Assembly (NCBI GenBank): GCA_964187785.1
Contig: OZ076409.1
Span: forward strand, 61,258,001-61,322,000
Origin: Amphiscolops sp. MND2022
Lineage: Eukaryota
Length of the DNA stretch: 64,000 nucleotides
Direction: 5' to 3'
Shown: one piece after another, positions 1 through 64,000 of the stretch
Layout: each line of letters starts with the position of its first letter
How positions within the stretch are numbered: the stretch's first letter is position 1
Made by a program: the position numbers and the translations under genes
The notes under the pieces: model-generated
The model's input: only the letters and a program-made list of their open reading frames with translations
Database searches by the model: none
Told to the model about the DNA's origin: nothing

Positions 1-3000
1 ATCACAGAACGCCACTCCCAATAAATGGAAGTTCCTAGAAACCGGCCCCTGCATCAAATTTTGTCCCGTGACGTTTTTCATCTTCTTGCCAACCTCAAGC
101 CTGCGGCGGCGCCTGTCGTTGCATTATTTGGCCATTACAATATCAGGAAGTTCATGAGCTGATTGATCTCCAAGAATTTCATGCGCTAAGTGATCATTTT
201 CATTTAGATTAAAATGAAAATCGGAGCATGAGATGCCTCTTAGATGCATGTTTTTCTCACGTTTTATTACTCTTGCGTCATACATTTTTGACGTCATATA
301 ATAATAACGTCACACTGATGTCCAGAAAAACATATTCGAAGTGACATCTGTGACAAGAGGCGCAATGACACTGCAGTTTTATTGGTAAACTCTGAAGACT
401 CCTTAGCAAAAAATTGTACACCTTTCTTCTTCACTGGCTTGGCAAAGAAAATATTAAACAATATTCTAGAATTAGACCTCTCTGGAGGTAGCGCTCAATC
501 GTTTCTGGAACAATTCGAGAATGTGGAAAAAATGGAAATTTAACAGCAAAAAAAGTTTCGAAAAAATGAAAAAATGATAGAATCACAATTTGGCAACTTC
601 AAATTGATTGGTTTTAGTATCTTCATTTTACGAGGCCGCCAACTTCATGCTTTCACAGTTTGATATGGTTTTTGTTACGGTTGTTCTGACAAATAGATCA
701 GAAATTAATCCTCGTTTACCAAGCTTTTCCTTTCATGAAAAGGTCACTTTGTTTTACAAACCTGATCAGACTTTCATCACCAGCGAGCAAGGCTGATCAA
801 TCATCAACGAGGCAGTTCTACAGTGGATCATCTACAGTTATACAAAAATCAAGTGTCTTGTCCGTTCCAGGTAATTTTAAGCTTCAAGAGACTGATGATA
901 CTGCAGTTGACAGACAACCCGGTATTATGGTTTGTTATAGATTTTGTAGGTGCGTTCTGAAGCAGGAGAAGAGAGTTCGAATCTCACAAGTGTTCATTTT
1001 TTTGGCTCGTTTTCATTGGTAATGAATACTTTTTTGGATTGCCATTGACTTTTCCAAAAAAACAACAATGTCGGAATATAATTCAACATTTCGCTCAACG
1101 ATGAAATGCCGATGATATTCAAGGATGATTTTGAGCCAAAAAAGTTACTTTACTTCGCGAAGATGTCATCAAAAGTAGGCAACGGACTGTTTAGGATGAC
1201 ATGGTCCATTATCGTTAGCTTCTTAAACTTTCTAGACATACTTTTTATTTTTTCGACATTTCGTTGATCTGTTGCGATGCCTTTCATTTTCCAGCTTTGA
1301 ACACGTTTCATAAATATGTCAGTCTTTCACAATCGTATTGCTGATAAAGATACTTCTTCGCGTTAAGATTTTACTCCAAGTATATTACCCGATACGGTCA
1401 GTGAATCGACATTTTGTTTCACATTTTCGATTTGGGGTTATCAATACTCGGTTCATAACAATTTAGCCGAATTTTTTGAGTTTGAATCGTGCAAACCTAA
1501 AAAGTCTTCTTTCTAATTGACAAATAAGACTGTTTTTGAAACTTTATTTGAGAGTATTTAACAGCAAATCAAATTATAATTATTACGCCAATTTCAACAT
1601 GAAGCATTTATTATTCGATATGCTATAAAAACTCCAACCGACACTACTACATTCTGATTGGTCATCTGATCCGATAGAGGATGATGTCAAAATGACGACA
1701 CCCGAATTTAAATGCTGATTGGTTGTTACTATGACGTGATCAAAACGTCAATGAAGTGAACTCATCGCATCTTGAATGCTTCGGTTGCGAAATGAGGGCG
1801 AAAAGGGTTCTGAGAAAAACCTCTTTGGTACGTTTTGGTAGTGAGAGAAGCCATCGTTTTGGGTTCATTGACCGATAGTATACACAACCAAGCCAGTAGG
1901 TCGTCCGTTTCACTCGCGTTTGTGTCGCCCAATGTTGACCAACACGGAGTAGAGTTCTAGAATACATACAATTTCATTTTTACCCATTTTAAATCTGAAT
2001 TAAATCAAGCAATTGGAATTCTCGCGTTGCCAGTAGGGGTAATTTCTGTTATCCCCATTCTTCCTTCTAGGAAAGAATTCTCCCCAAGGGCTGATGCGTC
2101 ACTGCTCATAGACAGCTGCAATTTTCCAACCATACAGTCTTTACAAAAAGTACTCGTTTAGCAGCTAGGTCAGTTTTCTTAACAGCCAGGAAAACACTTC
2201 TATTGACAAACAGCTAACTAGTTCTTAATAAATGAGTGTTCAAAAAGAATGCATAAGGTCATTACCGCTTACTGCTAGAATTCTCGGATCTCTTTCACTA
2301 TGCAAAACCCCCCTATGTCACTCGTTACACTATGTCCCCCCTAGAAAAAAAGAATGTTTACGGCTCATTTATATTCATCTCCTTTTGGCTAGTCTCTGAT
2401 CCTATTCTGTCAATCAATTGATCTCTTCGTAACTATCTACACTTTTATTGGCTTTTATTATCAAAATCCCCACTCAGCCAATCAGAAGCGTTGTTAAATA
2501 AGAGCAGATTTGCGCTAGTAGAATGTGCAATACATGTATTTATTGATTTTTCACTTTGTACCCCTTTTTTGCTTCAGGGGGGGCATAGTGAAAGAGATCC
2601 GAATTCTCTTTTATACAAGATACTTCTATACAAAAATTCTGATTGGACTAGGAAGGTTTACTACCGGAAAATTTCATGAAAAGATTTTTCAAAGAAGATT
2701 TGCTCAAAAATGATAAATTAACGTTTTGAAACCTCTTTGTAAATGTTTTGTAGTTGCAAAAACCTTCCTGAACTCCGAAGTGGCCTATTTCAATGCAACA
2801 TCAAATCTAGTTGATGTGAAATCTCGATTTGAATTTCGTGATATCTTGGTGATACCAGCCAACCCGACCCAACCTTTGTTTGATAATCAATATTCCTCAT
2901 GAATTTCGCTTTAAGTGAACAACGTTTGTATTTTAAATTTCAAGTGAGCGGTCTCGTATGTCAAAGATTGTTAATATTGATGATATTTCATCAAAGTTAT

Positions 3001-3894
3001 TTGTATGTTGCTGTCTATAAAACAGTTTCTCACGATGGCATTTTAGGGTTATTATGGAAGAATCATGCAACGGTCTCTTGTATGATCAATCACGACGCGA
3101 GACTTAGTGCGAAAAACCATGACCGTCCACGATTTTCAGTGAAACTTGAAATGATATTTTGAGCAATTCCTGGTAACGGATGATATCTTATGAACGAACC
3201 ATGACAGGCAACTTGGTGGACTGGTTGCGAAGGCGAGCACGCATACATTATATTTCGACGTTCTTCCTCCTATTTTCTATAGGCGTTTTTCCTGAGACGG
3301 AATTACTGCCTCCCAAAGTACAATGTAGTGTTGAAGAGTGTACACTGATTCAAACAACAAATTGCACCATACTTGAGATAAGCTTTTTGTTTGTTATCGT
3401 TTTTCCACTTAGTGATTTCGGTGATGCAAGCTAGCAGTGACTTTATCAGTGGTTCTTGTTTTCAAAGGAGGTTTTCAAATTCATCGGGGTATGACAGAAA
3501 ACACTCAAACAAGCTGCAGTGTTCATTAGCCATTTTTCTTTCTAATTGTACTTTTTGTAACAATCAGGATGTGGAAATACTTCATTTAGGATAATCTATC
3601 GACTTCGTTCTCACTCGAGAAGGTTCACATTGGGAAGTTTTCTTTTCGGCATCATTTCTAGTGATGTTTTTTTTCGACATTCCGAGTTCAGTCTGTTTGG
3701 TGCTAGCTTTCCACCGCTTTCCAATCAAAAAAGTTGTATTTATCTTTAATCTAATTTGTTTGAATTAAGCACAGAGAATAAAATAATGCAGTGCTAATGG
3801 GGATTTTGGTTTGTTTCATGATAGGAAGTAGCATTATTTCGGCACTTCGAACAGTAGTGTTCTTTTTAGTGACTCTTTTATCGGCTCCAGATAA

Positions 3895-4270
3895 CTTTCT
3901 CGCCTGAAAGTTTGAAATAGGTTATAGGAAAGATGCCCAAGAAAAAAATGTCCAAGAAAAAAAACGTCCCAGTGAAACAGGCCCATAGGAGATATTTCTA
4001 GAAGCTATTAATTCTCATAGCAGGTGTAATTTTTATATTGGTTGTATGACTAGGCCTTGCTTCTTACGGTGCGCTTTGCGCCCCTCCAGGTCGGCTTTCG
4101 TCAAAATCAGTCGTTGGACTACTAATGGCACGTCGCTCCGCTTCTCTTCTATCCTGCATTTAGAGCACTAGAGGTATGCGAACAGAGCTGACTTTCTATT
4201 GACGTTATTACGCTTTGGGCGTTTTTCCTATGGTGGTCTTTCTTAGGGCGTTTTTTTTCGAGGCAGAATA
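3895..4270. mobile_element. Degenerate small non-autonomous DNA element (MITE-like) with inverted subterminal motifs
   Basis: Left side has repeated GGAAAAA-CGTCC/TGCCC-type motifs; right side has complementary GGGCGTTTTTCC motifs. The core ATGGCACGTCGCTCCGCTTC (4125-4144) recurs at 63230-63249. Boundaries approximate. Confidence 0.4.
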
Positions 4271-4418
4271 GTGTAAATGAATCAAAAGTAAATCATTAAG
4301 TTTGTAACTAATTGCACTGCATTTTCAATTTTTCTTTAGCAAGCTAATTGTGTCAAACTGTTTTTTTCTACAGTTTTTGCTGTTTTTGTTGGGAAAAGGA
4401 CAAAATTACGTGGCTTAC

Positions 4419-4673
4419 CAAGATGGACGACTGAGTCTTTCTGAATATAGAAATGGACGATTTCTTCTGGCTGTGATGTGCGAAACGCTGTGACCTCAGA
4501 TCACTTTGGTTCATTCCTGCTGCGAACGTGTGACCCTGTTGACCTTTGACATTGAATGGCGTAGTCGTGAGGAGCAAAACTGAGATGGCCAGGGACAAGG
4601 AAAGAGTTTGGATCATTTTGGACATCGAAGGTGATACTGAACTGTGATTGGCTGAAATTGCTGGTGACCCCAT
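4419..4673 (-). CDS. Probable first coding exon of a host secreted or membrane protein (signal peptide)
   Basis: Minus strand: pyrimidine-rich acceptor TTTCATTTTAG| (exon starts 4687), ATG at 4673, hydrophobic MIQTLSLSLAISVLLLTTTPFNVKG-QQ segment, and a consensus donor TTG|GTAAGC after 4419 (phase 0). A second strong donor GTG|GTGAGT lies at 5046/5045. Downstream exons were not identified. Confidence 0.5.
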
Positions 4674-6395
4674 CTTTTTCCGGCAAACTAAAATGAAAGA
4701 AAAAACTTTAAAAAAAGAGTTGTTCCATCAATAACACAGGTTGTCCGGTTATAGATGGTTGATGAAAAATTGAGCTTCTTAACAATATCATCCCAGTGAG
4801 CCCACAAACGTCACTATTTTTTCAAAATTCCACCTTGCACGGTGAAAAAGAGCGGAAGAACTAAGTTGATATCATTCAAAAACAACTGCCAAAAACTATC
4901 AGTTTTCTCTTTTCCAAGTAACAAATAACGTACAATGAAATTAGGTCTATAACTAACTAATTTCAAACCAACTGCAATTTGATGTAGGAAGGCTTCTAAA
5001 ATGTGCTTGGTAAAATACATTCTCTCTTGAAAGCGTATAACTCACCACGGAATTTCGTGGATTGATTGTGGATATACCATGACGGGGCGACCACATTTTG
5101 ACCTAAAAACGGTCCAAATAGGGAGAGCTCACGTTGCTTTAGTTTTGATTTTATTTTGACCTAACAGTTTTGGGTATATTTCGAGCAAAAACATTGAAAA
5201 ATTATTTAAAATTAATTAGGTTCAAGTACAATTGCTAGAGTGAAATTATATACAGATTCGCACGTTGTCGGGTATAAAAGTACAGTCTTTTGGCAAAAGT
5301 TTATTCAAGAGTGAAAACATTCGCTCAACAGCTGCACTTGCAGGATTGCAAGACTGCGAAGCTGCGTAATGAAGTGGCGAAGTTCCTTCCCCAGACTGAT
5401 AAAATACGTCGAAGATGTCACTTTTTTTACAGTCGCATATCCAAATAATGCTTCAAGGTCTTCTACGACAATGATAGCGCTCATTTCTTCATAGGCCTCT
5501 TTTATAGAAAATTGTCACGTTCGAGCTTCCAAAACAGCCAGAAAAGAGGTCTGTAATTTCTTAAGCTTTTGATATTATACATCCGTCTTTTTCGTAGGAC
5601 TACACGATTTGTTTTACTTCGTGCAAATGTGGAGCGTAGTATGATGTACATGTATATGGAGTACCCCTTTTCACTTAGATTTGTGTTCTATTCGAAATCA
5701 ATCAATAATAAATCAGTACCAATTACGTAAATTGGTTAATTTAATGATGTTCTTAAGCTTTCGATTGAAATGGGTACTTTGCTTGAGGAGTAGGCAACAA
5801 GATCATCAACTTCACCGTTAATTGACTACGTTATGCTAACTTGTCATGCATAGCAAAGATTTAATCCATAAAAGAGTGATTGTATAGAAAACATATAATC
5901 CATAAATTGACCTGTGATTAAAAAAGTAACCCATGTTCGGTAATTAGGTTTGGGACGCCTTATGATTACGTGAATTTCTCAAAATTTGTCTAAGTTTCCA
6001 AAATATGATAGAAACGAACCTCCTGGTTTTTGCCTAGTTTACATTACTGTAAATTTGAAAGTCCTAAAACTAGTATGAGACAAAGTTTGCAAATAATAAA
6101 TTTTGCTTGTAAAACAATGGAAATACAGTTACAGAGGCTAAGAGCAGAATCTGGATACTATTTACTTTTTAAAATTGTTGAAGGTGCCAAGCATTGACTA
6201 ATTACACTCGAAAAAAAGTTAGTCCGCAAAAGTGTTCATGTAAAATCACAAATCTGTAGTCTCAAATCTATACGCAATCTTAATACATGCACCAGAATTA
6301 ATTCAGCCGAGATCACCGACTTTCTTCCGACATTCATTTAATAAGTGTCATAAAGTTTGGGATGAAATCTGTGGCCAACGATGAAACGCAAGATA

Positions 6396-9353
6396 AAGAG
6401 GACGCCCGCTGAGCAGCGAGATATTTTCCGCCCCAAGCTGTTCGACAACTACATAAATTTGAGGCTCAAGAATAGCCAATGCACTAAAAAACGCAAAGAA
6501 GTTCGAAGAAAAAAAGCTTCGATTCATCTTAGCCCATTTTAAAGGAAACACCTAATTTAATAATTCTGCGATAGCTGGCCACTTTTCGTTTTTCTTTCGG
6601 CACTATGCGACTTACCGAGAAAAGAGAAAATTTTCAAAAACATTTATGAAAATAATTTTGAAAAATATTTTTTGCCATTTTAAGTTTTTGAGCTTTAATG
6701 TAAAAAAATGAGTTTCCCGAGTCTTAAGGGTGACTTCTTTGTTACTTTTCATCATATGGAACTGACGAGGTTTCTTTTTGGTTGTGGAAATTACCTCATT
6801 TCAATTTTTTTTGGCTCTGTGCGTCAAAACTTTCATTTGGTCAAAGAGTACCCCTTTGCTTTAATAGCTGATTTCGGCTTGAGAAAAGTAGTTTTGCGAG
6901 CTGAAACCTGTGTCGCCATCATAGAACTTTAGCGGAAAAAATCAAAAAATTGTTTTTTTTTGTGATTCCTGTCGGGGAAAAAGTGGTTTCCTAGCCTCAG
7001 GCGATTTTCTTGAGGTAATTTTTGGCACTGATAAAATGGTGAAAGCTTGAAACTAGGTCCTTTGAACTTTTCATTTGTTATATTATCGCACATATTTACG
7101 CCACAAGTGTCAAAAATTGGGAATAGTTTTGACAACTTTGGGGTCAATTTGAGGAATTTTTCGAACATGAACAGATGTTTCTTCAAAAATAAGCCTACAG
7201 GACACCGGGTTTAGTTGTTGAATGTTTAGAATATTCTAACCCAAAAAGTAGCTAGAAACATTTTCCTTTGGAAGGTGTACTCCATATAAAGTGAGTTTGC
7301 TCGGAGATTCAGAATTTTAAATATTGGACAAATGAGGTCGAAAATTACGCTTTCAAGTTAGTTTCTGAAAAATGAGCAAATAAATTGTCTGAAACTTGAA
7401 TAAATTTCTTTTAAACACTACCTGTAGCTACACGTTTCAATACTGAGCGTATGGTGTTTCTGGTTTCTGATGGAAGTAAAATTTTGGAAAAGGTCCAAAA
7501 TCGGGACTATGTTTTGAGAATACAGAAAGTTCGGGTACTTTGACACCTTTGTTGTAAACTCTATGAACTTTATCTCTTTCTTTTCCCCAATTGCATTTTC
7601 AATATCGTTATGTTTCAACACTCATGTCTTTGGAAGTTCTATTCTTCAAAAACGTTCGTGGTTTGAACAAAAATTGGGATTAGTTTGTCAAACAACGTGC
7701 ATTTCGTTGTTTCTTGGATTTTTGGGTGTTCTTGAGACCAATTCTAACAAAAAAGTTGTTATCTCTTCAAGATTGCCTTGAGTTACCTGGATTAGTCAAT
7801 GTTGAGTTTTTCAGTTCATATATGCAAGGAAATAGCTCAAAACTTGTACAAAACACGGCCTAAAAATGTAAAAAAAAACTTGAAAAGTCTCAGTTGATCT
7901 AATATTTATGTTATGCTGAGGAACCCTTCGACCGTAAATTAGCCAATTGTTTTTTGAAAAACGTGCTTTGCACCTAGCTTGGTCATCTGGACTTTTTCGA
8001 AGCTTCTATTTTTCCGAAACTTTCCAATCTCAAATAAAAGTTTATTGAAAATTTCGACTTTTTTGACTTTTTGCGGTAAATTTTGAGCCATTTTCCAACT
8101 GAAGTCTGCAAGTATCCTTTAAAAACCTATTGAATTATGACTTCAGTCTTTGTTGAACGTTTGCCAACATTCTGACTCCAAAACGGTTCGATAAGTACAC
8201 AAGTTGAACAAAAAGGATGTTTTTGAAAATTTTCGACTGCTTTGGAATCATTCTGAAGTATTTTTGAAGCAAAACGCTGCAACGTTCTCTTCACGAACTG
8301 TATTGCATAGCTCAGCTCGTATTTGGCTTGTTGAGTTGATTGTATTGGAACTTAGAGCAAAATCTCCCGGCAATTGTACAAAAAGGGCATCAAAAACGAC
8401 AAAACGACAATTCAAGGTCGATTTTAGGCTTTTTTCATTAACAAATTGAACTTAGCTCGTGACGAAAACTCTCCGAAAGAACAAATTTGCCCCTGCTTTA
8501 AGGGTATACACAATTTAGTCCACGAAGTCTATCGATAGTTTGACAAAAATTGAACAAAAGTAGTGAAAATCATATAACTTTTGAAACTTTGTCATTTTCG
8601 ATATCAACTACAAACAGTTTTCGTTTAAAAAACTGCTTTATCTCTTTTTCAAGCATCCTGGACAACACATTCCTTCCTTGTTGACCCGTTTCAATGGTAA
8701 CATTGACTAAATCTGTCGAAAACTTTGAAAAAAAATCACAAAGTCTTTGAAAATTAGAAAATTTTGGAATTTTTGTCATTTTCGGCGTCAATTTGAGATT
8801 TTTTCATTTATAAAACAGCAATTATCTCTTCCGAAAAGCCTACTGGACAACGAAGTAGTGCCATGTTGAGTGTTTTTTACATTCTAATCCACGAAGTCTA
8901 TCGACAATTTGACAAAAGTTGCATAAAAACGTTAAAAATAGGGAGTTTTTTGTTGTTTTTTGTCATATCAGGGGTCAATTTGAGATCTTTTTCTTCTGGA
9001 AAACAGCAATTATCTCTTCATAGAAGACTATTGGACAACGAGTTTGTGCCTTGTTGAACGATTTCAACATTCTAATTCACGATATCTGTAAAAAAAGACA
9101 AAAACTGCCTTAAAATACAAAAAATTTCTCCTTTTGGGGTTATTTTTGGGTCATTCTGGGGTCGTTGGGGTCAATTAAAAAAGTCCAAAAATCTCCACAA
9201 ATACAAATCGCACGAAGTTAAGTTTTTGCGATTTGATTTCTATGGGTAACACCCTTAAAGTTAAATATAAATTTGGTGCTTGGCAAATTTTGTAAAAAAA
9301 ACCGTTTGATTTAAATATTTTCCTTTCCCATATGAAATATGGGCGAAAAATAA
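6396..9353 (-). mobile_element. Helentron-associated non-autonomous element (HINE/DINE-1-like), family B, long ~2.96-kb copy
   Basis: SubTIR pair TATTTTCCGCCC (6422-6433) / GGGCGAAAAATA (9341-9352). The 5' end (right) has a fold-back; the 3' end (left) has the stem-loop CCCGCT-GAGC-AGCGAG next to the subTIR. Central tandem repeats; homologous copy at ~42700-45150. Confidence 0.7.
8450..9150. repeat. ~185-bp degenerate tandem repeat (about 4 units) inside the family B HINE
   Basis: TCCACGAAGTCTATCGA...TGACAAAA-like motif at ~8520, ~8705, ~8888 and ~9076; equivalent array at ~44320-44900. Confidence 0.7.
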
Positions 9354-9779
9354 TAAAAACTAACCAAAGTTGTTTCTTAATTAGGCAAAATTCCAAAACG
9401 TGGGTTGCAAACACCGTATTACATAGAGAGGTTTTGAGAGCTATTTTGTGCAATATTTGTCTTTGAAACAAACACAAATGTAATCTAGATTGAACTTCAA
9501 GGAACTTTCATCGAAGGCATATCTCTTGAATCTCAATAATATTGGAGATATGGACAGAAAAATGGAGTGTTCCAACATTAATAACAACTAGATGCTCCAT
9601 TCTTCTATCACAGGACTGTTTTATGGAGAGCATTTATTCCATAAAATGATCATGTCTTTTTCTCCTGGCTGGTCACTTTATGACTAAACTGGTTTCATAT
9701 AAGACCGGATACGACGTCTTTTCATGATCTAGATGTTTTTGTATTCGGGTCAACCAGAAATGTATCACTTTGATACTCA

Positions 9780-10207
9780 AAAAATTGGGTTTCTTCCAGA
9801 AATTCAGCAGCAAAATGTAGGTTCGTAGCTACATAATATGTAAGTAGTTACGTTAAGGTGTATTTAAAAGATAATTGAACTTTTTCAAAAAAGTGCTTAG
9901 GTTACCTGCCCCAAAATGTTCCAAATATGCTAAATTTTTTAAAAATTTATAAAATTTCTATTCCATTTTCGAAAGTTTTTGTGGCTTTGAAAATCTGCAG
10001 AGCTCAGTGACAAAACAGTTAGCTGTTTAGCATACATTTTGGTAGAGGATTTGGAAATTTTCAAATAAAAGAAAAGATTGCTTAAAAATATTCGAAAAGT
10101 GTCAAAGTTGTCATTTTTTCAATTTTTTGCGAAAATTTTGTTGTTGTTGTCGCTAAATAAAGTTAAGGGAAAAATATCACGGTGCTGCCCAGTGGGCGTC
10201 TTCTGTT
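9780..10207 (+). mobile_element. Family B HINE 3' fragment, opposite orientation to the 6396-9353 copy
   Basis: Ends GGAAAAATATCACGGTGCTGCCCAGTGGGCGTCTTCTGTT, matching the family 3' terminus; interior resembles the reverse complement of ~7410-7480. Confidence 0.4.
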
Positions 10208-11130
10208 TAAAAGTTTCTCGAATTTGTTCAGGGATCAAATATATTTTTGAATATGTAAACAAAAAATGTTTACCTGTGATTCTTGTTTTTTGTCGGTATT
10301 GTAACTCTATGAAACATTCAATGGTCGGTACTCAGGTGTTTCCGCGGTGTTTTTCCCGTGACGTTCAACAATTTTTAATCCATTAACAGGAGATTGTTTT
10401 CAGCTCTATGTTCACGGTGGGAAATGTTAAAAAGTGGTATTTTCGATAAACGTGAACAATTCGTTAATTCTGTTTTTCTCACATTATCTGCCCACTTCCT
10501 GTAGTTTCCCGCCGAAAGAGAAGAAGTAACGAGGGATTGGTTTCTGCTAATTGGGAAAGATAAAATTAACACTTCACAGCTACCGTTGGTCTAATCATCA
10601 CTTCGATAAGATTATACGAGGACCTCCGATGTTGAAAAATGTTTGAATCTCTAATAGTAATCTCACCAAACTAACTTCTCGAATTTATGTTATCGGCTCC
10701 TTGAAGCAGATGCTTGACGTAACCAAAAAACAGCAAATTGAGGAAAATGTATCAGTTCTGTAGTTAGAAGCTCATGCCTTGATTCCATATTGTTGAGATC
10801 TTTGAAATTACTTTAATTTTATTGTTTGAAAAATATTTTTTTCTGACCTTTTCTGACTTCTGTCTACACTGTAAAAACAGCAGAAGTAAAATTGTCCTAT
10901 AATACCTAGGATAGCCGCAACTTGTGCGATATTACTTGACATACGTGGAGTTTACAAAATTGCCTAGGATTCCTTGGTTAAAATAACCACCTGTTTCCTC
11001 TAGCAGCTGGTATTGAAAAATCACAAACAAAAGATTTCGCACAACGTAGTCAAACCACGCAAACACTTGATGAGCTTAGAATGTATTCCTGGATCACAGT
11101 GTCACTTTGTTTCTCAAATCTGCAAACTTA

Positions 11131-11369
11131 TTATTTTCCGCCCATATTTCATATGGGAAAGGAAAATATTTAAATCAAACGGGTTTTTTTTACAAAATTT
11201 GCCAAGAATTATTGTTCACGTAATATGAAGATGTACATTCACAGAATTCAACTGACATAAATTTAGTTCCGTGCGATATGTATTTGTAAAGATTTTTGGA
11301 CTTAAAACGATTTTGTTGCTCAAATGATTTGGGGCGGAAAATATCCCGCTGGTCCGCGGGCGTCTTGTT
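11131..11369 (+). mobile_element. Family B HINE, short complete ~240-bp copy
   Basis: Perfect 12-bp subTIRs TATTTTCCGCCC (11132-11143) / GGGCGGAAAATA (11332-11343). 5' fold-back TATTTTCC...CCCATAT-TTC-ATATGGG...GGAAAATA; 3' stem-loop CCCGC-TGGTCC-GCGGG (11345-11360); ends CTTGTT. Confidence 0.78.
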
Positions 11370-12183
11370 ATCAAAATCACTTATTTATTTTTGAAATTTT
11401 ATTTCGGTTTTTCGTAATTGATTTGAACCGATTCCCCGTTGTGCAGAAAATGAGTTCGCGAGAGCTAATTTGTGAACGCTTTGAAGGATTTTCTTTAGAA
11501 AAAATCAATAAAATTCCGGTGACCAGAAAGTATGTTCATCCCTGTCTGTAACGTGGAAACATTCTAGTTTCTGGAAAATGTTTTGCTGTTTTTTTGGCTA
11601 TTTATCCCCCCACGTAGCAGGTATTATTGCCTGATAATCTAGCTAAAATGGACTTCAATTATCGAAGTAACCTCAGGCGAAACTGCATTCGGATCAAACA
11701 ATATTTTACTTAAGAAACAATAACGAAATCATCAAGAAAACCATTTTCATGTACATCATTCTTTTTTTCACGGTACCCCTTTTTATCTGATATTTTTTTA
11801 GCTCGAATGCTTTAGTTAAAATTATCTGCTTCTTCAAGTGATTCTGTTCAAGCCATTTTTGATTGGCACTTTTTCGTGAAAAATGCAAGGTTCTTAAAAA
11901 GGCAAGTTCTTTTCAGTCACTATGCAACGTCCACTTTTCTGAAAATTATGAAATTCACCTAACAACACCGGTTGTAAAGTTAACGATAGTCTAGTGGGTA
12001 CAATTTTTCAAAAAACTCTTTATACTTTTCTGATTGGGTTTATTATATTCCGAGTTGAAACAAACGATTTTCAAGTCTTGAAGGGAGCATCTGTGACTTT
12101 TTTGGCCACTGTACATTTCAAAAAAACTTCATAACAGTGTTCCTTTGGATTTTTAAAATTAATGTGATCTTGTTGAATTTTTA

Positions 12184-12721
12184 CCCAGTGAGAAAACTCT
12201 TGAAATTCTTGATAAGAATCTTACTTTTTCGTGAAACCTTTGGTAAGAATCTTGGCCAGACTCTTATCAAGAGCGCCAAGAATATGTACGATCTTGCAAG
12301 ATATTGCCAAGAGTTTCAAGAGAAAAGCTAACAAAAGTGAATGAAAACAAACAAAAACCCACGCTACTTTCGGCTTGATCTGCGTACCTATTCTACCACG
12401 GCTGTTCGCGCCACCAACCAAGCTATCATGTTCTGAATTTCAATACTTTGTGTTGTCTTACATCCAATACTTCAAAGAATGCTAGTGAAGCTGGTAGTGC
12501 GAACAATAGCAAAAACTTGTAAAAAATTGTTGTTTGTTTTACAAGTTTATTCATTTTCTTGACACCCTGGATAAGATACTTACCAAGATTCCTATCAAGA
12601 ATTTCAAGAGTTTTGGGTCAAGCGAGAAGAAACAAGATCTTATCAAGGCTTTCAATTGTAAACGGGAATATGTAAAAATATGCAAGGTCTTGGCAAGAGT
12701 TTCAAGATATTTTGCACTGGT
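12184..12721. mobile_element. CACTA/CMC-like non-autonomous element with subterminal TCTTG(N)CAAGA palindromes
   Basis: Imperfect ~34-bp TIRs (CCCAGTGAGAAAACTCTTGAAA... / ...TTTCAAGATATTTTGCACTGG) and many TCTTG..CAAGA repeats. A related cluster lies at ~13590-13735. Confidence 0.55.
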
Positions 12722-12949
12722 GGTGTGATACCAATTTCTCAACTTGTTAGGGTGCAACCCGCTGTTTTGTCCAAATATGCAATTTTTTCTCACGTGTCTA
12801 CTTTGGAGGTTCGGTTCTCGCATATATTTCTGAAAAAAAATCAACCAGCTGCAACATAGCTAATAAAGTACATTGAAAGTCATTTGTACATCCCAACTTT
12901 GGAAACGTTTCATTCGAATTTATGTACGTGTAAGATGTTGCTTGTGCTA

Positions 12950-13200
12950 AAAGAAAGCGCCGAAAATTTTTCGGAAAAAAAGTCTCACAATGCCGAAAAA
13001 AAATCAAAGTTAAAAACACCCAAGATAGTCAAAAGTACGTTTTGTAGGTCCATAGTTCACTTGTCTGCAAGTTGAACAAATAGAACAGAATTTATAGAAA
13101 GTTATAATTTCTGTCACTTCGGGCTGGTCTTGAAAAAAGAAAAAAAGAAAAGCCACTACTAACTATAGTCTGCTGTTTCTACGAAAGCGGCGACTAAAAA
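12950..13200 (-). mobile_element. Family A HINE fragment (terminal fold-back end)
   Basis: Ends TAGTCTGCTGTTTCTACGAAAGCGGCGACTAAAAA, as at 24750-24791 and 39089-39121; internal AAGTCTCACAATGCCGAAAA motif. Confidence 0.5.
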
Positions 13201-14872
13201 ATACGACGAAAAGCCAGTACTTTAGTCCCGTTTTATTGCATAAAGGGTCGACCAAAAAGAAAAGAACCGGACGCTTTCAGTTTTGTTTAAAAATTTGACA
13301 AATATGCAGCCACAAACTCCCGAATTTCATCGATTACCTCAATGTGGATCATGCATTCATACTGGTCCAAAAAGTTCAGCAACACTGGACGTTGATCGGT
13401 AAAACGTTAGACAATATGCAACTTTCCTGCGACATAATACTTGAATGGAACGAAAAAAGCAACAAACGTTTGAAAAGTTTGGAAAATAAATCAAATAAAA
13501 AATGATAAATTTTTTGAAATTCGGAATTTCTCTCTAGTGTCATTTATCTTTGCCGAACTGGAAGAACCACCTAGATTCCAAAAAATGCTTTCCTTGCCCG
13601 GATCTTTCTTGAGAATCTTGAGAATCGCCCAAGAGATTGCAACTTAATTGATTTTCCTTGGAAATCTTGAAGAGATAATTGCAATCAATGAAACCCTTGC
13701 AATGATCTTGCAAAGAAAGGCTTTTTTCCTGGCAAGACGACAACATTCACTTGAAAGAGTTCAGAAGTGTTGGATTCCCTTGTAGGCTTCTTGTAAAAAG
13801 CATATGTACTTACAAAGTCTTTCAAGGAATGCATCAAATGTAGGAATTTTGCGAAAATTTTTGCAAAGGTTACATATTGCCCCAACTAGTAATACTTTGT
13901 ATCAAACGTTTCTAACCCACACAACGCTGATTCTGACTTTGAAGACTCCTTAGTTCGATCCGATCTCTTCCCAATTTGATCCAAGTGAACACCTGAATAA
14001 TCGGTTTGTTTCTTTTTAAAAACAATGCTGTCAAAAACGAAGGGAAAGGTTGAACTCCACAAAAAGGTCACTAGCAGTAATTATGATAATTGTGGATAAT
14101 GATGGTAAAAATTTACTGACAGACTTTACATACTTTTGCTTATTTTAGGACGTTTCTAATTAGAAAATTGTCCTTCTAAAAGCACGATGACTATCTCTGC
14201 ACTCGAATTCATTACTTCGAATTCATTTCATGCCTAAAAGATCCCGGAATTTCCAAGAATCGACAACGTGAAATTAGAGAAAAAAACGACTTTACGCTGT
14301 TTTTCTTCAATAATTCCATTTTGAAACTTAACGATGGAATCTTTGAATCAAGGCACGAAATGTATTGAAAATTTCACTAGAGACTTCTGACTTGATTGGC
14401 TTTCATTTTTTACGCAAAAGAAAAAAAAATCTGACTTTCTAGAAACTCTCAAAACTTTTGGGCAAATTATGACCCCATTGGAGCTTACCAAATGTCTCCA
14501 TTCCAAAACTTTGATAGTTTTCTCATATGTTTCGAAAACATTCTAAAGTGTCTGTTTCAAAAATGAACCACCCTGGTGAATGCACAACTCCATGAACGCT
14601 TTAAATGCACTTATTTCCAAGCAGTGGGTAGCATCAGTTCAGATGAGTTTTTTCTAAACTCATTTGCGCCATGTGCGAATATGGTCGATTGTTCGTTTTG
14701 ACGTGAAAACCGAATCTTTCAAATGCATGATTCATTTTTTAACTGACTCAATTTTGTATATCTCATAAGTGTTTTTTTGCCAATACATCCATACAGTGTT
14801 TCAACTTGGTCTGTCTTACTAGAATCGGGTAGGTGAAAGGCTTTTTAAAACAATGTCTGGAAATATTTTTAG

Positions 14873-14993
14873 GATATTTCGACAATACCAAAAACGCCAG
14901 AGGACTCAATGAATGTAATATTACACAAGACGAATTATATGCAACTTGCTTTAAAACGGTATTATCGGCAAATAATGCAAGTCAAAACAAAGG
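14873..14993. repeat. ~120-bp diverged direct repeat, partner at ~20677-20793; possible LTR remnants bracketing the Bel/Pao element
   Basis: Shared GACTCAATGAATG...AATTATATGCAACTTGCTT...TATCGGCAAATA...GTCAAAACAAAG. No PBS or PPT confirmed. Confidence 0.45.
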
Positions 14994-15023
14994 AACTGGA
15001 GGATTGAACTTCCATGTCAGCTT

Positions 15024-18000
15024 TTAATGAATCATTATCGAAGGCGCTTTTTGATTCCAACATTGAATACAAGTACAAAGCTCTTTCTCCGCACCCACGG
15101 AGTTAGTGCCGTTATTCGACCATATCACTGATAGGGTACCACGACGAGCAATGAATCTCCCAATGCCCATCACACAAGCGCTAGTGTCCCAGGAGGAGAC
15201 GATTTCCAGATGTACAGCGCGTTTGGTCAGGCATGTAACGAAGAATGACCAACGTATTCCAGATGAACGTTGCACTTTAATGGACAAAAAACCGAAGTGG
15301 TGGATGAGGAAGATTGAAGTGCTAACCGCTCTTCAGGCAAAGCGGCTAACATTGGAGTCAAGGCCTGTGCTTTGCGCTTGTTACAGACAAGACATTCGCC
15401 TTCAACTTTGCGGTGCATTCGACGTAACCTCAGGACAAGGAAACGTTGTTGCACTTGTGACCTCAAAAAATCAAGTTCTTGATGATGATGACATTTGTGT
15501 AAGTTCTCAAGCATCAAAGGTACGACTGGATGTAAACCATCTAAAATTATTGGACGTTTCGTGTCAGCCTCATCAGTCCTCTGGGTACGACGAAACGTGA
15601 GAACGATGGGACACGGCTTGTGTTAGCGATCAACTTCTCTTTAAACAAACAATTGAATGCTTCTCCCAACAATTCTCTCTGCGAGAGAAGCACTTTCTCT
15701 TCTGCCAAACTTATTTCAACCGAGCTGGTGATTTTTTAGTCACGAGAAAGGAAGAGCGATGCTTTGGTTAAAGATGCAGAATGCAAGCTCTTATGCCAAC
15801 TATTTTCGAGTAGCGGCTGTATTTGATCCAACCAAACACAACCTGTATTTGCTGGTGATTCGACGTGACGGGCGCCAACAATTGCTGATCAGCCTTTTTT
15901 TCTTGATGCTTTGCAAAACCGTCTCATCCACTTGAAAGGGGAAGTCGGATGTTCGGAGAAACTCTGGTCCAGTGAACCAATTACTGACTTTCCGCTCTCA
16001 GCAGAAACTCCTCTGGTACCGGCATCGGCTGAATGGTCCACTGATATGTAGCTCCTCTGATTCACAGTTGTGAGATCAAGTATTTCACTGACACGATTTG
16101 CAATGATATTCGGTTGTTTCTCGGAAATGTTCAACTATTGCACCACCGTTGTTCTGTCAGTCCATAAATCGCAGCAGGTCCAAAGTCCATTGAGGAAATT
16201 TCCAGCTAACTCTTTGGGATGTTCGTTGTCCGACTCCTAGCCGGATAAACGACAGATATCTTCCAGGATGCGGCGTGCTTTGACTGTGAATGGAGACCGA
16301 TAGGATCGAAGACTGAAGCATTCAAACTGAATACAGATCATTGAGTTAGCGGCGTCTGCACAGTACGATTTGTTCCCCGATTTACAATCAGAGTATCAGT
16401 GGCATGGTTCCACTTCAATTATAAATTTTTTCGACAGCAAGAGTTGCGTTGCGGTACGATGATTCGTTGTCAGTAGCTTTACGGCGTAATGCGTGATTAG
16501 CACACGTCGGCGAGTCTTTGGACCCGATAATGTGTCGCGTGTATTGAAGCACAACAATTTTGTTGGTGAAGACTTCCCGCCCCAAAAATTGAAGTGACAG
16601 TTAATCGGAAGGCAAAACTCGCACTTGCAAAAACAACGTTCGATGTCTGTAGATACAGCGAAGCGAACTTCGCGGAAACGAATGACAACGTGCAGAGACG
16701 GCTCCGTTCAAAACTCTGAGAACTTCATCGGGCTTGTATGGATTTACGGAAGGTGCGGTGGGTACCATTCACGAGGATTTGTAGCATCATAAACAGTTCA
16801 ACGATGTAACTATGGGCAAAGTCATCGTGTATGGTTTTCGATATCATCTTGCTTTCAGCTCCGGGTCTTTCGCGAGACGTTTCTCGAGTGACCCTAACTG
16901 AATTAAAGCAGAAAAACAAGTGTCGGGAAGAGGTTCGTCAGTTGCCCACAAACATCCCAACTTGATAGCGGCGTCCGCCATCGTTGAATGTTGTTTCTTG
17001 TAGAGTTTTTCAAGCTGGCTCATTAAACGATGAACACGGGTCCACGTGCTTAAAAGCTCAAAAGATTCCAAATCATACCAAACAAGTACTAGCTCAGTCA
17101 AGTTTCCGGTTCTCACATTAGCTTTGGAACGTCGAATTCACACAAGTGGTCGAAGGAAGAGGCCCGCCCAAAACCCATTCCAACATAATACGAATGGCTA
17201 TCGGTGAGTTCTTCAAAACCGTTCCGAAGTTCTCTCAAGAAGGGATGACTGCAAAAGCGTCCGTAGCAAGTAGAAACTCAACATCAGCGTAGTTGTATGC
17301 TTCAGAGCTCAAGAGCGCAAGATGTTGATACTCTTGTTGAAGGGCAGATACATTGATGAAGTCTTGCCCAGCGTTGATAATTTACTTCACGTGAGGCGTT
17401 AATTGATAGACTCCGTTGTGTTCGCCAACTAAAGTGGACATTTCCAAGTCGACTGTTTCACCGTTGACTGTCTCTTGAGATTTGATTCGATTGATTGAAA
17501 GTGATTTTGATTGTATGACCTCGAACGTTTAGTTTGTCTGCAACCTTCAACGTCACACAAGAATGATTGCAAACGGTATCACAAAGCGCCATAGTGGTTT
17601 CTGAACCTTCAACTGAAAGTAACTTCACTCTCAAAATTGTCCACAGTCCCTTTACATTGGGGACGGCCGAGGCACTTGTGGATGTTTTGGCTTTTGGAAG
17701 CACAGGAACAGCGTTAGTGACATTGGCACTGGAATTGGAATCAGGGCGCACTGAGAGCGTGTTGCGCTGTTTGCTGAGGACCACGCGTTCCGCGCTTTGC
17801 AAAAAGGCCGCTATGTGTTATGGCCGCTGTTGCAACCGTCTTCTGTACATTTTTTAGGATGCTGACAGTTGCGTTATCCGTGGTTAACGATAAAGCAGCA
17901 AAAACATAGTTGGTTTTTCGACAGCACTTTTGCCCGCTGGGTTAGTTTCTTCTCTTTAAAAACTGTTCCATTCTAATGGCCGTTATTTCCTTTACAGACA

Positions 18001-19250
18001 ACGCAAGGGGAAAGCTTTTTTGTTGCAGAAGCTACTCCGACCTTATTAGTTTTCCGATGCTCAGTAGTGGAGACAAAAACTTTGGAAGTTGCTTCAATCC
18101 AGCTGACGGAAAAGGACTTTTCAAAGGATGCTTTTTTAAACAACTCGCATACTCTCATCAGCCGTAGCTTTTTCTTGAAGCTGCGTATTGAAATTATGCG
18201 ATGTCGGTCGGAGAAGACCTTTTTAAACAGTATGGAGCCACCATCCTTCGTTCAAGTCGACGATAACTTGGGCACAGCTTGATTCAAAATTACTTCTCAG
18301 ATCAGCATCGTAACAAATAGATTGGAAAACACCCAATAGACTCGTTATGAAGGAAGCGTAACCATTATGATAGAATGGTTGCTGAAACTTTGCTCTCCTT
18401 TGCAGGAACATTCGACAACTGTGTATCATTCTCATCGCCCATGTTCTGAGCGCTGAGATCATGCAGAGATTGTGAAGTACTGATTACCCACTTTTCAGTG
18501 CGACCTTCCTCGAGAGCCACATCAAAGTCACGATCACAGGCTACTTCACTGTGTTGGGTGCTCTCAGCTTCTCTTTCCTATTCAAACTCAAAGATTTTGG
18601 CTTTGGATTTTTTGCCTATTACTTTCTTCTATGTCCTCTAAAGGCAACCAATTGTTAACTTCCTGTAGTCACAGGGCGCCCTCATTTTCTTTTTCGACTT
18701 CCTCACGTCACAGTTTAGCAAGCGCAAAGTTTTTTTTGTTTTGAATGGATGTTTTGGAAGTGGACGAATACACTTTACTGGTACCATTTGAAGTAATTCT
18801 CGTTGCTCTGTAGCCCTTGCGGTACTATTAGGGTCTTCTGGGCAGTCTAAGTACTTTCGAGCATCTTCTAATTAAATGTGATTATGTCTAGTGATCGCGT
18901 CCACCCAGTCTACAAGTTCATTCGTAAACATTTCTTTCTCCTCGGTCTCTTTCGCTAAATGTAACAATTCATCGTTTTTCGCGATTGCTGCATCTAAGAA
19001 TTTATGACAAGTGGCAACTGCTTTTTCAAATCTAATTCTCCGAACGCCCTTCCGGATGGCTTCCTCTATGTCGAGTTGGGCCTTTTTCAATTATCTTTCT
19101 ACTTTCAATTTTGCCTCAAAAAAGCTTCAACACCTTCTCAAGGGGGTCAGCTGATATCACCGAACTATTTTGATCAACGTATATTTGTGATCGCATGGTA
19201 CACTTCGAAAAAACTCAAATCATGGAAGGAGCTCATATTGTGATTTTTCT
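15024..19250 (-). mobile_element. Decayed Bel/Pao LTR retrotransposon internal region (gag, protease, part of RT, RNase H end, integrase)
   Basis: Fragments in minus-strand order: gag knuckle CVVCKGNNGH; protease ALCDTVCNHS; LWATDEPLP...LEKRL; IANRVSEILDLT; Zn finger CLVCNKRKA; integrase TCLTKRAVHLEIV...RFIARRG...WSNNGTNSVGA. Many stops and frameshifts. Confidence 0.9.
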
Positions 19251-20918
19251 TTAACCCGACAATTAACTTGGGTCACCGACAAACACCAGAAACGGAAAGT
19301 AGTTTTTGACTTGGATTCGATTGCAAGATGTTTGCAATGTCAATTTCAAACAATTTGTGGCAAGAAAAAAAGTCGAGAGAGTACAAAGGATATGAGGCAC
19401 ACAAAAGTGCTTGACGTATACCCCAGTAACGAATCCGGACCACGGGCCAGCCCAAAGGTACAGCCAGAGATAATTTAGGAAAACGCAAGAACGTTTGGCG
19501 GTAACCGGGGGTTAAAACCTAACGAAATCGAAGCATAAGTTTGAAAATTTGAAGGCAAAAATTGCTCAAAACCCCTCCGTAACTAAAAAGATAACCTCAG
19601 ACACAGAGAAATACTAAACTAAAATTAATCTCTATCTAGCAATTGATTCAGGTTCGTTCAGCGACGGCTTCTATTAAGTTTTTTGGGACGGCTCTCCGAA
19701 CAAGAGCTGGAAGTTTTTCACTAAATTTTAGAATCAAAGTCAGGGATTTCAACTCTAGATCATGGAATTGATGATGCATTCAGTATTATTTGAAGAGCTT
19801 TGTCTTGAGAGCTTTTCTTTCAGAATTCAAGTCTTTCAAATTGTGAACAGTGGAAACTGTGTTTTTTAATGGATTCAACTATATCAAGCACACCTTGTCT
19901 CTTCGGTAAAGTATAGCTTTTATTCCGTCACGGGAAGTTTTGTAATTGCTGCGCGGTTTTGAGATTATTCCGTTACTAGGGTGTTTACTCGAAGAATTGT
20001 TGAATACTTCGTGCCAAGCAGGTATGTCACGTTTGCTTTTGAAACAGTTTCTGAGTAAAAACTGCACTGTTTTCATCTTGTTCACTGCGTTAGGATTGCA
20101 GCTAAGTGCGTGATTAGTAAACACTCGGGAAGCGAGACGCTTCTGAGTTTTTTTCGACAAACTTTCCAATGCGTCATGGAGTGAACTTGATTCTAGTAGG
20201 AAAACCATATTTTTTTCGGAGGGGAATTAAGAAAAACAAAATTTGAGGAAAACCAACCGCACCGACCTGATTTTTTCTTCTCTGACGTTGACTTACATTA
20301 CACACTAACTATTAAAATTCGAACAATTTATGCACCGAGAGCGTTCATGAGAGTTTTCGATTTCGAAATTCATTATTTAATTTTTTCATGCTTTTCAAGC
20401 TTTCCTGAATTCGGTTTGGACTTATCTGCGAAGCAGGTGTGACTTTCGGGGTGAAAGTGTTGAACTGAATTGCTTCAATTTCGGAGATGGACGTCGGGGT
20501 TGAGGCTCCACATCAACGAGGTTCAGAAGATGTTCCACATCAACCCCAGTAGGAGCCAGAAATTTGGATTGACAAAAATTCCGGGGTCGCGGCCCCAAAA
20601 AGGTTTCAACTTCGTCTGTTTTACTCAATTCGGCCAGGTGAAACCCTTTTCAAAACCAAGTCTGAATTTCGATTCAGAATATTTTGACAATACAATAATG
20701 TCCGAAGACTCAATGAATGCAAAAAATAAGACTAATTATATGCAACTTGCTTCAGAACGGCCTTATCGGCAAATAGGAGATGTCAAAACAAAGCAACAGC
20801 AGACTGTTTTGTAATGTTTACGAATACGTTAGTTAATTGAAACACATACGATCAGAGGACAATGGAAAAGGTTACTTAACAAACTAGACGATAAAACGAA
20901 AAAGTAGTACATCCGATA

Positions 20919-21118
20919 NNNNNNNNNNNNNNNNNNNNNNNNNNNNNNNNNNNNNNNNNNNNNNNNNNNNNNNNNNNNNNNNNNNNNNNNNNNNNNNNNN
21001 NNNNNNNNNNNNNNNNNNNNNNNNNNNNNNNNNNNNNNNNNNNNNNNNNNNNNNNNNNNNNNNNNNNNNNNNNNNNNNNNNNNNNNNNNNNNNNNNNNNN
21101 NNNNNNNNNNNNNNNNNN
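20919..21118. other. Assembly gap (200 N)
   Basis: Run of exactly 200 N. Confidence 0.99.
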
Positions 21119-24100
21119 GAAAGAAATTCGGAAATATCACGACTGCTAAAAATACCAAAAAGTCAAATTCTACATCTTATTAACTTTTTTATGAATATTT
21201 AGTACCGTTTTTGATTGTTTTCATGGTTACTATAAAAATGCATTTCCACAACGAAACGAAAAGCTATCTAACATGCCTTTCAGACCAAAAAATCTCATGT
21301 TTTTTGATGCATTTCAACTCGGACAATTTTGAAGGTTTTTTTAAGACTGAACAAATACAAATTGCGAAAACAAAATTTTTGTTTGTTTGGGATGTATGTT
21401 AAACAAACTTCCGAAATTTGTTTTTTAAAAGCCCAAGAAAAAGATTTATAATTTTGACGATTATGCTACTTTTGTTCGAGTTTTGGATGATTCGATAGTA
21501 ATACTACACAGAGGTGGAAGACAGAAATGTACTAACTCGGCAAACTTTTGAAGAGAGAAAAACTTTGAAATGCACAGAATACTTTTCTCTCGTTGATGTT
21601 AATCATTTTTGTTTAGTTTTTCGATGCTAATAGAGATTATTTTACACAAAGTTGCATAACAAAAAATTTACTTTCCAGACTGCTTTCCATTTTTTTGAAA
21701 CCTTTCAAGTCTTTGGAACAAAATATTTTTCACTAACACCTGATGACAGAGATTTTCATTTCTGTCTTTCCCCATGCTATACCTGGATCAAGTTCTTCGT
21801 TTCTACATTACTGATATGTTCAAAGGAACAAAACATGGCGTTGGGCAAAACGAAAAAGCAACTGCGACGAGTCAGTTTTGCAACTTCGACCATGAACCGT
21901 CGAAACCACATTACGGTATATATGCAGCAACGAAGTAGCAAGTTCTTGCTATATCTCGATTAACAGCTAATAATAAGTTATTAACCTAATTACTCGTTAC
22001 GTGTTTTGCTCTTTAAACTCATGTGATTCGGCGCTACACCTAGTGATTAAAATACAGTACATGACTTTTCATACTTTATTTAATTACTCACTTGAATAAT
22101 TTTCAATTTGCACACATAGAGAGAAATATATAGAGGGAATTTGCACACATAGGATTATATTACACTTTAATCAAGTGGCACTTGGCTACAACTGTGGTGT
22201 CGTACCTTGCATAGTGTCAACTCCTTCGGGTTCTACAACTTGTGACGCGGGATTTGGGAATCGAAACATCATCTTTCTGCCTAACGTTCCTCTGCTTCAT
22301 TCAATCGTTTACCTTTTTCGGAAACTTTCTTTTTTCGAGCTTTCGATAGCAAAACAATCAACGTTTTAGAGTATTTTTCAAAACAATTGTTCAAAGTCAT
22401 TTAAATTATTCAAATGATGATTTAAATGGTCATTTAAATGATTTTTTTTCAATAATGAGAATATACTGAACCAAAAAGTTTTAAATTTCTACAGTAAATT
22501 TGTAATCTTTAAACACTATTGGGCTGGTTTTGTGGGTATGAATTTCCACAGGATTGAAGGTCATATCAATGAGCAGCTTAGCATACTCTTGAATGAAAAA
22601 TACTTAGTAAGGTAGTCAAAACAAAAGGGATAATTTGAACCCGAATCTTTCAGAAGGTTTCAAATTTCTCAAACTTGTTTTAGCAATTACGTCCTTCAAT
22701 CATGTTCAGGAATGAGCTGAATTGCTAAAACAGTTCGGACATAAAATATCCCGCTGCTCAGCACGACTCTTCAAACAAGTTGGATATTGTTTGAATGTAT
22801 TCGCTATAGCGAATATCTCTAGAAATTTTTAACAGAATTTTAACTGTATTCTATAGAAATTGAATTTACTCAAGATTCCATTCGTTTTTTATTCTCGTTT
22901 GCCGAGTCAAGATCGCAAACACGTTCTTTTCAAGGAGTTCAAGAATAGGAATGAAATTTTATTGAAACTTTTCACAGTTTAAATGACACCACTCTTAGAA
23001 CTTTTAACCATTTTCCAACGATAGAAAATTGCGAATACAATTGAGTTCGACATTGAAACTTAACTCTTTGAATTCTGCGTTAACTAATGACAAAGCTTTC
23101 GTTACAACTAAGCAAATGATTTTTTCTGGCGTTATAAAAAGTTAGATAACGTTAGTGAAAAGCGAATACAGCCAATGGAACCCAAAAAAGCTCTATTCAA
23201 TGTTATCGATTGAGACAATAGTTTTCCTGAAATTTCACTTTCGAATCGAAAACTTATCTGAAACTTGATCATTCGTCAAACGTCATATTTTCAATTCATA
23301 CAAAGGGGGTTAAAAGTGGGTAAACAATTTTGAATACTAACAATCAAACATTCGAACAAGGTAGAGATTTCGGACAAAATCTTGAATCAAGAATATCTTG
23401 CATGCCAATCTTTAAAATGTGAGACAAAAATGTGATGTTTTTTGAGGTGGATTGATTTTGGTTCACCAGAAGTTTTACAATTTCAATGTAAATCTGCTCG
23501 AATCAATAGAACTGGAAATTAAAAATAATTTCAATTTTTTTCCAAACATGAGCTCTGGAAAGATAACGGCACTGTCCTTTGAAGAAATCGTGTTCAGCTA
23601 TGAGTTTACCGTCTAAGCGATTTTCTTCATTTCATGATTATACATCATTTCCACCTAACATGTTTTATTTGTTGACCTGCTTTGTTCGAAGTATTGATCA
23701 GCTAATGATTTTTCAAAATGAACAAAAAAATTTTAAAATGTTTTAGTCGAGCTTTGAACTTTTGACTGTTGATGAATTTTATAATTAAACTTTAAAAACA
23801 GCAACCGTGATTCCAAAGAAATTGTTTTTGCTATTTTCTATGTTTTCATTCTTTCGACTGCTTGGTACAAAATCAAGAAGAAAATCTATGCAAAGATAAT
23901 TCAATTAGCTAACCTGGACATTTATATTTGACCCCATAATCAAAAGTAATAGTAACATTATCTTGTTTATGCCATCTAGGCTAATCTAGCTCTTCAAATG
24001 GGAACTATTTGCAGCTTTCAACATCGAAAAGTCAATGCAAGATTTTCATCGCAAAAACTTGAAATTAAGAAACTTTCATTGGGTATTAAAAATTCAACGA

Positions 24101-24292
24101 TTCTGCGTTTTGGGCTATTTTTATTTCCCCTTTATAAAAAGCCTGGATTTGAAGAAAAGCCAAGAATAATCATTTCTTGTACATAGTTCAATCCAGGCTT
24201 CAGGGATTGATTTGAAAATTATTGGAAAGTTCCACTTTGTTTCTTAAATAAAGTCAACGGAGTCAGGAGTTTTTTCACATATACGTAACATG

Positions 24293-24791
24293 AACAAGCC
24301 GAGAACGGCCAAAGTCGGCGCTATATCTAAGGCTCAAAATTGTAAAAAGGGGGACTCTTTGGGTTTTGTGAAACTCCAGCTGGTGGCAAAATATGAAAAA
24401 AATGAATTGAACAGTGTCACAGTGTCGAAAAATGTAAAAGGGGGACCCTTTGGAATTTTCTGACATCCATTGTGTTTTAAAATATCGAAACAAATAAAGG
24501 GGGGACCCTTTGGTGCAATCCAAAAAGTTTCAAAAAAAGTCGCATAGTGCCGAAAAAAAGTGAGGGGGGGAGGCTTAGGGGAGATCGTTAGTGTGTTGTC
24601 GAGGTTCTGTTTGTTTTGTTTTCTTTTTCGTTTTGGACGCGCTTCTTAGGTTCGCCAAGTTGTTGAAGAAAGGAACTGAACAAAGAACAAAAAGAAAAGA
24701 CACAGAAAGAAAAGTGGAACTTTCGTGTCTAAAAAAAACTACCCACTGCAAGAGTCGGGCACATTTTCTACTAAAATGCGCCGACTAAAAA
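24293..24791 (-). mobile_element. Family A HINE/DINE-1-like element, complete ~500-bp copy
   Basis: On +: AACAAG, hairpin GCCG-AGAA-CGGC, subTIR AGTCGGCGC, then terminal fold-back AGTCGGGCACATTTT-CTACT-AAAATGCGCCGACT and AAAAA. No TSD. Confidence 0.75.
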
Positions 24792-25359
24792 CAGGACCTA
24801 AGAGAAAGTAACATTCCAAAAATATTCATTTGGATTCACAAAAATGCAAAAGCATTTCCCTATACAATTACGTTCATCACAATTCATGATCAGAGACCGT
24901 AAAAAAAGTTTTTACTTTTTTTAACTTTTTTAAATTAATTTGGGTAATTTATTTTTAATTTTTCTTTTACTTTTTTGCATAATTTGGACAAGTTACGTAC
25001 AAATTTTGCTGCAGCTGCGCAGTGGCCATTGCGACACAGATATAGGTCATCTGTCATTTCTGAGAAATAATTGTACGAGCAATGATGCTGTCTCAGCCTA
25101 GCAGCTAAACTGGACCCGGAGTGCATCAATGATTGAAGACAACCAAGGACAGCATCTACCCCAGTTCTCAAAATTGTCAATAAGAAGCCTCAATCATCCA
25201 ATTTGTCTGTGAAAACTTATGCAAACACTTTTGATGATGATCTGTTTGATTTGTTGTTTAAAGAAGTCATGTAAATATTTTGAACAATACCTTTAGAATG
25301 AATTTGCATTATACGCCACAGAGGGTCTAGATTAGGTCAAAACTTAAGCTTTACTGCTT

Positions 25360-25920
25360 AAAAACTCATTAGAAGACTAATTGCTTGTAAATAATACCAG
25401 TTTCTCAATATGAAAAGGGGAAGGGGGCACTGGTGGAGCATTTTAGTGTTAAATATATCTGTGATAGAGCAATTGAAATGATGTAACATGTTTGTCAATA
25501 AGTACTGGTACAAAGTGTCTAAACCTTGAGTTTGTCTAGCTTCATTGCGTGAAGCCATAGTAAAACGAAACAGTTGACTTTTCTAAATTCATCATTCATC
25601 AATTTACATTCATCCCTCAATTGTTTTCGACTTCATTGAGTTCATCGTCAACATGGCGTCTTCCTCGTCAACTTCATCGTCACACCCTGTCGGACTGCCG
25701 GTGTTGCAAACCCTCCGATGGATTGGGACAAGTGGTTTGACCTGTTTCAAGTGGCCTTGATGACCAAATATCCCAATTCAGTCACCGAATTGTCGCGAGA
25801 AGCGAATCAGCAAAACCCCAGGGTTCGTGCTCTTCTTGGGGATTTTGACGAAAATTCTGCAAACAAAAACTCATTAGAAGACTAATTGCTTGTAAATAAT
25901 ACCAGTTTCTCAATATGAAA
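25360..25920 (+). repeat. 449-bp copy of 28279-28722 inserted between two identical 56-bp direct repeats
   Basis: Direct repeats at 25360-25415 and 25865-25920. Insert 25421-25864 matches 28279-28722 with about 6 substitutions. Confidence 0.9.
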
Positions 25921-26248
25921 TAATTAAATGATCATTTGTGCTAATGACTATGCGTCATTATGCGGTTTGAGCCTTGCCGTACTTGTAATTATGAGTTTTT
26001 TGTATTTGAACTATGATGCATCCTGCGGATTGATGCCAGACGATTCCTCATCACTATGCGGATTAACACTATGCGACATCCTGCGGTTCGACGAGTGACG
26101 TATACTCGTCAGTACGCGTTTTTTAGCCTAATAACCATTCAAAAAAGACAGTGCATTTATACATTTGAAATATATTCGAACATACGCGCTATACAGCATA
26201 TTGTGCAAGTTTTTCCAGAGTTTCTAGGATCTATCCATCAACTTTGAT

Positions 26249-27116
26249 TGTAATATAAATATCCTGACGTAATGGTGACGCTATTCTACTTTTGTATCCC
26301 AGGCTTGTTTGACTTCTCTAAAAAAAGGAGTGTCATGCTTTTAGTTTTGCAGAAGTAGAGTCACTATAATTTTGGAATTATTCCAATTTCAACTCTCACT
26401 GCAATCAGTTGCTAAATCTTCCATTCTGGCAACGTTGTACAAGCAATTTTTTTCAATAACTGTTCTGTCTTCATCACCGTCTTTTGTATCTAAGATACTT
26501 CGACCTGATTCAAATTCTTCCCCAGCAACCAAAATACTTTTTTCACTTGAGTATAATGGGAAACAAGAGGAATCGAAAGTCTAGAAGACTTGAAACCCCG
26601 TCTTCAGGCAGGTAAGTAGAAGTACCTCAAGTAGAAACGCCTAACACAGGTATCGGAACTTTAACTAACCTTAATAATGAAGTTCAAGAAAATTTAGGTG
26701 AAAACAACTCAGAAAATCAGTTGACCGAATCTACTCACATCAGTAACGAAATTCAAGCTTGGACCGAAACAATGGAACAGAAAAACAGTGATAGGATAGA
26801 AAAAATTAGAGAAGAAATGGACAACAATTTGAAGTAATTCTGAAAGAGGTCAAGTCTAACAAAAGTATATCGACGGTAACAAACCCCAGATCAGATGTTA
26901 CTGAAATACACGATTCACAACCCTCGGGGTCCAAAATGAAAAAGTCTATGGGAGTTCACGCATCTAACAACGAGAATTCAGATTCTGAAAACGACGATTT
27001 TCCTCTAAGAGCTTCAAAAATGGAATACTTGAAACACCCTGCAAAACCCTTATTCCAAAACTAACCAGATGTAACGATACTTGCAAACGAAGAATCAGAT
27101 GAACAGCATTCTCACA
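26249..27116 (+). mobile_element. Probable solo LTR containing a decayed gag-like N-terminal ORF
   Basis: TGTAAT...CTCACA ends, flanked by GAT on both sides. A reading frame from ATG 26556 (MGNKRNRKSRRLETPS...WTETMEQKNSDRIEKIREEMDN..., with stops and a frameshift) runs to the terminal CA. Confidence 0.5.
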
Positions 27117-28575
27117 GATGCAATAACACTATCGCATGTCATTTCACTTCTAAGAAATTTTGTTATCGCTAGCAGTCCGGATTCAGGTTTTTTTCCTATT
27201 TCTTGCTTTCATATTTATTTCTTACAGTATTATCACACCAGTGAAATAGTTATCTGAAAAAAACTGGTTGTCTTTCATGAATTGAAAATTCATCCAGAAA
27301 ATCACTTTTTTCCTTACTTTTTCCGCGAAATTTTTTACTTAAAAATGTACTTTTTCTGCAAATGTTTTCATTTTTTTACGGTCCCTGGTTCTTGATTCGT
27401 TTGTATTTCAGAAGTTTTGTTATGCTTGCCGCGGCCTTTTTGAATAGAACAATCGCAATCTGAAACTAAAATTCTTCTTGATGAAACTTTTTGGTTGCAA
27501 CCAAAATTTTCATCAACAAAAATTGAAAACACGACCGAAATTACTTTTTTGGTAAAATTGAACTAAATAATACTTTTTGAATTGCAAGACTAAAAATATA
27601 GATTCGGTCCCATTTTGTACCGAAAATAATAAAGTGGGCGTCAAAACAATAATTCAATTTCATCGGCCAATAACTATTACGAAGGCGTAATTTGGATGGT
27701 AATAGGCAACGGACAAAAGGCTTTCAAGGACAATTGTCCACCATGCGTGTTGAAACTCTTTCACAGACGTCCTACTATTCTCAACAGGCGCTATTAGGCT
27801 GTATGATAACATCATAACATCGATTGACAAACTATATGTGAAAAGGTTTAAAAGCTATGAATATTTTCAAATTTAGTTTGCGAATCGAAGTTATCGTTCA
27901 GTCTAACAAGCGGACAAAAGAGCCTGTTGAAAATAGTACGGCGTCTACGAAATGATTCCAAACTCCAATAGGAAAAAAATATTCGTTTTCCGGGAATGTG
28001 GGAGCTGGATTTTTGGAAGTAATACTGTCTTACTTTCCTAAATTACAAAAGTTGCATCAAATGCATTGCTTTTTTAACTTGGAAACGTGAGCAAGAAAAA
28101 CAGAAAAACATTCTCCAGTAATTGGCATTTCACTATCCCAAGTTATTTACTTTCCCACTCGTACTAAGACTCCATACATTCCCATCGATGGGCTCATCGA
28201 TGGCCATCGCAACTTTTTCCGATGGGCATCGATGATCCATCGATGGCCAACGATGGGATTTGAATTATTGCCCAGCGCAAGGGGGCACTGGTGGAGCATT
28301 TTAGTGTTAAATATATCTGTGATAGAGCAATTGAAATGATGTAACATGTTTGTAGATAAGTACTGGTACAAAGTGTCTAAACCTTGAGTTTGTCTAGCTT
28401 CATTGCGTGAAGCCATAGTAAAACGAAACAGTTGACTTTTCTAAATTCATCATTCATCAATTTACATTCATCCCTCAATTGTTTACGACTTCATTGAGTT
28501 CATCGTCAACATGGCGTCTTCCTTGTCAACTTCATCGTCACACCCTGTCGGACTGCCGGTGTTGCAAACCCTCCG

Positions 28576-29283
28576 ATGGATTGGGACAAGTGGTTTGACC
28601 TGTTTCAAGTGGCCTTGATGACCAAATATCCCAATTCAGTCACCGAATTGTCGCGAGAAGCGAATCAGCAAAACCCCAGGGTTCGTGCTCTTCTTGGGGA
28701 TTTTGACGAAAATCCTGCAAATAAAAAAGTAATAACCATTCTATACGTATCACTGGGCGAACAAGCAAGGAAGCAGTTTATGGATACGTATCCACACACT
28801 GCATTGTGGGACTTAAAAGCTCAAGGACTTATAACTTTGTGCACCGATTGCTTTCGGAAAAAGAGGAACAGAACGCTGGACAGGCATCGATATTTTTCAA
28901 GACACCAACAACAAAGCGAATCATTATTTCAATTCTGGCATGCCTTAAATGGATTGGCGGCAGTGTGCGACTTTGGGGAGATAACACCTACCCTAGTTCT
29001 GGACATGTTCATACTGCACATGACTAACAAAACGGTGCAAAAAGTATTGTGCACAGAGCCCAAGGACCCGGACCAGGCACTAGAAGTCGCTATCGCCTTC
29101 GAGGAAGGAGTCAAACGACAAAAAGCCTATGGCGCACACGCACCTCAGTCAACTAAATCAACCAAAAAAAGTGAACCGGTTTTCGCCATGGAAAAAGCTA
29201 ACCTCAGGGAATGTTATAGATGTGGCGTAGCGAACTTCACTATCGAATACGTAGATTTCCGCATGGCCACCAATCACCGATGA
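28576..29283 (+). pseudogene. gag: Gypsy gag with C-terminal zinc knuckles (interrupted)
   Basis: MDWDKWFDLFQVALM...RTLDRHRYFSRHQQQSESLFQFWHALNGLAAVCDFG...CYRCG, continuing past the stop as KIVGHLEKCC. The upstream ATG at 28511 is out of frame. Confidence 0.85.
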
Positions 29284-29508
29284 AAATTTTATAAAATAGT
29301 AGGGCATCTGGAGAAGTGTTGCAACAAGAAGTACCTTCAGCGGCACAAAGAGATGCTGCAGAGGTTGAAGAAACGTGACAACACAAAAAGAATGCGAACA
29401 GCAAATTATTTTGAGGAACGCGAGGAAGAATCGGAAGAAGATGAAGACGAAAAGCAACTTGTACTGCGTGTAGATGGCTACCGTTGCAAACCCTTCTATA
29501 TGTAAGGA

Positions 29509-29796
29509 ATGATGTGCGGCAACTATTTTAAGGCGATTATCGATACTGGGTCACCAGGTTACATTTTTACAAAACGAGACTTGCAGAAAATTGTGGGAGA
29601 TAGAAAAGTGGTGATCAGAGACATGATCCCAGGCGAACGCTTCATTGATTACAACAAAAAACCATTAAATTTGCTTGGTTATCAGATCGTACGACTCGAA
29701 GTTGCAGGAGTAACAGTATCGAAAGCCAGAGTTCTAGTAGCACCTAATTTAGGAAAATCAATTGTGGGCCGTGATTGGGTAGTTGCTCTCCGCTAG
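29509..29796 (+). pseudogene. Retropepsin-type aspartic protease
   Basis: AIIDTGSP active site and SIVGRDW motif. Confidence 0.88.
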
Positions 29797-29846
29797 AAAC
29801 TTACGCAGCCAATAGAAAGAGGTGAGTGTAAAATGAATAAACAAAA

Positions 29847-30524
29847 TGCAGTCGAAAACAATTGAGGGATTGAATGTAAATTGATGAATGATGAATTTGG
29901 AATAGTCAACTGTTTCGTTTTACTAAGGCTTCACGCAATGAAGCAAGACAAACTCAAGGTTTAGACACTTTGTATTAGTACTTATTTACGAACATGTTAC
30001 TTCTTTTCAATCGCTCTATCACATTTCCCCTTTTTCAGCACAAAAACAATGTTTAAGTAGGGACTAACGGTCAATATAATTGTTACTCAAGGTAATGTTC
30101 AACTTTTAAAGTTAATACACAACTAAAATTGTTTTGCTGTTTTAGTGCTGGCGTTAACCACTAGTTACTTCTCTTCGTTTTCTTGCCCTCCTCGTTCCTT
30201 TGTATTAAGGTCGATTCCGTATCTTTTAGGGGGCATATGTTTCCTCTCCGATGTACCGACTGGTCCTTTCTTCTCTATTTGCAGGGATACCGTGGCCTTC
30301 ACAGGGAGTGCTGGCTTCTCCGGGCAGCTGCTTTCTTTCGGGGTGTTTTCATCTTTTACTTGTTCATCGTCAACAATATCTAATTCTAACCTACTCTCAT
30401 TTCCTTTTGACCTGAGTATGCTTTCTCGAGCCTGAAAGTCGCTTATTTCGAGGCCTTGTCCTTGAATTGTTTGAACTAAAAGGAAAAACCTGGCAAAATT
30501 GCAATTATTCGCATAAAAACGCAA
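29847..30524 (-). mobile_element. Ty3/Gypsy 3' end of the same family in inverted orientation: pol tail, PPT, 3' LTR (29847-30023)
   Basis: Reverse complement of 29847-30023 matches the 28318-28493 LTR. PPT AAAAAGGGGAAA at 30024-30035. ORF tail ERKHMPPKRYG resembles Gypsy pol C-termini. Confidence 0.82.
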
Positions 30525-31125
30525 CGAAATCGAGCTTCCATTGCTGAGAAAACCATCTGCTTGTAAGAAGAAAACATATCTGAAATATGCAGGAACTTGA
30601 CTCTGAAATTACGTTTTTGTATCAAAAACGTTGGTGTTTTTTCCTTGGAAAATCAACAGAATCCGGTTTTTCACAAAGGTAAATAATAAGGATAACTATG
30701 TATAACTTCATTTCCGCAAAAAATAATTTGGGCATCCTCGAAATCCCAAACAAAGTTTAAATAGACTGAATGAAAAACTTAAATGGCCAGAGTTTTGTTG
30801 AAATTTTGATCATGGCCAAGTCGAACGATTTTTTGTGATGGAAACATTCAATTCCCATCGATGGGATCATCGTTAGAAAAACCTCATCGATGCCCATCGA
30901 TGGACCATTGATGGCCATCGATGGCCCCATGGGACTGCGATGGCCATCAATGAACTGCGATGGGATCTCAGTACGGGCAAGTCTTTTTTTGAGAGGACAT
31001 TGATACACTATGGTAGCAAAAAGCGACGTACAGCTGAAAATTAAATCTTATTCAGTTTGTGAAGAACTTTTTTCATTCTCAACCGGAAGTGAAATCAATC
31101 ACTCTTGAATTAAACATTGTTGAAA

Positions 31126-32629
31126 ATGGTCAAACCTTTGGATTCATACGTTGTTTGCAAAATCGTTACACTTCGCGAAATGGGTTTATCATACAAAGAA
31201 ATTAAAGAAAAGTTGGGTCTTAAATCTCGATCGACAGCTCAAACAGCTTATCAGCGTTTTTTGAGAACGAACTCTTATGTGGCGAAAAAACCTCCAGGCC
31301 GGCCAGAAAAACTCAGCGAAAAAGAGCGAAGACTAATAGTTCGAAGAGTGGAAAAAGACCCAAAAACAACATTAGAACGAGTAAGAGTACTGCAAAACTC
31401 TTTTTCAACGTCAAAGACAGTTTCTAAATGCACTATTCGAAGAATCCTGAAGAAGTACGGAATTGTTTCTAGAAAAGCCGCAAAAAAGTTTAACTTGAAC
31501 AAAAAACAAAGGCTGGTCAGAAAACGCTGGTGCTCGAGAATGTTGAAAAAGCCCCTTGGTTTTTATCCAGCGTCAATTTTCACCGAAATTGGGAAAAAGT
31601 TATGGAATTTTTTTGAAAGAAAAAATATTTGAGAAAAATCTCAAAGTGCCGAAAAAACCAAAACGAAATGAAAAATTTTATCAAATCAACCACTTTGGTA
31701 GAGTGAACTAATAGCGCTTTTGATGGTGCTGTCATAGATACAAGACGAGAACATCTAAATTCGGCGCTAAACCTAAGGCTCAAAAAGCGCAAAGTGTAGA
31801 AACTCTGCTCAGAACTTTTATGAAAAGACAAAAAACCTCAAAACACCAAAATATCATAAAGTTTGAAAGGGGACCCTTTAGTCTCGTTCGGTTTCGTATG
31901 TTACGTTAAAAAAAGAGAAAATGAGAGGGGGGACCTTCTGCACTTCCTTAGATGCATATTCGCTGGCCAGATTTGGGTGTTATTGTAAGCTTGAAGAAGG
32001 TTGTTTTTGTTTCACTCGAACTTTTGCATTTTTGTTCTGAAATTCGGCTGGATGGAAACTAGGCTTCTGGGAAAACGTCGTATTCTCAGACGAAACCCGT
32101 GTGCGCTTGAATAGTGATGGCGTTGTGCGGGTGTTCAGGAAAACTGGTCGTCGCTTTTGCCCGAAAAACACAGAGAATACGCACAGACAAAAGATCTATG
32201 ATGTTTTGGGGGGCCATCAGATCAGATGGTAGGAAAATGGTAATTAAATGTCCCGCGACACTCAACAGTTACGGATATTTGGAGATTTTAAAGCAATACG
32301 ATCGACATTTGAATATACCGGATTTGGTGTTCCAGCAAGACAACGCCCCAGTACACAAAAGTGAAGTTGTTCGCAATTTTCTGGCCCAAGAGCAATGGGA
32401 GGTGCTGGATTGGCCAGCTTACAGTCCTGACCTGAATCCTATTGAAAATATTTGGGCCATTTTTAAAAAAAGCTTGCGAGGTCAGATTGTTACCTGGGAG
32501 AATTTAGAAGAAAAGGTTATGGAAGTGTGGAACAACATAAACCCTGATGTTGTTCGCAACTTGTACTCATCGTATGAGAATCGTCTGGTTAAGGTAATCA
32601 AAAACCATGGTAGTTTGACGGGATATTGA
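31126..32629 (+). pseudogene. Tc1 transposase, interrupted by a 504-bp GT...AG segment and one frameshift (~32175)
   Basis: N-terminal HTH domains with PGRP; WENVVFSDE; MMFWGAI; QQDNAP...WPAYSPDLNPIE (D to E spacing 34). Confidence 0.93.
31559..32062 (+). mobile_element. TIR insertion or putative introner-like intron in the Tc1 transposase; contains a family A HINE fragment (from ~31740)
   Basis: TIRs GTTTTTATCCAGC / GCTGGATGGAAAC (11/13 match); flanks TTG and TAG; GT at 31559 and AG at 32061-32062. Confidence 0.75.
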
Positions 32630-34129
32630 TTTATTATTTGTTTCAACAGTTGTTTCAAATTTTACTGTCTGAGTTTTTTTTAAAAAAATGTTGGTGTACG
32701 TAGCTTTTTGATACCATAGTGTATGAAACTGGACGTGTAATCTCTTCGAACAAAAGAAATTTCAATTATGGGGTGAAAGTTTTGCAACGCTTCGTGGAAA
32801 TTTTTTGAAAGCTGCCTGAAAAGTATGCGGCAATTCAGTGTGACCGATCCATTCCATTTCTCTCAAATTGATGTAATGCAAATGAACATCGAATTGTTTT
32901 CGCTCAGACCAAGTAGAAACTCAAGTACTGGCGGTTTTTGGGAACGTTTTGGGACCACAAAAGTTTTGTTTGTGCTCAGTCTAAAAGATCAAAACGCTTT
33001 AGAAAATTTCGGCAACGCGAGTTAGTCGACGCTGTATGAAATCTGTCCCCACTATTTTCATTGTGTTTTGAAGATTTTTCAGAAAAAAAACTATTCAATC
33101 AACTCAAACTAACCAAAAAGTTCGAAAAAGTACTACTTTTCTCTCAAGATCTAAAGAGCATCTGAGGTGGCCAAAGGGGACTCCTTTCAGTATATTGCTT
33201 TTTACTTGATCAATAAAGATGTATGGGGACACTGGTACGAGACTAAAAATAACACCTGAGCATATTCAAGAAAGTCTGCTCTTTTCAAGGCGCAGATTTT
33301 TTTAGGCTTAGGCGCCCACTTATGTCGACACCGACTTGTTTTCTTTTATGTCTTCTTCAAATTATTCCAGAGTATCTCTTCCGTTTTTTTTTCGAGGCAA
33401 TTTATAGAGGTTTTAGACACGCGCCAGTAGTTTTCTTTGTCGTGAGAAATAGCACTCGAAACCAGCGTACCAACCGTTGGAAAAATTCAAAAAATGAGAT
33501 AGAGACAGAGACTTGTGGAGTAGATACCAAATGTAATGCTCTTAAGCATGGTGCATTCATTCACAGAAGAAATTAAAGCGGATGTATATAAATTAGAACT
33601 GAATTCTGCAAATTCAAGTAAAACAGTCGTAATATTGTGAATTGTTGTACTGCACATTGACAAGTACTCAAGTTTCAAATGTTATCACAATGCGACAACA
33701 CTCTCAAACGTGTTGAGTTGATAGGGTTAACATACTCTCTCAAATATCCCATTTTGATGATTTGTCTAGCGATTCTTACACGATTCAACACCAATGAAAA
33801 CCAAATTATCACTAAATAGTATGAAAGTAACAATAAAAGTACTTTTTGGGCTCTACAGTGCCTCACAGAATTGAACCAATATCCTCCAATATTGTTTTTT
33901 ATTTTTAAAAACAAATTTACCACGGACCCCAAAAATGCTTTTATACTCCAGTCAGAGTTTTTACTCTCTAATGAGGAAACTGCCAATTCAGTACTTGAAA
34001 ACTATAGGTACTCGAACAAAATAATTGCTACAATTTTAGAACTATAAACTAGCGGAACAAGAACAAAGAGCTGATTATGAACTACAATTGATAAAGCTCA
34101 AACAAGAATTTCAGTGTTTGGTATAGCCA

Positions 34130-34990
34130 CTTCTGGCTTTCAGACGCGCTCGAATTTGACTTGCTATGCTAGGAAGAAGATTTTCGAAATTTCTATTAGT
34201 ATGTTCAGCCATTCGTCTGGTGTTCTCTCATTAGTTCGTCTTTCACTTTTGAAGGGTTTTCAGTCTGAAGCTTTGGCTTTAGCGCATGCCAAAGGTGTTC
34301 AATTGAGTTCACGTCTGGTGATTGAGATGGCCAGTCATTTACTTTCACTCCATTTTAATTGAACCACTCATGTGCTCATCATGACATGTGTTTGGGATCA
34401 TTATCTTGTTTAAACACAAAGAAATTGCTCTCCATTTCGCTGTATTTTCCAGCGTCGACCAAACCAAACTATCATCGAGAATCTCACAGTTCAATGTACT
34501 GTCTAAGATAATATCGATCTTGCATGCTTGCCCAACGCCATTCCATTTCATCCAACCCCAGAACATCAAGCTTCCCTCGCCATGTTCACATGTACATTGG
34601 GCATGATACTTTTGTACATATTCGTCGGCCACCATGAGGTTTACTTCTGTCACGTCAGATTTAAAGCATTTCTAAAATCTTTTTCTTAGCTGACCCACTG
34701 GCCCATTTTTGGTCAAATGCACCTCTATGTTTTCAATACCTTCCTGAGAACCCTGCGCACATTTTCAGGATGCACCGTTTGCCCAATCACCACTGATTAC
34801 AACTGCACTTTCTATTTTTCCAGAAGAGATGTCTCGTTTCCCTTTCCAACACCCTTCCACCTTTTTGACAAAGACTTCGTCGCTTTTTGACCCCCTCACT
34901 TGTTCTCGGACTGAAAACGCTGAATATGATTTGCTTGGAAGGAAATCCTCATAGTTTTCATGGATGATCATGGTCTAACACAAGCCGTTC
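34130..34990 (-). pseudogene. Degenerate Tc1-type transposase
   Basis: MFWGWMKWNGVG...EILDDSL, plus FKQDNDPKH and WPSQSPDVNSIEHLW in shifted frames. TIRs not resolved. Confidence 0.85.
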
Positions 34991-37900
34991 ATCTATTATT
35001 CACGCCAATTGTTCAAACTTAAAGTTGATTCACATATCTGTTTTTTTCTGAATTTGATTTTTTAAATTAAAAAAGTTGACTTTCTTCCAGTTTTTGTAAT
35101 GATTCAGTTTTACTACGCCTCCGTTTTTGGGATCTGGCATTGAGAGGTCTTTTTGGTAATTGATTTCAAATCTTCTGTTTGGTTGTCTTTGTAAACAATC
35201 AAATATGAGATGAATCCAATTATTATTCACTGAATTCAATATTGCAGGATTCAGTCCTTTTCCGATTTGATTTCAACGTCGAACTTCAATCTTTTCTCTT
35301 GTTCATCCTCTGCGGTGTCAAAAATTCAACTATGACAACTTAACCGGACTTATCTAAAGTGATAATTTTTTGTTCATGGTTGAAGTTCATTCATTTTCCT
35401 AATCAGTTTTGCCGTTTTCCAATTATCGCGTAAGGGACAGATTTTGGAAAAAAGAAAAGGTGAGAACTGATTTCCGTTGTAAAATCTTTTTCGAGGTCAG
35501 TTCCAATCTAGTTTGGTGTGCCGTTGTGAGTTTCAATGGAAGAAGTGATTTAAGTCTGTTTGTGTGAGGCTTTTGCGCCGGGTCATCATGTGAAAATGTC
35601 AATAGAGGCAAATTTATACTGTCTTTTTTCGTGTTTTTAAAAGATCCGAAAAAACAGGTTGCACTCTTTTCAATCAGTTCATTCGATCTCGCATCTTTTC
35701 ATAAAGTTTTATAAGAAAAAGCCCCTTATTTTTTACCTTGCTCCAAAGCAATTCTCGTACATGTGAACCTCGTCTATAACCTTTGTCATGTACTTGTGGC
35801 CTATAAATGACTAAGAAGAAGCAGCGAATGGAACACGTTTTCATAGATGGCTTTATGTGCGGTTTAACCTGTTATCTATATAGAGGAAATCAATATGATC
35901 CTACAAAAAAGACTTGAGTTTTTTAAAACTCATTTTGAACTTTCTTTATTTTTTAGGCAATTTGGTATGTTTTGATAGCTTTATGTGCTATATAAATTGC
36001 AAGTATCGACATTTGGTTTGAAAGCTTATTCGAGTTTTCTGCAGACGAGTAGAGCAAGTGCGCTCAGTTTTTTTCCAACTAGCTAGTAACACTTTTTCGG
36101 TTTTTCGTTTTTTTTTCCATTTTGAACCAAATATGGTTTCTGAATTGTTCGTTCAATTTAACTGTTCAAGAGCAAAAACTACATGATTAAAAACCGTTGA
36201 AAAACAATCCGTTGCTACTTATAGTTTTATTTAACAACAACTATTTGGTCTGTACTAAAAGCTCGATACCATTACAGTATAGATTTGAGCTACAATTAAC
36301 GTTATCATTTTATCTCTTTTCCCTTACAAGATATTCTCTCAGAATGTATTATGGCGCAGACAGCAATTTGATTTTCCAACGAGCAAAAAGTGTGAAAATG
36401 GAAGACGAAGAGAACAACACAACAGGAAAAGCAAGCAGCCGACTGCTCCCAAATAACACAACAGCGAGATCGGTAGAACGGACATCTACACAAAATGTGC
36501 TCATTCCCATCTTGGAAATGAACGACCACACCAGTGCTAAACTATGGTGGAGAAAGTTCGTCCAGTATACCAAACAGACCCTTGAAATAGATTTATCGAA
36601 CATGACCAATTCCGGAAAAGACTTCCACAATACAGAGATGAATAAATAATAGATGTCTTGTCTTCATTCGGGCAATTGGACAATCAGCGCTCACGGAGAT
36701 GAAAAAGACGGTAGAAGAACAGGAACGAAACTCCCTACCCTTGTACCGACTTTACGCATTATTCAGATTACCATTCATTCCCGAACGGAAAAAAATCATT
36801 GCAGAGCAGACTTCTTCAACTTGAAGCGAGAACCCGGGGAATCAGCGGCAGAAACCTGAAAACGGATTCTCGAAATTGAAAAGAACTGCGAAGAAATAAC
36901 ACCAGCAGAATTGTTGACATCAAATTTTCTTTCAGTAATCAGAAATACAATAGGAGACAACGAACTCAAGAAGAAAACCAAGACGGGAGACATATCGGTA
37001 GAAGCAATTACCGACACAATCCACAAGTACATGTACAAAAAATGAGTCTTTAAACTGAGAAGGAGAAAGAAAAATCAAGCACGTGGACAGAAAAAAATCA
37101 CAAAATACTCGAAAAAGAACACCAAACAAATTCAGGAAAATCGAATGCATCAGATGAAGTGCACATAATTGGAAAAAACAACATGACTGCCCGGCGAAAA
37201 CATAGAAAAGTGTAAACTGCAGGAAAGTCGGCCACTATTGAACATTGCGCTGATCAAAACAAAGCACAGACCGGAAAACAAAACACAATTATACGGATTT
37301 CGAGCAATTAGCGCAAAAGAAGACGGCTGCCAGAAAACAAGATGCACCTAATAACAAGAACGGTTCATTCAACAAAACATACATCCAAAGACGGACAACC
37401 AATCTTTACCACAACGGCATTGGTCAACAACCGTTCAGTCAAATTCATTATTGACAGATGATCGCCAGTCACTCTGATACCTAAACAAATGTTTAAACGA
37501 ATCACTTCGATAAGTCCACTACAAACAGAAAACAGATACGTAAACAACAACAAATTTTAATTCTAAGGAGAAACAGCATCAAATGTCAAAATCAATGGAG
37601 AAACGAAAACGTTGGAAATTTTAATAACAACAAAAAAAGCAAACCCATTGCTTGAATTAGACTGGACGAAACAACCTGGAATCAAATAAGAAACCAAAAA
37701 GCCTAGTCTGAAGATCCAAATTATCCAAGAAGATCCGGATATACCACAGTTGAAAGGAAAATTCACAGAAATAGTCCATGAAAATAAAACGGTCAAAGGA
37801 ATAGAAGAGTATATCCAACTAAACCCAGACGCCAAATTGATACAACAAAAAGACCGATCGATGCCAATACACAATACACCTGCATCCGGCGGTTGGTGAA

Positions 37901-38565
37901 GAAATCAAGATCACTCTAGAGTCACGGAAAACAAGCGAAATAACCGTGAGAAGAAAAACAAAAATGCCTGATATGGATCGGCTGATATCCCGGACAACAG
38001 GAAAAACAGCACACCGGCATCCGACCGAATCTGGGTATCAAAATTTGATCTGGATTACGCTTACGGCCAACTACAGTTGTCAAAAAACGCAATGGACCTA
38101 TGCATTTTTGCACTAACCGGGGGAAATTTCACAAGCTTCTACAAACTCCTGAAAGGGGTTTGCCACCTGGCGGACATTTCGACCAAATTCCAAGAAAAGA
38201 TTGACCAGACACTGGAAAATAAGCATCCCACGTGGCTAGATCACTTACTGGTAGTCACAAAAGGAACAAAAGAACAGCATAAACGTGAGGTTATTGAGGT
38301 ATTGATAAAACTATAAAACGCATGGTATAGATTGAGTGTAACAAAACTGATCTTTTCAAAGCCTAAACAAAGTGAGAAGACCAAAAAATTGACCAAAGCG
38401 GAATCAAACCGTTAAAAGACAAATTGAAAGCGAGACAAAAATTAAAAAAAAAACAAAAAAAGAAAAGGAGCTGGAATCCGTTTTGAGGGCAATCCACTAC
38501 TTATCCAAGTACATTGAAAATCTGTCAGCACAAATAGACTTACTAGGAGAATTGACATTAAGAAA

Positions 38566-39121
38566 AGCAAGCCGGGAACGGCCCAAGTCGGTGTCATATC
38601 TAAGGCTCAAATATAGCAACTTCATATAGAACTTCAAAGTGTCAAATATTTTCTCCTAGAGTACAGGCATTAGGAAAAAATTGAAAAAACCCAAAATTTA
38701 ACATTTCGAATTTTTTGTCGAAATTTTTTCGGTCTCCGGTAAGTCGCATAGTGCCGAAAAATGTAAAAGAGAGTTTACTTAGGAGTTTATTTACCATCCA
38801 TTCCTTTGGAAATTAGAAAATTAAAGGAAGGACCCTCTGGAGACATTCAAAAAAGTGGCGAAAAAAGTCTCACAAAGCCAATATAACCTGCACAAAAAAA
38901 TTTTGGTCAAGGGCGGGATTGGAACCCACGTCCTTCTGCTTGGCAGACCTCAAAAAAGCCTAATATACATCTATGACAAGTGCAAGTAGAAGTAGTGTGG
39001 CACAGTTTAGTAGTAGTGCAAGACAGCTTATAAAGCATATAAAATCTGTCAGTTCGTTGGTATTAAATAAAGGAAAACCGACACTGGTATAGTCAGCGTT
39101 TTCTACGAAAAGCGCCGACTA
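38566..39121 (-). mobile_element. Family A HINE inserted in the Gypsy pol
   Basis: Starts AGCAAGCCGGGAACGGCCCAAGTCGG and ends AGTCAGCGTTTTCTACGAAAAGCGCCGACT. The flanks rejoin as ...LRK/NNWNWTTEHAEAF; the insertion is in an A run with no TSD. Confidence 0.8.
38904..38946 (-). other. tRNA-like 3' half (GCC anticodon loop, T arm, acceptor strand with CCA) embedded in the HINE
   Basis: Minus strand reads CTGCCAA GCAGA AGGAC GTGGG TTCCAAT CCCGC CCTTGAC CA. No 5' half. Confidence 0.6.
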
Positions 39122-42100
39122 ACAACTGGAACTGGACAACGGAACACGCCGAAGCATTTTAACTATTGAACACAAATACCGTGTTTAGCACATCATAGCT
39201 CCATTCGACAAAACATAATAACAACACATGCACGTACAAATGAACTAGGAGCGACAGTTTTGCAACAACAAGACAAAAGAGATCTAAAACCGATAGTACT
39301 CGCAAGCAGATTTATATCTGATACTGAAAAAAAGTATACAATCAACAAATTCGAAATGTCAGCTGTTGTCATGGGACTAGAACATTTACGTCTTTGCATC
39401 TACGGAAAACCCGTCAAACTGTTGACGGTTAACCAAGCTTTAGGACCGCTAATAAAACGCAATCGCTCAAACAAAATCTACAGCGCACGCTTAACGCGCT
39501 GGCCCGACCAATTAGCACACTTCACAACAAATGTGAACCATATCGCCGGAAAACAACCAGCGCTCACGGATTACTTGAGAAGAAATCCAATTGCACCGGC
39601 ACAAAAATAATAGCGTAAGAAGATGGATTTTTAATTACCAGCATAGCACTGCACTACGATTTAGTTTCAAAATTCAAGTGGCTTAGCAACCATTTAAGCC
39701 AATCACAGTCCTTGAACTGAAAAACCAACTCGACGGAAGCAACCAAACAACGGTCATCGGACAACACGCGTGAACGAAACGCCATTACTAGCACTGATCC
39801 CAAAGCAAACAGCAACACAGAATTCAAAGGTATCGCGCTTACAGTTCAATTGAAAACAGTCAACGCCAGAACCATGTAAAGTTTTGAAACAATGGTTTCA
39901 TCACAAGAACCTTCCGATCTGATGGAAAGATGGCGAAGCGTCGTGAAGCCGAGGGTTTACCGACTTTCAAATGGCAAGTGGCAAAAACCCACGATCAAAA
40001 ATTTCTCCAAAGCTGAGAACAAAAGAAGATAGACTGCCAGAAATAATCAGTAGATTAGAAAGCCGGACCAAAAACAACAACAATCGGAAAACTTCCCAGA
40101 CTGGCAATATACTGAAACATGGATCTCCCAATCAACCGAGCACAACCAGAGCACGTGCGTAATCGACCTTCAGCTATTATTGAGGGAAGCCACCAACGAT
40201 CTGAAGCTACCAAAAACCCTCATCTTAAGTCTGGACAGACAGCAATACCTAAACGTCCCGAGGAACACAATCATTACGAGTGAAAGCTCGCAACAAGATA
40301 CGGATCAAGTACTTTTTGAAGAGAAAATCATCGTCGCGCCAATTGTCGTACCACAGTCATCACCCGTTACACGAAGGGCGGCAAACCACGTTTGGTGGCC
40401 AAAAGTAACAGAGGTTATCCAAAGGAAAATTGACAGCTGCATACCATATGAGTATTCCGGTAAGAATCTTGAACCTAATTAACCTCAGGCGGAACAAAGC
40501 AGCCTACCACCATTAAACGTACTGAACAAAGAAATCCACTGGATTTAATCGGATCAATCGCGGAACAGAACCGTAGATTTTATATCTTTTTTTCCATGGA
40601 CCGGCATATTAAAGGGCCGTCGGCCACTTTATGCAAACAGACACACTACAAAACGGTGGTAAACTCTTAACAAAAATTTAATCAATTGAATGGAGTACCC
40701 AAAATCATAAGAACCGACAAAGCATCGGCAATCACAGGCCACTACTTTAGAGATTTTTGTAGAAGTTTCAACTCACTGAAATACGAACAACATATATTCA
40801 CACCACAACTGGCGTTATAGAGCGCAGAGTAGTAAGAATTTTAAAAGCAAACCTACTCACAAACATTCAAACCGGAGTGTCTTTCGGAAAAGCACTCGGT
40901 TAATTTTTAGGAGTAATGGTTACTACCCCTCACACTAGACTAACGAATCGGCATTTGAATTACTCTTCGGTAGAGAACCGAATACCGAATTGAGTAACAT
41001 GCTAAAAATGGATATCATAAAAAAGCTAAAGAGTAGTCATTTCTTTTCAGCAAAACCAGATCCCTTGCAGGTTTACACATTCAGTGGAGAAAGCAATAGC
41101 TCCGACCATCTGCCAGTGAAACAAAAGAGAAAAGCAGCAAAGACGGTGAGTGAGTTTCTGTTTAAATTCTCGAACGAAAAAAACAACAAAACAACTTTGA
41201 AAGTCCATACTCAGAACACCTACAAACGGCTGCTACAGGAACAAGCCATACCGTAACCACATCAGATAACAGAACAATTCACCGTAAACTGAAATATAAA
41301 TCTGTAAAAACATTTGAACAGAAACCATCCAACAGAGGCACTGAAGCAAGAGGACCGGACGGAAAATTTTCCCCGAAAGAAAGCAAGGCTCCCACTACTC
41401 CCGAAAGATTCCCATCACCAGTTGATCCAACGGACACCAGCCCTGAATCACAGGCAATCAAGAACCATAGGCAGAGGGAGGCCGCGGCTAATCACGAACC
41501 GTTCAACATTAACATCACCGGAAAAGGGGCTCGGAAGAGCTGACCAAATTGCATATAGACAACTGGGACCGCTAATGATAACCACAAACCAAATGTCGGA
41601 ATCCGATATAGACCAAGTTGTTAGCGACGCACAATACTAATGACAAGAACTCCAAATCAGAAGCAAAAACGGTAAGGAACTTTTAATACAATGGAAACGG
41701 AACACAAAAACAGGAATGACCTATCACACTTAGAACTAGCAAGCAATTTGAGCTCCAGCACTGAAAATGAAAATGAAGTAGAAAAAAAACAGAAAAAACT
41801 AGCTTACGCCGGTCGAAAAGACAAAAGAAAACAAACCCATTCGTTAGATCAAATTATCTAGTATTCAAAATGATTAAAGAAAACAACGCAAAACGACTCA
41901 ACATGTCACCACTATTGGAGACAAAAGACGAAATGCTGGAGCGGGACGGCGAGGGAAAGCAATAAACCGCTCACGCCATCAGACGAACCATTCTACAGAA
42001 GCTCGTCACGCTGATCAGGGAATCCCCGGATACAACACCAACAGAACTTGGACGGTCCACCGGCACATTCGCCGGTTAGGGAACTCTATTGGATAACTCT

Positions 42101-42699
42101 CGTCCAATTGCAGATGGGGGAAATGAAGAGGAACAGCTACTTGATTAAAACATGTTGATAAACCTTCCGTAACTACTTTTTGTTTCATCCAATAACAACT
42201 ACGTAGTCTGTACTAGAAGCTCTATACCATAACAAAATAAATTGGAGCTACAGTTAACTTTATCATTTAATCTCTTTTCCTTACAAGATCTTCTCTCAGA
42301 AAACAATAATTGTCTAGCACTAAACTAAACATTACACCTTGAACATGATTTGAAAACAAAACACCCAATGGATTGCTAAAATCTATAATTCATTATTTGA
42401 GTAATTTGCTGCAAACTCGAATAAGAAACTCAATGCAAAATGGCTTGGCCCTTTAGTCCCCCCTTGTATCTGTTGTAATGGTGAGGTTGGTCTCTGCTTA
42501 CTTAGCATTGCATAGAATTCTTAAAGTTTCCGGTTTTAAAAGAAACTGTTCTGTTTGAAATTCCACAATACTTTTGAAGCAATCTCCTTAAATATCTTAC
42601 TTCCATCCTCCGTTGGCATCTTTTCAGAAGACTGAACGAATAGTATACCAAAAGTTGGCTTACTTCGGTTTGAAAGGTTTAATTTGGTGCATATCACCC

Positions 42700-45150
42700 A
42701 GAAAAAGATGTTTCCCGAGTCTTGAGGGTGACCTCTTTGTTGTTTTTGGATCCTGTGCAACTGATGAGTTTTCTGAGTAATTGTGGAAAAAAACCTCGTT
42801 TCAGTTTGTTTTGGCTCTACATCTGTCCGAAACATTCATCTGGTCGAAAGTTACCCCTCACTTTCAAAGCCTATTTCGGAATAAAGTAATTTTGCGAGCT
42901 TAAACTTTTTTTCGGCACTAAGGGACTTTTCCGAAAAAGAATAAAATTGGAGTTTTTATTTTTCCTGTGGCGGAAAATGTGGTTGCTGAGTCTCGAGCGT
43001 GTTTCTTGAGGTAATTTTCGGCACAAAGAAAAAGGTAAACTTTTTAAACTTGTGTCCTTTGCAATTTTAAGAAATTTGAGCGCCAACGTGGGCAGGTCCC
43101 GATTTGTTATATTAATGCACATATTATTGCCCCGTTTGGGGCCAACTTGACTGTTTTTTCAAACATGAAAATACAGAAGCCTAAGGGAAATCGAGTTTAG
43201 TTGTCGTTGAAAGTTTACATCATTCTAACGCAGGAAATAGCTCAAAACTTTCACAAAAAAAGCAACAAATTTTTTTTGTATTGGGTCTTTCTAAAGTTTT
43301 TTCCTGTGTGGGTAGCGGCAAACACATTTTCCTTCGAAGAGCGTATTCCATGGCTAGTGATTCTGCCTGGAGGAGTTTTTCGACTATTATTAGGTTGACA
43401 GGAAAGTTTCAAAAATTTCACTTTTCCAAGTTGAAATTTTTGAAAATTGTGCAAATGAAGATGTCCGAAATCTATTCAAAACATTACCGGTAGCTACACC
43501 TTTCAATCTTGATCCTATGGGATTTCTGACCGAAGTAAATTTTCGGTTCAAAATTGTGACTATTTTGTCGAAAAAAAGTGAGAATCCGGGAAATTTGGCA
43601 CCTTTATTTTCGAATTCGAGGAACTTTATCCCACTATCTTTCACAAAATGCCCTTTGAATACCCTATGTAAAAAATTTTGTAACTATCGCATATCTTAGG
43701 TCATTCTCAGGACTTTTTCGTCCATGACAAGTGCAATTTTCTCTTCAAAAATTGCGCTGCGGACCTATATATACCTTCTGGAGCATTTTGACGCTTTTTT
43801 TATCGCAGATTTCTATTCGCAAATGAAATTCACTGAAAATGTCAGAAACCAACAAAAAGGTTGACTCTTGAGTTCTTGCGGTCAATTTTGAGCCATTTTT
43901 AACTGAACTCTGCAAATATACCCCGGAAAGTTTGCTGGATTTTGAATTCAGTCGTTTTTGAACGTTTTTTTAAACTTCTGACTACAAAACAATTCAAAAA
44001 GTACAAATAACTTGCAAAAAAGGGGATGTTGCATTTTTTCGATTCATTGGGAGTGTTTTGGAAGCAAAACGCAGCAATGTTCTTGTCAAAAAAGGTACTG
44101 CATAGCTCGTTCTGTCTTTTTTGACTGTTTTGAATTTTCTAGCCTACGAAATCTCCCGGAAATTGTACAAAAACTGCTATGAAAGTAACAAAATTTTGAA
44201 TGTTTTGAATTCTACGACTTTTTCTGGGTGCATTTGATGCATTTTTCTATTATAATTTTTTTCTCGTGACAAAAGCCTTCTGAATTCTCGCATTTTGCAC
44301 CTGTTTGGACTTTCTAATTCAAGCAGTCTATCGAAAATGTTTCAAAAATTGGATGAAAATGATGAGAATCGGAAAACTTCAGAAACTTTGCCGTTTTCGT
44401 TGTCAATCCGAGAAGTTATTCATTTGATAAAACAGCATATTTCTCTGAACTAAGCATATCGGACAACAAAGACTTTCATTGTAGGCTCTTCTCAACAATC
44501 CAATCCACTAAGTCTGTCAAAAATTCGAGAAAGTTTGCATAAAAACTATAAAGGTTGTAAAAGTTTAGTCTTTTTGTATTTTCCGGTATCAATTTGAGGT
44601 TTTTTCATTTAAAAACCAGCACCTATCTCTTCGGAAAAGACTACTAGACAACGAATTTGGTCTTGCTGAATGTTGTGAACGTTTTATTCCACGATGTCTA
44701 TCGAAAACGTGACAAAACATTGCATAAAAACGGTAAAGTCGGGAAATTTCGGACTTTTTCTTAATTTTGGTGTCATTCATCTTTTGAATATCTCTTCATA
44801 AAAGACTACGCAACATTGAATTTTTGCCTTATCGAACGTTTTCAACATTCTAATCCGCGGATTTCAGTGAAATTCCGAAAAACAATTGCATGAAAACCTG
44901 AAAAATTTTGGAGTTTTTCTTTTTTCGGGGTAAATTTGGTTCTTTATGGGGTCATTTTCGTCCTTCCCAAAAAAGTCCAAAAATCTCCTCAAATACATAT
45001 CACACGAAGCTAAATTTTTGTGACGTGAATCCTGCGGGCGCCACCTTTCAATTTAAGTATAAATTCGGTGCTTGGCAAATTTTGTAAAAAAAACCGTTTG
45101 ATTTAAATATTTTCCTTTCCGTTTCCTTATGGAATATGGTCGGAAAATAA
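42700..45150 (-). mobile_element. Second long family B HINE copy (3' end not found), with a nested family A terminus at ~43070-43108
   Basis: Collinear similarity to 6700-9353, including GGTGCTTGGCAAATTTTGTAAAAAAAACCGTTTGATTTAAATATTTTCCTTTCC and the central tandem repeats. Confidence 0.7.
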
Positions 45151-48100
45151 AAATATTTCAGATTCTTTGGCAGAAACAAGACATGTTGGTACCAACTGGC
45201 CCATGTTTTACAATGCCTTCTACCGACGAAGTGTCTTTTTCCATCAATGCGCTGCCGCTCTTTTCAAGAAAAAGCTTTGGATTGCTGCATTAATAGTTGA
45301 TACCTTTTATTTATTGGACCAACATTTTGAAGCCGTGGCGGTTTAAATTTTGAAATCTAAAATTTTTGAAAAAATTGCTTTCCATATTGCCAGGGGCCAA
45401 TTTGAGAAAAGTTTACTAATTTGTTTAAAGAATATCTTGTAAATTTACCTGTTGATTTGAAGATCTGTTGATTGTTGATCAGAGATTGCGCCTCCCTCGA
45501 TGCGATCCTTGTGAAAATAAACTGAATGACGATTGTTTTTTCTCTGACAACGCTTTTCATTTCAGCACGTTTCGGTTTTGCTTCAGATCTTTTTCATTGG
45601 GATGTCATTTTAAAATAAAGCTCTATTGTAGATGCATTTACTCAATTGGCCGCTTCAACTAAAGAATTTTCTGAAAACCTTCAAAACCCTTCAGTGGAGC
45701 ACTTCAGTTTATTCATCGTCATTTAGGGTGGTGTTTTTCCCAACCAAATTTTACAGACAAGGTAAAATAAAAAGTAATGCAAAAAGTAGCAGTTCAAAGC
45801 ATAATGGAGTTCCAAAGCATGAGGGAAAATAGCTCAAAAGGTATTAGTCAGATATACAAATTACAACAATATAAAGCAAAGCCCAGAATTTTTGAGTGGG
45901 TGTTCGATTTAGTTTTATTTTTAAAATCCTTTTTGTTCGAAACTCATTCTGAATTAAAAATATACTACAGCCGCCGATGATTTTGTAATTTTTGAAAAGT
46001 TTTAAAATAATTTTTGATCCTCTCAAAATTTATGCAAAACGATTGGCTTTTTGCTAACTTTCCCTCTGGATATATTGGTCTCGGAAACTGTATTCACACT
46101 CCTAAAAATTATACCCATTTTGATCGAGCAAGAAATCAACACTGGCGTATTTGAAAGTCTATACTATTTCTTCCTTGTATCCACTTTTGAAGGTTGACGT
46201 AAAAAAGCTACTATTGGAAAACAAAAAACCAACATCAGTACTGTGATTTTCGCCTTTCGAAAATATGTATATTTCTAGAAATCAGACGTTTGTTTGTCAT
46301 CCTTAATTCTAAGAAATCTACTGAAAACCGATACTGTTTTGAAGTTTGACGTCTTCGTTTTCACCCTTTTGGGCTCAAACATTTTGCGAAAGTATCTTCA
46401 GCTGCTGTATGATTTTTTGGTTTTGACACCTACCAATGCACACACAAATTCAATTTAATAACCAACCATTACGTTTACAGAAATTATTTTTGTTGAAAAC
46501 ATGTTTTCGCTGTTATACGGTCGATCCGAATGACCCCTATTGAGTTTCAGTTACAAACTACCACCCAATTGTCTAGCATACCAAAGAGTTGTATACAAAC
46601 AAACTCTAAATAGATTACTTTACTCTATACTCATTTTGGATACAAATTTGGGATAGAACATACGATAAAAAGATTGGGAATACAAACATTATTTTAATTC
46701 GTTTTCTCCTATATCTTATATCAACCTTAGAATAGAACATTCGCATTATTCGGAATTCTACCTACGTCTGCGAACACCCGTGCATCAGATCGATGCCCCT
46801 TCGTGCCGAACCAGAAAACAAGTGAAGCTTTAGCACAAGGGCTTGATTTTTATCTGAGTGAAGCTGTTAACTAGGTAGGCGTTCTTATTTATTATGAAAT
46901 CGAATGAATTCCACCATCTTCTTCTTTGTGCTGTCTCGAAGAACTAGAACTTCCTTACAATGCTCAATGACTCGAGTTAGGACCATGTGCTTTGATTTCA
47001 AACATTTTTGATATTATGCTGTTTTTGAGCGTGAGCAGCTTGAGCTCAATTTTTTAGCGGAATGACTATTGCTCCTCTTATTTTTTGTTTCTCGTCTTTT
47101 CATGAAGAGAGCCTGCTGAAATTATATAACCCCATCAAAAACTGTCAAAGGAAGTTTCTGATAGTTATACTTTTCTACTTATTCGCTTTAGAGCGTGATT
47201 GGTTATCAAAATTAGTTTCTAACAACTTCTGCCGCAAAGTATTAGATGGTGGTGGATAGTCAAAAAGTACTTTCCACTTTCGCAGTGGCTACCGTTTGGG
47301 ACTGGGAAGCAAGAGTTCGTGGCTGGAATTCTGCGCTTGACCAAAATGTTTTTTTCTGTATACATTCCGTCCAATTTTTGAGTTGGTTCAAGAATTAAAG
47401 AGTATATTGGGTGAACTAAAACAAACGAAACGCACAAAACTTTGCGTCTTAATTGCATTATTCGTAAACAACACCCTGAAACTCTCAATTTTTTGTCAGT
47501 CATTTAGAATGAAGCTCTTGTTACGTAATCACATCTTCAGCTAAGGATGGTTTGCACCATTTGAAATACAGTCTAGACAATTTGACCTGTCTTTTTGTCC
47601 ACTTTTTCAATGTGTGAAAATTCTTTCGCTCTTAAGAAGAGTACTATATTGAATGATTGACAGCAATGTTCAAAAACGTTTATTAACAAATATTTGGAAC
47701 TTTGAGAGCTCGATATTTATCAAGCGTTCCATTTTTTTGTTCGCCTGGTACGAGAATGCCAAAGGAATGTTTTAAAAACCTTCTACAGTTTTCACTGTAT
47801 ACAAATTCTGAATGAGACAAAAGATCGACATTGCTCGACCTTTTCTCTCTTTTCTGCAATCAGTAGAAGATTTTTTCAGTTTTTCAAACGTTTTTCACAC
47901 CTAAAAGTCCATTTTATGTTATTTTGAGACGTTAGGACTTATTTGCATAGTTGAAAAAATTTTCGAAAACATTTTTTTTGCAACTTTTTTTGTTTTGTTG
48001 TTTCAGCTTAGGAAGAATTTTTTTAACCTAATCTTATTAAATTTTTAGACATTAAAAGACTTCTTTCAATTTTTACACCAATTAGTTCCCCAAGTGCAGG

Positions 48101-48888
48101 GAGTTCGGATCTATCCAATGTCGATCTTTGTATCTTTTCAAATAGAACAACAGCGGTACCGCTTTGTGGTGTTAGGTCTAGTCAGATGAAAGTATGGTTT
48201 TCCAAGTTTTTGACGTTTTATCTCTATGATTTTCATCAGGTCTTGTATTCCAGTTGATGACTTGGATACTATCAAAAAGCATGTGCTGTTGGACTCTCAC
48301 CAAAAACGTCGAATTTTCGTTTTTCTTCAATTTGAACGATAAAATTGCCATTTTCTGTTACAATATTTGTACCATAGTTATCCTGATTGCCATTTGATCT
48401 TGCTATTTTTTGCAAATTTTTCCTGCGTGAAACAATTGAGGCTGAAAGGTATTGGATAGTTTTTTTGATCAAATACAGGGTGTTCACAGCAAGCTGGAAA
48501 TTTTTTAATGATTGTTGCTTAATAATTATTAAATATACAACATTTTGTTCAAACTGAAACGATAGATCTATGAAAAAGTTTGTTTTCATAAAATTTTATT
48601 TCCAGAAAATTGTTTTTGCGGGTAACTGTTTCCGGTTTTCCAAAAACACATTTGCTAAAAACACGTTGTGCTATGAAATTTACTTAAAGAACAGGATATT
48701 TTTATCATTGGCACTTTCTGTGGAGGTAATGTAGCTGCTGTTGATGTTCGACGCGGGTTTTTTCTAAAATACGAAATATCTGGACTTGCGAAAAAACAGT
48801 ATTTAGCCAGAGATTTCGCTCGTGTTTTGAAAAGATTCAACAAGAACGGAATTGGGATCAGTCCCCGCTTGATTCCGTCTGCAAATGA

Positions 48889-49419
48889 TGTTACGCATAT
48901 TTATCGGGGTGGTTTTAGTTGAGGTCGTTTTTGTTTTTACTGGGGTGGACGTACGAGCCATGAAGATATTTTCAGGTTCAGAGTCAGAAGTCTCTAAGAC
49001 TTGGTAATCTGAGGGCTTTTTAGTCATAAGTGCTATGAGCTTTAACATCTTCTTTAGGTTGTCTGCAAGAATTTTAATAAGATCAGACATAATTCCTCTT
49101 CTCAGAGACATTTTAATCTCGTCTAATTTTCCGGTCTGAATTTTAGGTGATTTACTCGACCAAGCTACGAGGGTTTCAACTAGGTTGTTTCCAGTAGTCG
49201 AAGCTTCAAACTCTCCTGAGGCTAATTCTGCTACTGCTGTCCTTTTCTGGCTTCTGATTGTCATTTTTCAAATGAAAAGATGGGAATTGGCCTGCGGAAA
49301 TAGTAAATTAATCAAAGACGTTTTTCGTTTCAATAACGTAGATTATAGATTCACAAGACGGCAAAAGTATCAACTAACTTTTTATGTTATCTCTAACTAT
49401 ATATACTCTCCTAGCATCA
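48889..49419 (-). mobile_element. Probable solo LTR with a gag-like N-terminal ORF starting inside it (ATG 49264)
   Basis: Minus strand TGATGCTAG...CGTAACA, with a TATA-like TATATATA near the 5' end. ORF MTIRSQKR...LDEIKMSLRRGIMSDLIKIL...TSTPVK...TPINMRN runs to the terminal CA. No TSD found. Confidence 0.5.
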
Positions 49420-50737
49420 TTTGTTCCTCACCTAAAATTTCTTAGGTGTCAAAAAAATTGGGTTTGTTCACTAAAAGTCCCTTATGATTCAATTTATTTC
49501 AGTCCCGCATAATGAAATCAGGTATCGAAATTCCTAGTTGCGTCGTCATTACATAATTCCCGTTGAAATCTTTTTTGTTCACGCAATTCCATTTCGTGTT
49601 TCAACTCCAAAATTGCGGCAAAAAAGTCTAGTTGACATTTTCATCGACGAAGGTACGCCGGCGTGATCAATTAGTCGTTTTCCAAGTTGGGAAGTTTGAA
49701 TTTCAAGACAGCAGTATGATACTCAAAAAACGGCTACGCAACTAGGACGGATCAAAGAAGTTCGGAAATGTAAAAATCTGAATACTAATGGAGAAAAGAA
49801 CAAATGATACTAAAACAACATTTCCCTGTTACTTTAGATATGAACACAACCTGGCTTGGTTATCATCGGCACAAAATTACACTGAACATTCATGACCTAA
49901 ATACATGGAATTATGATATTCAGACGAAACACTTGATAGGAACATGATTTTGCATAATGGTATTGAAGTCTGACAAAAAAATACGAACACAATACGTACT
50001 AAATAGGATTAGCACAGCACTGAAATTGTATGGCAATCATGCAGATCAGTTATAAAATCGTAAAATCGTTACAAAAATGTACAGTAACGGCAACGTCACG
50101 TTGTATTTTATATTATCTTCAAAAACTAAATCACAATCATGATGGAATGCTGAGTATTGAGTTTCTGAAGAAAATCATTTGCAACGTAAAGTAGACATGA
50201 ATTTTGCAGTCATCATTAGGAATACGCTGTAGGATAGCATTCAGATAATAAATACATAATTCACACTCTCTCCTACAATACAGCTTTTCGTAGTGTAATT
50301 TCGTATCCTAAAAATCACTCAGAGTGTCGTTTCCTAAAGAAACCCCTTTCAAAAATAACTCGAATCTCTACTTCGTAATCACAACTTTATAATTCACTCC
50401 GTAGTTTCTCCGTAATGTATTAAGATTAGGTATAGCTGAGAGATCGCTGACGGAGATATAGCGGAGCGCGTAGGCGTTCATTCTCTTTTTCTTAGCTAGT
50501 CGGTATCCTATGACGCTATTGGTCCGTAAAAATCAAAACACCAGCCACTGGCTTAGTAGAGTGACGCAGTCATAACGTTGTAATTATTCGCTTAAAGCGC
50601 TTGACTGTAATTTAAGGGAATCTTGACAACTACATTAATACTGTAGAACAATCCACTGTACTTTTCTGTATGTCCGTTTCATTTCACTTTAGATTGTATG
50701 TCTTCAATTACATTGGGAAAGTGAAAGCAAAGTTCGA

Positions 50738-52930
50738 GTGTTTTCGCGATTCCCTGAGATACCGCCAACCAACTTGACAGGTGCTCACACCATACTACAG
50801 CCTACAGAACACTCTAATACACTCACCGGAACGGATACTGTCAAGCTATGCAAAAAGGCCAGGATGGGTGATGCCTTTGAACTCTTAACCAACGAACTTG
50901 AAGCGAAACTGGCTCTACTGGAGCAGGAAATACAAGATGCACGAAAAGATGAAACGGAGTAACTCCGGTTGGCAAAATCGCTACAGGGACCCCAAAACGT
51001 GGACCATAGAGGGAGAAGGGCCCTTGGTCTAATAGCACCAGCCGTAAGAGCTGTCGGACTGGTGTTAGGTGACCCAGTCAAAGAGGCTGCATATTCGGCA
51101 CTCTCGATATTCAGCCTTTGCACTGAAAAAAAAGTCCTCGAGGCTGATATTCGAAATATAATGAGAAACTAGCAAGCAATGCAAGACACCCTGACGAGGT
51201 TGCAAACAAAAAACAATAGAAATTTCCTCTTATTGGGAAATGAAATCAAAAGCACGCAAAAAAGTGTAGCGAAGATGAAAGAAGTTTTGGGTATCCACCT
51301 CAAAACCCTCGAGAATGACATTCTCAACATAAAAGGAACTTTATCTACCCTTCGAAACCTATATACGCACGTAAAAAGTCTTCGAGCCGCATTCTACGCT
51401 TACGAAGTTTCCCTGTTCTCTTCAATTTCTTCCCTAGCAGCGAATTACGTTACACTAGTTTTCGTTTCTTGATCAACTCGCTTCCTTTGTCCGAAAACTT
51501 GCCAATGACGAAAACCTACGTGGAACAAACTCTCTCCAGCCATTCGCGTTGGCCAAGAGGCTACTTATTACGAAATTCAAATGGTTTTGGAAGTCCCCTC
51601 TTGAGTTCTGGCATTTCCGTTGTACTTGGTTTTCCAATGAAATGCAAGTCTTCGACTTTTAACGTTTATCACGACTCTCATTTGTATCAACCTAACGATG
51701 ATCTCACTACTGCTTTTTTATACCAGCTTGCTCAGCTTTGTCTTGGTATTTGTACAAGAACACACAGTTTGTCGATTTGAGAGCGTCGACCTTGCAACAA
51801 TGTTCCGGTAATAATCGCAGCAAACAATGCTCAGCTTTGTCTTGGTATTTGTACAGATAACACACAGTTTGTCGATTTGAGAGCGTCGACATTGCAACAA
51901 TGTTCCAGTAATAATCACATCAAACTATGCTGCAAAAGTTTTTCTACAACATCAGATGGCACATTACTTGGTCTGTCATCACTTTTCTACAATTTTGATG
52001 TCGCGTCTACTTTGTGAAGTCGAATCCGTTCTTTTACTGGATGCTGCGGAAGCATTTCATCTCGCAGATGGCATGTATCTTGTAATCTCCCGTCATTCTT
52101 CTTTTCACATGAAAAATGAAAGTCGCACTTTTGGTCTCTCTGTTCAAACGCTTTCTTGTCATGTCTGCATTATCCATCCCCCCAGCTGTCCAAGGAGATC
52201 TCGTCTTTACCACGGAGAAAGGTTTGTGCGAAACTATACCTCAACACTTTATTGCATCTACTCAATTTACTCCCTCATTGGACCAAGTCTTCCGTCATGT
52301 CCCTCAAGCATCAAGTCGTTTCCACGTCTATTCAATTGCCGAAGTTAGTCAGTCAGTACTCAACAGCGTACGTATGGAGCTGGCGCAACTACCAGACGTT
52401 CAATGTATGTCTAAGGAATCGTTAGATGACCTAACTCGACCCATCGCTCAGTATTACTCAACGATTTCTCCTGCTACTTCCGCTGTGTTTTGTCATCATA
52501 CCTACCTACTAAGACAGCAATCCTCCCTCACATCCATCGCCATCTCCTTGTTAACCTTTTGGATCAGTTTCACACTGTTTCGCCGACAGTGGCAACGTCA
52601 GTTCTCACATCCTCACATGTTCTTTCGTGATATCAAAGGACGTTTCTGCACATCATCGGTGACTCTTCTCAGCGGCATAGTGATGATGATTCATTGTTCC
52701 TTTATCTCACAGTAAGTGAGTTCTATGCTTTGCAGGAACTGGCACAAGAAACCTTACGACGACCTGTTCACGTTACCACTTCCATCATTCTAATTATGCC
52801 ATCACTAACCGTTTAACTTCTATTTTAAAGCATGAAACTTCTACACATCCCCCACTCTTCCTAACCGTAGTTACCTTCCTATTAGCGCACCTATTTATAA
52901 CGATTCAACCACACAAAAACACTCACACCA
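50738..52930 (+). pseudogene. env: env-like class I viral fusion glycoprotein (F-type) pseudogene of an LTR retroelement
   Basis: One frame 50738-51472 (two stops) gives furin-type RGRR (51008-51019), hydrophobic ALGLIAPAVRAVGLVLG and a heptad-like helix. Cys-rich segments follow (CQQCS.NNHIKLC, CEVESV, CHVCIIHPPSC), then a TM-like LTSIAISLLTFWISFTLF-RR. Confidence 0.75.
51729..51916 (+). repeat. 99-bp-period tandem duplication within env
   Basis: TGCTCAGCTTTGTCTTGGTATTTGTACA...TAATAATC occurs at 51729 and 51828. Confidence 0.9.
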
Positions 52931-52940
52931 ATAATCGAAC

Positions 52941-53145
52941 AAATCTTCACCTAAAGTGATGCTCTGGAACGTGTTTCCACGTTCATTTCAACCAAGTCTT
53001 CACTTCAAGTGATGCCCTCGAACGTGTTTCCGCGATCTGGAACTTACTTTTAAACTTGTATGATGCTACGGAACGTGTTTCCACGTTCATATTTCGTTTA
53101 GTCGTCACCTCGTGTGATGCAAACGCACGTATTTTTACGCTGCGC
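52941..53145 (+). repeat. Four ~52-bp tandem units with hairpin-forming motifs, between env and the accessory ORF
   Basis: (G/A)TGATGC at 52956, 53009, 53060 and 53114; TCAC-loop-GTGA and GAACGTG-TTTC-CACGTTC stems. Confidence 0.75.
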
Positions 53146-53333
53146 TACTACTCTTGATGATGATGACGAACAGTATACACCTTCTATTTGAACATTCTGG
53201 ACGACTGTCCTGCTCTTCGCATGTTTCCATGCTTACCCATAGGATACCTTTAGTCTGCGCTACCCCCCTTTGTTTGGTCTCTTGGGTACACTCTTTTATG
53301 TTTTGATCATGCACGTTTTTTTTAATGTTTCAG

Positions 53334-54345
53334 GTCTTCCTTCCCGTGTTCTCTGCCCCTGCTGCTGCCAAGACCTCAGTGGTCACCTGCTGTGGCCGCG
53401 TCGCTCCAGTTGGTGTCGGTGACATAGTACACCTCTTGGAGGACACTCGCTATGATATCAAGAAACTCTTCCCGGATGGCCGTACGTGCCTGCTGAAAAA
53501 GTGAACGACAATCACCCTCCCTTCTGCCGCTTTCTTAACCTGCCTGTCCCTACAATTGAGTCCGTCGCAGAAGTCGACCCCCACGCTACTACTTGTCTTA
53601 GTCCAAACACGGTGGGCCCATAAATCGAAAATGACGTAGAAGTGCAAGTCGACCATGTCAAAAAGGACGCAATGGATGAGTGGTGCAACCTAATGACGGA
53701 CTTCAGGTCCGTTGAAAACTTTATGCCCTTGGAAAAAAAGGGCATTCAACGATGCTCGCGCGGAGTGCTCTAAGCTCCATGAACGGTTTCTGCAAGCCTA
53801 TTTATAATTAAAAACCCTTCAGTCCGAACCCCAAATCTTGCTGCAGGAAAACGAGGATTTGCAGGCTGCCCTTTTGGATCTTAACAACACTCATAACAGT
53901 CTTATGGCTGATTCATTAAAAAAATTGATTCAATTTCTGACTTGCAAATTACGTTAGCCCGCGCAGACGACAGTAGTTCCCGTGCCCTCTTGTCATTTGT
54001 CCGCGGTCACCTACTTTCCCTGCCAACAGATTTCTTTTCTACTGAAACCCCATGTACAATAATCTACCACTTCCTCTGTACACCATCTGCGTCAGATAAC
54101 ACTGCCCTGCACGCCAAAACTGTTCTTCGTTTTCTACATCCCGACGAAATATCGACATCCTACGATGACTCTCGAGTACATGAAATGAAGCAGCGCGTTT
54201 GGTTCCCCTCACCACCAACATAGAACGAGTACTGAATATTCCCACATTGCGTCGTGTGTACGACCATTGTGGCCTCTACGGCCTTTGCTTCCTGCTGGAC
54301 AGCCACCATACATGTGGGGACTGTGCCCCAAGAAACCCCAATTGA
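53334..54345 (+). pseudogene. Decayed accessory ORF with a C-terminal DnaJ/J-domain-like region
   Basis: Follows acceptor-like TTTTTTTAATGTTTCAG (53333). YHFL (54065), HPD (54137-54145), and after removal of a 5-bp ATGAA duplication EAARLVPLTTNIERVLNIPTLRRVYDHCGLYGL. Confidence 0.65.
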
Positions 54346-54416
54346 TTCAACTTGCCTTCCCCAAGGACGAACAGTATACCTCCAGTTAATGGTCCTCTTC
54401 CATTTGTCAACCTAAC

Positions 54417-54715
54417 CTTGCAAGGACGCAAGCTGCAGGGAGGGGGCTGATATAACAAGCGGATCAGTAACAGCAAGCCAGTGTTCTCATTGGTTGCAGA
54501 CAAAAAGTGAAAGCGAGACAAACAAAACAATTCTGAAATATTAACACTTGAAAAACAACAAACACATTCACTTCTTAATTTGAACAATATGTCCCTTTAT
54601 ATCAATGACATTTATTCTGAGCAGTACACTTTCTGACGCTAATTCACTTTAATATAAACTAACAATTTCTTCTGCCTTCAATATTCTTCTTGTTTATTAA
54701 AAGTACAAGTTATCA
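54417..54715 (+). mobile_element. 3' terminus of the env-bearing element: hairpin, PPT and 3' LTR (54448-54715)
   Basis: CTTGCA-AGGA-CGCAAG hairpin, purine tract AGGGAGGGGG, then TGATATAAC...GTTATCA. Confidence 0.7.
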
Positions 54716-57036
54716 CGACGTGTTTTTCCCCAAACTTCCCTCAAACTTCCCTCGAATTTAAACCCAAACTTAAACCCTATTGAGCCTTGTTTTAATTAAA
54801 GTTACTAACCTGAGGTCGCCTGTCTGATCCTGTCGCGGTCTTCAAGTCTGGGAGAATCGCAGCTATTACTTGCCCCAGTTACTACTGACATATCCTTCTC
54901 AATCTACACAAATGAAGGCGGACCTTTCTTACTCTTTCGATTTGAAGTATTTCAAACTAAAAATAATTTATGCAAACAAGAACAATCGCTAGCAAATAAT
55001 AAACTTAGCAAATTTGACTTTTAAGACAACCATCCACACATCCGAAATAAAATAAATAGCTAGCTTCTGTGCATCAATCCAGCAACAATAGTCACGGTTG
55101 TTAATTGAGCAACATTTTCCGGTCGACCGCATTTTCTGAAAAATGTGTAACGACACGTTCTGTGGTCTGGATGTTGTGAAAAGGTGATTAAGTGTTGCTG
55201 GAAGCCCTGATAGGCCTTAGTTACTAAAAACATGATTTTCCTCCGAGTGTTTCTTTTTTAAAGGACTTTTTCTAGATATCCCCAACTGACACCAAGTTGT
55301 TACTGCTAGGCATGACGGGAATTAAGCCACCAAACCACAACTTAACTATTTAACTATTTTGTAAAATTGTATGTGAAAATATATAGAAGTTAGTTGCCAA
55401 AATTTGATTCTTCAGATCCAAGAGGTACTTAGAATAACTACCTCCAATACTGAGCTACCAGTATCAAAAACGTGAAAATACGTTAAAGTTATGTAACAGG
55501 ATGGAAGTACAGTATTGCAGCTTGCTAGCTGCGACGGAAAGTTACGAAATTGCTATTTGGGTAATATATTCTAATCCACTGGTTTTCCGCAATTTGACTT
55601 TCACTGAATTGGTCAGAGTGATGATTTCTAACAAACATGGCCATATGTGCTTCGCGATTCTTTGTCTGGAATTTCACCAGAACACAAAATTTTGCATGTG
55701 TTCGGATTATTCATATTAGAACTTCTTGTTCATTAGAAATTTTTCAAAAAAAAAACGTAATGTCGAGTCCATGTTCACATATTACGACCACCAAGTAAAA
55801 CATTACCTATAATACCAAGGTGTACTCCTGAGAACTTAATTCCACCAACTTACAATAGAACTGTCATTAAAAGCAAATCTCTGGAAAACGGCTTGAGAAA
55901 AGCGTTCAATTGGTTACAGCAAATTAAATTGATACCGTCAGAATTGGAGAAATGTTGAGTTTTCAGCTTAAGCATGATATCTCCAGACTTGAGCTACTCT
56001 TTGGATAGGAAAGGCTTCAGTTATGTAAAAACTATCAGCAGGATTGAGTTTGAACCCAACAAAATTTAGGATTGGTTCTCTGGGTAGGGACTCGATGAAG
56101 CTATGCCCATTCCCCGTCCTTACTGGTTGTGTTACTTGTGGTTTGTATTGCTCGAATAGTAAAACGCGCAAAAAATGTAGTACTATCCATGTGAATAAAC
56201 TTTCAGCTTCTTTTCTTTCTTCATATTTAATCCAAATGATGACTACTATCGTCAGCCATTCTTCAGCAATGTCTAGTTCAGTTTTGCAGAATATCGGATT
56301 ATGATGTACTTGATGACTTTTCAGAATATATCATGTTCAGTTTGTGAAGTAGTTTGATTGCCAATGACGCCGAACGTCCGGCATGATGCTAGGAGCGAAG
56401 AAAGTTAATTTTTCCATTACCGCGGGGTGGACACCGAATAAGCAGCTCTGCTTTTCTAAGTCATCGCCCTTTTTCGGATACCATCCGACATGACACAACT
56501 GTTTCAATTGGAGCTGATTTGGCGATTATATGGTTATTTCAGATGCCGTTTTATGATAGATAAAAAAAATACTTTCCCGAAACAATCCAGCAAGATTTTC
56601 CAGAAGGGTTTCGGTAATTTCCTGAAATTCGTGGTCATGGATAAAAAAAGTATTGATGGGTGCTAGATAAATTGACCGACGGTGCAACTGGCCGACTATG
56701 CAATTGGCCGACCATAACGAATTTAATATTGTGGAATGGGTAGTGAAATGGAATTTAAATGTTTTGAAAGAACGATATTATCTTATAAATATCAAGAAAT
56801 AAAAACAATCAAAAAAATCTCTGTTGACTTTTCAGCATCCTCTTCAGTGAAACATTATCAAATGTCTTCATCATTGTCTTATTACAACTATTTAATAAGG
56901 TTCAATCATTCTTTCGATGCGGATTTTAGTTGCATAACAAAACTGATAATATTTTTATTGATATCCAATCGATTACGTACCAAATAACATAAGAGCAAAT
57001 AACATAAAACAAAATTAATTTCAAATAACATAAAAA

Positions 57037-57762
57037 TGTAACGTCCAGCAAAAGACGTCACAAAAATTCGATGAAATGTGCGATAGCAAAATTTCTAAAT
57101 CAAGATGGCCGACCTGACAGGTACTGGAAATTGAAAAGGATGATGGAAAATAGTGCAAACCAACCCCCCACCCTACCCGAGAGAGAACACACCGTCACAG
57201 AAGTATCCCCGAAATCGCCGTGTTGTGCCATCTCCCTCGGAAGACGTCCCAGCTGCCAGCAGAACCCGAAGAATGGCCCAAGAGATGAAGAAACTCAGAA
57301 GTTCGCATATTTTGCGTATGCCACCTAGTAGGTCTAAGACCAAGGCTCGCTGACACTGACGCCTGATGTTTTCTGAATCTATTGTACCATATTTGCGGTT
57401 TTTGTAGGTGTTTGGTGATGTTTTACCCCTTATTTCACCCAGTTTAGACGTTATTCACTAATTGAATGTACTTTGGCTAAACTCCTCTTTTTGGACCTCT
57501 GAGGTATGTAGCAACACGCAGGAACATTAGGAATTGTTTTTACAGGCTTGTGGGACGTGTCCGGACTTTGAGAGAGCCGGCACGTCGCCTCGGAGCTCTA
57601 ACTGAGGAGACTCCTTAGACGTATAGGAAAAGTCCCTTTTAGGAGACCATTTTGGGATTAAAAACTAATGTCTAGGTTGTAGTAAGACACTGGTCTCCTG
57701 TTCAAGCAATCTAGGCACCGTCCCACTTCTATGATGTACTCTGCTAGGTGGTTGACGTTACA
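57037..57762 (+). repeat. 5' LTR
   Basis: TGTAACGTC...GACGTTACA perfect 9-bp terminal inverted repeat; 6 mismatches to 61387-62112 by eye. Confidence 0.95.
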
Positions 57763-57778
57763 TCTAGGATAGTTTTTA

Positions 57779-57796
57779 TGGCGCCCCACAAGGGAC
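57779..57796 (+). promoter_or_regulatory. Primer-binding site, tRNA-Lys(UUU)-like
   Basis: TGGCGCCCCACAAGGGAC matches the canonical tRNA-Lys3 PBS TGGCGCCCGAACAGGGAC at 15/18 positions; 16 nt downstream of the LTR. Confidence 0.75.
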
Positions 57797-60700
57797 ATTT
57801 TTCCATCTTTTCGCCATAATTGGAGTTTTTCCTGCTTTCCGGCCCTGCTAGGTCTGGATCTAGGAAAATTTGTTGGAGAGTCCTAGATTATTTTTATTGC
57901 CTTAGTCAAGCCTGGTAGGCTTTCTACTAGCTGAATTCCTGCGTTTCCTGCGTATTTCCGAGGTCTGAAACCGAAAATCGACGATTTCAGACAGTGTATC
58001 CCTTGTTTTTTGATAACACCTGTTGAAAATGTTAATCCGGCCTATCCAGAACTGGTTTTAAAGGGTTTTGTAGCTCCGTTTCAGTAAACTAGCATTGTAT
58101 GGGGACCGGGAGGACGAGTGCTGAAGGCCCCAATTAGCTGACGACAGTGTGTGAGCACCTCCGACACCACACCTCCAGTACCCCTGTAGTTGCCGTATAC
58201 CCACGTCAATCGGGTTATATTGCTAATTCTTGAGAATAATCGGCCCAAAAAGCATATTCCCAGGCCTGTTCCCACTAAAATTACCTGGGGAAAATACCCT
58301 GTGGGTGTTTGGACCAGTTGAATAAAAATTTGAGCGCGAAAACCTTGAAAACAACACCGTATAATGCTCAAATACCGATTTTTGAGATGTTGAAAGTTGA
58401 AATCTAGTGGAAAAGGATACGGCCAGTGGGAATACGAAAAAAGCGTTCCATCAGACCTGCTAGGTCAGGAACAGAAAAATTTGCTGGGCTAAATTACTGA
58501 AACATCAAAAAAAATTAGCAATTTTTGTTTAAAAAACATCAATTTTGGCCTAAAAGACCAAAATTTGTGAGGGCGAAGCCTTGGGCATTTGTTCCCAAGC
58601 TTTAAGATCAGCCCAAAAACGTTGTTCCCGAGCTTGGTAGTACGAAACACTACTGCCAAGACGACTTTTAGCACCCCCCCAATAAAAATTGAAACTTTAA
58701 CCCTTGACTTTCTTTTGTTATATATAGACCTGAGTAGAGGACCACGTAGACCTGAGCGTTATAAAAACCTAATTAACAATTGAAACAACCCCAGTCCCCT
58801 CAATAAAGTTGTCACACTTTCTAACACTACTATTAGAACCATTCGGAACGTCTGAGAACCGAGAAACAAAAAGTTCCTAGGGAAAATACGTATTTTCAGT
58901 ACTGTCCCGAAAGTGTCAAAGGTGCAACTTGAAAGTTATTTTGAGAGACCTTATTTGGAACCTGCCAGGTTTCGCTCGCCTATTTTCTGTTAGTATAGGG
59001 TATAACGTTGCAAACGCAGAAAACCGCGAGTAATTCCAACCAGTAGTTGCTGAGAAATAGCCGAGAACGCGTTGTTTTTGCGACATTTTCGGAACACTGG
59101 AGTAGTGTCCCCAAGATAGGTCGAAATCTCTCCTAGTAGAAGTAGCCCGAAACGGATTGCACCATCGTGTAGACCGCAAAAAGTTACGTTAGTGGTGTAA
59201 TTTCGTAGCGCTACCATTACTAGTGATAGAGAAATCTTAGCCGCAGTTTTGCTAAAAATTGTACGAAACTGTCAAAAAAACTGAATTTTAGTTGAGCATA
59301 GTGCAATACCTTCGGAGTATCCCAGCACTAAAATTCTTGCATTTTCGTACACACAGCACTAGATCCCGACGATTTGTGCATTTTGAGCAGCTTGCTACTG
59401 TCCAATTTGGAGAAATTGACATTTTTGTGAATTTTGGCCCCAGGAAGTGACTAATAGGGTACATCATAGTTTTGTCAACTCGGATTGCGGAATATTGACC
59501 TGGACACCCCGCTAGTTTGTTTTTCTGTTACGTGGGCATAATTCACGCTCGCATACAGAATTTCAGGTAGCTAGGAAGCCTAGAATGTGAGTTTGACAGA
59601 CTTTTGTAAATTTCACAACATAGTCGATTCTTCAAACAACATTCTGAAGCAACCCCAAGTCACGTATAATCAATTTTGGCGCAATCGGCGGTGATTTTCC
59701 CACGATTTGGTCACAGTAGTAAACCGTGTTAATTTTTCAGGTCGCTAGTAGCTCTAGAAGTGATATTCACCTTCCCCAGGTGTGCACTTTGGCGAAAGAA
59801 TTGCCGATTTTGAGAAATTTTGCGAAAAATTATACACTTTTCGTAGGTGTAGTTGCAAGTGAAGGTTTAAACGACCCTAGTTCTACATCAGGCATCCATA
59901 GCACATCCCATTGAAGTAATCAGAAAGGAGCTAGCTCAACCCTAAAATCTTGGGTTTGTCAAAAAGCTGTCTACGAGACATAGGAGTGCAAAACACAAAA
60001 ATTGTATTTTCTCTCCCAACGGCCACCAGGGTCACCCAAGTGCGAACTGATAGGTGCATTCACGTTTGCCTCGACTGAGAAGTGACGCGAGAGAGCTAGA
60101 ACGCAATTAGGAGTTCTCTAGGAGACGTGGATAGTGGACGCGGTGCGTCTCGAGACAGAAAATTGAGTATAGTAGCATTTGAAATTGTAAAGAACTGTGT
60201 TTCCATTGATCGTGCTACAATCGTAAGTCAAGAAAGCACTTCAAACTCAGTGTCCATTGTCCTACTCATCCCCAAGGTCTACCCCTAGTCCCTAATAACA
60301 TTTTTGTTTCTACTTTTGCTCTCCAGAAACAGGGCAGCATGAGTGACGAAACGACTTTTCAGACAATCTAACGTCTGTAGCCAAGCAGGCTTCTCAAAAA
60401 ATCAATGTTCGTTGCTCGATTCATGCCTAAGGTGAACCTCGGTACTCGGTACCTTAGTTGCATGAACCATATCGATGTGAAAACACCGGACAAGAGATTG
60501 GCCCGGGAAGCACCTGTACTCTGCCGAAAGGAATCAACACCAAGCATGATAAAACACCTGGAGCTTCGAAGCTCTGAGAACTGCTTGGCCTGCGGCCGTG
60601 CTTTTAGAACTCGAATGATTGCTCTGAAACTTGTTTTTAATGCCAAAGACTGTTTTCATTGTTTAATGATCCACTATACATGATTTTTTAACTTCCCTTG

Positions 60701-61350
60701 GTCATAGTCTATCATCGCTATCGACATAATCATCCTCTTGAGAAGCAATTTATTTCCATCTTTTACATATACACTTGTGCCTATATTACCTACACAACAC
60801 CTTTATCTGAACGTACATTGCTAACTCAATAGATTGAATGGGTCCTCGCTTTTGGTGATATTTTTGACTTTTTGGGATCTATTTCTCTATTTGTGCTTTT
60901 TATTGTGCAGTTTCTGTTGGCCACAAACTACGACACTTTTGCAAGACCACAGCCATTACTTTTACTCTTCACTTTTCTAGTGCTATCGTGCATTTTGTAC
61001 AACCTAACCTATCAGGTGGGACCGAGGTTGATGCCAATCCTGTTGTGATGAGTGCTTTTTATGCAGATGCAAAAAGATGCTAGAAATTTTGAAATCTTGG
61101 TGCGAAATTAAAAGTTTGAAAATGTTTTGAATAAAAGGCTAAGTGTCTAAAGTTGCTAACGCTGTTCCAGCGCTAGAACCCATTGTTGGTGTGGAATCCA
61201 AGGAAATCTGCCAGGCTGGCAAAATCTCGTGTTTTTGGGCAATAACATGTTCTTGGGCAATGACTTCCATTTAGATTCCTGAAGTACCATGTCACAACAG
61301 CATCACTGGATCACTGGATGATGGCAACCAAGACGTGAACGTCCACTTTC

Positions 61351-61386
61351 GTTTGTCGAGGACGACAAACTACGGCCCGGGGAGGA
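61351..61386 (+). promoter_or_regulatory. Hairpin plus polypurine tract
   Basis: GTTTGTCG-AGGA-CGACAAAC perfect stem-loop, then GGGGAGGA abutting the 3' LTR. Confidence 0.8.
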
Positions 61387-62112
61387 TGTAACGTCCAGCA
61401 AAAGACGTCACAAAAATTCGATGAAATGTGCGATAGCAAAATTTCTAAATCAAGATGGCCGACCTGACAGGTACTGGAAATTGAAAAGGATGATGGAAAA
61501 TAGTGCAAACCAACCCCCCACCCTACCCGAGAGAGAACACACCGTCACAGAAGTATCCCCGAAATCGCCGTGTTGTGCCATCTCCCTCGGAAGACGTCCC
61601 AGCTGCCAGCAGAACCCGAAGAATGGCCCAAGAGATGAAGAAACTCAGAAGTTCGCATATTTTGCGTATGCCACCTAGTAGGTCTAAGACCAAGGCTCGC
61701 TGACATTGACGCCTGATGTTTTCTGAATCTATTGTACCATATTTGCGGTTTTTGTAGGTGTTTGGTGATGTTTTACCCCTTATTTCACCCAGTTTAGACG
61801 TTATTCACTAATTGAATGTACTTTGGCTAAACTCCTGTTTTTGGACCTGGGAGGTATGTAGCAACACGCAGGAACATTAGGAATTGTTTTTACAGGCTTG
61901 TGGGACGTGTCCGGACTTTGAGAGAGCCGGCACGTCGCCTCGGAGCTCTAACTGAGGAGACTCCTTAGACGTATAGGAAAAGTCCCTTTTAGGAGACCAT
62001 TTTGGGATTAAAAACTAATGTCTAGGTTGTAGTAAGACACTGGTCTCCTGTTCAAGCAATCTAGGCATTGTCCCACTTCTATGATGTACTCTGCTAGGTG
62101 GTTGACGTTACA
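61387..62112 (+). repeat. 3' LTR
   Basis: Near-identical to 57037-57762. Confidence 0.95.
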
Positions 62113-62969
62113 AAATCAAATTAGTTTCAAATAACATAAAAATAAAACCGAATACCGGGTTAAACAATCGAACTCAGAAAATATCATCTGTAATTTCCAC
62201 ACTTTTTTCAGTGACTCTTTTGAATTGTGAATCTTTTGACAACTAAAACTTTCTCGTAAACAATTTTATTTTTATGTTTAGTCAAACTAATTTCATTTTT
62301 ATGTTATTTGAAACTAATTTTGTTTTTATGTGTCCTTCAGTTGAACGGCCAGTATAGTCAATGTGCTTCGGAGGGATTCTAGTTTGAAAGTGTTTAGGTG
62401 TCATTAGTGTCATTCTTTTAAAAACTTTGATAATAATGATTTTATTACTTAAGAACTAAATTGAATTACTGTCTGGGTCATTATCATCTAAATATCATGA
62501 ATTCTTTTGACGGAATATTTTATAAACTATATATTCTCAACTGCTGCATTCTAAGATAGAAATTGTCAATTGTATAGAATGCTCTTTTTTAACACTGTTT
62601 TCGTTGTCGAATTCTGGTGATTATGATGAGGGGTAGTCGTGTGTATTGTGATGACGTCATGCTGTGTGATCAGAATTCTGTCACCTGAAACAAGAGTAAT
62701 TTTTGAAAAATTTCACCATCCTTTTTTAAGTACTTTTAATTCAAGTAATAAAATACGTTAACGTATTTTATTTCAAAAATAATGTGTACCTCTTAGACAA
62801 TCGGAGAAATAGGAAAAGTTCAAGCCTGATACCGGATGTATGATGATTTCGACATATATCCATCAATGCGACATATAAAAGCTGCCAAGTGCTGGATCTT
62901 TTCTGTTTATTCCACCCCCCCCCCCCAATTTAATTCCCCCCAGTTAGGCGGTCAAGTGAAATTTTAGTA

Positions 62970-63371
62970 CTCCTGACTAAGTGTGGTCCCTACAAAAATT
63001 ATCCAGCCGGCCTGAAAGCTCCTTACTAAGTGTGGTCCCTAGCAAATTTAGAATAGTCAACGTGGAGCAAACATTACATGTAGTTCAAAGCAGCAAAATT
63101 CAAATTACTAGCTTTTAGTGCTGTTACAGCCAATATGTATGGAACTTGATTTGAAGACGCTAGCATATTTGTTGTATGGCTCGGTCGCTCCGCTCCTTTA
63201 ACCAAGTAGCAACATTGAGGCATGGCCATATGGCACGTCGCTCCGCTTCGCTTCGCTCATGCATTCAGGACATTAGGGGAATGTGAACATACCTGACTAC
63301 GTTATAATACTAATTCCCACAAAATATGCAGGGACTACGATTATATTACAGGGACCACACTTAGTAGGGAG
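62970..63371. mobile_element. MITE with 22-bp TIRs (left TIR present twice)
   Basis: CTCCT(G/T)ACTAAGTGTGGTCCCT at 62970 and 63019; inverted AGGGACCACACTTAGTAGGGAG at 63350-63371. Confidence 0.7.
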
Positions 63372-63383
63372 GGACGATGTCAT

Positions 63384-64000
63384 CTAGTTCGTCTGCACGC
63401 TTTGGGCGGCTCTCGGAAATTTGTCGGCACTGTCAGTTGCGGTCCCCTTCAGAGCGTTATTTGTGCAAGTCGGAGATCCCTTTGACCTAAAGATGTGTCT
63501 TACGTACTGAAAAACAGCAACTTCAGTTAATGGATCCTCCCGCCATAAAAAACGAATGGACGGTTGGTCTTTCGGTATAACTCCCATTTGTAAGAACACG
63601 CCTTCAAGGTCGGCGGACACGGCCTTGGGAATTGACAGAATCTGAAGAGGATATGGATCAAACTTTGCAGTAGATCCGGACCGGTTAGAAGCGCGTTGTT
63701 CAAATAGTGTCCATGGAACTTTGCAGCACCATTGAGAACTCTTATAGCTTTGCCCGGTTTGTGCGGGTGTATTACGGGGTGACGTGGCAAGTACCATTCA
63801 CGACAGTTATCGGTTCGGAAGCATTCGGTCTTATCGACTCGAACGATGTACCCCTTTTCAAAATCATCTTTGATTCTCTTGCTGTACCTCTCTTTCAGTT
63901 GAGGATCTTTCCCAAGCCGGCGTTCTAACTACTTAAGTTGGTCAAGAGAAGAGAAGTAGTTGTTCAGCAACGTACTTTCTTCATCGGCCCACAACATCTC
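63384..64000 (-). pseudogene. Bel/Pao reverse transcriptase fragment
   Basis: WYLPRHPVIHPHKPGK...LNNALLTGPDLLQSL...SADLEGVFLQ...RFLWR...HIF.SKGSP, with a frameshift; breaks off next to the MITE. Confidence 0.9.

Follow-up and report, generated by a model that had tools for sequence, protein, structure and literature searches.

Accessory genes separate complex from simple retroviruses, and the env-carrying elements of invertebrates are usually described with three genes. The ancient errantiviruses (PMC13524379) have the organization LTR-gag-pol-env, an F- or gB-type env and a tRNA primer site, and occur as young multi-copy families; the elements described here are alike in gene order, primer site and multi-copy occurrence and have an env that looks F- or gB-type, but carry a fourth gene after env and a Macro domain inside pol. 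The accessible text of that report contains no mention of DnaJ, J-domain or macro, and the accessible content of its seven supplements none of DnaJ, J-domain or ORF4. J proteins encoded by viruses include the polyomavirus T antigens, the Molluscum contagiosum JDP and gene 057w/Rki of phage RB43, and J-domains are described as stimulating Hsp70 wherever the remainder of the protein directs them (PMC3486835). A preliminary description of the present locus knew of no J-domain accessory gene in a retroelement, and we likewise found none in the largely open-access literature searched. Here we report a J-domain accessory gene in env-carrying gypsy elements of two lineages, likely expressed by splicing to judge from its sequence signals. 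A decayed copy from one lineage, in which we call the gene ORF4, lies in the window, by which we mean the whole 64,000-nt stretch of Amphiscolops sp. MND2022 contig OZ076409.1 that was analysed.

The relic in the window and its unbroken relatives

The copy in the window is a decayed, 5'-truncated relic of family A that retains part of env, the J gene, the polypurine tract (PPT) and the 3' LTR (Table 1); gag, pol and the 5' LTR are missing, and similarity to other copies begins at about 50713, within an env that matches that of family B at 49–58% identity (tblastn). Several frameshifts and stops interrupt its ORF4. The preliminary description had placed the end of the gene at 54345, a single frame break at a tandem duplication, and the LTR at 54448–54715. 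Instead, the gene extends to about 54415, the LTR continues to 55104, and many frame-shifting gaps and stops separate the relic from an unbroken relative (16 such gaps after the acceptor in a nucleotide alignment, several of them in close pairs that may be alignment artefacts). Its other landmarks proved correct: both quoted peptides are present, in different frames flanking the 10-nt tandem repeat at 54180–54189, the HPD motif is at 54137–54145, and the acceptor at 53333, the PPT and the env relic upstream are in place. Searching Pfam with two window fragments alone matched no family, and Rfam returned no match above the gathering score in 52700–55200. Elsewhere in the window, an unrelated RNase H-like fragment at 39170–39589 and two pairs of long direct repeats (57036–57335/61386–61685 and 25416–25715/28274–28573) probably belong to other mobile elements.

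Table 1. Features of the element relic, in window coordinates
Feature	Position	Strand	Basis or remark
env relic, family A, F-type fusion glycoprotein family; broken, 5'-truncated	50713..52756	+	blastn against family A copy with unbroken LTRs; tblastn with family B env
Four short hairpins, UUUC loop closed by G-C, in env–J gene spacer	52967..53232	+	motif also in A, B, C, E and L176, with stems changed
Predicted 3' splice site: pyrimidine tract, CAG/GT at 53333/53334, codon phase 2	53310..53335	+	site and phase common to A, B, C, D, E, H and L176
ORF4 relic: beta domain, Cys/Pro linker, coiled coil, J-domain, CxxC tail	53334..54415	+	architecture from model of unbroken copy
J-domain part of ORF4	54062..54285	+	HPD at 54137–54145; frame change at tandem repeat 54180–54189
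Polypurine tract	54437..54447	+	read from sequence; position kept in other copies
3' LTR, about 657 nt	54448..55104	+	comparison with family A copy

Unbroken copies are present elsewhere in the 1.07-Gb assembly, in which a Wnt gene marks the host as an animal. A search with a 103-aa fragment gave 37 matches among the 44 candidates scored, several of which sit in open frames of 355–397 aa, and searches with more distant database relatives (106, 130, 66 and 50 genome matches) revealed further families. The carriers are Ty3/gypsy elements with the order LTR-gag-pol-env-ORF4-PPT-LTR, in at least five young families. Of 30 J loci examined together with 20 kb of their surroundings, 20 had an LTR pair, most of these enclosing gag, pol, env and ORF4 in order, and the remaining 10 were truncated or interrupted; paired LTRs are 89–100% identical, and mostly more than 98% identical in families A–E (20 loci). 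ORF4 follows within 3.5 kb in 61 of the 73 env loci with at least 43% identity, and an env match lies upstream of at least 62 of 92 ORF4 loci, a lower bound because 131 of 726 env candidates were scored; the lists behind both counts were merged by hand. The linkage of the J gene to env and the LTR that had been proposed for the window thus extends to the genome copies. Local tandem arrays of ORF4 or env-ORF4 pieces were also seen: L012–L017 (C1:21.58 Mb), L082–L083 (C12:47.30 Mb), L092–L093 (C12:56.78 Mb), and at C11:7.31 Mb and on C1120.

Read in family B and compared with the other families by tblastn, pol has the order PR-RT-RNaseH-Macro-IN and gag carries a CCHC knuckle. The Macro domain between RNase H and integrase scores above the Pfam cut-off (residues 888–947 of family B pol, L051:4771–9564) and is possibly a second anti-defence or regulatory module. 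The primer site corresponds to the end of a host tRNA-Leu(CAG) gene, called by ARAGORN at one of three loci; a tRNA-Leu 3' motif has 793 genome matches, hundreds of them in tandem at a spacing of about 296 nt from G000:C8:35.59–35.65 Mb onward. By eye, env has a signal-like start, a basic cleavage site, a hydrophobic peptide and a C-terminal anchor. Family D env matches Baculo_F at E 3.6e-5 (23.0 bits, cut-off 24.1); family B env has no Baculo_F match, and a search of env against solved structures returned none. The env of these elements, from its sequence, looks like an F-type fusion protein. The earlier label was an invertebrate ERV-like lineage; the elements are Ty3/gypsy, errantivirus-like, and not ERVs of the vertebrate type.

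The ORF4 protein and its J-domain

In unbroken copies ORF4 encodes 330–360 aa: a small beta domain is followed by a long coiled coil, and the J-domain lies at the C-terminus. In the family A model a three-stranded beta domain (residues 25–52) leads through a Cys/Pro linker of low confidence into a helix of some 110 residues; the C-terminal domain is helical, and conserved extra Cys residues and a CxxC tail are packed with it. The small N-terminal fold bears basic residues; its best ESM Atlas score was 0.75, with no relative found. Two proposed sources for it were examined, the SH3-like tail of integrase and a domain common to the J genes of the second lineage described below, and neither received support (profile probabilities under 4%).

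The identity of the C-terminal domain rests on profile and fold. An unbroken family A copy aligns with positions 2–63 of the 63 of PF00226 (E 4.7e-5). With a cut-off of 27.8 bits, families C (40.0), D (31.0), E (38.1) and K (35.9) score above it, and A (23.9), B (16.8) and H (25.0) below it though full-length; another unbroken family A copy has no DnaJ match in Pfam at all. Half of the A/B-type proteins (20/40) match PF00226 at E ≤ 0.1, and an A/B-type profile finds DNAJC5 (E 0.0012) and DNAJA2 as its best solved structures. Because a fold search with the whole protein returned coiled coils only, the C-terminal domain of family A was refolded alone with 42 sequences, which gave a pLDDT of 94.6 and placed HPD at the loop position. 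Among 48,161 chains, the titles of at least 16 of its 24 best structural matches identify them as J-domain proteins; the best has Z 7.5 (rmsd 3.8, 81–83 residues aligned) and Ydj1 Z 7.4 (rmsd 2.4, 73 aligned), as against 4.2 or less for unrelated rows, with no match at Z 8 or higher. Foldseek also places J-domain families on top, yet none at E ≤ 0.001, and J-domain clusters at 0.85–0.86 in the ESM Atlas serve as a lead only. The J-domain recognized in the preliminary description is thus supported by both kinds of comparison. HPD is conserved as well: 12 of 13 unbroken frames have it, drawn from seven lineages that are only 22–50% identical, and so do 36 of 40 database relatives, in an alignment rich in close relatives whose median column has its commonest letter in 74% of sequences. 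The residue after HPD is K in 95% of this alignment and E in the window.

ORF4 is also under constraint. Its dN/dS was 0.17, 0.12, 0.15, 0.31, 0.27 and 0.32 in six pairs with dS of 0.44–0.79; the window copy, saturated pairs and very young pairs were left out because their alignments cross frameshifts, dS exceeds 1 or changes are few. The J gene is kept by selection. That it is a neutral passenger, a captured fragment of a host gene that brings no benefit, is scarcely credible: although a related env clade does without a J gene, these ratios largely refute the idea, splice signals are conserved, young copies of five families keep frames of 330–390 aa open, the architecture persists at 22–50% identity, and the J-domains of the elements form a group of their own, apart from 15 host J-domains (96/93). 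In that tree, built on 85 columns, the host domains have no resolved order and no host donor is picked out. Taken together, ORF4 is almost certainly a real, selected J-domain gene.

The gene descended with the elements, since the nearest pairs are the same throughout: A–B and C–D are the closest pairs for ORF4, env and pol alike, and E–H for ORF4 and env. Between the copy at G000:C1:76.86 Mb and those at C2:70.56 Mb and C7:33.36 Mb, identity is 95–97% in env and pol, 83% in ORF4 and 67–69% in the LTR; from these sequences, the ORF4-LTR end appears to have been swapped as a cassette among close sublineages. Database relatives of ORF4 number 54 proteins at E ≤ 0.001 and 211 representatives, all without a protein name. 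Two of them reach at most 52% and 45% identity to any copy in this genome, and therefore come from other genomes.

Helix II has 1–3 basic residues in families A–E and H, compared with 2–5 (mostly 4–5) in 15 host J-domains; there are four in K and in the database relatives P0192 and P0194, three in C and D, and one or two in A, B, E and H, and the window's family A has the most degenerate helix II of all. The sequences thus indicate that these residues were lost in derived families and kept in K, P0192 and P0194. Helix III of the element J-domains contains a proline. For family C, the one family so modelled (the window belongs to A), a complex of the J-domain with residues 1–540 of a host cytosolic Hsp70 reached a score of 0.70 where the best of three controls had 0.00, which shows likeness and not binding, because J-Hsp70 complexes are a textbook pair that has already been solved. 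The mark used for such models is reached by 51 of 78 solved pairs and 2 of 108 mismatched pairs. At least 95% of contacts recur between runs, the partner has a pLDDT of 74 or more, and HPD and helix II are placed on the interdomain linker of Hsp70. We consider it probable that the ORF4 protein engages Hsp70, and a co-chaperone activity is predicted. It is very unlikely that in the window's family the domain is instead a degenerate scaffold, keeping the fold and HPD without stimulating Hsp70 and acting as a dominant-negative binder or structural module. The loss of basic residues in A, B, E and H, Pfam scores under threshold and the added Cys residues and packed CxxC tail would all suit such a role, but across 42 diverse sequences just seven columns reach 90% conservation, with HPD among them, a pattern difficult to account for if Hsp70 were not contacted, and basal members have a canonical helix II.

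Splice signals and hairpins before ORF4

In families A, B, C, D, E and H the ORF4 frame opens at a pyrimidine tract and YAG/GT in codon phase 2, and its first methionine falls at residue 118, 130, 118, 34, 52 and 23, respectively, after or inside the conserved beta domain; there is no early methionine. The same acceptor and phase are found in L176, a 1.6-kb unspliced contig from another assembly, the exceptions being one E copy and the K copy. The acceptor exon begins with G in every case, from which a donor with AT at its end was predicted; AT/GTAAGT then proved to occur once per LTR in families A, B, C and D, 197–244 nt upstream of the LTR end. It occurs nowhere else in the roughly 13 kb of each of these elements, whose LTRs barely align, and the window background is four such donor 7-mers in 128,000 nt. 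By eye, AT/GTTAGT stands at a similar place in the LTRs of E, E13 and H, other variants in N and K, and a donor without AT in one old copy. The donor is degenerate in the window copy; in another family A copy it lies 197 nt before the LTR end.

The env frame also opens at a phase-2 AG: in A and D, whose env exon has A as its first letter, the next five codons include an ATG, whereas C and E, with G first, have no ATG nearby. A single LTR donor would therefore serve both env and ORF4 and make a start codon across the junction. A splice-created start codon in gypsy env offers a parallel. The available text of PMC12992720 and PMC11952523 contained nothing relevant to such start codons, and for none of the database proteins could a start at the predicted junction be demonstrated. 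ORF4 is likely made from spliced RNA, and the conserved signals favour the earlier suggestion of expression through the acceptor at 53333. In unspliced RNA of families A–D, the LTR donor spells a start codon with a stop directly behind it, which makes a minimal upstream ORF before gag.

Families A, B, C and E, as well as E13, carry 3–5 hairpins in the last 500 nt ahead of the acceptor; their tetraloop is conserved, and their stems differ between families yet stay paired. L176 has three. The other 9–13 kb of these elements contain none, and the count was reached by 0 of 200 shuffles, with a loop pattern that was relaxed after inspection of the data. Lying where it does, the array would be present in genomic and env RNAs and absent from ORF4 RNA. 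ORF4 could be a Rev-like regulator that is made from the most fully spliced RNA, binds the array and uses Hsp70 to remodel the RNAs for export or to shift splicing. The persistence of paired stems around a conserved loop and the small basic beta fold at the N-terminus are consistent with this, and CERV of Cer1 is a spliced export factor in an LTR retrotransposon (PMC10309623). We nevertheless hold such a regulator to be quite unlikely: the motif is absent from D, H, N, K and the second lineage, all of which have J genes, the loop pattern is post hoc, the hairpins may just tune the splice site or bind a host protein, and ORF4 yielded no nuclear signal or RNA-binding family.

A second J lineage and the role of ORF4

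A genome search with PF00226 exposed another gypsy lineage, in which a gB-type env is followed by two J genes; of ten loci read, eight have pol upstream on the same strand (G000:C5:54003110–54014371, L156–L157; also L158–L165, L168–L169 and L172–L175). Its RT is 35–48% identical to that of family B, its LTRs are about 530 nt, and Monjiviricetes_fusion passed in four of five env fragments. The tandem genes encode a coiled coil and a J-domain scoring 64 and 52 bits against DnaJ, above the cut-off; each has an upstream pyrimidine tract and AG and its own ATG, and together they have three database relatives at E ≤ 1e-8. Between the J genes of the two lineages, profile comparison finds likeness in the J-domain alone (88.5%, 72 columns), and in the J-domain tree they fall into two groups (96/93 and 98/95), with no resolved order among the host domains around them.

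A third set of elements, a sister env clade with about 33% identical env and LTRs of 2.5–4.4 kb, has a different fourth ORF of 215–371 aa, open in five of the eight copies read (for example L106:4454–5416, L109:4523–5440 and L111:4799–5443), with no J similarity in those eight and no Pfam match. This clade spreads well without a J gene, and therefore not every env element here needs one. An RT tree of 17 rows from this genome's elements, with five sequences under 200 aa and one that had no match omitted, separates the three groups and places the J-less clade as sister to the F-type J clade (84/100). Two independent captures are the simplest reading; the alternative is one old capture followed by loss.

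That two distant lineages have J genes suggests that a pressure recurs in this host. One such pressure could be silencing, with ORF4 binding host Hsp70 and diverting or jamming the Hsp70/Hsp90 machinery by which Piwi/Argonaute proteins are loaded with small RNAs, allowing the element to escape. In Drosophila, piRNA biogenesis collapses and transposons are released when Hsp70 acts on the Hsc70-Hsp90 complex (10.1101/423210), and the excess divergence of ORF4 and LTR over env and pol in some pairs is what a conflict gene, or a swapped cassette, might show. However, dN/dS is well below 1 in all diverged pairs, none of the analyses linked ORF4 to small-RNA proteins, and synonymous sites share in the extra divergence, as recombination would explain more readily than selection; we regard an anti-silencing role as unlikely.

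We give about an even chance to a reading in which ORF4 recruits Hsp70 to the element's own particles or RNA-protein complexes. Because a J-domain acts where the rest of its protein directs it, the architecture can be read as a targeting beta domain, a coil and an Hsp70 trigger. Splicing would join the AT of the LTR donor to the G of the acceptor exon, giving the start codon from which the ORF4 protein is made; the beta domain would select the client and the coiled coil oligomerise the protein; and the J-domain would trigger the Hsp70 ATPase at that site, so that Gag, Pol or RNA complexes are folded, assembled or taken apart. The choice of client is a guess by analogy with the polyomavirus T antigens, which serve their own virus. 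A bolder combination, in which two unrelated env-bearing lineages independently acquired J genes and the F-type J protein acts through the hairpin array as a chaperone-recruiting regulator, Rev-like or anti-silencing, is possible but doubtful; if true, it would be a new class of retroelement accessory protein that commandeers Hsp70.

For annotation, element copies should not be mistaken for an expansion of host DnaJ genes: many of the at least 150 PF00226 matches in the genome are element copies, among the matches listed. Cheap and decisive assays for J-domains exist, and the role of Hsp70 for or against retrotransposons, be it in Gag/Pol folding, RNA export or small-RNA loading, is therefore directly testable.

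Hepadnaviruses, whose reverse transcriptase is reportedly activated by the host Hsp70 system, offer a model for what the element J protein might serve. They are reverse-transcribing and Hsp70-dependent, but they borrow a host Hsp40, whereas the elements described here encode a J protein themselves. Like the known viral J proteins (PMC3486835), ORF4 is a type III J protein encoded by a mobile element, with host similarity confined to the J-domain; those belong to DNA viruses and phages, whereas ORF4 belongs to a reverse-transcribing element, its activity is predicted, and its J-domain is C-terminal, behind a beta domain and a coiled coil. The ORF3 types of bdelloid elements (PMC5408684) and CERV of Cer1 (PMC10309623) are likewise captured or novel accessory genes of LTR elements, usually expressed from spliced RNAs. 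They encode esterases, exonucleases, and membrane, coiled-coil or export proteins, and the accessible text of PMC5408684 contains no chaperone or DnaJ term; ORF4, by contrast, is a J-domain protein and is additional to env. The elements of this genome thus have a selected fourth gene, predicted to be spliced, that comes with a recognisable biochemical handle.
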